Below, piece after piece: positions 1 through 64,000 of a stretch of DNA of 64,000 nt. Numbering within the stretch: position 1 is the stretch's first letter; every line of letters begins with the position of its first letter. The stretch comes from Thermodesulfobacteriota bacterium (GTDB lineage: Bacteria; Desulfobacterota; Desulfobacteria; Desulfobacterales; SURF-7). Where the stretch lies: the NCBI GenBank assembly GCA_049320885.1, contig JBMORA010000017.1, positions 1-64,000 on the forward strand. Reading direction: 5' to 3'. The position numbers and the translations under genes are program-made. The notes under the pieces were generated by a model, which saw nothing but the letters and a program-made list of their open reading frames with translations, was not told where the DNA came from and did not search any database.

Positions 1-124
1 ATCGGGCATTTACATAGGCAAGCGCCTTACGCGAAAGCGAGTACAACCGAGGAACCGGATGCGGGAAAACCGCACGTCCGGGTCTGTGCGGGGGGTGCCG
101 GGTAACTGGCATTCCTACCGCGAG
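1..124 (+). mobile_element. Group II intron, 3' end (end of domain IV, domain V, domain VI); the rest lies upstream of the window
   Basis: Domain V hairpin 52-84 (GAACCGGAT-GCGG-GAAAA-CCGC-AC bulge-GTCCGGGTC). Domain VI 87-122 with a GTAA tetraloop and unpaired A117 in CCTACCGC. The 3' end is placed at 124 from branch-A spacing and from the attC core match downstream. Confidence 0.9.
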
Positions 125-215
125 ATGATTGATAATCATTATGTAGTGGGTAGTTACTGCCATCCCGCAATCCAAACTACAAAAGCCAGGATGCCCAACC
201 TTTTAGGAGCAAATC

Positions 216-2177
216 ATGTACGCACAGATAGATCAGAGGGTATCGGAAGCATTTAATTCGATGCTCCGGACAGATTACATTGCGCTTGGCGATATAGACA
301 AGATGAATTTGCTTTCCCAGTATTATGTCGATTACTTTGGTTACTTGCCACAAGTGCTTAGCGAAACAGACCAGCTCGTAGTTGGCAGGAGAGGCACAGG
401 GAAAACAACGCTTTTATACAGGGCATTTGTCGAGTGCATGCGGTCATGGGGTGATCGGCCCGAACTTGCCAAGAGCCGAACGTTAGGGATCTATATTGAC
501 TTAAGCAAGTGCCAATCTCTCTATTCCACTTCTGACTTTACTCATTTTGAGCATATGTTTGTTAGTGAGATGTGCCAATCCATCAGCGATCAACTCAAAC
601 GATTCTGGCCCGAACTTGAGAAGCAGCCGGGCGTTCTAGACAAGCTCTTCAACAGTGCTAATCAGAAAAAACAGGGTGAGGTCAAGAAGGAACTCGACAA
701 ACTTGCCACCTTACTCAAGACAGGTCTGCCGCGCATTGTTTCGCATGGTACCATAAGCCGAGAAACCACTGGCCGAAATAAACGCAAAGAAACCGCAGGT
801 GTAGATGCAACAGTATCTGCAACCCCAAAGATAGATGTGAAAGGTAGCGAGGAATCCGAATCGGAGTACACTGAGAAGGTTAGCGGGACAGAGGCTGTAG
901 CCTATAGACTCTCAGTTTCTGACATTTTTGGACTGTTGCAGTCTTTACGTGAAAAAGCCGAGATCTCGGCAATCTTCGTTTTTATTGATGAATATTCATC
1001 GTTGTCCACTGAATTGCAGGGTCGGTTCTCTAGTCTCTTGCGCAAGATGTTGGGTGCACATGCAGGGCTTTTTCTTAAGCTTTGTGCGATTACAGACAAC
1101 TACACACTCGGGAGCTCCATCATCCTTCAGCGGGACCTATTCGAAATTTCCCTTGATCTTGATGCATATGTGGAACGTAGCAACAACCTTGGCCACGCGA
1201 TGAACGGTCTTCGTGAACACACCGAAAGGATTGTTCGCAAGAGACTCCAGGCTTACGAGTGCCAGGATCCAGAACAGCTCTTCGCAGATATGCCCGACAT
1301 ATGGATGGAGCTATCACGGGCATCCATGGGTGTGCCTCGTACACTTGGTATCGTGCTACAGCAGGCATGGAATCGCAGAAGAGCAGTTAGCACTAAAATT
1401 CGAAAGACCGACGTTGAATATGGAATACGATACGCATCTAAAGCATATCTCACACAAATGTTAGGAGCCAGCCGAGACAATGCGGCAATCCCGAGCCATA
1501 TCACTGAACTGTGGTTTGCACTTCAGGAAAGGGCAACAGAGGAAAGGCAGAAAGAAAACAAAGAGGCCAGCCATTTCCTTCTGACGGCTAAATATGAGCC
1601 GGTCATCAAATATCTTAACATGTTCTTCCTTGTTCATCTATTAACGAAGGGCAGGACAACAAAAAAGGATAGCTCTGCGCGTAGCCTTTATTGCTTTGAC
1701 TATGGGATTTGTCTTGAGAACAATCTCGGATTTACGCTGGACAAGAACGTTCTCCGGCAACAGCGTTTTGTGTACGATAGCGTTGTCCTGCCATACTTTG
1801 AACGCTATTATCAGCATTCAAATGAGCCAATTTACGAATGCACTAAATGTGGGCAAACATATAAGCAAAACGAGATACAGGTTGCCGGAAAGACACTTGA
1901 TTTCTGTCCAAAAGATCGCGCAGACCTTAGGCTGGTCCCATCGACCTTTTTTCAGTCAACATTTACTGAAGAGGAAATTAAAATCATTGGGGCTATCCGT
2001 TCAGCTGGAAGATCTGATAAACTTTTGGCCCGAAGAGTTGCAGACGATGTTGGATGCTTCGTGCAAAAAGTCGCAAAGTTTGGTGAAAAGCTTGAGCGAG
2101 ACTCTATGATATCCCGTGACAGAGATGATGATGCGGGCAAGCTTATTTATTTCTCTGAAGAAAAAAAGGACAATTGA
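216..2177 (+). CDS. P-loop NTPase (AAA+/ORC-CDC6/STAND-like) with C-terminal Zn-ribbon-like and winged-helix regions; integron cassette gene
   Basis: Walker A GRRGTGKT, Walker B FVFIDE, CTKC...CPKD motif, HTH-like C-terminus; SD AGGAG upstream; AT-richer than the backbone; followed by an attC. Confidence 0.8.
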   Translation: MYAQIDQRVSEAFNSMLRTDYIALGDIDKMNLLSQYYVDYFGYLPQVLSETDQLVVGRRGTGKTTLLYRAFVECMRSWGDRPELAKSRTLGIYIDLSKCQSLYSTSDFTHFEHMFVSEMCQSISDQLKRFWPELEKQPGVLDKLFNSANQKKQGEVKKELDKLATLLKTGLPRIVSHGTISRETTGRNKRKETAGVDATVSATPKIDVKGSEESESEYTEKVSGTEAVAYRLSVSDIFGLLQSLREKAEISAIFVFIDEYSSLSTELQGRFSSLLRKMLGAHAGLFLKLCAITDNYTLGSSIILQRDLFEISLDLDAYVERSNNLGHAMNGLREHTERIVRKRLQAYECQDPEQLFADMPDIWMELSRASMGVPRTLGIVLQQAWNRRRAVSTKIRKTDVEYGIRYASKAYLTQMLGASRDNAAIPSHITELWFALQERATEERQKENKEASHFLLTAKYEPVIKYLNMFFLVHLLTKGRTTKKDSSARSLYCFDYGICLENNLGFTLDKNVLRQQRFVYDSVVLPYFERYYQHSNEPIYECTKCGQTYKQNEIQVAGKTLDFCPKDRADLRLVPSTFFQSTFTEEEIKIIGAIRSAGRSDKLLARRVADDVGCFVQKVAKFGEKLERDSMISRDRDDDAGKLIYFSEEKKDN

Positions 2178-2202
2178 ACGATTCTTCAAAGAGCCGTTAT
2201 AA

Positions 2203-2268
2203 TCATAACGAAGGTTTGCACGGGATCACGGCAAAAAGCGCCGCGCCCCGTGAAACCTGACGTTGGCA
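2203..2268 (+). other. Integron attC recombination site (canonical)
   Basis: R'' TCATAAC 2203-2209, 5-bp spacer, L'' TTTGCACG with extrahelical G, L' CGTGAAA, 6-bp spacer, R' GTTGGCA 2262-2268. AGGTTT(G)CACGGG pairs with CCCGTGAAACCT; there is a second extrahelical T and the mismatches give G-T wobbles on the bottom strand. Confidence 0.92.
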
Positions 2269-2338
2269 GCCACATTGATGAGTGCGGTGGCATAGTTGTT
2301 CTTGCCGCCACAACTCAATATTGCAAGGTGATCACATC

Positions 2339-2602
2339 ATGAAATATGGCGTTACCGAAACAGCCCGAATATTGGGAATCGATATCCAGCAGCTTAAGAC
2401 ATGGGCATATCAATTCCGCGACAATCTTTCAGCTTCAGCAAATCCTGAAAAGGGAACGCCACGCATTTTTACGACGGAGGATGTGCAAGTACTACTCTAT
2501 GTGAGCCACTTCTGGGAAGACGAATCGGATGCCGAAGCTATTGTTGTTGGGCTTAATTCAGGGTGCCACCTTGAAGACCGATTCGGGGACGGACCAAGAT
2601 AA
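2339..2602 (+). CDS. MerR-type HTH protein, possibly truncated; first ORF of the next cassette
   Basis: YGVTETARILGIDIQQLKTWA...PRIFTTEDV resembles a MerR HTH; begins shortly after the attC R'. Confidence 0.6.
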   Translation: MKYGVTETARILGIDIQQLKTWAYQFRDNLSASANPEKGTPRIFTTEDVQVLLYVSHFWEDESDAEAIVVGLNSGCHLEDRFGDGPR

Positions 2603-2827
2603 CTGGCTATTAAAATAAAGAATAGGCTTTTTTACACCTATCAAAATGGGGCTATATCAAGCTTTTTGAGGTAAAAAATGGGGTGAATGGCCTGACCGAT
2701 TTATGCCTTACACCAGGATATGGAGAAACCGGCGGCTACCTGGTGGGATAGCAACCAATCCCAGCGGATCGATTGGATGAAGCCGCTTGTTCGCGTGTTC
2801 ACGCCAACCCTTTTAATTGGGAGCATC

Positions 2828-3352
2828 ATGTTAAAAGATGAAATAATCCGATATTTGAATATAATAAACGATAAATTACAGCAAAAAAATGTCAAGGGTG
2901 AAATTTGTTTGTATGGCGGTGCTGTAATGTGTCTTGTATTCGATGCAAGACCGAGTACAAAGGATGTTGACGCGATCTTTCATCCTGCCGAAACAATACG
3001 ACGAGTTGCCAAAGAGATTTCAAATGAATATGAATTGGCGGATGATTGGTTGAATGATGGCGTAAAAGGTTTTCTTGTGGATCATCCCAAGAAGGTGTTT
3101 TTGAAATTATCCAATTTGGTAGTTATGGTGGCCGATTCTGAATATATGCTTGCCATGAAATCCCTCTCCGCAAGGATAGATGGAACGGATAGCGGCGATA
3201 TTGAATTTTTAATCAAAGAGTTGAATATTCAATCGGTAGAGGATGTTTTTAAAATAATAGATAAATACTATCCTCGTAGAATAATCAAGCCGGCGACTCA
3301 ATTCTTTTTAGAGGAGCTTTTTGATGAAATGCAGAACGATTCAAGAGACTAA
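2828..3352 (+). CDS. Nucleotidyltransferase-fold protein (DUF6036/AbiEii-like), putative TA toxin
   Basis: LYGGAVM...RPSTKDVD NTase motif, WLNDGVKGF, LAMK...D..DI; start ATG 2828 chosen after a GGGAG SD. Confidence 0.75.
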   Translation: MLKDEIIRYLNIINDKLQQKNVKGEICLYGGAVMCLVFDARPSTKDVDAIFHPAETIRRVAKEISNEYELADDWLNDGVKGFLVDHPKKVFLKLSNLVVMVADSEYMLAMKSLSARIDGTDSGDIEFLIKELNIQSVEDVFKIIDKYYPRRIIKPATQFFLEELFDEMQNDSRD

Positions 3353-3683
3353 AAACGCCATGGTGGAGAACGGCGATAACTGGCGGATTCCGTTTATGGA
3401 GTTTGTGGACGATTTTAGAAGGACACATGATTGTTCCTTGATCGAAAAGCCTTTTGAATTGGGCGATGAAAAATTTGATTCTTTATTGGCTTCGACAGCG
3501 GAATATTTGTGTGATGAAATGGGGCTTGAGGTTCCTGACTGGATCTGGAATATTCCTCCTTGCAAAGAACCATGGTTTGTCTCGGGCTATGAAAATTTAA
3601 AGGCAATATCCATCGCCGAAAGTCCCGCATTTTTCCGAAGAAGAAAGATTTTTGTTTTGGAAAATTTTCTTTCGAGAGCATAG
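3324..3683 (+). CDS. Putative partner/antitoxin of the upstream nucleotidyltransferase
   Basis: Overlaps the upstream gene; EFVDDF...DSLLASTAEYL...PWF...SPAFFRRRKIFV pattern seen in partners of such NTases; GAGGAG SD. Confidence 0.6.
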   Translation: MKCRTIQETKNAMVENGDNWRIPFMEFVDDFRRTHDCSLIEKPFELGDEKFDSLLASTAEYLCDEMGLEVPDWIWNIPPCKEPWFVSGYENLKAISIAESPAFFRRRKIFVLENFLSRA

Positions 3684-3701
3684 CTATTAATGGAGGGATC
3701 A

Positions 3702-4136
3702 ATGATGTGGGAAGATCCGATTGTATAAGAGACCAGGGATTTGAGAAAAAAATATGCCTCTATATTTAAAAATGACCCCGATGCAATCTTTGAAGATATG
3801 GATGAAACAACCAAAGTCCAAGACAGTTCAGGCGTTGATAAAGGGTTGGTCGCAATGTTTCTCAAGATGTCGCCAGAGGAGCGCCTGATGTCAAATGATA
3901 ATGCCGTACGCACTATTCTGGAATTGAGAAATGCCTACCAACAACAAAAAAACAAGAACCACCGATCTGAGGAAGATCTGTTACAGTATACAGTAGAAAT
4001 TGATTTCAGGGGCTATACCCTTCGCGTTCTCGATATGAAAAAGTTGATAGAGCTCAAGAAGACCTCCAGAGACCCTAAAGACAAACAACGGCTCCCTGTT
4101 CTTGAAGAAACATTGCGGCAGTTGGAGAAACAATAG
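3702..4136 (+). pseudogene. Chimeric remnant of several TA genes (antitoxin-like fragments plus an NTase toxin C-terminus)
   Basis: MMWEDPIV*ETRDLRKKYA (in-frame TAA 3726-3728), then GVDKGLVAMFLKMSPEERL, then LIELKKTSRDPKDKQRLPVLEETL (NTase-type C-terminus), all in one frame. Confidence 0.6.
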
Positions 4137-4160
4137 CTGATCATTGGGGTCCGACTTTTT

Positions 4161-4619
4161 ATGAACTTGTCAAGATCCATCCCCTGCGTTCTCATCGGAC
4201 TTATCCTGTTGGCCCGGGAAAGCCCTGCCCAGCCGATGGTCGTAAAGGAAACGAATACACCCATTGCGTTGCATTATGGGGAGATCCTGAAAGGGTATCT
4301 CGCGTTCATCCAGCCGAAAATGGACACCGATGAAGAACTGATCGAGGCGTCGAAAGCATATTTCAACGGAATGAAATTCAGACTGGTGAAACTTTCCATC
4401 GAGCAGGCCGGCCGGCCGGGGCAATCCATATCGTGGAAAATCCCGCATTCAAAAATGGCGGTGCTGCCGCGAATCACTTGCTCCCTGTCCCCCAGTGGCG
4501 CGACGGTGGAACTCTATGATCAGGGCGATGATTACATTTTATTGCAACATCATACGGACAAAGGGGCGCCGAGACCCGGTCTGTTCATATCCGTCGGCAT
4601 CACGCATGGCTGGAAATGA
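4161..4619 (+). CDS. Hypothetical exported protein
   Basis: Signal-peptide-like N-terminus; no recognised motif. Confidence 0.5.
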   Translation: MNLSRSIPCVLIGLILLARESPAQPMVVKETNTPIALHYGEILKGYLAFIQPKMDTDEELIEASKAYFNGMKFRLVKLSIEQAGRPGQSISWKIPHSKMAVLPRITCSLSPSGATVELYDQGDDYILLQHHTDKGAPRPGLFISVGITHGWK

Positions 4620-4672
4620 TGAGAAATGAAACACGCCGCCGCTTTCCGATTTTTTAAAGGAGTTTTCGAATC

Positions 4673-7579
4673 ATGATCAGTTCGGGTTTCATCGGGCTGG
4701 TGAACAACGCCGCCCTGTTGCTGGCCCTGGGTCTTTTGTACGACATGATGGGGTATAGGATCTGGTCCGACAAATCCATGTTCCGGCAGCTTCTGACAGG
4801 CGGCATTGTCGGGGGCATCGGCATCGCCATTATGATGAACCCATGGGATTTCGGCCAGGGGGTTTTGTTCGATACGCGTTCGGTGCTGCTCTGCATTACC
4901 GGATTTTTTTTCGGACCTGTTCCCGCGGTATCGGCGATGCTGATGACCGGCGCTTTCCGCCTGGTGACGGGAGGAAATGGGGCCTGGACCGGCGTGGCCG
5001 TGATTGTTACCTCCGGCGGCATCGGTCTTACCTGGCGGTATCTCCGCCGCAACCACGAAGACAATCCGTCCATGGGGGAGTTGTACCTCCTCGGCATCGT
5101 GGCGCATGTCGCCATGCTGGGCTGGATGCTCACCCTGCCTTGGGTAGTGGCCGCCGGGGTGCTGGCCAAAATCACCCTGCCGGTGATGGTGATCTACCCG
5201 CTGGCCACGGCCATCCTGGGTATGCTCATGGTAAACCGGGGTAAACAAAAACAGTCGGAAGCGGAGCTGCAAAAAAGCGAGGAAAAATGGCGCGCCTATG
5301 TCCGGAGTGCGCCCCATGGCGTTTTTGTCGTTGATGGAAAAGGAAAATTCGTGGATATCAATCCGGCAGCCGGCCGGATTACGGGATATGCCGAACCGGA
5401 ATTGATGCGCATGCGCATATCCGATCTGTTGCCCCCGGAAAGCCTGGAAGCCGTTATCGCATCCTTCCAGCACCTCATGAGCGAGGGGTTTTATACCGGG
5501 GAAAACGCCTTCATCGATAAGTCCGGCCGGAAACGCCATTGCACCATCTCCGCCGTGCGGTTGCGCAATGACCGGTTTCTCGGATACGTGGAAGACATCA
5601 CCGAACGGAAACAGGCCCAGGAAGTATTGCAACTGAATGAACGGATTCTGACGGCCAGCCAGCATCTGGCCAAGATCGGCGGATGGGAATGGAACGTGGC
5701 GGCAAGAGCCATGAACTGGACAAACGAGGTTTATCGCATCCATGATTTGGACCCGGCGGAATTCGTACCGGGTTCCCCGGAGCATGTCGCCCAAAGCCTG
5801 GCCTGTTACGATCCTGCAGATCGCGACCGGATTCTGGCGGCCTTTCAGCGCTGTGCCGAACAGGGGGAGCCCTACGATTTCGAAATGCCCTTTACGACGG
5901 CCAAAGGACGGCGGCTCTGGATCCGCACCACGGCGGAAGCAGTGAAAACAGACGGCCGCATCACCAGGGTCGTGGGCAACATCATGGACATAACCGACCG
6001 CAAAAAGGCCGAAGAACAGCGGACGGAAAGCCACAACCTGCTCACCAACCTGGCTCGCCTGGTGCCCGGGGTCATTTATCAGTATCGCCTGTATCCGGAC
6101 GGCAGCTCGGCCTTTCCTTACGCCAGCCCCGGCATGAATGACATCTATGAGGTGACCCCGGAAGAAGTCCGGGAAGACGCCACGCCGGTTTACGGGCGCC
6201 TGCATCCCGACGATTATGATCAGGTGGTCGCCGCCATCCAGGAATCGGCCCAGACCCTGGAAATCTTTTATTGCGAATTCCGGGTTCTCCTGCCCCGCCA
6301 AGGCCTGCGCTGGCGCTGGTCCCAGGCCCATCCGGAACGGATGCACGACGGCAGCATCCTCTGGCACGGCATCATCCTGGATGTCACGGAACGGAAAAAA
6401 GCCGAAGAAGAAAAAGACAAGCTCAACGCCCAGCTGATCCAGGCGCAAAAAATCGAATCCGTGGGCCGCCTGGCCGGGGGTGTGGCCCACGATTTCAACA
6501 ACATGCTCATGATCATCATCGGCAATACCGAAATGGCCATGGAAGAAACCGACCCGTCGTCGCCGGTTTTCGCGCAATTGAAAGAGGTCCTCGCCAGCGC
6601 CCGGAAATCGGCGGATCTCACGCGCCAGCTCCTGGCATTCGCCCGGAAGCAGACCGTCAGCCTGAAGTTGCTGGACCTGAATGAAACCGTTTCCAGCATG
6701 ATCAAGATGCTTAAGCGACTGATCGGTGAGGACATCGAGCTGGTCTGGAAACCATTCACCGAACTCTGGCCGGTGAAAATGGATCCCTCCCAGATCGACC
6801 AGATTCTGGTCAACCTCGCCGTCAATGCCCGGGACGCCATTACGGGCGTGGGGAACCTGACCATTGAAACCGGAAACATTGTCTTCGATGAAACCTATTG
6901 CCTGACCCATGCCGGCATGTTTCCCGGTGAATACGTGCTGCTGGCAGTGAGCGACACCGGCTCGGGCATGGAAAAAGAAACCCTGGCGCATCTGTTCGAG
7001 CCGTTCTTTACCACAAAAGAGCTGGGCAAGGGTACAGGCCTCGGGCTGGCGACGATTTACGGCATTGTCAAGCAAAACGAGGGTTTCATCAATGTGTACA
7101 GCGAACCGGGCCATGGCACGACCTTCAAAATCTACCTGCCCCGAACCCGGATCGATTCCGGTGCGGAAACCCCGGAGACCACGAAAAAACCAACCGGCGG
7201 CGCGGAAACGGTTCTAATGGTGGAAGACGAACCATCGATTCTGAAGCTCGGCAAGGCGATTCTGGAACGCTACGGCTACACGGTGCTGGCCGCCCGCAAG
7301 CCGGAGGATGCCCTGGCCCTGGCGGAACGGCATGAGGGCCCGATCCATCTGTTAATCACCGATGTGGTGATGCCCCAAATGAACGGCCGGATTCTGCAGG
7401 AGAAGATCGCCGCTTTCCGGCCGGAAATCAAAACCCTTTATATGTCCGGCTATACGGCCAATGTTATTGCGCATCACGGTGTGCTGGAGGACGGCGTCCA
7501 TTTCCTTCAAAAGCCTTTCTCCATCCAGACGCTAGCCCAAAAAGTCCGGGAGGTGCTGGAAATATCCAACAATGCCTGA
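4673..7579 (+). CDS. Hybrid sensor histidine kinase (5TMR-LYT-like membrane domain, 3 PAS, HisKA, HATPase, receiver)
   Basis: GVLFDTRS membrane motif, PAS/PAC repeats, H-box AHDFNN, N-box VNARDA, FFTTKELGKGTGLGL, receiver LLITDVVMP...KPF. Confidence 0.95.
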   Translation: MISSGFIGLVNNAALLLALGLLYDMMGYRIWSDKSMFRQLLTGGIVGGIGIAIMMNPWDFGQGVLFDTRSVLLCITGFFFGPVPAVSAMLMTGAFRLVTGGNGAWTGVAVIVTSGGIGLTWRYLRRNHEDNPSMGELYLLGIVAHVAMLGWMLTLPWVVAAGVLAKITLPVMVIYPLATAILGMLMVNRGKQKQSEAELQKSEEKWRAYVRSAPHGVFVVDGKGKFVDINPAAGRITGYAEPELMRMRISDLLPPESLEAVIASFQHLMSEGFYTGENAFIDKSGRKRHCTISAVRLRNDRFLGYVEDITERKQAQEVLQLNERILTASQHLAKIGGWEWNVAARAMNWTNEVYRIHDLDPAEFVPGSPEHVAQSLACYDPADRDRILAAFQRCAEQGEPYDFEMPFTTAKGRRLWIRTTAEAVKTDGRITRVVGNIMDITDRKKAEEQRTESHNLLTNLARLVPGVIYQYRLYPDGSSAFPYASPGMNDIYEVTPEEVREDATPVYGRLHPDDYDQVVAAIQESAQTLEIFYCEFRVLLPRQGLRWRWSQAHPERMHDGSILWHGIILDVTERKKAEEEKDKLNAQLIQAQKIESVGRLAGGVAHDFNNMLMIIIGNTEMAMEETDPSSPVFAQLKEVLASARKSADLTRQLLAFARKQTVSLKLLDLNETVSSMIKMLKRLIGEDIELVWKPFTELWPVKMDPSQIDQILVNLAVNARDAITGVGNLTIETGNIVFDETYCLTHAGMFPGEYVLLAVSDTGSGMEKETLAHLFEPFFTTKELGKGTGLGLATIYGIVKQNEGFINVYSEPGHGTTFKIYLPRTRIDSGAETPETTKKPTGGAETVLMVEDEPSILKLGKAILERYGYTVLAARKPEDALALAERHEGPIHLLITDVVMPQMNGRILQEKIAAFRPEIKTLYMSGYTANVIAHHGVLEDGVHFLQKPFSIQTLAQKVREVLEISNNA

Positions 7580-7664
7580 AGGCCGCAATTTGATCTGACT
7601 TGACAGAAAAGCGTGAACTCATGGACGGCCCTATTATTGATCATGGCCCGAATCGCGTTAAGAT

Positions 7665-10214
7665 ATGAGGTTTTGTAAAAACATTGTCCTGATAGCCGGT
7701 ATCGTTCTGGGTTTTACCCTGATCGGCCTCGGCGGCATGGGCTTTTATCTCCATTCCCATCCGGAATGGATCAAACCGACGATCGAGAGGGCGCTCTCGA
7801 CAGCCACCGGGGCGGCCTGCACCATCGAGCGTTTCGCCATTTCGTTGCAGCCCCTGGCTGTGGAGGCGGGCGGCATTTGTTTCACCACCCGGCCGCCCCA
7901 CCCGGCCGCCTCCATGGAAATCCCGTTCATCCGGACGGAGCTGGCCCTCGAGGGGCCGTTTGGCCGCAAAACCCTCCTGTTGAAAAACATGCGGGTTACC
8001 GGCATCTCCCTGACCGGCGCCTTACCCGTTCTCTCGCCGGTGGAACCAAACGGCTCTTTCCCGGCCGGATTGCTCCAGGGCCTTGCCGGGTTCTTTTTTT
8101 TCAGGGACATCCGCTTTCAGTCCGGGGAGATTCTGGATGGACGCCTGGCAATCTCCCGGGGCGATTACTTCCTCCAGGCCCGTCAACTCCATGCCGAGGC
8201 CGGTGCCGACCGACCGCTGTGCGTATCCTTTGCCCTGGAAGTCGGGAACAACTCCCGGCATCTGCAGGTCACGGCGCCACGGGTGTCCTTCAGCGGCGAC
8301 CATGGGGTCGGCGGCAGGGAGGTGACCTTCAGCGGCGTCCTCCGGGCCGACAACATCTCCCTCCAGACAAAGGGCGGCACGGAAATCCGGGACATCCCCA
8401 TGGGAGATATCCGCTTTGCGATCCCGGACGGCCGCCTGGACCTGGAAAACGGAGCCATGGCGCTGCCGAAGGTCCGCTTCGACGCCTTGGGCTTGAAAAA
8501 CCTGGTGCTCGACATGGATGTGAAAGACGGCGGAATCCACCTGCTGCTCCAGGGAAAAAAGACCGCGCTGCTTCCAGCAGCAGCCGCCCGGCAGCTTCTC
8601 CCCCGGGATTTGGCACTTGCGGCCCGGGATGCCTTCCGGATGGAAGTCGCGGGTCCGCAAGGCGGCCCCTGGCGGATAAACGCGGCGGTAACGCTTTCGG
8701 ATCTTGCCCTGCAAAACAAGGACGGGCGCCTGACGGGGGAGAAGATCTCCCTTGCTGCCTCGGCCAGGGGGGTGGTCGACCCGGAGGCTGCCGGTATGAC
8801 CTTTGATGCGGAGCTGTCCGCCAATACCGGCGAAATCCTGTATGACCGGTATTACCTGAACCTCGCCCAGAACCCCGTGGTCTCGGCCTGCAAGGGGACG
8901 TGCCGGTTTCAGGAAGGAATCCTGAGGATTTCCAGGCTCCGGTTCGAGCTGACGGATATCCTGCCGGTGGAAATCCGGGGCTCCCTCACCCGGGGCGCGG
9001 CGTTTCGGGAAGCGGATGTCGAGGTGAGCGTCCCCCGGGTCCCGATGGAGCCGGTTTTCCATCACCTGTTGCGGGAACCCCATAAGACCGAAAATCCCGT
9101 TCTGGAAACGCTGGCGACCGGAGGGACTCTTTCGGCGGAATGCCGGCTGCGAAAAAGGGCAGACGCCTGGCTGGCCGAGGGCCGCATCGGGTGGCGCGGG
9201 GGCGAGCTGATCGAAAAAGGAAGGGGCGTTTCCGCAAAAGGGATTTTTCTGGATCTGCCTTTCCGCTATGAGACCGGATTGCCCGCAGCCCCGGCCGAAA
9301 ACCTCCCGGGCAGGCTCGAGATTCGGTCCCTGGTCTTGCCCCCGCTGCCGGAACAGGCCCTGGATCTCGTTCTGAATGCCGGAACCAACCGGATATCCGT
9401 GGACGCCCCCACCGTGATCCGGATTCCGGGGGGAGAACTCCTGCTGGGCGCCGTGGAGGTCCGGAATCTGTTTTCCCCGGACGTTTCCGTTCATACCCGC
9501 CTGGCATTCGACGGAATCGACATCCGCTCCTTCCTTGCCGGAATCGGGGCAATTCCCGCGGCTGCCGTGGTGGCGGGCCGCCTGGGCGGCGTACTGGATC
9601 CTGTCCGGTATGAGCGGCACGCCGTCACCAGCCAGGGGGAAATCACGGCCATTGTGTTCGGCGGCAACATATGGTTATCTGATCTGGGGGCTTCGGGGAT
9701 ATTCACCGCCGCGCCGGTTTTGCGGTTCAATGCGGGCTGGAATAAGCTGCAGCTGAGCCAAATGACGTCCGATACCGCTTTCGGCAGGATCGAGGGGGTC
9801 CTGAAGGGCCATATCCGCGATGGCGAAATTGCCTGGGGTCAGCCCCAGCGGTTCGATCTGCTGCTGGAAACGGTGAAGGAAAAGGGGATACCCCAGACCA
9901 TCAGCATCGCGGCGGTGGACAACATCGCCCGGATCGGCGGCGGACAGAGCCCGTTCATGGGAATCGCGGGCGCCTTTGCCGCCGTACTGGACCCGTTCCC
10001 CTATGAAAAAATCGGCATCCGGGCGCGGCTTGAAAACGATATGTTCATGATCAACGGTACCATCCGGGAAGGCGGCACGGAGTACCTGGTCAAAAGGCGC
10101 GGCTTTTCAGGGGTGGACATCGTCAACCAGAATCCGGATAATCGGATCAACTTCAAAGACATGGTGAAACGAATTCAACGGATCGCCCACCAGGATGGAG
10201 CGGTGATCCAGTAA
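7665..10214 (+). CDS. YdbH/AsmA-like intermembrane lipid-transport protein
   Basis: N-terminal TM anchor, long beta-rich body, C-terminal FPYEKIGIRARLEND; adjacent to a YdbL-like gene. Confidence 0.65.
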   Translation: MRFCKNIVLIAGIVLGFTLIGLGGMGFYLHSHPEWIKPTIERALSTATGAACTIERFAISLQPLAVEAGGICFTTRPPHPAASMEIPFIRTELALEGPFGRKTLLLKNMRVTGISLTGALPVLSPVEPNGSFPAGLLQGLAGFFFFRDIRFQSGEILDGRLAISRGDYFLQARQLHAEAGADRPLCVSFALEVGNNSRHLQVTAPRVSFSGDHGVGGREVTFSGVLRADNISLQTKGGTEIRDIPMGDIRFAIPDGRLDLENGAMALPKVRFDALGLKNLVLDMDVKDGGIHLLLQGKKTALLPAAAARQLLPRDLALAARDAFRMEVAGPQGGPWRINAAVTLSDLALQNKDGRLTGEKISLAASARGVVDPEAAGMTFDAELSANTGEILYDRYYLNLAQNPVVSACKGTCRFQEGILRISRLRFELTDILPVEIRGSLTRGAAFREADVEVSVPRVPMEPVFHHLLREPHKTENPVLETLATGGTLSAECRLRKRADAWLAEGRIGWRGGELIEKGRGVSAKGIFLDLPFRYETGLPAAPAENLPGRLEIRSLVLPPLPEQALDLVLNAGTNRISVDAPTVIRIPGGELLLGAVEVRNLFSPDVSVHTRLAFDGIDIRSFLAGIGAIPAAAVVAGRLGGVLDPVRYERHAVTSQGEITAIVFGGNIWLSDLGASGIFTAAPVLRFNAGWNKLQLSQMTSDTAFGRIEGVLKGHIRDGEIAWGQPQRFDLLLETVKEKGIPQTISIAAVDNIARIGGGQSPFMGIAGAFAAVLDPFPYEKIGIRARLENDMFMINGTIREGGTEYLVKRRGFSGVDIVNQNPDNRINFKDMVKRIQRIAHQDGAVIQ

Positions 10215-10228
10215 CGGGGGAGGGTTTT

Positions 10229-10774
10229 ATGAAAAGGGATAAACCATTTTTCTGGAAGACAGCGGCGTTGGTCCTGCTGACCCTGTCGGCCTGCATCACC
10301 ATCAATATCTATTTCCCGGCCGAGAAGGTCGAATCCGCCGCCGAGGATATCGTGAACGATATCCGGGGCAATGAGCCGCCGCAAACGGAAGACCAGGCCG
10401 GCAAGCTCCAGGGGTTTCTGTACCGGCTCCGGGGGGCTTTTGCTCCCGCCGTTGCCTGGGCCGGCAGCGAGACAACCGTTTCCAACCCGACGATCCGCTC
10501 CCTGAAGGAAAAAATGAAAGCCCGTTTTCAGGCGCTGACGCCCTATTACCGGAAAGGGGCCCTGAAGGAAGGGGACAATGGGTATCTTGCCGCGGTGGAT
10601 GCCGGCGGGCTGAACCTCAAGGAGAAACGGGATCTGAACGGCCTGGTGGAAGCCGAAAACCGCGACCGCAGAACCCTGTATGCGGAAGTGGCCAAGGCCC
10701 TGAAGATCGACGCCGGTCAGATCGATCAAATCGCGGCGATTTTTGCCCGGGAGTGGAAGAAGCCGGTGCGGTAG
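10229..10774 (+). CDS. Lipoprotein, YnbE-like N-terminus fused to a YdbL (DUF1318) domain
   Basis: Lipobox LSAC followed by ITINIYFP; C-terminal GALKEGDNGYL...LVEAENRDRRTLYAEVAK typical of DUF1318. Confidence 0.75.
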   Translation: MKRDKPFFWKTAALVLLTLSACITINIYFPAEKVESAAEDIVNDIRGNEPPQTEDQAGKLQGFLYRLRGAFAPAVAWAGSETTVSNPTIRSLKEKMKARFQALTPYYRKGALKEGDNGYLAAVDAGGLNLKEKRDLNGLVEAENRDRRTLYAEVAKALKIDAGQIDQIAAIFAREWKKPVR

Positions 10775-10839
10775 CATCCGGAATCGGTTTTCATCATAAT
10801 TCGGTTGCATTACGGGTAGAATGCAGCTACATCATGCGG

Positions 10840-11802
10840 ATGGAATCTCAAACGGCGGACATCCTCCAGCGATTGTTATCAGCCCCCGGATCGACCGTTA
10901 CGACATCCGAAAGGGAATTCGGGCGGTGGCGGCGGTGTTTTTACGCGGAAGCCGCCCCATGGCCGGTCCCGGTTGACCGGGCCGTTATCGGCGGTTTCAT
11001 CGCCGATTGCACGGCCTACGCCTTCGCCGCGGGATACGGCGCCGCGCTTCAAGCCCTGGTGCCGGGACTGCCCGGGGACAAAATCGCCTGTTTCTGCATC
11101 ACGGAAGAGGGGGGCGGGCATCCGCGTTTCATCAAAACGTCGTTGGCGCCAGCCGGCGGCGGTGCGGAAGGCGGTAAAAGGTGGACGGTCACCGGCCGGA
11201 AAAAATTCATTACCTGCGCCGCTGAAGCGGACCTGTTCCTGGTGGCTGCCTCAACAGGGCCTTCGCCGGACGGAAAGAACCAAATCCGGATGGTCACCGT
11301 CCGGCGGGAAACACCGGGAATTGAAATCCAGCTGATGCGGAACCTGCGCCTGGTGCCGGAAATCAGTCACGGCGAGGTTTTCTTCCGGGAGGTGAGCGTC
11401 CAGGCGGCCGACCTGCTTCCCGGTGACGGCTATCTGGAGTATATCAAGCCGTTCCGGACCATCGAGGACCTGCACGTATCCGCCGCCATCCTGGGGCATC
11501 TGTTCCGGAAAGCCCGCCGGCATGCCTGGCCCAGGGAGATCCGGGAAGCCATTATCGGCGCCATCGTTTCCGTCCGCGCGCTGGCGACCAGCGATCCGGG
11601 CCTGGCTTCCGTGCACATCGCGGTCCATGAGGCCCTGGGACGCATCAAGGAATTGCTCGTGCGCCTGGAGCCCCTCTGGGATCGGATCGGCGGGAAGGAA
11701 AAAGAGGACTGGGACCGGGATAAAGTCCTGATGAGCATCGCGGACACGGCAAGAACCAGGCGGATTGAAACAGCGTGGAAGCAGTATGGTGTTTTGGAAT
11801 AA
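10840..11802 (+). CDS. Acyl-CoA dehydrogenase family protein (divergent)
   Basis: ACFCITEEGGG, VTGRKKFIT and GDGY motifs; start codon uncertain. Confidence 0.75.
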   Translation: MESQTADILQRLLSAPGSTVTTSEREFGRWRRCFYAEAAPWPVPVDRAVIGGFIADCTAYAFAAGYGAALQALVPGLPGDKIACFCITEEGGGHPRFIKTSLAPAGGGAEGGKRWTVTGRKKFITCAAEADLFLVAASTGPSPDGKNQIRMVTVRRETPGIEIQLMRNLRLVPEISHGEVFFREVSVQAADLLPGDGYLEYIKPFRTIEDLHVSAAILGHLFRKARRHAWPREIREAIIGAIVSVRALATSDPGLASVHIAVHEALGRIKELLVRLEPLWDRIGGKEKEDWDRDKVLMSIADTARTRRIETAWKQYGVLE

Positions 11803-11817
11803 CAGGAGGACCGTCAC

Positions 11818-12792
11818 ATGATTCTTGCCGGAGACATCGGCGGGACCAATACCCGGCTGGCGATCGTCGCTGTCGTGGAGGGGCGGGTCCGCATTGTCGC
11901 CGAGGAAACCTTTGCGAGCCGCGAAGAGCCGAGCCTGGAAAGCGCCCTGCGGAAATTCCTGGGGAAACACGTTTTCCCCCTTGAAAGGGCCGGGCTGGGC
12001 GTTGCCGGACCGGTTCGCCAGGGCCGCTGTGAAGCCACCAATCTGCCGTGGATCATCGATTCCCATGAAATCGCAAGCGAATTCGGGCTTTCCCGGGTCG
12101 GCCTGATCAACGATCTGGAAGCCAAGGCCTGCGGGATTGCGGACCTGGAACCGGAGGAACTGGAAACCCTCAATCCGGGCATTCCGGACGTCCGGGGAAA
12201 CCAGGCCGTCATTGCCGCCGGCACGGGGCTGGGAGAAGCCGTCCTCATTTGGGACGCAACGGAGTACCGGCCGTTTGCGTCCGAAGGGGGGCATGCGGAT
12301 TTCGCGCCGCGGAACCGGCTGGAAATGGAGCTGCTGGACTTTCTGTTGAAGCGGCATCCGCGGGTCAGCGTCGAACGGCTGGTTTCCGGGCAGGGGTTGC
12401 TGAATATTTATCAATTTTTAAAAGAAAAACAAAATGTTGTGGAACAGGACTGGCTGGCGGAACAGCTGCGGCAGCAGGACCCGCCGGCGGTCATTTCACG
12501 GAACGCCCTGGATGGGAGAAGTCCGCTCTGCATGGAGGCGCTGGATCTTTTTACCGCCCTTTACGGCGCCGAGGCCGGGAATCTGGCCTTGAAGGTCATG
12601 GCCACCGGCGGGATCTATCTCGGCGGCGGCATCGCGCCGAAAATCGTCGCGAAATTGCGGGAGCCGGTATTCATGAATGCATTCACCGCCAAAGGGCGGA
12701 TGAAACCCCTGCTCCAGGCCATGCCCGTGCGGGTGATCCTGAACACCGGGATCGCCCTGATCGGAGCCGCCCGTCACGCCATGCGCCTGTGA
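11818..12792 (+). CDS. glk: Glucokinase
   Basis: ILAGDIGGTNTRLA, INDLEA, AGTGLGE, SEGGHADFAP, GGIYLGGGIAPKI. Confidence 0.95.
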   Translation: MILAGDIGGTNTRLAIVAVVEGRVRIVAEETFASREEPSLESALRKFLGKHVFPLERAGLGVAGPVRQGRCEATNLPWIIDSHEIASEFGLSRVGLINDLEAKACGIADLEPEELETLNPGIPDVRGNQAVIAAGTGLGEAVLIWDATEYRPFASEGGHADFAPRNRLEMELLDFLLKRHPRVSVERLVSGQGLLNIYQFLKEKQNVVEQDWLAEQLRQQDPPAVISRNALDGRSPLCMEALDLFTALYGAEAGNLALKVMATGGIYLGGGIAPKIVAKLREPVFMNAFTAKGRMKPLLQAMPVRVILNTGIALIGAARHAMRL

Positions 12793-12924
12793 ACAGCCGT
12801 TGATGGCATGTCGCGGCAACGGATAGTAGTATGGAAAAGCGAAAAGCAGCGGTCCGGGAACCGGCAGACCGGGCGCCGGCGGCGCTCGTTTTATCAATGG
12901 AGTGGAATGGGGGAGGCGGAAAGC

Positions 12925-13293
12925 ATGGGGATCAAGATCGAGCGTGAGAAGGATGAACTGCGGGTGTTGCGGGTCACGGGTCTGCTGCGGAAGTCGGAAA
13001 TGGACGCCGCCCTGGCGGCCGAGATGACAGGGCTGGTCCCTGCCGCCCAAGTGAAGGCGCTGATCATCGTGACGGATTTCAAAGGCTGGGAGCGGGGTGC
13101 CGACTGGGGCGACATGACCTTTTTTGAAACCCTGGGCGATCAGGTCGTCCGGATAGCGTTCGTGGGCGACCCGCGCTGGGAAACGGAATGGCTGATGTTC
13201 GTCGGCGCGGGTTTCCGCCGCGCGCCGGTCAAGTACTTTCCCTTGGATCAACTCGACCAGGCCCGCGGCTGGCTGGAAGGCGCGGGCGCGTAA
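12925..13293 (+). CDS. STAS/SEC14 (SpoIIAA-like) domain protein
   Basis: DFKGWE...RIAFVGDPRW...VKYFP...ARGWL pattern. Confidence 0.8.
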   Translation: MGIKIEREKDELRVLRVTGLLRKSEMDAALAAEMTGLVPAAQVKALIIVTDFKGWERGADWGDMTFFETLGDQVVRIAFVGDPRWETEWLMFVGAGFRRAPVKYFPLDQLDQARGWLEGAGA

Positions 13294-13313
13294 TCCCACC
13301 AGGAACGGAAAAA

Positions 13314-14231
13314 ATGTTCTGCCGTCGTTTGTACATATTGCCGGCCATGCTGTTCTTTCTGGCCGCGACGGCGGCGGCGGGGGCCGGCGAGATCGAGCCG
13401 CGGGCCTATGCCAACACCCCGGTGGGGATCAATTTCCTGATCCTGGGATATTCCGTTTCCGAAGGGGGCTTGTCCACCGAGGCGTCGTCGCCGATCAAGG
13501 ACGCCCGGCTGCGGATTCATTCCAGCGTGCTGGCATGCGCGCGCTCCCTGGATGTATGGGGCAAGTCCGGGAAAATCGATTTGATTCTGCCGTACTCCCG
13601 GCTCTCCGGAACCGCCACGGTCAAGGGACTGCCGGCCGAACGGAACGTCGGCGGATTCCATGACCCGCGCTTGCGTTTTTCCGTCAATCTATATGGCGCT
13701 CCGGCGCTGTCGCTCAAGGAGTTCGCCGATTATCGGCAGGATCTGATCGTCGGGGCGAGCCTCCAGGTATCGGCGCCCCTGGGCCAGTATGACGAGGGCC
13801 GGCTGGTGAACCTGGGCAACAACCGCTGGTATGTCAAGCCGGATCTGGGAATCTCCAAGGCCTGGGGGCCGCTGGTGACCGAGTTTTCCGCCGGTGTTTT
13901 CTGGTTCAGCGAGAACAGGGAGTACTTCGGCGGCCAGACCTTGCGGCAGGATCCCCTCTATACCGCCCAGGTGCATGCCGCCTACCATTTTGGCCGCGGC
14001 CCATGGGCAGCGCTGAGCGCCACTTACGATTACGGCGGGCGAACCACCGTTGACGGCGTGCGGAACCCCGAACTGGAGAGCAACTGGCGGGGAGGCGCCA
14101 CCATCGCCCTGCCCTTGCACCGCAACCATTCCATCAAATTGTACGCCAGCAGCGGCGTCCATACGAGGATCGGTAACGATTACAGGGCTTTTGGTGTTGC
14201 CTGGCAGATCCGCTGGGGGGCCGGGCTCTGA
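13314..14231 (+). CDS. Outer-membrane transporter, Phenol_MetA_deg-like beta-barrel
   Basis: Signal peptide; EIEPRAYANTPVGINF; PLGQYD..RLVNLGNNRW; aromatic C-terminal strand. Confidence 0.8.
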   Translation: MFCRRLYILPAMLFFLAATAAAGAGEIEPRAYANTPVGINFLILGYSVSEGGLSTEASSPIKDARLRIHSSVLACARSLDVWGKSGKIDLILPYSRLSGTATVKGLPAERNVGGFHDPRLRFSVNLYGAPALSLKEFADYRQDLIVGASLQVSAPLGQYDEGRLVNLGNNRWYVKPDLGISKAWGPLVTEFSAGVFWFSENREYFGGQTLRQDPLYTAQVHAAYHFGRGPWAALSATYDYGGRTTVDGVRNPELESNWRGGATIALPLHRNHSIKLYASSGVHTRIGNDYRAFGVAWQIRWGAGL

Positions 14232-14360
14232 GCCGGGCGGCGGTTATTAGGCATATAAAAATTATAGATTGAATTTTGAAGCATTGTCTGCAATATAAGG
14301 GCAGTATAAATTTCCTTTCCTTTTGACATTTACCCTAAGAAAAAAAGAAGGAACCGCCAG

Positions 14361-14852
14361 ATGAACAAACCAAGAACCACTGTTGCCCTCGCCCTTCTGA
14401 TCACCGGAATCTTGATTGCAGGGGCCATGCCTGTTTTCGCGCAGGATCAACCGGCCGATAACATGGAGATTCTACAGGAAAAAATCAAATCCGACAAGAA
14501 GCTGTTCGTGGCCCAGAACATGGAATTGACCGAATCCGAGGCGAAGAACTTTTGGGTGGTCTATGCAGAATATCAGAAGGACCTGGACGTCATCAACCAG
14601 CGCTCCACCGCCCTCATCGAGAGCTATGCCGCGGATTATCGGGCCCAAACCCTCACCGACGCAAAGGCCCTGAAACTCATGGAGGAACTGGTGGCCATTC
14701 AGAAAGCCGAGGCCGATCTCATGGCCGCCTATGTTCCGAAACTCAGCAAAGTGATCCCGGCGCTGAAGGCCGTCCGTTACCTGCAACTGGAAAACAAAAT
14801 CCGGGCGGCGGTGAAATTCGAGCTGGCGGCGCGCATTCCGTTGATGCCGTAA
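14361..14852 (+). CDS. Periplasmic helical protein (Spy/CpxP-like, LTXXE motif)
   Basis: Signal peptide; MELTESEAKNFW.VY..YQ; all-helical composition. Confidence 0.6.
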   Translation: MNKPRTTVALALLITGILIAGAMPVFAQDQPADNMEILQEKIKSDKKLFVAQNMELTESEAKNFWVVYAEYQKDLDVINQRSTALIESYAADYRAQTLTDAKALKLMEELVAIQKAEADLMAAYVPKLSKVIPALKAVRYLQLENKIRAAVKFELAARIPLMP

Positions 14853-14946
14853 GGGCCGTAAAGGAGGAGCGGCCGCCGCCCGATACCGGGGAATACCGGA
14901 TGAGCCGCTCGTTCTTCAAGCGATGGTTTACAATTTGGGAGGGGCT

Positions 14947-15795
14947 ATGATTGGCACGAAAGCTCGCGGACGATTCCTGCTGCTTGCATTCCTGTGTCTG
15001 TTGGCTGGGGGCTCGGACGGTGCGGCCGCGGAAAACCGGGAAGCGGAAGCCGATGCCTGGGGCCGGGCCGGCCTGAGTATCGGCGGATATATGCTGGCCA
15101 TCGACAGTGAAGTGGGCCTGGGACTGAAGGGTCTCCAGACGAATATCAACATGGAAGAGGCCCTGGACCTGGACGTTTCCTATACGGTTTTTCGGGCCGA
15201 CGGCTTTTACCGCTTCACCGCCAACCGGCGACACCGCCTGGATTTGAGCTGGTACGCCCTGCGCCGCGAGGGGCTCCGGCGATTGACCCAGGATCTGACC
15301 ATCGGCGACACCACTTATTTGACCGGCACCACGGTCGCATCGTCTTTCAACCTGGATATCTACAAACTGGCCTACAGCTATTCCCTGTTCCAGGACGACC
15401 GCATGGATCTGGCCGCCGGCATCGGGGCGTATGTCATGCCCATCGAACTGGCTTTCAGCTCCGTGGGCGGCGTCCAGGAGAACGAATCCGAATCCTTCAC
15501 GGCACCGCTGCCCGTCATCACCCTGCGCACCGATTTCGCCATCACCCCCAAGCTGTATCTGCTGAACCGGATCGATCTGTTCTATATGCAGATCGGCTCT
15601 TACAAAGGCGGGATCACCAATCTGAATATCGCCCTGGAGTACATGTTCTTTAAGCGTTTCAGCGCCGGTCTGGGTTTTGAAACCTTCAATCTGAAGGTCA
15701 ACGCGGAAAACAGCAGTTATCCGCCCGCGGATTTCGTCGGTGAAATCAACTACCGGAATGTCGGGCTGATGGGTTTCCTCAAGTACCAGTTTTAA
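14947..15795 (+). CDS. Outer-membrane beta-barrel protein
   Basis: Signal peptide, alternating aromatic strands, C-terminal LKYQF. Confidence 0.75.
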   Translation: MIGTKARGRFLLLAFLCLLAGGSDGAAAENREAEADAWGRAGLSIGGYMLAIDSEVGLGLKGLQTNINMEEALDLDVSYTVFRADGFYRFTANRRHRLDLSWYALRREGLRRLTQDLTIGDTTYLTGTTVASSFNLDIYKLAYSYSLFQDDRMDLAAGIGAYVMPIELAFSSVGGVQENESESFTAPLPVITLRTDFAITPKLYLLNRIDLFYMQIGSYKGGITNLNIALEYMFFKRFSAGLGFETFNLKVNAENSSYPPADFVGEINYRNVGLMGFLKYQF

Positions 15796-15837
15796 AAAAA
15801 CAGAGCTGCCAACCTTGAAAACATAAGGAGAAAATTA

Positions 15838-18150
15838 ATGTCCGACATCACTGGAATCATGGCGAAAACCTCCGACCTCTCCGCCAAGGTCGGGCAATTA
15901 TTTCTAAAGCGCGCTGAAGTCGCCGCCAAACGCTTCGAGGAGCATGTCCGGAAAGCCACCGGCGACCTGATGGGCAAAGTCGCTTCCAGGCCGATGACAC
16001 CATGGGACATATGGAAGGAATGGAACCAATACAGTGTGGATTTTTCCCAGCGGTCGTTTCTGTTCTGGGACACCCTGCGCCGCCGGGGGAACGCGTATGT
16101 GGAGCACAACCGGGCCGGAAAACCGCCGGTGTTGAATTTCGATTATGAAATGGTCCTGGACGCCCGGAAATTCGAGCAGCCGGTGAACTATGCCCTGGTG
16201 CGCATCATTCCGCCCGAGGGCGTCATCGTCAACAACGAGCGCCGTCCCTATATCATCATCGACCCCCGGGCCGGGCACGGTCCCGGCATCGGCGGCTTCA
16301 AGGACGATTCCCAGGTGGGCGTCGCCTTGAAAGACGGGTGCCCGGTGTACTTCGTCATTTTTTTCCCGGAACCCGAGCCGGGCCAGACCTTGCCGGATGT
16401 ATGCGCCGCCGAAAAACTGTTTGTCCATAAGGTCAGGGAACTGCACCCGAACAGTCCGAAGCCGGCCCTCATCGGCAATTGCCAGGGAGGCTGGGCGGCC
16501 ATGATGCTGGCCGCCTCGGATCCGGATGAGACCGGTCCGGTGGTGATCAACGGCGCGCCCATGTCCTACTGGGGTGGGGCCTTGAGCGCGGGGGAAGGCG
16601 ACAACCCCATGCGCTATGCCGGCGGCATGCTCGGCGGGAGCTGGCTGTCATCCTTCAGCGCCGATCTGGGCAACGGCGTTTTCGACGGCGCGCATCTGGT
16701 GCAGAACTTCGAGAATCTGAATCCGGCCAATACGTTCTGGGATAAGTACTACCATCTGTTTTCCAATATCGATACCGAACCTCCGAGATTCCTGGAATTT
16801 GAACGCTGGTGGGGCGGATTCTACCTGTTGAACAAGGAGGAAATCGAATGGATCGTTCAAAATCTCTTTGTCGGCAACAAGCTCTGGTCCGGGGATGTCA
16901 AAAATCAGGCGGGCGGGGTGTTTGACCTGAAGCAGATACGGTCGCCCATCGTCCTGTTCGCGTCTCTGGGAGACAACATCACGCCTCCCCAGCAGGCGTT
17001 CAACTGGGTGGCGGATGTGTACGGCTCCACGGAGGAGATCAAGGCCCGGGGGCAGGTGATCGTCGGGCTGGTGCATCAGGATATCGGGCATCTCGGTATT
17101 TTCGTTTCCGGCAAGATCGCCAAAAAAGAACACGCCCAGATCGTGTCCGTGCTGAAATCCATCGAGGCCCTCCCGCCCGGTCTGTACGGAATGAAAATTC
17201 TGGACAAAAAAGGCAAGGACGGGCGGGTGGAATACGAGGTGGAATTCGTCGAACACCGGCTGGAGGAGGTGGTGAAACGCCTCAATCGTCTGGAGCGGCG
17301 CGATGAAAAACCTTTCCAGGCCCTTGAAAAAATCTCGGCCTTCAACCAGCAGGCCTATGAACTGTTCGCGCAGCCGCTGGTCCAGGCCCTGACCGGCGAG
17401 GGCGCTGCCAAGCTCGGGCGGGATTTCCATCCCCTGCGATTTCAGCGTTGGTTCGTTTCCGACCTGAATCCTTTCCTGTCGTTGCTTGGACCGGCTGCCG
17501 AGCGGATCAAGGAGAAGCGCGAGCCCGTAGGTCCGGACCAGACATTCCGGACAACCGAGAAAATGGTTTCCGAATGGATCAGCGCCTCGCTGGATTACTA
17601 CCGGGATTTGCGGGATGCCACCAGTGAGGCCCTGTTCTTCCAGACATATGGAACCATGTTCGGACTGTACCTGGCGGATAAACCGGACGCCGGGGGCCGG
17701 GAGCGGGAAATGCCAGCGGATTCCCGGGAACTGCCCTTTGTCCGCGAAGCCCTGGAATCCATCGACAAGGGCGGCTATGCCGAAGCCCTCTCCCGGGCCG
17801 GTTATCTGCTGGCGCGCAAGGGAATCCCCATCCCCCTGGCGCGTCTGGAGGTCAAGAACGAACTGATGGAAAAATACAAGGATCTGCTACCGGAACTGGA
17901 AGCGGACGAGCGGCGGCGCATCCGGGGGGAACAGGAAATCATCTGCCGGTATGAGCCGGAAAAAGCCCTGCTGGCCCTCCCGAAACTCCTGGCGGACGCC
18001 GACGATAAAAAACGGTTCAAGGCGTTACTGGACGGGCTGCTGGCCGAACCCCGGTTTGCGCCGGAAAACCTGACCCCGGAACAGCGGGCCATGGTCGAGG
18101 GGATCCAGGCGCTGCTTGTTTCGAAAAAACAGAAACAAGGAAAGAAATAA
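15838..18150 (+). CDS. DUF3141 alpha/beta hydrolase (PHA synthase-like Cys lipase box)
   Basis: DPRAGHGPGIGGFK, GNCQGGW, GDNITPP, GHLGIF. Confidence 0.9.
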   Translation: MSDITGIMAKTSDLSAKVGQLFLKRAEVAAKRFEEHVRKATGDLMGKVASRPMTPWDIWKEWNQYSVDFSQRSFLFWDTLRRRGNAYVEHNRAGKPPVLNFDYEMVLDARKFEQPVNYALVRIIPPEGVIVNNERRPYIIIDPRAGHGPGIGGFKDDSQVGVALKDGCPVYFVIFFPEPEPGQTLPDVCAAEKLFVHKVRELHPNSPKPALIGNCQGGWAAMMLAASDPDETGPVVINGAPMSYWGGALSAGEGDNPMRYAGGMLGGSWLSSFSADLGNGVFDGAHLVQNFENLNPANTFWDKYYHLFSNIDTEPPRFLEFERWWGGFYLLNKEEIEWIVQNLFVGNKLWSGDVKNQAGGVFDLKQIRSPIVLFASLGDNITPPQQAFNWVADVYGSTEEIKARGQVIVGLVHQDIGHLGIFVSGKIAKKEHAQIVSVLKSIEALPPGLYGMKILDKKGKDGRVEYEVEFVEHRLEEVVKRLNRLERRDEKPFQALEKISAFNQQAYELFAQPLVQALTGEGAAKLGRDFHPLRFQRWFVSDLNPFLSLLGPAAERIKEKREPVGPDQTFRTTEKMVSEWISASLDYYRDLRDATSEALFFQTYGTMFGLYLADKPDAGGREREMPADSRELPFVREALESIDKGGYAEALSRAGYLLARKGIPIPLARLEVKNELMEKYKDLLPELEADERRRIRGEQEIICRYEPEKALLALPKLLADADDKKRFKALLDGLLAEPRFAPENLTPEQRAMVEGIQALLVSKKQKQGKK

Positions 18151-18152
18151 CC

Positions 18153-19556
18153 ATGCAGACCTATATCAACCATACATTCGATGAAATTGAGGTGGGAGCC
18201 TCGTTTTCACGTTCCCACCGGATCAGCAAGCCGGACGCCGAACTGCTGGTTTTCGCCTCCGGCGAGATCGACCCTTTTTTCACGGAAACCGATGATGACG
18301 GGGACCGCGGCTTGACCGCTGAACCCGTGGCGGCCGCCATCCTGATCGCCGCCATGATCAACAGGCGCCTGCCGGGACCAGGCAGCAACATCCTTTCCCA
18401 GAATCTGGTGTTTAGGGGTGCGCTGAATGTCGGCGATGAATTGACCGGGACCATCACCGTCACGGCCAAGCGGGAAAAGGGGCATGAAATCGATTTCGAT
18501 TGCCGGGTGAACAACGGCAAGGAAGACATTCTGACCGGGACGGTGACAGTCACGGCGCCCACCACCCACATCCGTTTCGACGCCGTCACCACGCCCGAAG
18601 TCATTCTGCGCCGCAGTGACGAACTGGCCAAACTCATTAAAAAATGTGAAAAGATACCGCCGGTGGTCTGCGCGGTGGTGCACCCCTGCGACCGGGACTC
18701 CCTCCTCGGCCCGCTGGAGGCCGCTGCCCGCGGGTTGATCACGCCCGTCCTGGTGGGGCCGGCCAAAAAAATCAAGGCGGTTGCCGAGCAGGAAGGCGCC
18801 GATATCTCGCCGTATCGCCTTGTCGATACGGAGCACAGCCATGCGGCCGCCAGCCAGGCGGTGGCCATGGCCCGGGCCGGAGAGGTGGCGGCCTTGATGA
18901 AAGGAAGCCTGCACACCGACGAGCTGATGGAGGCGGTGGTGCCCTCGGCCACGGGATTGAGAACCGGCCGGCGGATCAGTCATGTCTTCGTGTTGGACGT
19001 GCCCTCGTATCCCCGCCTGCTGATGATCACCGACGCGGCCATCAACATCGCGCCCACCGCCAAGGAAAAGGCGGATATCATCCAGAACGCCATTGACCTG
19101 GCCGTCGTGCTGGGGATTCAGGAGCCCCATGTCGCGATTCTGGCGGCGGTGGAGACGGTCAATCCCATCATGCAGGCCACGGTGGACGCAGCCATTTTAT
19201 GCAAAATGGCGGATCGCGGCCAGATCACCGGCGGCATCCTCGACGGCCCGCTGGCCTTCGACAACGCGGTCAGCCTGGAGGCCGCGCGCACCAAAAAAAT
19301 CCTGTCCCCGGTGGCGGGGAAGGCGGATATTCTGCTGGCGCCGGATCTGGAGGCCGGCAACATGCTGGCCAAACAGCTGCAATACATGGCCGGCGCCGAC
19401 AGCGCCGGCATCGTGCTGGGCACGCGGGTGCCCATCGTGCTGACCAGCCGGGCGGATTCCATCCGGACCCGCATGGCCTCCACCGCCGTCATGGCGCTGC
19501 TGGCGGAATCCCGGCGGGTCAAATCGGATTTGGAACAACAGGGAGTGAAAAAATGA
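18153..19556 (+). CDS. pta: Bifunctional MaoC-like domain / phosphate acetyl(butyryl)transferase
   Basis: N-terminal hotdog-like RLPGPGSNILSQNLVF; LMKGSLHTD, DGPLAFDNAVS, PDLEAGNMLAK, PIVLTSRADS. Confidence 0.9.
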   Translation: MQTYINHTFDEIEVGASFSRSHRISKPDAELLVFASGEIDPFFTETDDDGDRGLTAEPVAAAILIAAMINRRLPGPGSNILSQNLVFRGALNVGDELTGTITVTAKREKGHEIDFDCRVNNGKEDILTGTVTVTAPTTHIRFDAVTTPEVILRRSDELAKLIKKCEKIPPVVCAVVHPCDRDSLLGPLEAAARGLITPVLVGPAKKIKAVAEQEGADISPYRLVDTEHSHAAASQAVAMARAGEVAALMKGSLHTDELMEAVVPSATGLRTGRRISHVFVLDVPSYPRLLMITDAAINIAPTAKEKADIIQNAIDLAVVLGIQEPHVAILAAVETVNPIMQATVDAAILCKMADRGQITGGILDGPLAFDNAVSLEAARTKKILSPVAGKADILLAPDLEAGNMLAKQLQYMAGADSAGIVLGTRVPIVLTSRADSIRTRMASTAVMALLAESRRVKSDLEQQGVKK

Positions 19557-20746
19557 GCAGAGCCATCGTCATCCTCAACGCCGGATCATCCAGCATCAAG
19601 TTTTCGCTGTTTCTGGAACGCGGGAACGACCTCAGCCTGGATTGCCGGGGACAGATGGAGGGAATATACACGGCGCCGCGATTCACGGCCAAAAAAGCCG
19701 ACAATGCCTTGCTGTCGGAAAAAACCTGGCCCGCGGGCACCAATTTGGGACATGACGGCGCCCTCGAACACATCGTGGGGTTTCTGCGGTCCGAACTCGC
19801 GGACGATGAACTCATCGGCGTGGGGCACCGGGTGGTGCACGGCGGCCAGCGCTACACCCAGCCGGTGCGGGTGGATCAAACCGTCCTTTCGGAACTGGAG
19901 CAGTTCATTCCCCTGGCGCCCTTGCACCAGCCGCACAACCTTACGCCCATCCGGCGTTTGCTGGAGCGGCTGCCGGACCTGCCCCAGGTGGCCTGCTTCG
20001 ACACCTCCTTCCACCGCACGACCCCCCTGGTTCATCAGCTGTTCGCCCTTCCGGCGGAGCTCACCGACGCCGGCGTGATCCGCTACGGTTTTCACGGTCT
20101 TTCCTATGAATACATCGCCTCGGTGCTGCCCCGGTTCGACGAAAGGGCCGCCGCCGGCAGGACCATCGTGCTGCATCTGGGGAACGGCGCCAGCATGTGC
20201 GCGCTGGAGGCGGGGCGCAGCATCTCCAGCACCATGGGCTTCACCGCCGTGGAAGGCCTGCCCATGGGGACCCGCTGCGGTTCCCTCGATCCCGGCGTCC
20301 TCCTGTTTCTCATGGACCAGCAGGGCATGAGTGCCCGGGATATCGAGAAACTGATTTATACCCAGTCGGGTCTGCTGGGCGTTTCGGGTGTTTCCAGCGA
20401 CATGCGGACCATTCTGGAGAGCGATGACCCCAAGGCCGGGTTGGCGCTGGACCTGTATATCTACCGCATCCGCCGGGAACTCGGGGCCCTGGCGGCGACC
20501 CTGGGCGGCCTGGACGCCATCGTGTTCACCGCCGGGATCGGGGAAAACTCGGCCGCCATCCGCCGCCGCGTCTGCCGGGATGCGGCCTGGATCGGGGTGG
20601 CGTTGGATGACGCCGCGAACGCCAAAGGCGGCCCGCGCATCAGCACGGGAAAAAGCCGCGTGGCGGCTTGGGTCATCCCGACCAATGAGGAACTCATGAT
20701 TGCCCGCCATACCCGGAACATTCTGAAAGAAACCAAAGGAGCCTGA
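19553..20746 (+). CDS. ackA: Acetate/propionate kinase
   Basis: LNAGSSSIKF, GHRVVHGG, FDTSFH, RYGFHGLS, HLGNGAS, FTAGIGEN, PTNEELMIA; ATGA overlap with pta. Confidence 0.95.
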   Translation: MSRAIVILNAGSSSIKFSLFLERGNDLSLDCRGQMEGIYTAPRFTAKKADNALLSEKTWPAGTNLGHDGALEHIVGFLRSELADDELIGVGHRVVHGGQRYTQPVRVDQTVLSELEQFIPLAPLHQPHNLTPIRRLLERLPDLPQVACFDTSFHRTTPLVHQLFALPAELTDAGVIRYGFHGLSYEYIASVLPRFDERAAAGRTIVLHLGNGASMCALEAGRSISSTMGFTAVEGLPMGTRCGSLDPGVLLFLMDQQGMSARDIEKLIYTQSGLLGVSGVSSDMRTILESDDPKAGLALDLYIYRIRRELGALAATLGGLDAIVFTAGIGENSAAIRRRVCRDAAWIGVALDDAANAKGGPRISTGKSRVAAWVIPTNEELMIARHTRNILKETKGA

Positions 20747-20970
20747 TGATGAACATGGAGATCCCCAGGCCGGTGCTGAAAGGCCAGAAGGCCCTGGTCG
20801 CCGGCATCGCCAACGAATATTCCATCGCCTATGGATGCGCCAGGGCTTTCCGGGAGCTCGGCGCCGACATCGCGGTCACCTATTTGAATGAAAAATCCAA
20901 AGCCCCCTATGCCCGCCGCATCACCGGCGAAACCATGTATGTGGACGGCGGGGTCAATATTATCGCCTGA
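20746..20970 (+). pseudogene. fabI: Enoyl-ACP reductase with a large in-frame internal deletion
   Basis: FabI N-terminus (KALVAGIANEYSIAYGCA...TYLNEK) joined directly to the FabI C-terminus (ITGETMYVDGG) in 74 aa. Confidence 0.85.
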
Positions 20971-21004
20971 TCAATGGACGGAAAACGAAGAAGGAGACAT
21001 TCCG

Positions 21005-21262
21005 ATGGGAAAAGTCGCGCATATGGTGATCCATTTCATGGACGGCAGCAAGATCGTGTTCGAATACGACAAACTCGACGGCAGGGAGGACGCCTCCATC
21101 GCCTCCAAGGTCAAAAAAGCGCTGGAACACGATAAAATCGTGGTGCAGACCTACGACAGCATGATCGTCATCCCGGTTGCCAACGTCAAATACATCCAGG
21201 TGACCCCGGCGCCGGACGCCCTGCCGGAAGGGATCCTGAAGAACGCGGAAATCATCGAATGA
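21005..21262 (+). CDS. Small hypothetical protein
   Basis: AAGGAG SD; HFMDGSKIVFEY...IPVANVKYIQVTPAP. Confidence 0.7.
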   Translation: MGKVAHMVIHFMDGSKIVFEYDKLDGREDASIASKVKKALEHDKIVVQTYDSMIVIPVANVKYIQVTPAPDALPEGILKNAEIIE

Positions 21263-21358
21263 CCACCGATTTGAGTTGAAAAACAGGGCAATCGGGAATA
21301 TGAACCCCGGAAACCAACCATACCAAAAATTCAGTCATCACGGATAAAGGAGTGGGCA

Positions 21359-22534
21359 ATGGTCAACTATCGTCAACGGCCGCAATTCGCTTTCAGGTTA
21401 CAATTTATGCCGATGGTGTATGTCTCGGCGCTGCTGTTTGTCTCGGCCCTGGTTTTCGGCTGCAAGAAGGAGGAGGCGCCGCCGCCGCCCCCGCCGGAAG
21501 TGGAAGTGACGGAGGTGTTCCAGCGCGATGTTCCGGTGCATGCCGAATGGGTCGGAACAACGGACGGCATGGTGAATGCCACCATCCGCGCCCAGGTGAC
21601 CGGCTATCTCATCGCCCAGAATTACAAGGAAGGTGATTTCGTCAAAAAGGGGCAGGTTTTGTTTGAGATCGACCCCCGGACATTCCAGGCAGGCCTTCAG
21701 CAGGCCAAAGGGGTCCTGGCCCAGCACCAGTCGAGCTGGAACACGGCGAAATCCAACCTCGACCGTATCCGGCCCCTGGCGGCTAAAAACGCCGTCAGCC
21801 AGCGGGATCTCGACAATGCCGTGGGTATGGAGCAGTCCGCCCACGCTCTGGTGCTCTCCTCCCAGGCCGCCGTGGAAAAGGCCTCGCTTGATCTGGAGTT
21901 CACGAAAATCCAGTCCCCCATCGATGGAATCTCCGGCATTGCCAAGGCCCAGATCGGGGATCTGGTGGGGCCCGGACAGATCGAGGAACTCACTACGGTG
22001 TCCACGGTCGACCCCATCAAAGTCTATGTGCCCCTGAGCGAGCAGGAGTATCTCAAGGCCGTTGAAAACAGGAACCCGGACAAGCCGGCGACCATTTTTG
22101 AGCTGATTCTGGCCGACGGCGCCACCTATCCCCACACCGGTCAATTCGCCTTCGCCGATCGGCAGGTCGATGTCAAGACCGGCACCATCCGGGTGGCGGT
22201 GCTGTTCCCCAATCCCGGGAATATCCTGCGCCCCGGGCAGTTTTCGAGGATCCGCGCCCAGGTGGACATCCATAAAAATGCGCTGCTGGTGCCGCAACGG
22301 GCGGTTTCCGAACTCCAGGGCGGTTATCTGGTGGCGGTGGTCGGTGCGGATGACAAGGTGAGCATCCGGCCGGTCAAGGTCGGCGAGCGCATGGATACTC
22401 TGTGGATGATCCAGGAAGGTGTAAACCCCGGCGAGCGGGTCGTGGCCGAGGGCGTTCAAAAAGTCAAGGACGGAATGACAGTGCGGCCAAAAGCATTTGT
22501 CGCGGCGGGTAACGCGGCAACGACCAACCAATGA
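21359..22534 (+). CDS. RND efflux periplasmic adaptor (MFP)
   Basis: IRAQVTGYL, TKIQSPIDG, TGTIRVAVLFPNP, LLVPQRAV. Confidence 0.95.
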   Translation: MVNYRQRPQFAFRLQFMPMVYVSALLFVSALVFGCKKEEAPPPPPPEVEVTEVFQRDVPVHAEWVGTTDGMVNATIRAQVTGYLIAQNYKEGDFVKKGQVLFEIDPRTFQAGLQQAKGVLAQHQSSWNTAKSNLDRIRPLAAKNAVSQRDLDNAVGMEQSAHALVLSSQAAVEKASLDLEFTKIQSPIDGISGIAKAQIGDLVGPGQIEELTTVSTVDPIKVYVPLSEQEYLKAVENRNPDKPATIFELILADGATYPHTGQFAFADRQVDVKTGTIRVAVLFPNPGNILRPGQFSRIRAQVDIHKNALLVPQRAVSELQGGYLVAVVGADDKVSIRPVKVGERMDTLWMIQEGVNPGERVVAEGVQKVKDGMTVRPKAFVAAGNAATTNQ

Positions 22535-22563
22535 TGACCATCCTACTGAAGAGGTAACATCGA

Positions 22564-25500
22564 ATGGCCAAGTTTTTCATCAACCGACCCATCGTGGCGA
22601 TCGTGATCGCCATCATCACGGTCATTGTCGGCATCGTCGCCCTCCTGGGGCTTCCCATCGCCCAGTATCCGGAGATCGTCCCGCCGGAAATTTTCGTCAA
22701 TACCTTCTATGTCGGCGCGGATGCCCAGACCGTGGAACAATCCGTGGCCACGCCCATCGAACAGGAGATGAGCGGGGTCGACAACATGAACTATATGTAT
22801 TCCCTCAACGCCAACAACGGCGAGCTCCGGATGTTCGTCAATTTTGACGTCGAGACCGATCCGAACATCGACCAGGTGCTGGCCCAGATGCGCAAGAGCC
22901 AGGCGGATTCGAAACTGCCGGCGGAAGTCCGGGATTACGGGGTGACGGTGAAAAAATCCAATTCGGCGCCGCTGATGGTGGTGGCCCTCACCTCCCCAAA
23001 AGAGACGTATGATGCAACCTTTCTGGCAAATTATGCCTATATCAACATCAACGATCAGATGACCCGCATTCCGGGCATCGCCAGCGTGACGGTGTTCGGC
23101 GCCGGCCAGTACGCCATGCGGTTCTGGGTCCGTCCGGACCAGCTGGCCAAGCTCAATATCACCATCCCGGAAATCGTGGATGCCATCAAAAAGCAGAACA
23201 CCGTCAATCCGGCCGGCCAGCTGGGGGGCGAGCCGGCGCCGCCCGGCCAGGAATATACTTACGCCATCCGGGCCCAGGGCCGCCTGGAAAACCCCGAGGA
23301 ATTCGGCGAAATCGTGTTGCGGGCCAATCCCGACGGGTCCATGGTGCGCCTGAAGGATGTGGCGCGCATTGAACTCGGCTCCCAGAATTATTCCATGCAG
23401 GGCCGGCTGAACGGCAAACCGGCGGCCATCCTCGCATTGTATCAGCTCCCCGGCACCAACGCCATCAAGGCCGTGGACGGGGTGAAAAAACTGATGGAGG
23501 AGCTCAAACAGTCCTTTCCCCAGGATCTGGATTATGTCATCGCGCTGGACACCACCCAGAGCGTGCGGGAGGGTCTGAAAGAGATTCTCAAGACCCTGTA
23601 TGAAGCCTTGATCCTGGTGATCATCGTGGTGTTCGTCTTCCTCCAGGGCTGGCGGGCCACCCTGATACCGGCCCTGGCCGTGCCGGTGTCGCTCATCGGC
23701 ACCTTCGCCGTTTTCCCCATGATCGGCTTCACCATCAACACCATCGCGCTGATGGGCATGGTGCTGGCCATCGGCCTGGTGGTGGACGACGCCATCGTCG
23801 TCGTGGAGGCGGTGGAGCACAACATGGAACACGGCGGGTTGTCGCCCAAGGAAGCGACGATCAAGGCCATGGAGGAAGTCTCCGGCCCCGTGGTGGCCAT
23901 CGCCCTGGTGCTTTCCGCGGTGTTTCTGCCCACCATTTTCATTCCGGGGATCACGGGTAAACTGTATCAGCAATTCGCGGTGACCATCGCCATATCGGTG
24001 ATGCTCTCCGCTTTCAACGCCCTGACCCTGAGCCCGGCGCTTTCTTCCCTGCTCTTGAAGCCCAAGAAACAGACGCGCGGCCCGTTGGGGGCCTTTTACC
24101 GGTGGTTCAACAATATGTTCGGCAGCGCCACCAACGGCTACGTGAAGGTCTGCGCCTGGTGCATCCGCAAAACCCTCATCAGCATGATTTTTCTCCTGAT
24201 GTTCGTCCTGGGCACCGGGCTGCTGGCCGGCAAGGTGCCCGGGGGATTTTTGCCGGAAGAGGACCAGGGGTATTTGTACGCCGGCATCCAGCTGCCCAAC
24301 GCGGCCTCGCTCCAGAGAACCAACGAAGCCTGCAAGGAAATGGAAAAAATCATCATGGAAACCCCCGGCGTTGAATACTGCACGGCGATTTCCGGGTACA
24401 GCCTGCTCAGCGGGGTGACCAACACCTACAGCGGCTTTTTCTTCATCACCCTCAAGGAATGGGGGGTGCGGAAAAAACCCGAGGAGCAATACGGCGCCAT
24501 CATGGCCAGCCTTAACAAGCGGCTCCGCAGCCTGCCCCAGGGTGTGGCCTTTGCCTTCTCGCCGCCGGCGATTCCCGGCATCGGCGCCGCGGGCGGCGTG
24601 ACGTTTCTGCTCCAGGACCGGGCCGGCAAGGACATTACCTTCCTGGCCCGGAATGTAGCGACCTTCATGGAGGAGGCCCGGAAGCGTCCGGAGTGCGCCT
24701 CCGTGACCACGACCTTCCTGCCGGCCATCCCCCAGGTTTTCATAGACGTCGACCGGGACAAGGTGCTCAAGCAGGGCGTGGACCTGGGCCAGGTCTACCG
24801 GACCCTCCAGGCCTTCATGGGCGGTTATTTCGTCAATTACTTCAACCGCTTCGGGCGGCAATGGCAGGTATACGTGCAGGCCGAGGGCGACTATCGCACC
24901 CAGGTGGAACAGCTCGGTCAGTTTTATGTCCGCAACGATGACGGCGACATGGTGCCGCTGTCGGCGCTCACCAGCTCCGAGCCCCGTCTGGGACCCGAAT
25001 TCACCATGCGGCACAATCTCTACCGCTCGGCCCAGATCAATGTCGGCGCCGCTCCGGGCTACAGTTCCGCCCAGGCCATGAAGGCCCTGGAAGAAGTGTT
25101 CAGCCGCACCATGCCCCCGGAAATGGGGTTTGACTATATCGGCATGTCCTATCAGGAAAAGAAAGCCCAGGAAGGCGTGCCGATTTCCGTCATTTTCGCC
25201 CTGTCGCTGCTGTTCGTGTTCTTGATCCTGTCGGCCCAGTATGAATCCTGGTCCCTGCCGTTCAGCGTTCTGCTGGGAACGCCCATCGCCATCTTCGGCG
25301 CCTACGCCGGTATTTTCATCCGCAGCATGGAATTCAATCTCTATGCCCAGATCGGCCTGATCATGCTCATCGGTCTGGCGGCCAAGAACGCCATCCTCAT
25401 CGTGGAGTTCGCCAAGATGGAATTCGATAAGGGGAAATCGGTGGTGGACGCGGCCCTGGAGGGTGCGCGGTTGAGACTCCGGCCCATCCTGATGACGTCC

Positions 25501-25731
25501 TTTGCCTTTATTCTCGGCTGCGTGCCGCTGGCCATCGCCAGCGGTTCCGGAGCGGTTTCCCGGAAAGTCATGGGTACCGGCGTCATCGGCGGCATGCTCA
25601 CCGCTTCGTTTATCGCCATTTTCATCATACCCGTGACCTTCTATATCGTTGAGAAGCTGGCTCATGGGAAGAGTGGGAAATCCGCCCAGTCGCATCCGGG
25701 TGCAGCCCAACCGCATAAGGGAGTAGATTGA
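22564..25731 (+). CDS. RND efflux permease (HAE1/AcrB-like)
   Basis: [47 protein letters not shown]. Confidence 0.97.
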
Positions 25732-25732
25732 T

Positions 25733-27193
25733 ATGTGCAGAACGTTCAGGCTGATTCCGTTTTTTTTAGTTATGGTTGTGTCCGCCGGCTGCGCCGTCGG
25801 TCCCGATTATCAGCGGCCGCAAGTGAATACACCCGACAAGTGGCGGTTTGAATACCAGGACGCCAAGGACTTCACCAATACCGCCTGGTGGCGGCAGTTC
25901 AATGATCCGGTGCTGGATGAACTGGTGACGGCGGCCTTGAAGGAAAATGCGGATATCCTGATCGCCGCCGCCCGGGTGGAGCAGTATCTGGGATATTACG
26001 GCGGTACCCGTTCCGCCCTGTTTCCCCAGATCGGCGCCGGCGCCATCGGCGCGCGGGAACGATACAGCCAGGCGGGCCGGACGCCGCTGCCCGCCGGAGT
26101 CAGCGCGGTGGACAACACCTTTCAGGGGCTGATTTCCGCCGGCTGGGAAATGGACATCTGGGGCCGCCTGCGCCGGGAAACGGAGGCCGCAAGGGCCGAC
26201 CTGCTGGCCTCCGAAGAGGCGCGCAACGCGGTGGTGCTGACCGTAGTGGCCGCCGTGGCCAACACGTATATCGACCTGCGCAGCCTGGATCGCGAACTGG
26301 AAATCACCCGGCAGACCGCCGTTACCCGCGGGGAGACCTATGCGCTGTTCAAGGAGCGTTTTGACAGCGGCATCATTTCCGAACTGGAGTTGAGCCAGGT
26401 CAGATCCGAATATGAAAAAGCCCTGGCCACGATTCCGCGTATCGAAAAAAGCATCCTGCAGACGGAAAACGCCCTGGGAATTTTACTGGGACGGAATCCG
26501 GCGCCCATCACCCGGGGCCGGGACATCGACACCCTGACCATTCCCGCCGTGCCGGCGGGCATTCCCTCGGATCTCTTGGAGCGCCGGCCGGATATCCGGC
26601 TGGCCGAGGCCCAGCTCATCGCCGCCAATGCCCGCATCGGAGCGGCCAAGGCCCAGTATTTCCCCTCCATCGCCTTGACCGGATTCGCCGGGGCGGTGAG
26701 CGCGGACTTCGGCGATCTGTTCACCGGTCCCGCCGGGGTCTGGAATTACGGCGCCCAGGCCACCGTGCCGATCTTCACGGCCGGAAGAATCGTCGGATCG
26801 GTCCAGGCCTCCGAGGCCGTCCAGCAGCAGGCCCTGGCCCGTTACCGCCAGGCGATCCAGAATTCCTTCCGCGAGGTGGACGACGCCTTGATCGACCAGC
26901 GCAAATCCCTGGAGGAATTTCAAGCCCAGTCCCGCCAGGTGGATGCCCTGAAGGATTACGCCCGCCTGGCGCGGATGCGGTTCGATGAAGGCTATACCAG
27001 TTATATCGAAGTGCTCGACGCGGACCGCAGCCTGTTCAACGAACAGTTGAATTACACCCAGATCCAGGCGGGATTGCTGCGTTCCCTGGTCTCGCTCTAC
27101 AAGGCCATGGGGGGCGGCTGGGTGGTGGAAGCGGCGTCAGCCCAGGATTCAAACCGGAATGGGGCTCCACAAGAGGCCGCGTATTTTCCCTGA
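25733..27193 (+). CDS. RND outer-membrane factor lipoprotein (NodT/OprM-like)
   Basis: Lipobox SAGC-AVGPDY, ERRPDIRLAE, LYKAMGGGW. Confidence 0.95.
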   Translation: MCRTFRLIPFFLVMVVSAGCAVGPDYQRPQVNTPDKWRFEYQDAKDFTNTAWWRQFNDPVLDELVTAALKENADILIAAARVEQYLGYYGGTRSALFPQIGAGAIGARERYSQAGRTPLPAGVSAVDNTFQGLISAGWEMDIWGRLRRETEAARADLLASEEARNAVVLTVVAAVANTYIDLRSLDRELEITRQTAVTRGETYALFKERFDSGIISELELSQVRSEYEKALATIPRIEKSILQTENALGILLGRNPAPITRGRDIDTLTIPAVPAGIPSDLLERRPDIRLAEAQLIAANARIGAAKAQYFPSIALTGFAGAVSADFGDLFTGPAGVWNYGAQATVPIFTAGRIVGSVQASEAVQQQALARYRQAIQNSFREVDDALIDQRKSLEEFQAQSRQVDALKDYARLARMRFDEGYTSYIEVLDADRSLFNEQLNYTQIQAGLLRSLVSLYKAMGGGWVVEAASAQDSNRNGAPQEAAYFP

Positions 27194-27205
27194 GGAGGGG
27201 TCTGT

Positions 27206-28507
27206 ATGATCCGAACCGGGTGTCTGCCCGCTCTTCGGTATGGCATGATGCCGGCGGTCTTATCGGCGGCCTTCGTGCTGCTACTGAACGCCTGCGCTTT
27301 CCGGGAGCTGAAAAAAGAATCCGAAGCCTTCGAAAGGGCCTATGCCCTGATGGGAAGGATCGACATTGCCGAAGGTAGATCACCGGAATCCGTCGTGGTC
27401 GTGGTGTTTGCGGATGAACAGGGCGGCAGGCGGATCAAGGATTATGCCCTGCCGGACCAGACCGGGCAATACGCCCTGGTGGTGGGCGAGGGCCGATATT
27501 ATGTCGGCGCCTTCGAGGACGCCAATAAAAACTTTATCTGCGATGCGGGGGAGCGGCATGGATTTTGGGGCGTTCCCACCCCCATCGATGTCATCAGGGG
27601 AAAAACGGTTTTTCACCGAAAAAAGGCCATCCAGAATCTGGATATCCGGCTGGACAGGGAAACGCCTTTCCCCGCAGGCTTTCCGGCCATCGTCAACACG
27701 GGCGAGCTGAATGGAAAGACATTTGTCCACACCGGCCGGATCGCCCATCCGGACGATGCGCTCTTCGACCCGGCCAACGGCAGCATGGGATACTGGCAAC
27801 CGTATACGTTCCTGCGGCAAATCGGGTTCGGCATTTACTTCAACGAGCCTTACAAACCGGGAAAAATTCCGGTTCTGTTCGTCCACGGAGCCGTGGGCAC
27901 GCCGGCGGGCTGGAAAACGATCCTGGACCGTCTGGACAGCCGTCGCTACCAGGCCTGGTTTTATTATTATCCCAGCGGCCTGGGACTCGAGGCCAGTTCG
28001 AAAGTTCTGAACTATCTGGTGAAACGCCTGCACGATGAATATCGATTCCAGTCCCTGTATGTCATCGCTCACAGCATGGGGGGGCTGGTCTCCCGGAGTT
28101 TCATCATCCAGAACCACCTGGAAAACAACCCGTCCTATCTGAAGCTGTTCATTTCCCTCTCCACCCCCTGGGGCGGCGTGGCCACGGCCGCCAGCGGGGT
28201 GGAGAAAGCGCCGGTGGCCGTTCCCAGCTGGTATGATGTGACCCCGGACAGCGAATTCATCCGGCGGCTCTACGGTCAGAGCCTGCCGCCGGGCCTGCAT
28301 TTTTACCTGTTTTTCGGCGTGAAAGGGGATTGCAGCGTCATGATGGCCAATAACGACGGCACCATTGAAATCTCCAGCGAAATCGACTACCGTGCGCAGC
28401 GGGAAGCGGAACGGATTTTTGCGTTTAACGAGGACCATGACACCATCCTGACCAGCGCCGCCGTTCTCGCGCAGCTCCATTCAGTGATGGCCGCCGCGCC
28501 CAGATGA
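27206..28507 (+). CDS. Alpha/beta hydrolase lipoprotein (lipase/esterase-like)
   Basis: LNAC lipobox, PVLFVHG, AHSMGG nucleophile elbow, NDG, terminal H. Confidence 0.85.
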   Translation: MIRTGCLPALRYGMMPAVLSAAFVLLLNACAFRELKKESEAFERAYALMGRIDIAEGRSPESVVVVVFADEQGGRRIKDYALPDQTGQYALVVGEGRYYVGAFEDANKNFICDAGERHGFWGVPTPIDVIRGKTVFHRKKAIQNLDIRLDRETPFPAGFPAIVNTGELNGKTFVHTGRIAHPDDALFDPANGSMGYWQPYTFLRQIGFGIYFNEPYKPGKIPVLFVHGAVGTPAGWKTILDRLDSRRYQAWFYYYPSGLGLEASSKVLNYLVKRLHDEYRFQSLYVIAHSMGGLVSRSFIIQNHLENNPSYLKLFISLSTPWGGVATAASGVEKAPVAVPSWYDVTPDSEFIRRLYGQSLPPGLHFYLFFGVKGDCSVMMANNDGTIEISSEIDYRAQREAERIFAFNEDHDTILTSAAVLAQLHSVMAAAPR

Positions 28508-28579
28508 CAGCAGCCGGTTGCGCGCCGCTCGGCCGCAGCCGTATAAAACAACAATTCAACAGGAAAGGTAACCAGTCGA

Positions 28580-29113
28580 ATGAAAAGAAAAATGTTATTG
28601 ATGGCAGCAAGTTGTGTTTTGGTACTGTCCGCCTGCACCTGGGGCGTTCCGCTCAAGGATATCAATGTCACCATCGAGGCCGATCCGAAGGCGAAATTCA
28701 GCGGGTATAAGACCTATACCTGGCTGGGATCGACGGCGATTCTGAATGACGCCGAGGGCCTTTGGGAGCCTCCCGGATTCGATGCGGATGCGCACGTGAA
28801 GTATCTGATCGACCGGGAACTCCGCAACCGCGGCATGGAGGAGAACCGGAATGATCCGGATATGGGGGTCGCCTTCGCCCTGGGTGTCGATATGGACGCG
28901 CTGGGCCTGAAGACGGATCCGAAAACCAAGATGGCGGCCATGAAAAATGTGCCCAAAGGCGCGCTGGTGGTGGCGCTTGTGGACACGGAAACCGGATTTG
29001 TGATCTGGATGGGAACCGCAACCGCGGAGGTGCAGAAGGATATCGACGAAGAGGCGATCAAAAAGCGGCTGGACTTTGCCGTGACGAGAATGTTCTGGCG
29101 GATGCCGGAATAA
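28580..29113 (+). CDS. DUF4136 lipoprotein
   Basis: LSAC lipobox, FSGYKTYTW, GALVVALVD...VIWMGTA. Confidence 0.8.
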   Translation: MKRKMLLMAASCVLVLSACTWGVPLKDINVTIEADPKAKFSGYKTYTWLGSTAILNDAEGLWEPPGFDADAHVKYLIDRELRNRGMEENRNDPDMGVAFALGVDMDALGLKTDPKTKMAAMKNVPKGALVVALVDTETGFVIWMGTATAEVQKDIDEEAIKKRLDFAVTRMFWRMPE

Positions 29114-29134
29114 GTGATGCAAAAGGAGCGACTC

Positions 29135-29629
29135 ATGAAAAGAACCAATCGATGGAAAAATTTAGGAATGACAGTCGTCGCCGCCGGTCTGCTGGCGGCG
29201 GCCGGCAATGCGGATTTGGCCGAGGCGGAGCTGATCATCTATCCGGCCAAAGGGCAAAGCGCCGAATTGCAAAAGAAGGATACCTACGAATGCCACCAAT
29301 GGGCGGTTGAGCAGTCCGGGTACGATCCGACCAGCCAGCAGCCGGAATCCCGGGAGGAAGACAAGGTCGATAAAAGTGCCGCGAGAAAAGGGGCGGCCCG
29401 GGGAGCGCTGATCGGTCTGGGCATCGGGTCATTGAGCGGGAATGCCGGAAAAGGCGCTGCCGCAGGCGCCGGAGTCGGGGTGATAGCCGGGAAAGCCCAG
29501 CAGCAGCAGCAGCGGCATGAACAAGAAAACGCTCAGAAAGAAGCGGAGAAAAAACAGCAGGAAAAGCTGGAACATTACAACAAGGCCAAATGCGCTTGCC
29601 TGGAAGGACGGGGATACACCGTTAAATAG
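29135..29629 (+). CDS. Glycine-zipper (YMGG-like) exported protein
   Basis: IYPAKGQS...ECHQWA, GAARGALIGLGIG, ACLEGRGYTVK. Confidence 0.85.
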   Translation: MKRTNRWKNLGMTVVAAGLLAAAGNADLAEAELIIYPAKGQSAELQKKDTYECHQWAVEQSGYDPTSQQPESREEDKVDKSAARKGAARGALIGLGIGSLSGNAGKGAAAGAGVGVIAGKAQQQQQRHEQENAQKEAEKKQQEKLEHYNKAKCACLEGRGYTVK

Positions 29630-29641
29630 CGAGGTGAACGG

Positions 29642-30262
29642 ATGAGGAACAACAGCAGGATTCTGGATGGAACCGCCGTGTGGCTTGTCATCGCTTGCCT
29701 GGTGGTGATGCCCGCCTGCACGAAAAAGACGGCCAAAAGCGCCGGTAAGGGCGCCGTGATCGGTGGGGTCGTCGGCGCTGTCGGCGGGTTGGTCACCGGG
29801 CTGGTTTTCGGCGGCAATCCCGCCGAAAGCGCCGCCCGGGGAGCGGTTTACGGGGCGAGCACCGGCGCCACGGCGGCGGCCATTTCCAGTGCCATGGAGG
29901 ATAGTGCCGGAAAGGAGCAGCAGGATGCGGAAATGGCAAAACTGAAGGAACGGATCGGTGAAGACGCCTTCAGCGGCTTGAAGGCCCTGGCCGAATGCAA
30001 GCATGAAGTGGCCCTTGCCTTTGCCCGGACGGCGGCGCAACGCAAAGAGGAAAATTACGCCCTGGCCGGATTGTGGCTGGAGGTGCTGACCTATGCCGAC
30101 AGCCGCCAGGAAAGCAAGGCCCGGGAGTTGTTCCCGGCCATTGTGGGAAAAGATCCCAAGATCGACTCGGAAGCCCAGGCCGAGGAAACCATGCGCAAGG
30201 CCTCCCAGAAACTGATGGATATCCGTGAATCCTATTCGTTGCCGAGAATCTGCGGTTCCTAG
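29642..30262 (+). CDS. Glycine-zipper lipoprotein
   Basis: MPAC lipobox-like; GAVIGGVVGAVGG...GAVYGASTG. Confidence 0.75.
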   Translation: MRNNSRILDGTAVWLVIACLVVMPACTKKTAKSAGKGAVIGGVVGAVGGLVTGLVFGGNPAESAARGAVYGASTGATAAAISSAMEDSAGKEQQDAEMAKLKERIGEDAFSGLKALAECKHEVALAFARTAAQRKEENYALAGLWLEVLTYADSRQESKARELFPAIVGKDPKIDSEAQAEETMRKASQKLMDIRESYSLPRICGS

Positions 30263-30319
30263 CCATTGGCAGCCCCCGATGTTGCAGGAGATCCGGTGAC
30301 CCTGCCGGGGGCGCTTCCT

Positions 30320-31795
30320 TCAGCGCGACCCCGCAAGAACGTGAAAACCCCATGCTGGAAGATCCACGAAAAGGCCCTGATCCGCCAGCTCATCCCCGTT
30401 CCGTTCGTAGACGGAAGACGTGAAAACGTCCTCGAAACGCCAGTGGCCGCCCCTCAGGTCATCCCAGGGGATCAGGACCAGGGCCTGTGACGGCATGGCG
30501 GAGAGATTCACCACCAGGAGGCGGCGGGTTGCCCCATGGGCCCAGGACCAGGCGACCAGGTTGCCGCAGCTTGGATTGTCCGGCCATCCCGTGCACCCGC
30601 AGAGCCGCCAGACACCGCGCTGGAAAACATCGCCTTGCAGGAACCCCAGGAGCCGATGGTAGAAAGCCACGGTTTCGGGAACCGGCGTTTCCTCCGGCCG
30701 CCTTGCCAGAAAGACCGGCAGCCGGACCCGCCGTCCTTCCAGCTGGCCTTCATGGACAAGCCGGGCGCCGGGGAGGGTCAGGGCGGTCACCGCCAAGGCC
30801 CGTTGCTTCAGGGGAGCGAAGGCGTCGGCAGCCCTGGGTTCGTCGTGGTTTTCGATGAACCGGACCAGCTTCTCCTGGTAGGGGGTGTCCGCGCATAGAT
30901 GCAGCCGCACGCTCTCCGCCGGTCCATGCTCCAACCGATCGTAGAGCCGTTTGTCATAGCAATAGTCGAATCCCTGCTGCTGAAGCTCCCATTCCAGGTC
31001 CCAGTAAGCCTCGGCAATGAAACGAAAATCCGGATACCGGTCCTTGACGCCGGAGATGATCGGGGGCCAGTATTCTTCCGCCGGGGGAGGCCCGGTCAGA
31101 AATCCCCAGGTTTTTTCAAAGACCGCATTCATCGGCAGCATGGCCATGTCGCAGCGGACCCCGTCGCATTGATGGCCGATTTCCATCAGGGTGGCCTTCA
31201 TGGCGGAGCGTAACCCGTCGTGAAAGGCATTCAGCTGGAGGACGTCGGGCCAGGCGGGAAAAAACGGGTCGCGGCCGCAGGCGAAAACAGTCCCGTCGAT
31301 CTTAAGGAACGAGTCCGGATCCTGCCGCAGGTGGTCCTTGTTTCCCTGGATGAAAAAGTCGGGATGCCGCTCAACCCAGGGATGATCGGGCGCGGCATGG
31401 TTGGGCACGAAATCGAGGATCAGCAGCAGGTCTCGCCGGGACAGGCGCCAGCGCGCCTCGGCCAGTCCGGCGGGTCCCCCCAGATGCGGGGCCACGGAAT
31501 AGCTACGAATGCAATAGGGCGAGCCGACATTGTCCGGTTCCGTGAAATCCGGCAGGGCCCGCCGGAAGTCAGCCAGCAGACTGTCATTGTCCATGGAAAT
31601 TTCGATGCCCCTGGGGCTGCGTTCCCAGACGCCCATGAGCCAGACGGCGTCAAATCCCATGGCGGCGATGCGGTCCCATTCGGCCTCGGGAACGGATGCC
31701 AGGGTGATGGGGCGACTTGCTTTCCGGCTGAGCTCGGCCAGCCAGACCCAGGTATTGATCTCGTAAATGAGCGGGTTTTTCGGCCAGGTTCCCAT
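30320..31795 (-). CDS. Alpha-amylase family (GH13) glycosidase
   Basis: IYEINT, LDFVPNH, DGVRCDMA, FIAEAYW, FIENHDE. Confidence 0.92.
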   Translation of the reverse strand: MGTWPKNPLIYEINTWVWLAELSRKASRPITLASVPEAEWDRIAAMGFDAVWLMGVWERSPRGIEISMDNDSLLADFRRALPDFTEPDNVGSPYCIRSYSVAPHLGGPAGLAEARWRLSRRDLLLILDFVPNHAAPDHPWVERHPDFFIQGNKDHLRQDPDSFLKIDGTVFACGRDPFFPAWPDVLQLNAFHDGLRSAMKATLMEIGHQCDGVRCDMAMLPMNAVFEKTWGFLTGPPPAEEYWPPIISGVKDRYPDFRFIAEAYWDLEWELQQQGFDYCYDKRLYDRLEHGPAESVRLHLCADTPYQEKLVRFIENHDEPRAADAFAPLKQRALAVTALTLPGARLVHEGQLEGRRVRLPVFLARRPEETPVPETVAFYHRLLGFLQGDVFQRGVWRLCGCTGWPDNPSCGNLVAWSWAHGATRRLLVVNLSAMPSQALVLIPWDDLRGGHWRFEDVFTSSVYERNGDELADQGLFVDLPAWGFHVLAGSR

Positions 31796-31828
31796 GAACA
31801 GCCTCCTTTCCATGTCCGTTTGGATGCA

Positions 31829-34800
31829 TCAGCGTTTCAGAAACTCCTCGATCTTGACCGCATCGATCTGTCGCGGCTGCAGAAATTTTTCCGCATAGGT
31901 CCGGTAAACCCCGCTGGTCAGAAACAAATCGAACAGGTCGGCGTCGATATGCCGGTCGTTGCGCATGAAACTCATGATCCGCAGGGATTCACTCAGGGTC
32001 TTGGCTTTTTTGTAGGGCCGGTCCGAGGCGGTCAGGGCTTCGAAAATGTCGGCAATGGCCATGATGCGGGCCGATACGGACATGTCCTCTTTTTTCAGCC
32101 GGCGCGGGTAACCGGTGCCGATCATGGTTTCGTGGTGAGCGCCGGCAACCTCCGCCACGTTCTCCAGGTAGACGGGGAAGGGCAGCCGCTTGAGCATCAG
32201 GATGGTCTGGATCATATGCTCGTTGATCTTGAAGCGTTCTTCCTCCGTCAAGGTTCCCCGCCGGATGGACAGATTATACACTTCGCCGAGATCATACAGA
32301 TGCGCGGGCACGGTCATCTGGAAACCGAAGGGGTTGCCTTCAAACGGATCGGCTTTCAGGCGCGGGATGACATGTTCGGGTTTGTCGGCCAGCAGGAACT
32401 CCGAAACCGGGAGTTGCCCGGCCGGGACCCGGTTCTTCCGTTCCGCTTCTTCCTGGGAAATACCGATGCGGTCATCCAGATGGCGCCGCCATTTCCGGGA
32501 GCCGATCGCTTTCAGGCGCTCGATTTCGTCGTCCCCCATGAATTCCCCGCCGACATTGCATTCGGCGACAAACGCATAATCCTCCATGATCGCCCGGCGC
32601 TTCTCGCGCAGCTGCTGTTCCAGCAGGCGCTCATCCGTCTGGCCGAGAAGCCGTTTCTGGTAGTAGTCGATTTCCGCGTCCCGCAGCAGCACTTCGAAGC
32701 GCATGCGGATTTCATGAATGCGATTGTAAATGGTTTCGAGTTTCGTGGCTTTATCCACCACATATTCCGGCGTGGTCACCTTGCCGCAGTCGTGGAGCCA
32801 TGCGGCCACCCGGAATTCCCGCCATTGGTCTTCCGTATGCAGCCGGAAATCGGCGAAGGGGCCTTCCGCGGCGCCGTGGGCGGCCCGGGCCAGCATCACG
32901 GCGATTTCGGGCACCCGGGCGCAGTGTCCGCCCGTATACGGGGATTTGGCGTCGATGGCGCCGGCCATCAATCGAATGAAGGCGTCGAACAGTTTCCGCT
33001 GCTCATCCAGGAGTTTCTTGTTGTGCAGGGCCACCGCCGCCTGGGCCGCCAGGGCCTCCACAAACCCCACGATTTCGCTGTCGAAGGCCGTGATGTCGCC
33101 GGTTTCAGCCTTGCGGGCGTTGTACACCTGCATGACGCCGATGGTTTTGCCCTCCCTGGGCTTGAGGGGCACCGTCAGGAAGGTATCGCAGGCCGTGCCG
33201 GCAGCCGCATCCATCCGGCAGGTTTCGGCCAGTCGAAACCGGTTTTCGGTTGCGACGTCGTTGATGACCACCGTCGCGCCGGTCCACACCACGTGGCTTT
33301 CCACGCGGTCATGGTTCTCGGCGCCGCTTTCCGGGTGATACAGGGGGATGCCGGCGATACTTTCGCCGGATTCGCCCCCCGCCGCAGGTTTCAAGATCTC
33401 CCGGGAGGCGGTGCGCATGATCTCGAAGCGCAGGACATCGGCCTCGTCCCGGGTGTACAACGTGCCGCCGTCCGCGTTGGAAAGCTCCTTGGCGGCGTCG
33501 AAAATCAGCTTGAGCAGCTTGTCCATGTCATCCTCGGCGGAAAGGGCGATGCCGCTCTGCACGAGTTTTTCGAGTTTTTTCTGGGTGGCGATCAGCGCGT
33601 CGGTGCGGGCCCGGATGGTGGCCTTCATGATCAGGAAGGCCTGGATGTGGGCATGGATCTCCTTGATCATGGAATCGAAGGGCGCCGATTCGGAAAAATC
33701 GAATTGTTGAATCTTCTCGGATTCTTTTTCCAGCAACACCAGGGAACGGGAAATTTTTCTGGACAGCCAGAAGGCCAGCGGCAGCGCCAATATCAGCAAA
33801 AGGCCGGCAAAAATCGCCGTTCGAATCTGCATCCGCTTTATAAACGCGGTGAAATCCGACAGCGGCGCCACGTTGCCCAGGATCAGATCGAATTTCAAGG
33901 CCGCATCCATGGCGGACAGGTGTACCAGGTGCGGGGCGCCGTTGATATCCACGATGGCGGCGCGCCGGAACAGGTCCTGCCGCCGTTCCTGATACGATCC
34001 GACAATCGCCCGGACCAGCGGGTCCTTCGATTCCGCAGCCTTCGCGAAGTCCAGCGATTCAGTGGCTCGCCCATCGACGGCGCTCACGGTTTTGACCGGC
34101 GCTTCCTTCGGGTGGGCGATCAGCCGTCCCTTTCGATCGAACAGGAACAAGGCGCCGTTTTCCGAAACCCGTTGTCTTTTCAGTGAAAGGGCGAAGCGCT
34201 CCAGGGTGATATCCGCGCCGAAAACCCCCGGGCCGAAATGCAGTTTCCTCGCACAGGTGATTCCGGGAGCTCGCGAGGATTGGAATACATAGGGTTCCGT
34301 GTATATGGCGGTGTCCGATTCGAGCGCCTTTTTGTACCAGGGCCTGGTGGCGGGCGTGAGATCCGGCTCCAGTTCATCCCGGCTACCCACCACCTTCCCG
34401 GAGCGATCCAGGAACCGCCAGTGCTGGCGGAGTTGTCCGCTCCCGTCGCGGGTGATCGCCCGGACGATATGGGCAGTATTCCCGGGCGCGCCATAGCGAT
34501 CCTGGATGTCCGCACGTCCCCGGGGAGCGATGACCTGTAAAAAACCGCCGTCGTCGTATCCGGTGTACAGCGAAAACAGATATTCGTAATGCTCCAGGGC
34601 CTTGAGCATCAGTGGCAGCCCTGGATGGGACAACCCGTCATGGGTCGGTGCCGTCGCCATGCCGGGCATCAGCGCCGCCGATCCGGCCAGAACGGACACG
34701 GATCCCAGGGCATGCCGGTACCGCTCCATGACTTTTTCGTTGATCTCGGCGAACAGCCGGTCCGCCGTGGCGATGGCGGCGGCAGTGCTTTCCCGGTAGC

Positions 34801-34909
34801 TGATCCAGAAAAACAGGCCGGTCATGGAAAGGACAATCGATAACACCAGTGACGTAAGACCCACATAAAACGGGAATTTTCGATTGGTCAGATCAAGCCG
34901 CATGCGCAC
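31829..34909 (-). CDS. Membrane-anchored HD-GYP phosphodiesterase (Cache, HAMP, GAF, HD-GYP)
   Basis: Two TMs flanking a Cache domain (RPWY...YTEPYVF), GAF, LHDCGK, HHETMIGTGYP, ADIFEALT. Confidence 0.92.
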   Translation of the reverse strand: MRMRLDLTNRKFPFYVGLTSLVLSIVLSMTGLFFWISYRESTAAAIATADRLFAEINEKVMERYRHALGSVSVLAGSAALMPGMATAPTHDGLSHPGLPLMLKALEHYEYLFSLYTGYDDGGFLQVIAPRGRADIQDRYGAPGNTAHIVRAITRDGSGQLRQHWRFLDRSGKVVGSRDELEPDLTPATRPWYKKALESDTAIYTEPYVFQSSRAPGITCARKLHFGPGVFGADITLERFALSLKRQRVSENGALFLFDRKGRLIAHPKEAPVKTVSAVDGRATESLDFAKAAESKDPLVRAIVGSYQERRQDLFRRAAIVDINGAPHLVHLSAMDAALKFDLILGNVAPLSDFTAFIKRMQIRTAIFAGLLLILALPLAFWLSRKISRSLVLLEKESEKIQQFDFSESAPFDSMIKEIHAHIQAFLIMKATIRARTDALIATQKKLEKLVQSGIALSAEDDMDKLLKLIFDAAKELSNADGGTLYTRDEADVLRFEIMRTASREILKPAAGGESGESIAGIPLYHPESGAENHDRVESHVVWTGATVVINDVATENRFRLAETCRMDAAAGTACDTFLTVPLKPREGKTIGVMQVYNARKAETGDITAFDSEIVGFVEALAAQAAVALHNKKLLDEQRKLFDAFIRLMAGAIDAKSPYTGGHCARVPEIAVMLARAAHGAAEGPFADFRLHTEDQWREFRVAAWLHDCGKVTTPEYVVDKATKLETIYNRIHEIRMRFEVLLRDAEIDYYQKRLLGQTDERLLEQQLREKRRAIMEDYAFVAECNVGGEFMGDDEIERLKAIGSRKWRRHLDDRIGISQEEAERKNRVPAGQLPVSEFLLADKPEHVIPRLKADPFEGNPFGFQMTVPAHLYDLGEVYNLSIRRGTLTEEERFKINEHMIQTILMLKRLPFPVYLENVAEVAGAHHETMIGTGYPRRLKKEDMSVSARIMAIADIFEALTASDRPYKKAKTLSESLRIMSFMRNDRHIDADLFDLFLTSGVYRTYAEKFLQPRQIDAVKIEEFLKR

Positions 34910-34966
34910 TCCGGCAACGATGAGGATCGAGTTGATATGGAAAAATCAGGCGCCATCCGGATGGCT

Positions 34967-35647
34967 TCAATGTTTTTTCCGAATGTTGTCGCCCGATCCC
35001 GCCTGCTGGCCGACCAGGCGGGCGATCAATACGGCCAGGTAGAGCTGCCCCAGGATCGCCTCCAGCACGGCCAGGTTCCGGGACGGCACGGTCACCGGCG
35101 TGATATCGCCGTAACCGAGGGTGCTCAGGGTGACAAAGCTGAAATAACCGAAATGGGACAGCCGCGCCCGTGGCGACAGCAGCGCGAACCGGCCGGCTTC
35201 CATGCCGGGGCCTGAAAACGAGCCGGGCGCAAGCGTTTCCAGGATGGCGTAAACGTCCGCCCACATCAGGCCGATAAAAAAATAGGCGCAGACGGCTCCG
35301 GCGATGGTTTCCCGGGTGACGGTTGGCGACGAAAAGACTTGCGCCAGAATCATGCCGGTTATCAGCAGAATGAATACGAGATCCAGGCTGTTGGCAAGCA
35401 CGAAAAGGCGATTCCCCGGCGCCCAGTGGGAAGCCCAGAGGGCCAGCCCGGCGAGCAGGGCCAGCCCGGCGCAGGCGGTCAACAGTTTCCGGTTCCCGCC
35501 GGCGCTGGGAATGGCGGCGATGAGAATGGACGTTACGGCGATATCGGTCAATAAAGTCCGGTTGAAAAACGGCATCACCGCCATGAAAACCAGCAGAATC
35601 ATCAGCAGCGACTGAAAGCGGTAGTTCAACAGAACTTTTCCATCCAT
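34967..35647 (-). CDS. Potassium channel family protein (Ion_trans_2)
   Basis: YFSFVTLSTLGYGDITP selectivity filter; start taken at MDGKVLL. Confidence 0.9.
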   Translation of the reverse strand: MDGKVLLNYRFQSLLMILLVFMAVMPFFNRTLLTDIAVTSILIAAIPSAGGNRKLLTACAGLALLAGLALWASHWAPGNRLFVLANSLDLVFILLITGMILAQVFSSPTVTRETIAGAVCAYFFIGLMWADVYAILETLAPGSFSGPGMEAGRFALLSPRARLSHFGYFSFVTLSTLGYGDITPVTVPSRNLAVLEAILGQLYLAVLIARLVGQQAGSGDNIRKKH

Positions 35648-36050
35648 GAGGGGCCTGCTTTTTTCAATGAAAGTAACAATTTCCTTGGGGGGGAGTATAT
35701 TTTTATCCGCTTCCGATGTCAACCATCCATTCCCGGCCATCCATTCCCCGCCCCTGGCTTCGCGGGAAATACGTCTGATTTCATGGCGAATTGCAGTGAG
35801 AATCCATTCAATCGAAGGGATAGGAATTTCCCGGGAGTTGTCGACATTAGAAAAATGCGGCTTGATACTTTCCGGCATTGCTGGTATTCATGGGCTTTCA
35901 AATCCATACACGCATGAACCGTTCGGGAGCCGTGAACACCATGGTCAGGGTGTTCTTTCTGTGCCGGAAGCCATTTTCAGATCGGCGGTCATTTTTTCCC
36001 CGCAAGTCGCTTTTTGCAAAAAACCAGGCTGTTTGCGTAAAGGAGGGATC

Positions 36051-38783
36051 ATGGCGAAACAGGAAATCATCGATGTCGCGGAGCAAAAACGGTTAAACGA
36101 AGCGCGCGAGGCGGGAATCCCATGGAAAAAATGGGGCCCCTACCTCAGCGAAAGACAGTGGGGCACGGTCCGTGAGGACTACAGCGAAAACGGCGACGCC
36201 TGGAATTACTTCACCCATGACCAGTCGCGCTCGCGGGCCTACCGCTGGGGGGAGGACGGGCTCGGCGGGATCTGCGACGACAAACAGCGATTGTGTTTCG
36301 CCCTGGCCTTATGGAACGGAAACGACCCGATCCTGAAGGAGCGCCTCTTCGGACTCACCAACAGCGAGGCGAACCACGGCGAGGATGTCAAGGAGTATTA
36401 CTTCTACATCGACAGCACTCCCACCCACTCCTACATGAAGTATCTCTACAAATACCCGCAGCGGGAGTTCCCTTACCGCGACCTGATCGAAACCAACGGG
36501 CGACGGTCGCGGGAGGAATTGGAGTACGAACTCCTCGATACCGGCGTTTTTGACGACGACAGATACTTTGACGTATTCGTGGAGTATGCCAAGGAGGGCC
36601 CGGAAGATATCCTCATCCGCGTCACGGTTCACAACCGCGGTCCGGAAGCGGCCGGGATTCGGCTGCTGCCGACGCTGTGGTTCCGGAACACCTGGTCGGC
36701 GGATGAAAAGCATCGAAAACCGATGCTCCGGGAGGCGCGACCAGGTTCGATACAGGCTTCCCACCAGGATCTGGGGGATTATTTCCTGCATTGCGACGGA
36801 GACCCGGAATTGTTATTCACGGAAAACGAGACCAACGCGCTGCGGCTCTGGGGCCAGCCCAACGCTTCTCCCTTCGTCAAGGACGCCTTTCACGATTATG
36901 TCATTTCCGGCCGCGCCGAGGCGGTGAATACCGCCAAGACGGGAACCAAGGCGGCCGCCCACTATGCCCTGGAAGTTCCCGGCGGAGGCAGCCGGACGGT
37001 CCGCTTGCGGCTCTCCGCCGCTCCGGCGGGCAATACTTTCAAGGACTTTGAGAAGATCTTCAAAAACCGGATCGCCGATGCCGATGAATTCTTCGAACGG
37101 ATAACGCCCAACTCGCTGAATGAAGATCAGCGCCGGGTGCATCGCCAGGCCCTGGCGGGAATGCTGTGGAGCAAACAGTTCTATTACTTCGATTTGGAGC
37201 TCTGGCTGCGTGAGCACAAAAGCCATCCGCTGCTCGAATCCGCCCGTCCGGGAGTGCGGAACACGGAATGGTTCCATATGCTCAATGCCGATGTGATTTC
37301 CATGCCGGACAAGTGGGAGTATCCGTGGTACGCAGCCTGGGATCTGGCCTTTCACACCATCGCCCTGTCCCTGGTGGATTTCGATTTCGCCAAGGAGCAG
37401 CTGTTGTTGATGCTGCGCAGTCTCTATTTCCATCCCAGCGGGCAGATTCCGGCTTACGAGTGGAACTTCAGCGACGTGAATCCCCCGGTGCACGCCTGGG
37501 CCACGCTTTACCTGTATAAATATGAGCTGTCGCTGGGACGGGCGGACCTGCGCTTCCTGGAGCGGTCGTTTCAGGGGCTCATGCTGAACTTCAACTGGTG
37601 GGTGAACCGGAAGGACCCCGCCGGGCGCAACGTCTTCGCCGGCGGCTTTTTGGGCCTGGACAACATCGGCGTCTTCGACCGGAGCGCCCAGCTTCCCACC
37701 GGCGGCACCCTGGAACAGGCCGACGGTACGGCCTGGATGGCCTTCTACTGCCAGTGCATGCTGGAAATGGCCCTGATCCTGACCGAATACGATACGATGT
37801 ACGAGGAAGTCGCCTTCAAGTTCGTTCAGCATTTCATGTGGATTTCCTACGCCATGGATCGTATCGGCGAACATCACGATGAAATGTGGGATGAGGAAGA
37901 CGGCTTTTTTTACGATCTGTTGCGGCTTCCGGACGGGCAGTCCATGCGCCTGAAAATCCGGTCGATGGTGGGGTTGCTGCCCCTGTGCGCGGCCACGGTA
38001 TTCGAGGCGGAGGCCGTGACGCGGTTTCCCAGGCTGATGGAAATGATGCAGCTGTTCCGCAAACGTCACCCCGAGCTGGTTGCCCATGTGGCCCCCACCG
38101 AGGCGGGCTTCATCGGATACAAAGGCCGGCGGCTGTTGTCGATCCTCAACAAGAAAAAGCTGGAACGGGTGCTGGCCTACCTCCTGGACGAAAACGAATT
38201 TCTGGGGCCTTACGGCATCCGTTCCCTCTCGCGCCATCACCTGGATCATCCCTTCACCTTCCGGGTGGGGCATGAGGAGTACAAGGTCCAGTACCTGCCG
38301 GCGGAATCCAATACCGGGATGTTCGGCGGCAACTCCAACTGGCGGGGCCCGGTGTGGATGCCGGTCAATACCCTGATCGTCCGGGGGTTGTTGAACTTGT
38401 ACAGCTTCTACGGCGACGAATTCACGGTTCAATGCCCCACCGGCTCCGGCCGATACAAGACGCTGTTCGAGGTGGCCAAGGAGATTGTCGACCGGCTGGC
38501 GGGTATTTTCCTGCGCGATGCGAAGGGGCAGCGGCCGGTATACGGAGGGACGGACAAGTTCCAGAAAGATCCCCATTGGCGCGACCTGATCCTGTTTTAT
38601 GAATACTTCCACGGTGACAACGGCGCGGGGCTGGGAGCCAGCCATCAGACGGGGTGGACCGGTCTGATGGCGCCCCTGCTGGACTTTTTCGGCCGTATCG
38701 ACTCCGGAACCCTGCTGGAGAGCGAGCGCGGGCGGCTGGTGGACCGGATCGTCAGGGAGCAGGTGGGAGGAGAGCCGGTGTAG
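36051..38783 (+). CDS. MGH1-like glycoside hydrolase (GH63-type glucosidase)
   Basis: [59 protein letters not shown] before ATG 36051. Confidence 0.92.
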
Positions 38784-38905
38784 CTGCCGAATATCGAATG
38801 CCGAAACAGATTGTTGCCTTTTGGGTCTTCGTTTTCACCCTGGTGGCGACGGGAGAAAGAGAGGCCGCTCGTGTTGTGACGATTCCCACCGGTTAGGCGA
38901 AAAAC

Positions 38906-40063
38906 GTGTATTGCATTAATTTCATCAGCATGTTGCTTGTTATCGGCGGACTAATCGGTCCCGGACGGGCGGAGGCCATGGACTCTCTCAACGGGACTGA
39001 AAAGCCGTCCAAGTTTTGGTCGGGGGAGGATGATTGGCTGGATGTCAGCGAATTCCTGGACGAAAAATACGGGTTTCTGCCGGTGGTTGTGCCCATCACG
39101 GAGCCGGCGGTGGGGTACGGCGGCGCCGGCGGATTGTTGTTCATCAGCAAGCCGCTGGGCAACGTCCGGACAGGATATGAACGCCCCGACCTGACGTTCG
39201 TCGGCGGGGCGGCCACCGAGAACGGCACCCGCGGGGTTGCGGCCGGCGACATGCGCTACTGGATGGACGGTCGGATTCAGTCCCTGGCCGGAGTTGTCTG
39301 CGCCTCCGTGAATCTCGACTTTCACGGTATCGGCGAAGACGGCCGCCTGAATGACCATCCATTGGGCTACACCCTGGAACCCAAAGGCGGCGGGGTGCAG
39401 GGAAAATACCGGATGGGAAATTCACGCCTGTGGCTGGGCCTCAGCTATGTCTACGCCGTCACGAACGTATCCTTCGATGAGCCTGAAAGACCCGGACTGC
39501 CGGAATTCGAGCGCGATTCCGATGTGGGCGGGGTGACGCCTTCCCTGACCTTCGACACCCGCGACAATATCTTTACCCCGAGCTGCGGGACTTATGTGGA
39601 GGCGTCGCTGGGGCTCTTCGGTGCGGCCCTGGGCAGTGACGACTCGTTTCAGCGCGCTCGGCTCATCGCCATGCAATTCATCCCCCTGGGAAAACAGCTT
39701 TTCCTCGGCATCCGCGGCGAGGCGGGGGCCAGTTTCAACGATGCGCCGTTTTACCTGCGGCCGTTCATTTACCTGCGCGGGGCGCCGATCATGCGCTATC
39801 AGGGCGAGGAGGCCGCGCAAATCGAGGCGGAGCTGCGCTGGCAATTCTGGAAGCGATTCAGTCTCGTGGGTTTCTCGGGCTGCGGAGCGGCATGGAACGA
39901 TTTCGAACGAGTTGAATCAGCCCAGTCCATTGTGACCGGAGGGGCCGGCCTGCGCTATGAAATCGCGCGCCAATACGGACTGCATATGGGGTTTGACGTG
40001 GCCTTCGCGCCGGAAAACACCGCTTTCTATATCCAGGTCGGCAGTGCCTGGGCCCGGCCCTAG
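38906..40063 (+). CDS. Omp85/BamA-TamA-like beta-barrel with no evident POTRA domains
   Basis: PITEPAVGYG, FDTRDNIFTPS, LRG..RYQG, GAGLRY, FYIQVGSAW. Confidence 0.8.
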   Translation: MYCINFISMLLVIGGLIGPGRAEAMDSLNGTEKPSKFWSGEDDWLDVSEFLDEKYGFLPVVVPITEPAVGYGGAGGLLFISKPLGNVRTGYERPDLTFVGGAATENGTRGVAAGDMRYWMDGRIQSLAGVVCASVNLDFHGIGEDGRLNDHPLGYTLEPKGGGVQGKYRMGNSRLWLGLSYVYAVTNVSFDEPERPGLPEFERDSDVGGVTPSLTFDTRDNIFTPSCGTYVEASLGLFGAALGSDDSFQRARLIAMQFIPLGKQLFLGIRGEAGASFNDAPFYLRPFIYLRGAPIMRYQGEEAAQIEAELRWQFWKRFSLVGFSGCGAAWNDFERVESAQSIVTGGAGLRYEIARQYGLHMGFDVAFAPENTAFYIQVGSAWARP

Positions 40064-40233
40064 CTCCGGATGGCATGGACCGTAGCGGATGGATCGGGCT
40101 AAGGCGGGGTTGCGGACCATTCCGCGGCCGGGCGGAAGGGGAATGGAAACGCGGCCAAGTTTTTCATTGATTTTAGTTACGTTTATGAATATGGTTCCGG
40201 ATGGTTGAATAACGATAGGGAGAGGAATCCTGT

Positions 40234-40878
40234 ATGAGAGACCAGTTCACAACTGCCGGCCGTTTGATCCTGATCGCCTTCATTCTATGCCTGGCGTCCT
40301 GCTACGGAGAATCGGGCGACGATTACGAAGATTACGGCCTTGTACTGACCGCGTTCGACAAAGAAACGGATTTTCAGGCCAACCGGACATACGCATTGCC
40401 GAATAGCGTGGAAGTGCTGCCGCCGGAAGACGATTCCGGTGATTCCGACCATGTCTATGACAGCCTGATATTGGCGGAAATCGAGTCCCACATGAACGCC
40501 TATGGATACGTCCGGGAAGAGGATCCTAGAACCAATCCGCCGGATATCTATCTTACCGTATCCCAAAGCACGACGGATTATTTTTACTACTGGGATTATT
40601 ATTCGTACGGCTGGTGGGGGACCGGCTGGTACTGGGGGTATCCCTGCTATGACTGCTATTCCACCATCGAATACGCCTATTCCACGGGAACGATATTCAT
40701 CAATATGGTCAAGACCAGTGAAATCGACGAAGAGAATCAAGTGGTTCCGTCCATCTGGTTCGCGGCCCTCAACGGTGTGCTGAATGCCGGGAAATCCGTC
40801 TCTTCCGGCATTCAAAGCGGCATCAACCAGGCATTCTCGCAGTCGCCTTATTTACGACATCCGTCAGCAACCGAATAG
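40234..40878 (+). CDS. DUF4136 lipoprotein (Tyr/Trp/Gly-rich insert)
   Basis: LASC lipobox, YSTGTIFINM, GINQAFSQSPYL. Confidence 0.8.
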   Translation: MRDQFTTAGRLILIAFILCLASCYGESGDDYEDYGLVLTAFDKETDFQANRTYALPNSVEVLPPEDDSGDSDHVYDSLILAEIESHMNAYGYVREEDPRTNPPDIYLTVSQSTTDYFYYWDYYSYGWWGTGWYWGYPCYDCYSTIEYAYSTGTIFINMVKTSEIDEENQVVPSIWFAALNGVLNAGKSVSSGIQSGINQAFSQSPYLRHPSATE

Positions 40879-40903
40879 AAGAACAGAAGATCGGGATACA
40901 ACC

Positions 40904-41506
40904 ATGAAATATCTAACCGCAGTGATGCTCCTACTCTTGTCGACCGGATCCGCTTTCGCAAAGGACGGTCTCTTCCATGTGACCTACAGCCTGGCGCAAC
41001 CCTCGGGGGCCATGACCGATGTCGTCGAGGACAAAAGCTATCGAGGTATCGAGTTCGGCTACCGCAAGTTCGCCAAACGCAACATCTCCTTCGGCATCAT
41101 GTCCGGCTGGAATTCCTTCGAGGACCGGTATTCAAATGTTTTTGAAATCCAGAACGGCCATATTTACGGAACGAAACGGACCTATCTGAACGCCTTCCCG
41201 ATCATGGTGAACGGTCACTACTACATCGGCGGCCACGGACCCCGTTTTTATATGGGGCTGAACGCCGGTACCATCAATATCCGCAAGGATGTATATCTCG
41301 GCATCTATACCGTGGACGAAGGCAACTGGCACTGGGCCATGGCGCCGGAAATCGGTTTTATCTATCCGTTCAAGGGGCATGGCATGCCGTGGCGGATAAC
41401 CTCCCTCTTTCTGAATGCCAAATACAATTACGCGTTCCGCGTCGGCGACACCATCGATTATACGTATTGGGGTCTCAATCTGGGTTTTTCCTTCGATGTG
41501 TATTGA
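40904..41506 (+). CDS. Outer-membrane beta-barrel (OmpW/OmpA-TM-like)
   Basis: Signal peptide, MAPEIGFIY, GLNLGFSF. Confidence 0.8.
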   Translation: MKYLTAVMLLLLSTGSAFAKDGLFHVTYSLAQPSGAMTDVVEDKSYRGIEFGYRKFAKRNISFGIMSGWNSFEDRYSNVFEIQNGHIYGTKRTYLNAFPIMVNGHYYIGGHGPRFYMGLNAGTINIRKDVYLGIYTVDEGNWHWAMAPEIGFIYPFKGHGMPWRITSLFLNAKYNYAFRVGDTIDYTYWGLNLGFSFDVY

Positions 41507-41534
41507 AAGCGGATCTCCGGTTCGGGGGAACTTC

Positions 41535-41570
41535 GCGGCGCCGATGGGTATCGGCGCCGCTTTTGTTTTT
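41535..41570 (+). terminator. Rho-independent terminator between convergent genes
   Basis: GCGGCGCCGAT-GGGT-ATCGGCGCCGC followed by TTTTGTTTTT. Confidence 0.85.
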
Positions 41571-42138
41571 AAAACGCCACGGTCAGGGAGACTTCCGGGT
41601 AGGTCTGGGACCCGTAATCATATTGTTTTTCGTCGCGGTCCAGATACTGCTCGTACACCACGCCCGCCCCGATATACAGGTTCCCTCCCGTGTTGTAATA
41701 CACTCCCGCCCGTAATCCCGCGGAATTGATATCATCGTAGGAGAGACTGATGGCGGTATAGCGGTAGAAGATCCCGGCATACGGTTTCAAGGCGGATTGA
41801 AGGCGCAGGACATAGCGCATTTCCGGGCTCACCTTGTAAATGACGGGGCTGTCGCCGATCCAGTATTCCGCGTCCAGGCCGAGTTCAAGGCAGTCGATGA
41901 TATAATAGCCTACGCCGCCACCGATGATGGTATAGTCGTTCTGGAAGGCGCTGCCCCACCCCACGGAAAGCGAGGTGCGGACCATGCCCTTACCGAAAGG
42001 ATCGGCGGTCGCCTGCTCGGAAGATATCGCCAGCATCGCCGGGATGGCCAGGAAGACCAGGAAAAGGCCGTGAAAAATGTGTTTCGCAACAGTGGGTATC
42101 GGGCGGGAATCGCCTGGTCGGACGGTTTGCGGATTCAT
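41569..42138 (-). CDS. Outer-membrane beta-barrel protein
   Basis: Signal peptide, GGGVGYYI, C-terminal YPEVSLTVAF. Confidence 0.7.
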   Translation of the reverse strand: MNPQTVRPGDSRPIPTVAKHIFHGLFLVFLAIPAMLAISSEQATADPFGKGMVRTSLSVGWGSAFQNDYTIIGGGVGYYIIDCLELGLDAEYWIGDSPVIYKVSPEMRYVLRLQSALKPYAGIFYRYTAISLSYDDINSAGLRAGVYYNTGGNLYIGAGVVYEQYLDRDEKQYDYGSQTYPEVSLTVAF

Positions 42139-42222
42139 GTTGTTCCTTTCCTGAAAAGACCTGCCGTTTTGGTTTTCCTCGCGTAAATGGCAGTTTATCA
42201 TATTAGCAGCGGGTTAAATTTG

Positions 42223-43737
42223 TCAAGTTCGAAGGCCCCGCAATCCTTCCCGGACGGCATTTTCCATGTCGGCCAACTCGCCATCGGTCAGAAACCCGAA
42301 ATGCGATTCCCTCTTTCTCGCCGAAAGACGACCATTGTTTTGCAGGCAGAGCTGGAAAAAGAGATCGATAAGGCGGTCAGGCATGTCTACGATCTCCTGA
42401 ATGGCCTGCTTGGTCCTGTCGTAATTCGCCAGAAAATCGAGTTCTTCCACCAGCTCGTGCTCGATGGTGAGTTTGACGAAATCGTACAACGCCTCCGCCT
42501 GAGCGGTCATGTCGATGTATCTGTACAGTGGTCCGGTCTCACCCGGCACGGTCATCTGGCCGAGATCGTCCAGGTCGTATTCAACCAGTCGCATCATCGG
42601 GTTTGAGAACGCCTCCAGGGAGTGATCATAAAGCGCCGGTTTTTTCAGCATGGCGGCGGAGACCGGGAACATGAGTCCCTTCGGGATCTCGCCGCGCAGG
42701 AACAGGATATTGTGAATGAGAAACCGATGAATACGGCCATTGCCGTCCTCGAAGGGATGCATGAAGACGAATCCGTAGGAGATGGCGGCGGCATGGATAA
42801 TGGCGGGAACCGCGCCTTCCTTCATCACCTGGTGGGCGGTGCGCAGTCCCTCCATCAATTCCGGGAGGTCGTCGGGCTTTGGGCAGACATAGTGAATGAG
42901 CCGCTTCTGGTAGGAAACAGTCTGACCGACGTAGTTCTGGTTGGCCCGGTAGTCCGTGTCCCGGAACCGGGGATCGACGATGCTGTTCTGTAAGTCGATC
43001 AGGAGCGGCTTCTCGCAAAAGTCCTTGTGCTCGGCCTTCTCCAGCAAGCCGATGAATTTCTCTGTCCGGGAGGCGCTCGGCTTGATGTGTTCGATCTCGA
43101 ATGAGGACTTGGTCTCTTTGTTATACAGGTAGCTTAGTGCCCGTCTTAGAAGCTCCGGTGGATAGGAGGTCACGACCTCTTCGCATCTTTTCTGCAGGTT
43201 GATCTCTTCCATGGCGGCGAGTTTTTCGGTACGCCGGATGATTGGACAAAAATTTTTCCCGCCAAGCATATTGTCGATGACCCTCTGACGTTGCACGCGA
43301 CGGCCGGGCGCTGCGGTGTAATAACGGTCCGGCTCAAGCAGCTCGATGTAATTTCCCTTGGTCAGATCCGGCAGCGGGAGTTCACGCCCGGTCAGAAATT
43401 CATACAGGAACCAGACCCTGCGGGCGTATTTCCCGGTCGGTTTCGAGCTGACCCAGGCCGCTATCTCGTCAGCCGGGACCACCTTGAAAAGGGCCGACAG
43501 CAGCCCCAAGTTGACGCCATCATATTTGAGGGCGAACTCCAGATGGTCACCTGTCCGGTCTCCAGGCCAATAAGACTGGGGATAGACGGATTCCACCTGC
43601 CCATCCTGAATGGTCGAGCGTAGCGTCCCCGTCGGGCTGACGGAGGACGTGTGCCAGTTTGGCAAAGCGCTCAAGTCGTGTTGCTTTATCAGAAATGCAT
43701 AGCCTGCCAGCCGGTTCTGTGTCGTGTCCAATGTCAT
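42223..43737 (-). CDS. Fic family protein (large type)
   Basis: Canonical HPFEDGNGRIHR motif. Confidence 0.93.
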   Translation of the reverse strand: MTLDTTQNRLAGYAFLIKQHDLSALPNWHTSSVSPTGTLRSTIQDGQVESVYPQSYWPGDRTGDHLEFALKYDGVNLGLLSALFKVVPADEIAAWVSSKPTGKYARRVWFLYEFLTGRELPLPDLTKGNYIELLEPDRYYTAAPGRRVQRQRVIDNMLGGKNFCPIIRRTEKLAAMEEINLQKRCEEVVTSYPPELLRRALSYLYNKETKSSFEIEHIKPSASRTEKFIGLLEKAEHKDFCEKPLLIDLQNSIVDPRFRDTDYRANQNYVGQTVSYQKRLIHYVCPKPDDLPELMEGLRTAHQVMKEGAVPAIIHAAAISYGFVFMHPFEDGNGRIHRFLIHNILFLRGEIPKGLMFPVSAAMLKKPALYDHSLEAFSNPMMRLVEYDLDDLGQMTVPGETGPLYRYIDMTAQAEALYDFVKLTIEHELVEELDFLANYDRTKQAIQEIVDMPDRLIDLFFQLCLQNNGRLSARKRESHFGFLTDGELADMENAVREGLRGLRT

Positions 43738-44107
43738 CGCACCTCAAAAAACCGTTACGGATCTCAAAAAATGATTACCAATGGCCATTATTTTATAAAT
43801 ATAATTATATTGGTAGCAATTTTCAAGAGAATTGTTTGTGAGTGGGTGGAATGCGGCCCCCAATGGGGGTGATCCTTAAAAAGCGTGTTTGTCTCTTAAA
43901 ATACGATTACAAATAGGCATTGTTCAAGAGAATCAGTTACCAAAGCGGTCAGGATACCGGTGGACGATGCACAGCCTTACGTGTTAAGGGCTCTTTTTTT
44001 ATTTCGACTGAAACGTGTTGAAATCAAGGCGGGTTTCCAGTAAGGAAAACGATATCCAGTGACAGCGGCAACCGAGCAACGAACCCCATCAGCGAAAGGA
44101 AAGCGGC

Positions 44108-44812
44108 ATGACGAAATCCATTGCAAGCAACCTGACCACCTCCGGTATCATTCTGATTTGTATACTGGCCTGGGCTGCGGTATCCCGGGCCGAATCCGAC
44201 CTGGAAAAGAACATGGCGGTGCAGGTCATGCTGGGGGCGACCAAATACGACGGCCTGGTCTTCGAGGAGCAGAGCGCCCAGGACCCCGCGACAACGGCCG
44301 AGGCGGAATTCACCTGGCTTCCGCTCATCGGCCTCAGCGGCCAGCTGCCGATCCTGAGAAATCGCATGGATTTCGGCCTGGAGGGCGGTCTCATGGGCGG
44401 CTGGAAACGCGACAGCACCTACGCTCACGGCCAGAATGGAAACGTCACCGTGTATTTCAAGAATTCCCTGTGGCTGGTGGATTTGTCCATGGGGCCGTAT
44501 CTCAGCGTGAACGTGAAGGACAAGGTCCGGCTCTACGGCGCCTGCGGCCCCATGCTCATGGGCGGTTCCTATACCCTGGAAGCCGAGGAAACCGACAGCG
44601 TGGAAGAGTACATCGAGGCCCGCAGCGATTCGGACTCGGTATTCGGTCCGGGGTTTTACGGACGGGCCGGGGTTGAATTCCGGCTGCCGGACAATTCCCT
44701 GATGGGTTTCGGCGTTCGCGTGTACACCGTGCAACTGGATTTCGGCAATATCGCCGGCACCCAGGATGTGAAAGCCGTCCAGTTCATGCTGACCTACACA
44801 ATAGGCGCCTGA
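44108..44812 (+). CDS. Outer-membrane beta-barrel protein
   Basis: Signal peptide, GFYGRAGVEF, amphipathic strands. Confidence 0.7.
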   Translation: MTKSIASNLTTSGIILICILAWAAVSRAESDLEKNMAVQVMLGATKYDGLVFEEQSAQDPATTAEAEFTWLPLIGLSGQLPILRNRMDFGLEGGLMGGWKRDSTYAHGQNGNVTVYFKNSLWLVDLSMGPYLSVNVKDKVRLYGACGPMLMGGSYTLEAEETDSVEEYIEARSDSDSVFGPGFYGRAGVEFRLPDNSLMGFGVRVYTVQLDFGNIAGTQDVKAVQFMLTYTIGA

Positions 44813-44883
44813 CCTGCGGGAAACGCATGGGCGGAAAATCCAATAACGCACCGGAGGGTGCAAGAAAAATGCGAGGGGCGACT

Positions 44884-45711
44884 ATGAACATGCGACGAAG
44901 GGCAGTTGTCATCCGGGCCATGACCGTCTTCATGGCCGGAGCGTTGTTATCGGCATGGGGCTGCGGGGCTGTTCAGAAATCCCGGGCGCCGCAGGAAACC
45001 GCCGGGCAGGAAATCCGGGGGCCCATCCGGGCGGGCATCACGCCCACTTATCCCCCCGTGATTTTCCTGGAAAACGGCAAGGTTTCCGGTATCGAGGCGG
45101 ATCTGGCCGAGGCCTTGAGCGCGGAACTGAAAACGCCGGTGGTGTTTGTGGAAAAGCCGTTCCCGGAATTGATCAGCTCCCTGGTCAGGGGGGAAATTGA
45201 CATGATCATGTCCGGCATGTCCGTGACGGCCAAGCGGGAAGCCCTGGTCCGGTTCGTCCGGCCGTATATGCATGTGGGCCAGATGGCCATTATCCGCAAG
45301 GAAGACCGGCAGCGGTTCGCCCAGCCGAAAGAAGCGATCTATGTGAATGGCTTGCGGGTGGGATACCAGAGCGGCACCACCGGCATGGCCTTCGCCGTGG
45401 AGAAATTGCTGCTGGCCGAGCTGGTGAAATTCGATTCGGCCGAATTCGGCCTTACGGCCCTCCGTGACGGCGGTATCGAAGTCTTTATCCATGATTCCCC
45501 CACGGCCTGGCGAATTCCCGCCAATGCGGCCTATTCCGATCTCATGGCGTTGACGGCTCCCCTGACCCGGGAACCGCTTGCCTGGGCCGTCCGCAAGGAC
45601 GACAAAGCCCTTGCCGACCGATTGAACGCCGTGCTGGACGCCTGGAAAAAGAACGGGCGGCTGGATGCCATCATCGGCCGCTGGGTGCCGGTTTCGCTGC
45701 AGATGAAATAA
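44884..45711 (+). CDS. Amino-acid-type ABC substrate-binding lipoprotein (SBP_bac_3), orphan
   Basis: WGC lipobox, PTYPP, GIEADLA, DMIMSGMSVTAKR, LAWAVRK. Confidence 0.88.
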   Translation: MNMRRRAVVIRAMTVFMAGALLSAWGCGAVQKSRAPQETAGQEIRGPIRAGITPTYPPVIFLENGKVSGIEADLAEALSAELKTPVVFVEKPFPELISSLVRGEIDMIMSGMSVTAKREALVRFVRPYMHVGQMAIIRKEDRQRFAQPKEAIYVNGLRVGYQSGTTGMAFAVEKLLLAELVKFDSAEFGLTALRDGGIEVFIHDSPTAWRIPANAAYSDLMALTAPLTREPLAWAVRKDDKALADRLNAVLDAWKKNGRLDAIIGRWVPVSLQMK

Positions 45712-45730
45712 GCAGCCGATAAGGGTTCCG

Positions 45731-48154
45731 ATGATGAAACGCCGCCGCAATTTGCTTTTTCAGGCCCTGTTTTGGATGGGTTGTTTCGCCGCCACCGGTG
45801 TCGCGGCTGCGGCCGCCGGAAGCGCCGCCGCCGTCAGCGGAGCGCTGATCCCGGACGGGGACGCGGTCCTGGAACTGCCGGAAAACGCCGCGCCGGAACA
45901 GGTGGAGAGAATCCTGGCCGGACTCAGTGACGAACAGGCCCGGCGGCTGCTCCTTGCGGAGCTGCGGAAGGCGACCGACCCGCGCCGGGAGATCGGCCGG
46001 CCGGAAGACACCGGAGGTGGCTCCTATCTGGATCGCATGGAAGGCGCCACGGATCGGATTCGGCGCCGGCTGAAGGAGTTTGTCGCCCATATCCCGCATC
46101 TGCCGAAGGAGCTCGAACAGGCATGGGCGCGTCTGACGGAAGGCGCCGGGTTACCGCGATTCGCAAGTCTGCTGCTGACCGCCATGGTTGCCGTGGCCGC
46201 CGGACTGGGGCTGGAAGCCATCATTTTCCGGAAGGTCTTGCATCATCGCCGGCGCTTCGTTTCCGGTCCGCGGCCCGGCGGATGGCAGAAAATGAGCGTC
46301 CATGGGTTATACGGCCTTTTCGATTTCATGGGTGTCCTGTTGTTCGCCCTGGCGGCATTGCTGGTTTTTCTGGTATTGCCCGGTTCCCGGGTCGCATCCG
46401 CCCGGCTGGTTTTCTTCGGTTTGCTGATCCCCCTGCTGGCCGGCCGGTTCGCGGCCGCTCTTGCCCGCATCTGGTGCTCCCCCGGCCACCCTGAATTACG
46501 TTTTTTGGACATGGACGACGTCACGGCGCGGAATCTGCACCGCTACATCATCGGATTCACTGCTTACACCGCCATGGCCCACACCCTGCATGCCGTTCTG
46601 AATATCCTGGCAGTGCATAAAGATACAAGCGAATTTGTCGTGCTGATCCTGGGGACCGCATTGCTTTTCACCCTTGGCCTGGTGATCGGACATCATCGAG
46701 CCGGCATCACCTCCGCCCTGTTTCCGGAGAGAAGTTCCGGCACGGAAGGAGTTTCGTGGATCCGGCAGCAGCTGGCGGCTGTCTGGCCCTGGCTGACCTA
46801 TGGATATCTGTTTCTGATCTGGCTGCTGGGGATGAACAAATTGATCATTCTGGAGACCCGCGCCAGGGGGGCCTTTTTGATCAGCCTTCTGATCGGCCCC
46901 ATCTATCTGGTATTGGACCAGGCGAGCCAATGGCTGGTCAAGACCACCATCGGCTCGCTGAAACCTGCCGGGGAGGGTGTTCAGCCGCCGCCGTTGGCCG
47001 GGGCGATGACGCCGGCGCCATACGCGGCAGGGGAACCGGAAACCCGCTATGCCCGCAAGGCTTCCATGGCGGTGCGGGTGATTCTCGTCATTTCCCTGGT
47101 TTTTTGGTTGCTGCAACTCTGGGACATGCGGATACCCTTTGGCGCAGCCCTGGTGCGGGCGGCTTTCAATATCTTTGTTACCTTGATATTGGCCCATGTC
47201 GTCTGGGTGGCCGCCGGGCGTTTCATCAACGAGAAGCTCATGGAAAGCGCGCCTCCGGAAACGGATAAAGCCGATTCGGACGTGGATGAGTGGGGCGCCG
47301 CCTCCGCGGCTGACCGCCGCCATACCCTCCTGCCGTTGCTGAAAAAAATTCTGGGCTCCACCATCGTGGTCATTGTTTCCTTGATTGTCCTGTCGTCCAT
47401 CGGCGTGGACATCGGTCCCCTTCTGGCGGGCGCCGGCGTCGTGGGCCTGGCCGTCGGTTTCGGGGCCCAGAAACTGGTCAGCGACGTGCTGTCCGGGGTA
47501 TTCTATCTGCTGGACGATGCCTTCCGCATCGGTGAATACATCGAAGCCGGAGCTGTTTCCGGGGTGGTGGAACAGATCACCCTGCGCAACGTCATGCTGC
47601 GGCATCACCGGGGCATGTTGCAGATCATTCCCTTCAGCGACCTGGGTTCGGTGACCAATTTCATGCGCGGGGGCATCGTGGTCAAATTCGATATCGAACT
47701 GCCCTATGACACGGATATCGAGCAGGTCCGGAAAATCATCAAGAAAGTCGGCGCCGCCATGCAGGAAGACCCGGAAATGGGGCCGGATTTCATCAGGCCG
47801 TTGAAATCCCAGGGGGTCAGGAGCGTGGGGGATTCGGTCATGACCTTCCGGCTGAAATTCACGGCCAAACCCGGCAAGCATTTCATCATCCGCCGGGAGG
47901 CGTTTCGGCGGATCACCGAGGCCCTGGCCAAGAAGGGCATCCATTACGCGCATCGGAAAGTGATCGTGGATTTGCCCGAAGCCCTGAAAGCCGATGGACA
48001 GAAACGGGAAAACGGAAGCAGCCGGACGGATGCCGAAGCCGGTTCCGGCGGTCAGACCCTGACCGCCGCGGGCGCAGCCGCCATTCAAACCATCCTGGCC
48101 GGGGAAAAGAAAGCGTCAGCGGAGAAATCGGACCCCGGTTCCGGCGATTTTTGA
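45731..48154 (+). CDS. Large MscS-family mechanosensitive channel
   Basis: PLLAGAGVVGLAVGFGAQKLVSD, FRIGEYIE, many TMs. Confidence 0.92.
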   Translation: MMKRRRNLLFQALFWMGCFAATGVAAAAAGSAAAVSGALIPDGDAVLELPENAAPEQVERILAGLSDEQARRLLLAELRKATDPRREIGRPEDTGGGSYLDRMEGATDRIRRRLKEFVAHIPHLPKELEQAWARLTEGAGLPRFASLLLTAMVAVAAGLGLEAIIFRKVLHHRRRFVSGPRPGGWQKMSVHGLYGLFDFMGVLLFALAALLVFLVLPGSRVASARLVFFGLLIPLLAGRFAAALARIWCSPGHPELRFLDMDDVTARNLHRYIIGFTAYTAMAHTLHAVLNILAVHKDTSEFVVLILGTALLFTLGLVIGHHRAGITSALFPERSSGTEGVSWIRQQLAAVWPWLTYGYLFLIWLLGMNKLIILETRARGAFLISLLIGPIYLVLDQASQWLVKTTIGSLKPAGEGVQPPPLAGAMTPAPYAAGEPETRYARKASMAVRVILVISLVFWLLQLWDMRIPFGAALVRAAFNIFVTLILAHVVWVAAGRFINEKLMESAPPETDKADSDVDEWGAASAADRRHTLLPLLKKILGSTIVVIVSLIVLSSIGVDIGPLLAGAGVVGLAVGFGAQKLVSDVLSGVFYLLDDAFRIGEYIEAGAVSGVVEQITLRNVMLRHHRGMLQIIPFSDLGSVTNFMRGGIVVKFDIELPYDTDIEQVRKIIKKVGAAMQEDPEMGPDFIRPLKSQGVRSVGDSVMTFRLKFTAKPGKHFIIRREAFRRITEALAKKGIHYAHRKVIVDLPEALKADGQKRENGSSRTDAEAGSGGQTLTAAGAAAIQTILAGEKKASAEKSDPGSGDF

Positions 48155-48178
48155 AACGGGGGATTGGGGAGGAAACGA

Positions 48179-48769
48179 ATGCAAGCGATGGAACCCATGA
48201 AAAGACAATGCCGGCGGTCCTGGCGGATGGCATGGAGTTTCCGGTTGGCCGCGGCGATGCTGCTGCTGATGGGATGCGCCCCGGCGCAAAAGAACTGGTC
48301 CAGCGTCCCGGCCGTGCGGTCGCTGGAAACGCCGTGCATGACCGTCCGGTTGGAGCTTATAAAGGAGAATCAGGCGTTTTTCACCTGGTTTCAATTGGAA
48401 GTGGTCAATCGGTCCGACCGGGACATCGTGATCGACTGGAACCGGACCCGATACATCTATAACGGGAAAGCGGCCGGCGGGTTTGTGTTTTACGGCATGG
48501 ACCCCCGAACCGTCAAGGAACAAACCATCCCGGACGAGGTGGTCGCTCCGGGCCGGAGCCTCACCAAAAAAATCGCGCCCCTGAAACTGGTGGCCTTGGC
48601 CCCCATGCGCGACCGGAACATCGCCCCGGACCAGGGCGGCATCAGCCCGGGGATCGTTCCGGCCGGCATCAACGGCCTGCGTCTTGCGGCAGCCTGCGGG
48701 GGAAAACCCGTCCGGAAAGAGATTGCGGTGACGGTTTCGGATGGTCAGCGGCCGGACCCGGCTCCGTAA
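48179..48769 (+). CDS. Hypothetical lipoprotein
   Basis: LMGC lipobox; start uncertain. Confidence 0.6.
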   Translation: MQAMEPMKRQCRRSWRMAWSFRLAAAMLLLMGCAPAQKNWSSVPAVRSLETPCMTVRLELIKENQAFFTWFQLEVVNRSDRDIVIDWNRTRYIYNGKAAGGFVFYGMDPRTVKEQTIPDEVVAPGRSLTKKIAPLKLVALAPMRDRNIAPDQGGISPGIVPAGINGLRLAAACGGKPVRKEIAVTVSDGQRPDPAP

Positions 48770-48898
48770 TGTCGACCCGCTCTGGAAAAACATGAGGTTA
48801 TATCAAAACGATCATATCGCGGTAACATGCCCGGTACGGACGGCCTTTCGCCTTGTTTTTCATCACAGCCGATAATATGTTCGATGAATTGAAAAACT

Positions 48899-49324
48899 AT
48901 GAATATCTCCTTCAAATACGGTATTGAAAATATTGATTGGGTGGCATTGTGCGAAATATTCAGGCTTGCGCCCCTCGGCACTCGTGAACCTGATAAATTG
49001 AAGATTGCGGCAGGAAATAGTCACACGGTCTGTTCAGCATATGTTGATCAGAAAATCATTGGTTTTGGACGCGCAATATCAGATAGCCAATATCAATCAG
49101 CCATCTATGATGTAGTCGTATTGCCAGAGTTTCAGAATCAAGGCGTTGGCAAATTAATCATGAAAGCACTTTTAGAGAAGTTACCGAAGAGTGGCCCCGT
49201 GTTGATATACGTTGCACCCGGAAAACAAGATTTTTATCGCAAATTTGGGTTTGGTAACTTAAAAACGGGCATGGGTTTATTCCCAAATCCTGAGATGTCC
49301 AGAGCAAAAGGATATCTGGAATAA
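48899..49324 (+). CDS. GNAT N-acetyltransferase; integron cassette gene
   Basis: IGFGRAISD, DVVVLPEFQNQGVGK, FYRKFGF; AT-rich; flanked by GTTCGATG (48879) and CATCGAAC (49330). Confidence 0.9.
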   Translation: MNISFKYGIENIDWVALCEIFRLAPLGTREPDKLKIAAGNSHTVCSAYVDQKIIGFGRAISDSQYQSAIYDVVVLPEFQNQGVGKLIMKALLEKLPKSGPVLIYVAPGKQDFYRKFGFGNLKTGMGLFPNPEMSRAKGYLE

Positions 49325-49330
49325 TGGAGC

Positions 49331-49401
49331 ATCGAACCATTTTCTGCACCTGACCGGTGTTCCGCTACGCTCCACAACGGCGGGTGAGAAATACGGTATG
49401 C
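49331..49401 (+). other. attC site with a mutated R' core (GGT for GTT)
   Basis: R'' ATCGAAC, spacer CATTT, L'' TCTGCACC (extrahelical G), central TTCCGCTACGCTCC, L' GGTGAGA, R' GGTATGC. Confidence 0.8.
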
Positions 49402-49453
49402 CCCAGAAAAATAAACTTAACCCGCAAATTGTTATTATATGTTATTATATGTG

Positions 49454-49483
49454 TTGACATAATGATATATTATGTTATATATT
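49454..49483 (+). promoter_or_regulatory. Sigma70-type promoter overlapped by a palindromic operator (TA autoregulation)
   Basis: TTGACA 49454-49459, TATATA/TATATT near 49476-49483, inverted repeat ACATAAT-N5-ATTATGT 49457-49475; ATG at 49488 implies a near-leaderless mRNA. Confidence 0.65.
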
Positions 49484-49487
49484 TTCG

Positions 49488-49554
49488 ATGAATGAAATCA
49501 TTAAAATTATAGAGATACAAGAGGTAAAAAAAACGAGATGAGCGTACGTACTGA
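49488..49554 (+). pseudogene. RelE/HigB-type toxin remnant (internal deletion plus 1-nt frameshift)
   Basis: MNEI joined to IKIIEIQEVKK/RDERTY*; EVKKRDERTY is a typical C-terminus of these toxins; the A8 run at 49526-49533 shifts the frame. Confidence 0.75.
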
Positions 49555-49882
49555 TCCTCAAATCATTTCACAAAACGGCAAACCCGCTTTTGCAGTCATT
49601 CCTTGGAGTGAATACCAGGCTCTAATTCATAAACAGGTCGAGCCTGATGAATCCGATGTCTGGTTTCCAAATGAGGTTGTAAAGGCCAATGTTCGAGGTG
49701 AAAGCCTGATCAAGGCATGGCGTGAATATTTCAAGCTTACCCAGGCAGAATTGGCCGCTAAAGCAGGAATGAAACAACCAGCCTTAGCAAGGATAGAAAG
49801 CGGTAATGCCAGCCCAAGAAAAACCACATTGTCAAAACTGGCAGAAGCAATGGGAATTAGTGTCGAGCAATTAATAGATTGA
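49538..49882 (+). CDS. HigA-like antitoxin (Phd-like N-terminus plus Xre HTH)
   Basis: NGKPAFAVIPWSEY; IKAWREYFKLTQAELAAKAGMKQPALARIE. Confidence 0.88.
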   Translation: MSVRTDPQIISQNGKPAFAVIPWSEYQALIHKQVEPDESDVWFPNEVVKANVRGESLIKAWREYFKLTQAELAAKAGMKQPALARIESGNASPRKTTLSKLAEAMGISVEQLID

Positions 49883-49941
49883 CAACAACGGCATATCCGG
49901 TCACTGGCGATTTCGGTCGATATTCTTTTCATCTCGAATCG

Positions 49942-50541
49942 CTAAACCGATTTTGGGAAGAGTGAATCCATGATTACCTGGGCCTCATGGAGCCAGTGTT
50001 TTCTTTGCTCCTCTGTGCTGGTGACGACAATGCTGAACGTCCGGCGGTGGAAAGCATTGACACCGCAGAGACCGAAGATACAATTCTTCCAGATCGTTTC
50101 CAGCGGATCCCCGAAAACGTTTTTTTCTCTTTCCGGCTCCGTATTCGATGTATTCAACACAACGGCGGTCCTCGCCCGGAGCAGCCCATTGGGTGTGCCC
50201 TCACCGGAATCGCCTTCCAGAAACTCGTAGGCAATTCCGGGACGAATCACTCGATCGACCCAGCCTTTCAGTATGGCCGGCGGTTGCCCCCACCAGTTCG
50301 GGTGAATGATGACAATGCCATCGGCGGCCGCGATTTCCGCGCAATGGGACCTGATCAGTCGGGGTAGTGGTGCGTCCTTTGGAATCTCCGGCCCGGTAAG
50401 CAACGGATCGAAGTTTTCTCCATACAGATCATGAAAGAAAACGCTGTGCCCGTTCTTCTGGAGCTGTTCGACCGCGGTTCGCGCAAGCGCATGATTGAAA
50501 CTCCCGGGATCGGGATGGGCGAGGATAACGGATATTTTCAT
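49942..50541 (-). CDS. Flavodoxin-fold NAD(P)H:quinone oxidoreductase
   Basis: AHPDPGSFNHALA, PNWWGQPPAILKGWVDRV. Confidence 0.92.
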   Translation of the reverse strand: MKISVILAHPDPGSFNHALARTAVEQLQKNGHSVFFHDLYGENFDPLLTGPEIPKDAPLPRLIRSHCAEIAAADGIVIIHPNWWGQPPAILKGWVDRVIRPGIAYEFLEGDSGEGTPNGLLRARTAVVLNTSNTEPEREKNVFGDPLETIWKNCIFGLCGVNAFHRRTFSIVVTSTEEQRKHWLHEAQVIMDSLFPKSV

Positions 50542-51112
50542 GGGCACCAATTATTCGGGATCGTTGTTGACAAAATATACAACCATTCATGCCGGATCTC
50601 ATGGCTTTGGTGTTCGGGTTCAGAGGAAGGGCGGCCCATCATGAAAGTGCCGGGCGCGATATGGGTGAATTCCATGTTGATGGATTGACTGCAAATTCAT
50701 TCAGAAGTCGGCGACACTTTTTTTCCTTAGAGGCCACTTTTTACCCCCCCCAAAAGATAGCTCTAGAACTTTTTAGCCCCCAAAAAACCACTCTTTTATT
50801 ATTTTTTCAAGTTTTTACCTCTGTTCGACAAAAAATCCAAGACAAAAAATCCAAAATCTTTATAGAAATTTCGACTTACTTTTTTACGCTTTTTCTATCT
50901 TTCAAGAAAAAATTAATTTAATTTTGCGACTTCCTGCTTTATTATAGATTCAGGTGTCATTATGAAAGAGGAAAAAACTGTTTTGTCATTCGATTTTCCA
51001 GCCAAATTAAGAAAGGTAAGGATCAGGAAACGATAATTTCGTTTCTGGATGCGTTTATCAAGCGCAGAAAGTTTGAATGTGCATGGCTGAAGGCCGGTCA
51101 GGAGGTAACCCG

Positions 51113-51319
51113 ATGAGTACATTTACCGCTGTCGTTTACAAAGAAGACGATCTGTATGTAGCGCAATGCCCTGAGGTGGGGACGGCCAGTCAAGGCGAGA
51201 CCATCGAGGAGGCCGTGGAAAATCTTAAGGAAGCCACGGAGCTGTATCTGGAAGAGTTTCCCATGAAGCAAACCTGCCGCTCCATTCTGACCACCTTCGA
51301 GGTGCCGGTTCATGCCTGA
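51113..51319 (+). CDS. hicB: HicB-family antitoxin (short, no DNA-binding domain)
   Basis: YVAQCPEVGTASQGETIEEAVENLKEATELYLE. Confidence 0.9.
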   Translation: MSTFTAVVYKEDDLYVAQCPEVGTASQGETIEEAVENLKEATELYLEEFPMKQTCRSILTTFEVPVHA

Positions 51320-51536
51320 GCTGCCGAGGATTTCTGGCGACGAAGCCATCAAGGTTTTCAAAAGGCTTGGTTTTTATGAGGCCCGTCAGAAAGGCAGCCA
51401 TGTCGTTATGCGCCGGCTTGATAAAGGCTGTGTGATTCCACGACACAAAAGCCTTGCAATTGGAACGCTCAGAAGCGCAATCAAGCAGGCCGGCATCACC
51501 GCTGACGATTTCATTTCCGCCTATGAAGGAAAGTAA
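51312..51536 (+). CDS. hicA: HicA-family toxin
   Basis: LGFYEARQKGSHVVM...IPRH...GTLRSAIKQAG. Confidence 0.92.
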   Translation: MPELPRISGDEAIKVFKRLGFYEARQKGSHVVMRRLDKGCVIPRHKSLAIGTLRSAIKQAGITADDFISAYEGK

Positions 51537-52030
51537 CAATCCGTATAAAACAATCGGTCAAACACGAACAAAAACAAAAAATGCGGCGCCGCTTGTCAAT
51601 TGAAAAGCCCCGCCCGTCATGCCGCCTGCGTTCTCTTACATAATCCGACCTCAATTATCCGACATTGCAAGCCGCTCCGCGGAAAGACGGCAACATCCGG
51701 TAATTCGGATTATATAATCGAAAGCAAGGATCACGCCGGGCCGGGACTACACTTGCGGTAAGCAGCTGTCTGATTTTGATCGCCGGCTTCTCCGCCGGCT
51801 GCGGGCACTCCGGGAGACTCCGCAGCGAGAAAAGTCGCTCCGTATTATTGGCCGCGGCCGGGGCGTCACGGACCATGCACAAAAGCAAAGCATGGCCCTC
51901 GCCGCCCCGCCGGCCCTGAGCCCAGATTAATACCTCAGGAAGCCGCTTTGATGAGGTGTGTTCCAACGTTCAAGAAATAGTTAAAAGATATCACGCAGGA
52001 TAGTGAGGGGGCAGCCCCGGGCAAGTAATA

Positions 52031-52444
52031 TCATCTCTTCGATAACGCCAAAAATTCGTCAGGGTCGCAGACGGTAAGCGAAGAACCGGCAAAGTCTTTT
52101 GGGTTTCTAGTGATAACAACATCAGCCCCAGCCATCAGACCGGACTCACTCAACACCGCATCCTCAAAATCCTGGATTTTGCTCACGAGCGCCCGTTCGA
52201 TAACCGGTCTGTTTACGGTGGCAATTTCAAACAGGCTGATGAGCCTGTGCAGGGCATTCCGAGCCGTTGATTTCGGAAGAGATTTTACGAGCAGGTAATC
52301 AATGGTGGTGACGGTCGTGGCACAAATGAGGGCCTCCATGCGAGATTCTTCGGCAAGGCTGAAAATCTTGGCGGCCGGTTTTACGAAAGGATCGCGATCC
52401 AACAGAACATCAAGCACAATGTTGGTATCGATGATCGCTCTCAA
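52031..52444 (-). CDS. PIN-domain (VapC-like) toxin
   Basis: IDTNIVLDVLLDR, DFEDA, ITRNPKDF. Confidence 0.92.
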   Translation of the reverse strand: MRAIIDTNIVLDVLLDRDPFVKPAAKIFSLAEESRMEALICATTVTTIDYLLVKSLPKSTARNALHRLISLFEIATVNRPVIERALVSKIQDFEDAVLSESGLMAGADVVITRNPKDFAGSSLTVCDPDEFLALSKR

Positions 52445-52680
52445 AGGTATTTCTCCCGCAGGCGGACCTTGTAATCCTCTTCGGAGATTTCCTTGCCCTT
52501 CAAAATACCGACAAGTGAAGCGGTGGTAGGGGGCAATTCTTTTTCCGCAGCCTGTTCCAGACCAATGGAATCGATAAACTCGGCCACCATGCGAGATACG
52601 GATTTGCCCCTGCGTTTTGCCTCGAACTTGGCCTTCCGCACAATGGATTCATCCATTCGTAATGTCAGTTTCGTATTCAT
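52441..52680 (-). CDS. RHH-type antitoxin (DUF6364-like)
   Basis: MNTKLTLRMDESIVRKAK...GKSVSRMV...LREKYL; ATGA overlap with the PIN gene. Confidence 0.88.
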   Translation of the reverse strand: MNTKLTLRMDESIVRKAKFEAKRRGKSVSRMVAEFIDSIGLEQAAEKELPPTTASLVGILKGKEISEEDYKVRLREKYL

Positions 52681-52716
52681 GACGTATAATTTAATATCAT
52701 ATATACGTCAAGTCAA
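52680..52716 (-). promoter_or_regulatory. Sigma70-type promoter with palindromic operator; near-leaderless TA transcript
   Basis: TTGACT (52716-52711), 17 bp, TAAATT (52693-52688); inverted repeat TGACGTATA 52680-52688 / TATACGTCA 52702-52710. Confidence 0.75.
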
Positions 52717-52818
52717 GGCTTTTCCGCGAACAACAACGGCAAACGCGATACGCGCGGTGGAAAAACGGTTCTGATGTGATGAAAATCAGTCACCGGTAAA
52801 CGCACAGACCCATGGCGA

Positions 52819-54303
52819 TTATTGGTTCGATTTCAGTTGTTCGCGGGCCTTGGCCTGCTGTTCCTGGGCCTCCAGCGTCAGCTTGTAGGCAATATAGTAC
52901 TTATAGATATTGCGAACGTAAGTGGTGGTCTCCATGCCGACCCGTTTGGCGGTGACTATTTCCACATGGTTGAACCACTGATTGGGGTCGAGCCCTTGCT
53001 TGGCTGCCTCCTTGCGGATTTTGGCGATCCGGTTGGGTCCGGCGTTGTAAGCGGCGAAGGCGAACAGGGTCCGGTCCATCTCACTGAAGGTCGCATCCTG
53101 AAAATACTCTTTCATCAAATGGTCCATGTATTTGGCGCCGGCATGAATGTTGGGTTCCAGCACCCGGACATCGCCGACCTTCATGTACTTACCGGTGGAC
53201 GGCAGCACCTGCATGACCCCGACGGCGCCGCTGGGGCTGCGGGCCTTCTGCTGGAGTCTGGATTCCTGGTATCCCTGGGCCGCGAGCATCAGCGGATCAA
53301 AACCGTATTGATGGCCGTATTTCTGGAACAGGGTCAGCAAGCCGCCAAAACGCTGCCAGTCATTCTTGCCGGTGGAATTGTAAATCTGTTTGATGCGGCG
53401 GTTGTATTGGGCCAGGCGATAGATGATGCTGGCCTGCTTTTTGACGGCCTTGTTGTAAAAATCGTTCAATTCCGCCACAATCCCGGGGTGTTGCTTGCGG
53501 ATGGCCCAGCCGGTCCGCCCGCCGGTGCGGAGCGCCACCTGTTTGTTGACGGTCATGCGGGGCAGGATTTTTTGCCATATCTCGGCCTTCCAGTCGTCCA
53601 CGATGATCACGTTCAGCAGGCCGGCGTTCACCATTTCCATCATGTCCTCGTCCTCAAGGGTGTTGGGCACGGCGACAAGATCCATCTCCGGCTGCTTCTC
53701 CTGGCGAAAACGGTTGTTGAGCTGCACCAGGCTTTCATAATAGCTGGAGGATTTGCGCACATGGACCTGCCGTCCGGCCAGATCCTCCACCCGGGTAACC
53801 GGCTTGGCGTTGGGACCGGTAATAACCACTTCCGCAACCGTCCGGCCAAGATCCGGGGATACAAAATCCACCATCCGGAGGCGTTCATCGGTGACGGTGA
53901 GGTTGCCGGCGGCGATATCCCCCAGGCCGGTGACGACGTTGGGCAGCAATTTGTCGCGGGAGGTGGGAATGATGATGACGGTGATGGGCCGGTTGCCCAG
54001 TTTTTTGCGGTATTTGCGGTTGACGTAGCGTTCGAACTCGCGGACCAGATCCGCGGTGATGCCGCTTTCCTGCCCTTTGTCATTGAAATACAGGGTCCGG
54101 CTGTAGGGCACCAGCACCCGGATGATGCGGCGTGCCATCATCCCGTCGAAGTCCCCTTTCCAGACCTGGGCAGTGGTGGGCAGGGCAGCTGCCGGTTTTC
54201 CCGGGACGGCCGTCCCGGCCGGCTGTGGTTGCTGGGCCGGAGAAGCCGCCATGACCTGCGAAACGGCATGGAACAGGAACACCATCGATAGAAGCCATTT
54301 CAT
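52819..54303 (-). CDS. MltF-like lytic transglycosylase (SBP domain plus SLT domain)
   Basis: GDIAAGNLT, AQGYQES, GAVGVMQV, AAYNAGP, ETTTYV. Confidence 0.9.
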   Translation of the reverse strand: MKWLLSMVFLFHAVSQVMAASPAQQPQPAGTAVPGKPAAALPTTAQVWKGDFDGMMARRIIRVLVPYSRTLYFNDKGQESGITADLVREFERYVNRKYRKKLGNRPITVIIIPTSRDKLLPNVVTGLGDIAAGNLTVTDERLRMVDFVSPDLGRTVAEVVITGPNAKPVTRVEDLAGRQVHVRKSSSYYESLVQLNNRFRQEKQPEMDLVAVPNTLEDEDMMEMVNAGLLNVIIVDDWKAEIWQKILPRMTVNKQVALRTGGRTGWAIRKQHPGIVAELNDFYNKAVKKQASIIYRLAQYNRRIKQIYNSTGKNDWQRFGGLLTLFQKYGHQYGFDPLMLAAQGYQESRLQQKARSPSGAVGVMQVLPSTGKYMKVGDVRVLEPNIHAGAKYMDHLMKEYFQDATFSEMDRTLFAFAAYNAGPNRIAKIRKEAAKQGLDPNQWFNHVEIVTAKRVGMETTTYVRNIYKYYIAYKLTLEAQEQQAKAREQLKSNQ

Positions 54304-54340
54304 ATAACCGCCTTTCCCGATCCCGAAGGGGCCGTAAAAA

Positions 54341-54961
54341 TTATAAAAGATTGTTTTTATTAAGATTTTTCAACACTGCGCGGCACAGGGAGTCCACCAC
54401 TTCCGCAACGTCATCCGGATCCATGATTTCCGAGGAGACCGACCAGATCAGTTTTTCCGTGGCGGTTTCATACAGATTGGTTTCCAGGCGGACAAACACA
54501 TGCTGGCTGTAGTATCCGGGGTAGTGAACGTAATTGTCGACATAGGTGTAATAGGGGCCGAAACCATAGGAAGTCGCGGCCGGGACCCGCTGCATGGTGG
54601 GCGGGGTGTAGACTTCCTCTTCGTCGACTCCCAGCAGATGGGCCACCAGCACTGTATCCGTGCCGAGTTCCAGGGCCTTGGCCTTCAATGTATCCTTGGT
54701 CACTTTTTGATCCGCGGGGATCACCGCCGAACTGGCTGTCGCCGTGACACCTTCGCTGTTCAATTCCCTGGCGAAGGTCTCCTCAAAGAGTTTGCGGTTA
54801 GCGAGGTTGTCGGAAACGCCGACCACCAGGATTTTCTGGATGCGTCCCTTGTAGGCTTCGTCCTTGTACTCGGAAACCAGTTGGGTGGTGGTGCAGGAAG
54901 CCGCCCCCAGCAGAAACAGAAAAAGGAAGGATGAATGGATGAACCTGATTCTTTTACACAT
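54341..54961 (-). CDS. Lipoprotein (DUF4136-like)
   Basis: AASC lipobox, KILVVGV...RKLFE, RLETNLYE...LIWS. Confidence 0.7.
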   Translation of the reverse strand: MCKRIRFIHSSFLFLFLLGAASCTTTQLVSEYKDEAYKGRIQKILVVGVSDNLANRKLFEETFARELNSEGVTATASSAVIPADQKVTKDTLKAKALELGTDTVLVAHLLGVDEEEVYTPPTMQRVPAATSYGFGPYYTYVDNYVHYPGYYSQHVFVRLETNLYETATEKLIWSVSSEIMDPDDVAEVVDSLCRAVLKNLNKNNLL

Positions 54962-55198
54962 GAATGGCGTCTCCTTACGGTTAGGATGAAAATGGATATC
55001 CGGCGAACGGTCACCACCCGGCTCCTGTATTCCAACGAACGATCAGGATCAGGTTGCCGAGTTATCAACCGGTATGGCATCAGCGGAACAGTATCTTTCT
55101 ACAGGAACCTGTTTCCCCCGTCAAGGTGCAGCGTGCTTATGCCGCACCGCCGATGGTAATGACCTTCATTTGCCTATCTTCTTATTCATAAATAATGA

Positions 55199-56059
55199 TC
55201 AGTCTGATGTTGCCGCCGGACCCGGTTTGATTTTGAAGAAAGATGATACCGGTATCAGTATCGCCAGCATAAGTATAACCATCGTTGCGATCATCATCAT
55301 CACATTCGGCTGGTCACTAAACGCACTGGTTGCAGCTATTACTGCAACACTGGCATTTCGTGCGCCATGCATGTATCCCATGGCAATCATTGAACCGCGT
55401 TCCGGCCACCCAAGCAGGTAACCGATCCCAAAGGCGACAACGATGTAGATCACTCCTGCAAGAAGTGTATATGTGCCAAACAAACCAATGAATGGCTTAT
55501 AATAAAGCCCGACGAGTGTTAACAGCAGTAAAACCACGAAAAGGCGTGAAATCAGATGCAGGTACTTTTCGGCCTTATGGGCCGCCTTCTCAAAGCGTGA
55601 TCTGATAAAGAGCCCCAGAAGCAACGGCGCCACTATGGTAAGGACCAGCTTCAACACCAGATGCTTTACATCAACTTCAACATCAGGAAGAAATACGCCA
55701 ATCATAACAGGGATGTAGATGATTGTAATGGCAATCGACATGGCAAGTATGCCACCGGCAAGAGAGACATTGGCATTGGATTTGGCCGTAAATATGGGGC
55801 CTATCTCTGCTCCTGCCGCCATGGACAACAATACCAGGCCATATCTCAGCGTCGGATCAAGACCAAAGAGCCTCGCAATGGAGGTGGCAAGAAGCGGAAG
55901 GATGATGTAGCTCGTAACAATCGCTGAGATCGTTAAACGTACATTCGTAAGAGGTTCAATAATCTGTTTGACCGTCTGACTCAATCCCAATGCCAGCATT
56001 CCACTGACCACGTAAATCAGTATGACCGGTGTTAATGCGTGCGATAACAATTCATTCAT
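55199..56059 (-). CDS. Bile acid:sodium symporter (BASS/SBF) family transporter
   Basis: GMLALGLS, many TMs, ARNASVA. Confidence 0.82.
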   Translation of the reverse strand: MNELLSHALTPVILIYVVSGMLALGLSQTVKQIIEPLTNVRLTISAIVTSYIILPLLATSIARLFGLDPTLRYGLVLLSMAAGAEIGPIFTAKSNANVSLAGGILAMSIAITIIYIPVMIGVFLPDVEVDVKHLVLKLVLTIVAPLLLGLFIRSRFEKAAHKAEKYLHLISRLFVVLLLLTLVGLYYKPFIGLFGTYTLLAGVIYIVVAFGIGYLLGWPERGSMIAMGYMHGARNASVAVIAATSAFSDQPNVMMMIATMVILMLAILIPVSSFFKIKPGPAATSD

Positions 56060-56127
56060 TTTTTATTCCTCTTTTTTGGATAGTTACATGAATCAGAAGC
56101 TGACTGACGAAAACAAGCTACACAAAT

Positions 56128-56733
56128 TCATATAAAGCGTACCCGGCCGGTTTCAATCTCGTAGATGGCGCCGACACACTTGATGCGTCCTTCGGCGGCA
56201 CGCGCTTGGCCTTCGGGTGACTCGATGATCGCTTGAACCGTCAAACGGACGTTGCTCTCAACCGCCAGCGTCAGCCGAGTGCGTTTCGGAAGGTCGGGAT
56301 CAACCCCGGCCAGGGCCGGCAGGATGCTGTCCACCAGCAACTGGATCCGGGAAAGTTGTTGAACACCCTCATACTTCATCTGCAGGGCGGCCTGAATGGC
56401 GCCGCACCCTTCGTGGCCGAGCACCACCATCAAAGGGGTTTGCAAATGGCTGCCGGCATATTGCAGGCTGCCCGCCACCTCCGGGGAAAGGACGTTTCCC
56501 GCGACCCGAATCACAAACAATTCACCGATGCCGGCATCGAAAATCCATTCCGGCGGCACGCGTGAATCGCTGCAACCCAGTATCGTCGCAAAGGGCTGCT
56601 GACCCTGGACCAATCCGGCCAAGGTCTCGCGCGGCAGGATAGGCGGACGAGCCTTCCCTTTCAGAAACCGTTCATTGCCGTCGATCAGGCGCTGGAGGGC
56701 TTCGTCGGCGGAAATATCGGGGGGGCTGCTCAT
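56128..56733 (-). CDS. Beta-class carbonic anhydrase
   Basis: LQRLIDGNERF, GCSDSRV, RVAGN, LGHEGCGAI; start at ATG 56733 overlapping the upstream stop. Confidence 0.95.
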   Translation of the reverse strand: MSSPPDISADEALQRLIDGNERFLKGKARPPILPRETLAGLVQGQQPFATILGCSDSRVPPEWIFDAGIGELFVIRVAGNVLSPEVAGSLQYAGSHLQTPLMVVLGHEGCGAIQAALQMKYEGVQQLSRIQLLVDSILPALAGVDPDLPKRTRLTLAVESNVRLTVQAIIESPEGQARAAEGRIKCVGAIYEIETGRVRFI

Positions 56734-58331
56734 GATTGCACCCCCATCATCGCCAGCATCACCTGAAGAAGCAGGATCTTCATGATGGTGCCGGTCGGGA
56801 AGGTAAGCGCGTAGGCGATATCCGTGTGGTCGGTGGTCACGAGCTTCGAGGCGAACATCGCGTGGGCGGGGTTGGCGGCCACGCCACAGGTGGTGCCGAG
56901 AAGGTCGTCGATCCGGAACCTGAAAACGAAATGCCCCACGACCAGGTTGAAGAGCACCGCAACGAGAACGATGATAGCCCCCCAAACGAGATAGATCATG
57001 CCGGTTTGCTGCACCGTATCGAGGAAATTCGGACCCGCGGACATGCCGACCTGGGCAAGAAATACCGTGAGGCCGAAATTCCGCAGGATGAGATTGGCGG
57101 AGACGGGCATGGTCCAGACCCACCCGCCGGTTCGTCCCAGCCGTCCCAGGATGAGTCCCACAACGAGCGGTCCACCCGCAACGCCGAGCCGCAGGGGGCC
57201 TAATCCGGGGATAGGGATCGGAAGAATGCCCAGGAGCATGCCAATCGCCATGCCGATTCCGAGCGATACATAGCTGAACTCGGTGGTACCCTTGATAGAG
57301 TCGCCAAAATGCTTGCGGGCGGCCTCGCGATGCTCGCGCCGCATCATCACACCGACGCGGTCGCCGAACTCGAGCACGAGGCCGGGCCGAGGTAGGAGAT
57401 CGGCATCCCCCCGGCGCACATGAATGACGGAGAACTCCCGCACGCCGGGTATCTGGAGATCGACCAGCGAAACGCCGACCACCGCCGGTTTTGAGATGAA
57501 AAACCTGAAATAGTCCATATCTCCCCGGTCAACGGTGATATGGCCGGCAGCGGCTTCACCGATCAGCAGCCGTGCGCCATCGAGCGCCTCCTCAGACTCC
57601 CCTGCCAAAGCCACGACGTCATTATCCGCGAGGACGATATCGGCTGCGGGAACCTTGTTCTGGCTGTCTTGCCGGACGAGGACAATCCGCACACTGGCCG
57701 GCAGCCGGGCGCTTACCTCGGCCAGAGACCGGCCGATGACCTGCCTGTTGCGCACCACGACTTCCCGAAGGTCGAGACCCGTGCCGGTCTGCCCGAGGTC
57801 TTTGGGCTTGAGCCAGAGGTTGGCGAAATACATGCAAAGCAGCGGCGCGATGAAACCGAAGGGATAAGCCACGCTGTAACCAAGGGCCGGATCGTTGTTG
57901 CCGACCGTGCTGATGGCCGCCTGCAGTGCCGGCGTGCTGGTCAACGCACCGCAGAACAACCCGGCGACTGCCGAGGGTGAGACCGAAAACCCGGCGTAAG
58001 CCGCATAGCAGACCCCGATACCGGCAAGGTGAGACATCAGCACCAGCGCGTTCGCCTTTAGCCCGAAAGGGCTGGTCAGGCCGCTGAAGACTTGCTTCCC
58101 ATACATGATCCCTATTCCGTACACAAACAGTATCAGGCCGAGTGATCCCAGCAGGGCAGGCGGGGCGGACTTGGGCGCGAACATCCCCACGCCCAGGCCC
58201 ACGAAGAGCACTGCGCCCGCACCCAGGGAAAAGCCTCGAATGTTCACCCCGCCCAGTGCATATCCAAAGCCGATGACCATGACCATCGATAGCAGCGGCT
58301 GTTGTTCGAGAAAGAGTTTGAGGATATCCAT
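56730..58331 (-). CDS. AspT/YidE/YbjL family antiporter (with TrkA_C domains)
   Basis: GALTSTPALQAA, GYSVAYPFG, AGGPLVVGLILG, GLTVFLAQVGMSAG. Confidence 0.9.
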   Translation of the reverse strand: MDILKLFLEQQPLLSMVMVIGFGYALGGVNIRGFSLGAGAVLFVGLGVGMFAPKSAPPALLGSLGLILFVYGIGIMYGKQVFSGLTSPFGLKANALVLMSHLAGIGVCYAAYAGFSVSPSAVAGLFCGALTSTPALQAAISTVGNNDPALGYSVAYPFGFIAPLLCMYFANLWLKPKDLGQTGTGLDLREVVVRNRQVIGRSLAEVSARLPASVRIVLVRQDSQNKVPAADIVLADNDVVALAGESEEALDGARLLIGEAAAGHITVDRGDMDYFRFFISKPAVVGVSLVDLQIPGVREFSVIHVRRGDADLLPRPGLVLEFGDRVGVMMRREHREAARKHFGDSIKGTTEFSYVSLGIGMAIGMLLGILPIPIPGLGPLRLGVAGGPLVVGLILGRLGRTGGWVWTMPVSANLILRNFGLTVFLAQVGMSAGPNFLDTVQQTGMIYLVWGAIIVLVAVLFNLVVGHFVFRFRIDDLLGTTCGVAANPAHAMFASKLVTTDHTDIAYALTFPTGTIMKILLLQVMLAMMGVQS

Positions 58332-58332
58332 T

Positions 58333-59304
58333 TCAGTTTTCTCCTGGATTCAGCCGGCCAAAGGCCTCGTTGATGATGGCCTGCAGTCGGCTCATGGTTT
58401 CCGGTGCCGGTGGATTGAAATCCCGCATTTCGTATATCCGGCCGAGAAACCCGTATTTGCTCTCGCCGAAACGCATGTAAGGCAGCAGCTCGTAATCAAC
58501 CACGTTTTTATACGGTTTAATGAATGCCAGGGTCGCACGGATATGCTCCTCATCGTCATTGACTCCCGGAATGACCGGCGTGCGGGCAATGAATTTCTTA
58601 TCCGGGAATGTCTCATAGGCCCGTAAAAGGTTTTCCCGGATGCGCATGTTATCCACCCCTGTCCATTTCTTATGCCTGTCCGGATCGGTCAGTTTGATGT
58701 CATGAAGCACGGTATCCACATGCGGCAGGACTTTGGCCATGAACTCCCATGGCACATTGCTCGCCGTCTCGATCGCCGTATTGATCCCGCGCTCATGCGC
58801 CCCTGCCAGCAGCGCCGCCGCAAAATCGGCCTGTAATTGACATTCGCCGCCGGAGAGCGTCATCCCCCCTCCGGATTCACGATAGAAAGCGCTGTCCTGC
58901 TCCACCTCGTCAAGTACCTGGTCCACGGTCATCTTCCGCCCGAACAGGTAAAGGGCATTCGTCGGGCAGACGTCAACACATTTGCCGCAGTTGGTGCAGA
59001 GATCCCAGTTGATCCGGACTTTATCATCCGGCCGGTCGCCGGAGCCGACGATGAATAACGCCAGTTCGGGACAGACATCCTTCAGGCAGAAGCCGCACTG
59101 CTTTTCTCCGATGCAGCTGCCGGGCTTGTATCCGAGTTCCGGTTTCAGATGGATGCTTTCGGGATTCGAACACCATTTGCAGCGCAGGGAACAGCCCTTC
59201 AAAAAAACATTCGTCCGGATACCGGGGCCATCGTGGGTGCAGAAATGCTGGATATTCAAGACGAGCCCTGTCAATGCTCCTGTTTTATCCTGCTGACTGC
59301 TCAT
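58333..59304 (-). CDS. Glycyl-radical enzyme activating protein (radical SAM with ferredoxin insert)
   Basis: IQHFCTHDGPGIRTNVFLKGCSLRCKWCSNPES, insert C..C..C..C and CTNCGKCVDVCP, GGMTLSGGE. Confidence 0.95.
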   Translation of the reverse strand: MSSQQDKTGALTGLVLNIQHFCTHDGPGIRTNVFLKGCSLRCKWCSNPESIHLKPELGYKPGSCIGEKQCGFCLKDVCPELALFIVGSGDRPDDKVRINWDLCTNCGKCVDVCPTNALYLFGRKMTVDQVLDEVEQDSAFYRESGGGMTLSGGECQLQADFAAALLAGAHERGINTAIETASNVPWEFMAKVLPHVDTVLHDIKLTDPDRHKKWTGVDNMRIRENLLRAYETFPDKKFIARTPVIPGVNDDEEHIRATLAFIKPYKNVVDYELLPYMRFGESKYGFLGRIYEMRDFNPPAPETMSRLQAIINEAFGRLNPGEN

Positions 59305-60473
59305 GGCTTCACCTCCTCGGCTCCAAGCGAGATGCCGAGGGACCGCGCGAGCTTGACGAACTCGCTGTCAGCAGGCACGACCCTGATCTTGTTGATGGCC
59401 TCGGTCATGGGAACGAACTTCAGATCCGGCGGCTGGAAGACCACCATGACACCGCTCTGGCCGGCCTTCAGGGCGCGCACTGCCCCGGCGCCGTATCCCA
59501 GCCCGAGCTGGCGGTCTACGACCGTGGGTGTTCCTCCCCTGGCCAGCTGGCCCAGGACAAGGGGATAGGTTTCCTGGTCGGTCAGTCGCTGGAGTTCAAG
59601 CGCCACCTCGACGGCAATCCGGCCGGATCCTTCAATGACATGAGCGCCTTCGGCGCCGGAGGCTCCCGGAGAGAGTGAGGCCTTCATCTTTGAATCCGAA
59701 GTCCTGGGGGTTGCATCAGTTCCAGTCAATGGTTTCGCTCCTTCGGCCACCACCACCAGCCCGAAGTTTTGCCCCGCCTTCGCCTTTTTCCGTAATTTTT
59801 CCGAAACCTTGCGGAGGTCATAAGGAATCTCCGGGATGAGCACGGCATCGGCGCATACGGCCATGCCCGCCTGCAGGGCCAGCCACCCGGAGTGTTCCCC
59901 CAATACTTCAACCACGCCGATCCGGCGGGCGGACCGGGCTGCCTGCCGAAACCTTTCGAGCATGTCCGCCGTGAAACTCAAGGCGCTGTTGAATCCAAAG
60001 GAAAGGATGGTGGCGGCCACATCATTTTCAACTGATTTCGGCACAGAGACCGTCTGGAGTCCTTTCCGGCTGAGCTTCCAGAGGATGCTCAGCGCCCTGG
60101 AGCCGACCACGGAGACGATGGCATCGATCTTTTCTTTTCTGATGATCTCCAGGAGTTCATCGGACCGGTCCTTCTCCTCCACCATGTTTTCCGCGTTGAC
60201 GGCGCGGACATGGAAAGGGTCGCTTTGGGCCCCGGTGCCTAGGATACAGCCGGCGGCGCCGGCGATGTTTTCCAGGATGGCCGGTGAGAGCCGCATCACT
60301 CCGCCGTCGGGATAGCGGTCGGGAAAGAGCAGCCCTTCAAATCCGTCGCGGATCCCCAGCACTTCCCAGCCCAATTCACTTGCCGCGAGCACCACTCCGG
60401 CAATCACGGCATTGAGTCCCGGGACATAGCCCCCGCCAAAATTGACGGCAATGCGTTTTGCTGCTGTTTGCAT
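59301..60473 (-). CDS. 6-phosphofructokinase-fold protein with degenerate catalytic motifs
   Basis: PfkA-like framework (PGLNAVI, GIRDGFEGL, LIPEIPY, VVAEGA, RGGTPT..DR) with altered GGD, GGDG, TIDND and MGR motifs. Confidence 0.85.
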   Translation of the reverse strand: MQTAAKRIAVNFGGGYVPGLNAVIAGVVLAASELGWEVLGIRDGFEGLLFPDRYPDGGVMRLSPAILENIAGAAGCILGTGAQSDPFHVRAVNAENMVEEKDRSDELLEIIRKEKIDAIVSVVGSRALSILWKLSRKGLQTVSVPKSVENDVAATILSFGFNSALSFTADMLERFRQAARSARRIGVVEVLGEHSGWLALQAGMAVCADAVLIPEIPYDLRKVSEKLRKKAKAGQNFGLVVVAEGAKPLTGTDATPRTSDSKMKASLSPGASGAEGAHVIEGSGRIAVEVALELQRLTDQETYPLVLGQLARGGTPTVVDRQLGLGYGAGAVRALKAGQSGVMVVFQPPDLKFVPMTEAINKIRVVPADSEFVKLARSLGISLGAEEVKP

Positions 60474-60544
60474 CGATCAACCCCTTTCTTGAAGACGATT
60501 TCTGCTTTCCATTTTTTAGCAATCGTAAAAAATTTTTAAAAGGC

Positions 60545-61651
60545 TTATTTCCTTTTCATTGCAGATGCATGTAATTGATTTGGATCATTTTCGATCCATG
60601 CCGAGAAAATTTTATAAGAAATTGAGAGAACCACCGGACCGAGAAATAAACCGATAGCGCCCGACATTATCATGCCGCCGATAGCGCCAATAAGAATCAC
60701 CAGCATAGGGACTTCGACCCCCCTGCCGAGCAGGAGCGGCTTCAAAATAGCATCACTCAAAGACACAAAAACACTCCAGATCATAAAGACAACAGCCGGT
60801 GTGGTTTCCTGCACAGAAAAGACATAGACGACAATCGGACCCAGAACCAAAAGCGGCGGCAACTGAATAATTGCCAAAAATAAGACGATCAGTGCCCACA
60901 GCCCAGCCGCGGGTACGTTGGCGGCGAGCAGACCAATGCTGGCAAGAATGGCCTGTATCACGGCAATCCCCAAAACTCCCTGGACGACACTTCGTATGGT
61001 ATTGCCTGTGAGGTCTGCGAACACATCTCCTTGTTGTCTTGCCACACGCCGAAAGATCCGATGGGCAGTCTTTACACCGCCGTCTGAATTAACAAGAAAC
61101 AAACCGGCAATAATAATAGAAACAATAAACTGCATGACCGTCATCCCCAGCCCCAGTCCGGCAGAAAAAAGTTTTTTGCCATATGTCATAATATATGGTT
61201 TCAGTTGGTATATCGCTTTTTCCGTATTTTCTGAAGCCAAGCGCCAGAAATTATCGATTGGTTTACCTATCAACGGCCACCCGGCAACTTCATCCGACGG
61301 TGGCGGCACTCGTAATGTGTCGTTTTCAATGCCTGTTTTTAAGGTCTGGATACCGTTAATGGTTGAATCCATCAGCAGGGCCGCTGGGACCATCAACACT
61401 GAAAGTGCAAACAACGTTAACAAAACAGCGGACAGCTTTTTTCGATTGCCCATCATTGAGGAAAGTTTCTGATGCAAGGGGTAAATTCCGATGGCAATGA
61501 TAACACCCCAAAGGACCGGGTTAATAAATGCCCTCACAATCATAAAACTCCATACCACAAGAATTGCGATAAGGGAGATTCGGACAGATGCTTCTATCGA
61601 TTTTCCTATAAAATCGGTATCTCCTCCATTTATTTGATTGAATTTTGTCAT
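60545..61651 (-). CDS. AI-2E family transporter (YdiK-like)
   Basis: PVLWGVIIAI, DAILKPLLLGRGVEVP, GAIGLFLGPVVL. Confidence 0.92.
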   Translation of the reverse strand: MTKFNQINGGDTDFIGKSIEASVRISLIAILVVWSFMIVRAFINPVLWGVIIAIGIYPLHQKLSSMMGNRKKLSAVLLTLFALSVLMVPAALLMDSTINGIQTLKTGIENDTLRVPPPSDEVAGWPLIGKPIDNFWRLASENTEKAIYQLKPYIMTYGKKLFSAGLGLGMTVMQFIVSIIIAGLFLVNSDGGVKTAHRIFRRVARQQGDVFADLTGNTIRSVVQGVLGIAVIQAILASIGLLAANVPAAGLWALIVLFLAIIQLPPLLVLGPIVVYVFSVQETTPAVVFMIWSVFVSLSDAILKPLLLGRGVEVPMLVILIGAIGGMIMSGAIGLFLGPVVLSISYKIFSAWIENDPNQLHASAMKRK

Positions 61652-61728
61652 CGCCTTGACTCCATTTTTTACATTTTACCTTTAGGGGTTAAAGTAGCAC
61701 TGCTAGTGCCGTTATCTATTTTGATAGA

Positions 61729-63126
61729 TCACATCTTCGATCCGCGCGATGAGCTCATCATATTGATGATATCTGCTTCTGACATGATGGGACTCTGGTC
61801 TAACCGCAACGCGCCTCCATAGGCATCCTTTGCATCATCCCAGAAGACGGGAATCCCCTTCAGGCTGCCCTCGGATGGCAATCTCAGCAAGGCCTCCCGG
61901 ATAGCGATACGAAGAGTCTCTTCAACAGGCAAGGCCCTGAAAATGGTCCCAAAAACATAATTGATATATTGATGGACATGGACCTTATGTTCTTTTTGAC
62001 TCCACATCGGGGAGATCACCTTCCTCTCAAGGCAGTCCATGAGATGGCTCACAATCGGTTCCAATACGGGCTTCACGTGAATCTGCCGCCACGATCCCGG
62101 GCCGCGGACAGGCTTCTGGACTTCAAGCCTTCTGGTATTGATCCACCTCACGCGTTCACGCGTCTTCCGGGCTCCCAGCCTTTTGACTTGGAAGACTTCG
62201 ATAAAAGCCGTCTCCACTTCGTCCACCTGGACAATAACGATATCCCTTTCCTGCATATTCGCCGCAATCCTGTCGAGTTCGCAGGCCTGCTCATCTTGTG
62301 GATATTGATTCAGAACATTTCCCAAAAACAGGACATTCTGCGTGTTCTTGATCCGTTGAGGAACATCTGTCTTTTGCAAGGTGATTCCGAATTCCGCGAG
62401 ACCTGCCTCCAGAGGATATTTTTCCATCCGGTACCCGTCCCAGGAAAGTCCAGGCTGGCTCGGGTCGCTGTCCTGTTTCTTTTCCAGCTCAATTCCTGCC
62501 TCGATCTTCACCACATCGGGCGCCAGCATTTCGTCCAGTTCCGGGTCGGAGAACTCGACCCGTTCACCTGAGTAGAGGAACGGCCGACCCATGAAATACG
62601 CCTCCCAGACCTCGTTCCCATGCAGATCGTACGAATAGGCGACGGAAGAGACCCGGCCCTTTCGATCCACCACAAAATGCCAGTCCTCCACCTGGCGCAC
62701 AGTCGCCTTGGAAGAGATCATCCGGGACAAGCATCCGCGGATCTGCTCCTCCCTGTCCCCCAGGAGACGGACGTGCGAGTAGGGCACCGCCTCGAGGCGT
62801 TCCGTGGCGACGTAATCCACATCCATCTTGAGGTCACTTGCCAAGAGCCTCTTCAAGGCGGTTGACACTTTGGCACGGGATACGCCGACATCGATGAACG
62901 CAAACCCAGGGTCCAACAGGGGTGGTCCGTCCCGGCCAGGATTTTGAGGATGCTGGAGGTCCCGCAGAAGGCTCCCGATCCCGGCATTCCTGTCAGGGAT
63001 GATGTTGGTGTCGACCAAGGGAACCGAAGTCCGAGCCTTCATGGCCGGAACATCTTCGGGCTGCTCTCGATTTCCCGTGGTGGTGCCTTGAAGCCATGAC
63101 GGGTTCCTTGCCCTCGATATCTTCAC
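61729..63126 (-). CDS. Hypothetical protein, possibly with a class I SAM-methyltransferase-like fold
   Basis: FIDVGVS motif-I-like strand; LFLGNVLNQY...LDRIAANMQERDIVIV; GGAGG upstream of the GTG start. Confidence 0.5.
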   Translation of the reverse strand: MKISRARNPSWLQGTTTGNREQPEDVPAMKARTSVPLVDTNIIPDRNAGIGSLLRDLQHPQNPGRDGPPLLDPGFAFIDVGVSRAKVSTALKRLLASDLKMDVDYVATERLEAVPYSHVRLLGDREEQIRGCLSRMISSKATVRQVEDWHFVVDRKGRVSSVAYSYDLHGNEVWEAYFMGRPFLYSGERVEFSDPELDEMLAPDVVKIEAGIELEKKQDSDPSQPGLSWDGYRMEKYPLEAGLAEFGITLQKTDVPQRIKNTQNVLFLGNVLNQYPQDEQACELDRIAANMQERDIVIVQVDEVETAFIEVFQVKRLGARKTRERVRWINTRRLEVQKPVRGPGSWRQIHVKPVLEPIVSHLMDCLERKVISPMWSQKEHKVHVHQYINYVFGTIFRALPVEETLRIAIREALLRLPSEGSLKGIPVFWDDAKDAYGGALRLDQSPIMSEADIINMMSSSRGSKM

Positions 63127-63239
63127 CTATCCTCCAAAATCCACTTCTGAAATGCCGAGTTCCGCGCCCGGTTCCGCGAGGGCATTGGTGACGGTGTTTT
63201 GCGGATGGATCATGTTATTCTCCAAGAGTCGGGCGGATT

Positions 63240-63269
63240 CGAACGCCCCCGGCGAACCGGGGGCGTTCG
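63240..63269. terminator. Perfect 13-bp GC-rich hairpin downstream of the AcnX gene (terminator or RNA-stabilising element)
   Basis: CGAACGCCCCCGG-CGAA-CCGGGGGCGTTCG; no clear poly-U tail. Confidence 0.55.
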
Positions 63270-63295
63270 GCGCTTCTACATACGGAAGATAGTTG

Positions 63296-64000
63296 CTAGT
63301 CGACCATCGGTTTTTCTCCCTGGTACAGCGGGTGTTCCTTTTCGCTGTCTAACCGCTCCTTGCGCGGTTTGCTCCAGTATTCCCAGCGTGCGGTCGGTGT
63401 GAACACGCCGGTCACGGCTGCGTTAACCAGGGCTTCCGGGTTGCCATAGATCCATTTCGGTCCGAAGCCGCCTCCCAGCTTAACGTACTTGAAGCTGTCC
63501 GTCGCGATGACTGTGCCCTTCGGGTAGTGTCGGATCGGGGACATGGCGATGCAGGTCTGGTGGAAGATGTGGCCACCGGCATCCTCGATGATCTTGGTAT
63601 CGCCGTAGTGCTGGGCCATGAAGTACGTGGGCGTGTCGGTCTGCACCCACAGATGTACTCCCTTTTTCACCTTCTTGCCTTTCACCAGGCGCGCAACCTC
63701 GCGGACCTCATCCCAGGTGGCGTGCGGGCAACCGAAGAAGACGATGTCCACCGGCTTCGCCTTTTCAGGTCCGGGCGCCGGCTCGATGGCGTTGAGGTGG
63801 TGGTACATCTCGATGACGTCTTCCATGGTAACCTTATAGCGTTCAGGGTTCTTGGGCATCTTGCCCTTGAAAGCGGCCTCCAGGGTTGGAGACTCCGGTG
63901 TGTAGCCCATGAGGTGCAGCATGGGGTCGTTCATGCCGGGTGAGGCGCAGGAGATCAGATTCTTTGTCGCGCCCGGGCCCATCTTCTTGGGCAGGTTGAG
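63296..64000 (-). CDS. Aconitase X catalytic-domain protein (DUF521), 5' part outside the window
   Basis: HLMGYTPES, DIVFFGCPH, QTC, TDSFK; frame is open to the window edge. Confidence 0.8.
   Translation of the reverse strand, partial: LNLPKKMGPGATKNLISCASPGMNDPMLHLMGYTPESPTLEAAFKGKMPKNPERYKVTMEDVIEMYHHLNAIEPAPGPEKAKPVDIVFFGCPHATWDEVREVARLVKGKKVKKGVHLWVQTDTPTYFMAQHYGDTKIIEDAGGHIFHQTCIAMSPIRHYPKGTVIATDSFKYVKLGGGFGPKWIYGNPEALVNAAVTGVFTPTARWEYWSKPRKERLDSEKEHPLYQGEKPMVD

What the first reader, a model, noticed from the sequence alone, without database searches (positions are those of the whole stretch)
1..2268. Group II intron apparently inserted in an attC core on the top strand (GTT^ATGATT), unlike the known IIC-attC introns
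Seen: intron domains V/VI end at about 124, followed immediately by ATGATT (125-130). The attC closing this cassette has an extended R'' AATCATAAC (2201-2209), whose reverse complement is GTT-ATGATT; complementarity continues (TTAT at 2197-2200 vs ATAA at 132-135, one bulge). Established: a cassette's 5' end (R') complements its own R'', so this cassette should start GTTATGATT. Classical IIC-attC introns insert on the bottom strand, antisense to the cassettes, at the R'' end, and have a shortened domain V with a CGC triad. Inference: this intron has a full-length non-IIC domain V, lies sense to the cassettes, and has split the upstream R' right after GTT. That would be a separate attC-homing retroelement lineage, one that blocks integrase recombination at that site while being removable from the array transcript by splicing. 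I cannot check whether such top-strand insertions have already been reported.
Basis: partly seen in the sequence, partly recalled or inferred. Interest (0 to 1): 0.8.

Follow-up and report, generated by a model that had tools for sequence, protein, structure and literature searches.

The report
Sense-strand intron in integron recombination site
The contig starts with the tail of a mobile self-splicing intron that sits in the conserved core of an integron recombination site, pointing the same way as the genes; its relatives find the same short motif by RNA-DNA pairing and probably leave the site usable, a habit glimpsed in print only as fragments.

Summary
Largely real, with two corrections. 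Window 1-125 is the 3' end of a class-E-like group II intron, sense to a genuine cassette (ATPase gene 216-2177, attC 2203-2268). Its own 5' end lies off the contig and was not recovered. In relatives, 19 of 21 visible 5' exons end GTTR. EBS1 (UAACGU), EBS3 (complementary in 24 of 26 copies) and gamma=U all fit that register. The lineage has unusual ends (UCGCG...GAGA), an AAC triad and J2/3 UA. Targeting follows the motif CGTTR^(T/G): enriched at attC (8 of 20 upstream flanks; 14 of 55 cassette matches against 1.7 expected) but not exclusive. 'Blocks recombination' is not supported: the hairpin and the G|TT crossover stay intact, so the intron probably travels with the downstream cassette. 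This copy may be a 5'-truncated relic, as 14 of 38 relatives are. Co-oriented class E fragments in an attC cluster were published in 2021 (PMC7923331) without a target site, and this scan noted similar introns in at least 12 other genomes. New variant of a known kind.

The parts
1..17 (+). Last codons and stop (TAG 15-17) of the intron-encoded RT/maturase ORF
   Evidence: The identical copy on G000:C6 extends the frame to ...KVFTKAIESLRIAKPKMVMVNRKHRAFT*, 81% identical over 27 aa to the C-terminus of a full-length relative's RT
18..50 (+). 3' part of intron domain IV
   Evidence: Matches the same stretch of full-length relatives; position between the ORF stop and DV (sequence)
51..85 (+). Domain V, full-length: AAC triad (53-55) with A54 opposite G82, AC bulge 74-75, 5-nt GAAAA loop 65-69
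   Evidence: triad and partner tallies
88..121 (+). Domain VI with bulged A117
   Evidence: the bulge is read from the stem pairing
122..125 (+). Intron 3' terminus GAGA; predicted 3' splice site after A125
   Evidence: EBS3 covariation 24 of 26, EBS1 register and gamma=U in relatives; inferred, not spliced
126..128 (+). Start of the 3' exon: remainder of the cassette's own R' core (GTTA|TGA)
   Evidence: Reverse complement of R'' TCATAAC at 2203-2209
216..2177 (+). Cassette gene, 653-aa P-loop ATPase (ORC-CDC6-like)
   Evidence: PF24389 E 4.3e-12, 46 bits against cut-off 27; NF047389 below cut-off; only a weak PADLOC hit
2203..2268 (+). attC closing the cassette: R'' 2203-2209, L'' about 2214-2222, L' about 2249-2256, R' GTTGGCA 2262-2268
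   Evidence: homologous sites

Best explanation
The window opens with the last 125 nt of a member of a class-E-like, endonuclease-less group II intron lineage (about 2.0-2.2 kb with an RT; 0.7-0.8 kb without). The RNP reverse-splices into the cassette-sense strand at the motif (A/G)CGTTR^(T/G). EBS1 UAACGU pairs with the six bases ending at R, and EBS3 pairs with the next base. No conserved IBS2 and no hairpin appear to be required. Because this motif is the attC R' core plus the conserved C before it, attC sites are frequent targets, though not the only ones. Here the target was the cassette's GTTA^TGATT. The insertion lies three bases downstream of the G|TT crossover, so the upstream hairpin stays whole and the intron becomes the 5' leader of the downstream cassette, probably moving with it. 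The intron's first U recreates the target, which explains head-to-tail tandems. Shown: the 3' end, the cassette and attC, flanks and pairings in relatives. Inferred: the 5' exon of this copy, the splice register, retained recombination, lagging-strand-template insertion and splicing activity.
For: 61 related 3' ends stop in GAG, and 60 are followed by A, against GAY in 109 of 118 ends from a looser metagenome scan. 19 of 21 non-tandem 5' flanks end GTTR before TCGCG. EBS1 pairs at all six positions, G-U included, in 16 of 20, with one mismatch in the other 4. The EBS1 register was read from five control introns with 6/6 pairing. EBS3 is complementary to the second base after GAG in 24 of 26 (13 of 14 outside the most-sampled genome); controls give 18 of 22 at the first base after GAY. 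Gamma is U in 25 of 25. In L079 the 5' flank GTTG and the downstream R'' TGCCAAC fit GTTR^. A Thiodictyon relative changes both EBS1 and its 5' exon and keeps the pairing (read by eye). attC enrichment: 8 of 20 upstream flanks exceed the null's 95th percentile; 14 of 55 downstream hairpins carry an R'' that matches the 3' exon, against 1.7 +/- 1.2 permuted, maximum 6 in 2000. The lineage's RTs form one branch at 100/100.
Against: The 5' exon and 5' end of this copy were never seen, and no group II RT is in the assembly. 14 of 38 relatives with enough upstream sequence lack the 5' end, as do the second copy in this genome (197 nt) and the 99% identical G001 copy (about 140 nt). 12 of 20 upstream flanks and 41 of 55 downstream flanks did not pass my home-made attC tests, which also miss sites visible by eye. 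4 of 41 control introns also match at the same register. 12 of the 26 EBS3 rows come from one genome. The register puts the bulged A at -9 rather than the usual -8. The genome scan pattern fixed the DV partner base, so that set is selected. No splicing, mobility or recombination data exist.
Confidence: 0.8

Rival explanations
1. One reading: the intron is ATCGCG...CGAG and cuts GTT^A, with an invariant A as first base of the 3' exon.
For: Keeps the usual -8 branch geometry, and G124 aligns with the terminal Y of 109 of 118 control ends. Sequence alone cannot separate the registers, because A lies at both junctions.
Against: It needs EBS3=U, but that position is A (18) or C (8) and tracks the next base. 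Gamma=U predicts a terminal A. GTTG flanks in L079 and L080 fit a U-G wobble in EBS1.
Confidence: 0.07
2. The copy in the window is a 5'-truncated relic of abortive retrohoming: true 3' junction, but no 5' half, no splicing, and perhaps no attC directly upstream.
For: 14 of 38 relatives lack the 5' end. The identical C6 copy is truncated at 197 nt behind a 94-bp duplication of its 3' exon. No intron 5' start lies at any contig end.
Against: In run X1, which may be the source of the assembly, short contigs over the intron end have depths of 68-88 against 23.6 for the cassette, with further loose ends after 126-127. Several copies therefore exist and a repeat explains the break; repeats are often left out of such assemblies. 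Compatible with the best explanation as regards the lineage.
Confidence: 0.35
3. Homing depends on the attC hairpin or on protein contacts with the L' box, as for IIC-attC introns, and non-attC sites are rare ectopic events.
For: Enrichment over motif-only sites: 8 of 20 against 5%, up to 13 of 21 by eye. Mild base preferences at -13 to -8 of the 5' exon.
Against: Eight full-length or ORF-less copies have flanks with no attC signal (L054, L055, L062, L064, L083, L086, L089, L093). The C6 site scores 4.5, within the null. Purifying selection against insertions in genes could produce the enrichment.
Confidence: 0.2
4. The insertion inactivates the attC and locks the cassette in place.
For: The last three R' bases are replaced, and about 2.1 kb is added to the cassette; excision falls for cassettes of 1,500 bp or more with poorly folding sites (PMC5371416, passages).
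Against: Only AAC and GTT are conserved and the crossover is at G|TT (PMC2727003). In arrays, R' beyond G always comes from the neighbouring cassette (established knowledge). The new R' reads GTTATCG.
Confidence: 0.1

Closest known systems
H.ha.F1 and H.ha.F2 of Halorhodospira halochloris (Sonbol and Siam 2021, PMC7923331; parts 1-4 of 7 of the text and supplement 1 read, DNA runs cut at about 400 letters)
   Same: Class E by the authors' tree, endonuclease-less, inside an attC cluster with attC-like structures upstream, and placed with the cassette top strand on the leading strand. The printed start of H.ha.F1 matches this lineage's domain I almost letter for letter, and both IEP C-termini share the RRGGKRxSF motif (one search compared by eye). 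Probably the same or a sister lineage.
   Different: Both were 5'-truncated fragments. The text read gives no target motif, EBS1/EBS3 pairing, termini, triad or J2/3 changes, and speculates on a role for hairpins. Their 3' ends were cut from the supplement text, so I could not check them.
Group IIC-attC introns (S.ma.I2 and relatives; PMC3001079 passages, PMC7923331, PMC4424553 passages)
   Same: Endonuclease-less mobile introns that colonise attC sites.
   Different: Class C RNA with a CGC triad, bottom strand, antisense, at R'' (TTGT/T), hairpin-dependent. Here: full DV, AAC triad, top strand, sense, inside R', 6-bp EBS1, motif-dependent.
UHB.I2 (CL1/IIB1; PMC7923331)
   Same: Full-length non-IIC intron co-oriented with cassettes right after an attC; also starts with U (UUGCG).
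   Different: CL1 IEP, AGC triad, ends in GU, EBS3 bulge reported absent; a separate lineage.
Group IIE introns (Nagy et al. 2013, PMC3753933; passages and section 15 read)
   Same: 5-nt DV loop, compact RNA (about 700 nt without the ORF), EBS1-driven splice-site choice with EBS2 dispensable for splicing.
   Different: Tested IIE introns are described with canonical splice sites and no integron link (0 hits for 'integron'). Here the termini, triad and J2/3 are changed.
Group IIC intron on the top strand in an Enterobacter cloacae integron (seen only as cited in PMC7923331)
   Same: Sense orientation, top strand.
   Different: Class C; a single reported case; paper not read.

Membership tests
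Group IIC-attC introns | Class C domain V with CGC triad | tested here: not met
   35-nt DV with AAC triad
Group IIC-attC introns | Bottom-strand insertion, antisense to cassettes, at R'' (TTGT/T) | tested here: not met
   Sense to the cassette gene, inside R'
Group IIC-attC introns | IEP in the class C clade | tested here: inconclusive
   No class C sequence was in my trees; a relative's RT matches solved class C, ML and CL RTs about equally (E 1e-40 to 1e-37)
Group IIE / bacterial class E | 5-nt loop in domain V | tested here: met
   GAAAA at 65-69; feature taken from PMC3753933
Group IIE / bacterial class E | IEP in the class E clade | tested here: inconclusive
   With the other pRmeGR4b RT (taken from recall as class D) as outgroup, the lineage falls in a sister group of the clade holding the disrupted pRmeGR4b intron (presumed S.me.I4, class E per PMC5894124); 37-41% identity to it against 50-57% for that clade. 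No class F reference. Close to H.ha.F1/F2 by eye
Group IIE / bacterial class E | IEP without endonuclease domain | tested here: met
   In relatives the ORF stops about 37 aa after the end of the TIGR04416 match, just before DV; this copy's RT is not in the assembly
Group IIE / bacterial class E | Canonical GUGYG...AY termini and AGC triad (general group II consensus) | tested here: not met
   UCGCG...GAGA; triad AAC in 52 of 53 parsed ends
Group IIE / bacterial class E | alpha' at a stem-loop terminus and extra bulge in DId3 | not tested
   Domain I was aligned but not folded
Group IIE / bacterial class E | EBS2-IBS2 duplex | tested here: inconclusive
   No conserved 5' exon sequence at -7 to -12 in 20 flanks; EBS2 itself not located
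Group IIE / bacterial class E | Hydrolytic self-splicing in vitro | not testable with these tools
   Needs bench work
Integron cassette / attC | AAC...GTT R boxes, complementary L boxes with an extrahelical base, bottom-strand hairpin | tested here: met
Integron cassette / attC | Cassette 5' end complementary to its own R'' | tested here: met
   TGA at 126-128 against TCATAAC; the GTTA part is inferred
Complete integron | Linked intI and attI | tested here: inconclusive
   Two integron integrases above cut-off on other contigs, C8 and C56, both near contig ends; linkage to C17 not shown; no second attC of this family on C17

The most novel reading that the evidence does not exclude
An active group II ribozyme lineage has rewired its catalytic core and both termini together (AAC triad with an A-G pair, J2/3 U in place of G, 5' U and 3' A) and uses them to hitchhike on integron cassettes. 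Its 5' bases rebuild the R' box and its own target, so it spreads by IntI recombination as well as by retrohoming and builds tandem arrays. It would supply a natural compensatory test of the catalytic triplex shared with the spliceosome.
Probability: 0.4. Interest if true: 0.7.

Novelty: new variant of a known kind. Interest (0 to 1): 0.5.

Why it matters
Reviews tie attC targeting to class C introns on the bottom strand. A second route, by ordinary EBS1/EBS3 pairing to the only conserved bases of attC, would make integron arrays a general reservoir and vehicle for group II introns, and predicts that splicing or intron promoters affect cassette expression. The covarying AAC triad, J2/3 UA and U...A termini in dozens of natural copies give a ready test of catalytic-triplex models. 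A 0.7-kb ORF-less member is small enough for structural work.

Tried and rejected
Finding the window's own upstream sequence: no contig end joins it except through the shared 126 nt with C6; no intron 5' start or group II RT is in the assembly, only a CRISPR-associated RT on C15; read laying showed a 123-nt contig reaching 55 nt upstream and nothing longer among the pieces listed. No RNA holder listed. An intron-free copy of the cassette: not found in 400 genomes of the class, where only the attC matched; partial gene matches in runs X2, X3 and X5 do not cover 161-400. Viral contigs: 0 matches. Plasmids: 27 records matched, one of them a lineage member; best RT match 44%. A 5'-end pattern in 401 genomes of the phylum gave 3 matches in 2 genomes, none informative for the target. 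The same cassette with the intron in two contexts, as evidence of IntI mobility: one shared 3' flank (L063, L216), both without a 5' flank. A fixed-geometry attC detector was too strict, and plain presence of a downstream hairpin did not separate lineage from controls (23 of 54 against 11 of 41; 32 of 55 against 18 of 41); only the R''-match test did. Register GTTAT^GATT rejected: the base after GAGA is G in 28 of 61 and 1 of 55 match when shifted. A 3' exon duplication like that on C6 was not seen in 14 other truncated copies. No covariance model was built.

Full report
Observation. The window is G000:C17:1-64000 and begins at the contig's first base. Rfam finds domains V/VI at 50-124 (41.3 bits, gathering 40). 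DV (51-85) is full-length, with a 5-nt loop and an AAC triad whose middle A lies opposite G; DVI (88-121) has a bulged A117. A 653-aa ORC-CDC6-like ATPase gene follows (216-2177), then an attC at 2203-2268. The attC folds on the bottom strand with z -3.8 to -4.9, scores above all 250 control sites and has homologues in 6 of 400 other genomes of the class. Two integron integrases lie on other contigs.

Own genome. The first 126 nt are identical to C6:28655-28780. That copy is 5'-truncated at 197 nt and encodes the last 27 residues of an RT like those of relatives. It sits beside a CRISPR array behind a 94-bp duplication of its 3' exon. Its target, CATCGTTA^TTGG, occurs without the intron on C10 and C19 and is not an attC (score 4.5). 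The assembly holds no group II RT and no intact intron 5' start. In run X1, which may be the source of the assembly, short contigs over the intron end are three to four times deeper than the cassette, with other flanks branching off after 126-127. A repeat explains the contig break, but the 5' half of this copy stays unseen.

Relatives. A pattern scan of genome contigs gave 58 loci and 58 distinct ends after one duplicate locus was dropped; 56 end in GAG, and this pattern fixed the DV partner base. Of the 61 GAG ends, 60 continue with A, then T (30), G (28) or C (3). 24 have a 5' end, 14 lack it despite enough sequence, and 23 lie on contigs too short to tell. Leaving out two tandem junctions and one two-base flank, 19 of 21 5' flanks, from 10 genomes with 11 flanks from one of them, read GTTR before TCGCG. 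Their RTs form one branch (11 of 33 rows, 100/100), from Desulfobacterota-type genomes plus bins labelled Bacteroidota and Bacillota. A decayed relative lies on a Thiodictyon plasmid.

Splice register. A at both junctions makes GTT^A and GTTA^ identical in sequence, so I tested the pairings. (i) In five control introns, positions 7-12 of the 17-nt stretch between GCCGA and GAAGGC pair 6/6 with the 5' exon. In the lineage these positions read UAACG(U/G/C) and pair with the six bases ending at R: all six in 16 of 20 with G-U allowed, one mismatch in 4. (ii) The base after GTC downstream is EBS3 in controls (complementary to the first exon base in 18 of 22). In the lineage it is A or C, never U, and complements the second base after GAG in 24 of 26 (A-T 17, C-G 7; 13 of 14 outside the most-sampled genome; the Fisher p of 9e-5 overstates because of kinship). 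(iii) Gamma is U in 25 of 25, predicting a terminal A; controls pair G with C (18) and A with U (3), with 1 mismatch. (iv) L079 has GTTG upstream and R'' TGCCAAC downstream, although in L083 R'' differs from the 5' exon at that position. Against this register, the bulged A falls at -9 instead of -8. I infer an intron 5'-UCGCG...CGAGA-3' ending at window 125, with target GTTA^TGATT. Head-to-tail tandems (L044, L184, and a variant in L088) follow because the intron's first U recreates the target.

Catalytic core. The triad is AAC opposite G in 52 of 53 parsed lineage ends (8 unparsed), against AGC opposite A in 95 of 105 parsed metagenome controls. The J2/3 middle base is U in 25 of 25, against G in 16 of 17 controls. 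From recalled structures of the Oceanobacillus intron, these positions form one base triple, so the changes look compensatory; this is inference. Six control ends also have AAC.

How specific for attC? With a home-made arm-pairing score, 8 of 20 scorable upstream flanks exceed the 95th percentile of 250 genomic CGTTR[TG] sites (two short flanks and two tandems left out). By eye, five more are attC-like, two of them with the left end displaced by another intron, and eight show no signal. Downstream, 14 of 55 flanks, the window included, hold a hairpin whose R'' complements the first three exon bases, against 1.7 +/- 1.2 when these triplets are permuted (maximum 6 in 2000). Controls give 4 of 41, and several controls also target CGTT motifs in this or other registers. 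Positions -5 to -1 of the 5' exon are nearly invariant and -7 to -14 are not. The lineage therefore homes to a short motif that is the attC R' core; attC sites are enriched but not exclusive targets.

Consequences. attC conserves only AAC and GTT, and recombination occurs between C and A of the bottom-strand R' (PMC2727003, passages), which is G|TT on the top strand. The intron lies three bases further on, leaves the hairpin whole and restores GTTAT, so blocking is unlikely; it becomes the leader of the downstream cassette. Extra length may lower excision (PMC5371416, passages). Endonuclease-less RmInt1 prefers the lagging-strand template (PMC5894124, passages), and 25 of 30 sedentary integrons put the attC bottom strand on the leading-strand template, leaving the top strand on the lagging one. 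C17 has positive GC skew in 9 of 10 bins, weakly consistent with this. None of this was tested directly.

Comparison with what is known. It is not a IIC-attC intron: triad, strand and site all fail. It works like a class E intron. Membership is likely but not shown, because my tree had one presumed class E reference, no class F reference, and placed the lineage in a sister group. Sonbol and Siam 2021 (PMC7923331; parts 1-4 of 7 and supplement 1) reported class E fragments in an attC cluster with attC-like structures upstream, a co-oriented CL1 intron after an attC, and a cited top-strand class C case. H.ha.F1 matches this lineage by eye. They defined no target in the text I read; their supplementary figures and the cut parts of the sequences were not visible and may bear on the termini and triad. 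Seven searches listed no other paper on top-strand attC homing or on an AAC triad, but the library lacks most subscription papers, and Simon 2008, Toro 2002 and the Enterobacter report were seen only as references. PMC4424553, PMC4028801, PMC3001079 and PMC3753933 were read as passages (section 15 of the last). Earlier notes of this scan hold 13 similar findings in at least 12 genomes (8 shown); a search for the termini and triad words gave none.

Verdict. A real feature and a real lineage. New variant of a known kind; interest 0.5.

Noticed in passing
G000:C6:28471-28872 (L001 4472-4873): 5'-truncated identical intron copy (197 nt) in a CRISPR-leader-like repeat, preceded by a 94-bp duplication of its own 3' exon and short repeated CCCGAATCG units; looks like abortive retrohoming. 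Intron-free paralogous sites on C10 and C19.
   Followed up: partly
G000:C6:28120-28187 and G000:C48:74928-74999: Two other group II intron 3' ends without an RT; the C6 one lies between degenerate CRISPR repeats and the leader.
   Followed up: no
G000:C35:32731-32798: Decayed 5' remnant (about 50-70 nt) of the same lineage after GATTA, at a site that does not look like attC.
   Followed up: no
L044, L079 (5' flanks): The attC targeted at R' by this lineage also carries a different group II intron 3' end abutting its left arm, so two intron types share one site.
   Followed up: no
L104, L143, L131, L109, L101, L144, L153: Other class-E-like introns with GAY ends also have EBS1 against CGTT-type motifs, in registers GTTG^, GTTA^, GTTGG^ and GTTGGG^; some appear to start with GAAAGCG. 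R'-core targeting may have arisen several times.
   Followed up: partly
L109, L120, L148, L048, L075, L155: Introns ending GAT or GAA that also have an AAC triad; L109 shows J2/3 CA.
   Followed up: no
L017 4692-5406 (-), L054, L068, L078: ORF-less members of 459-762 nt; candidates for trans-mobilised mini-introns and for structural work.
   Followed up: partly
window 125-139: ATGATT-GAT-AATCAT is itself a perfect 6-bp inverted repeat across the intron-exon junction.
   Followed up: no
window 2282-4136: After the last attC: a MerR-like HTH ORF, a DUF6036 nucleotidyltransferase-like ORF (below cut-off) with an adjacent small ORF, possibly a toxin-antitoxin-like module; no attC of the same family.
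   Followed up: no
G000:C15:21068-21859: RT gene directly upstream of cas1/cas2-like genes and a CRISPR array (CRISPR-associated RT; names from recall of the layout).
   Followed up: no
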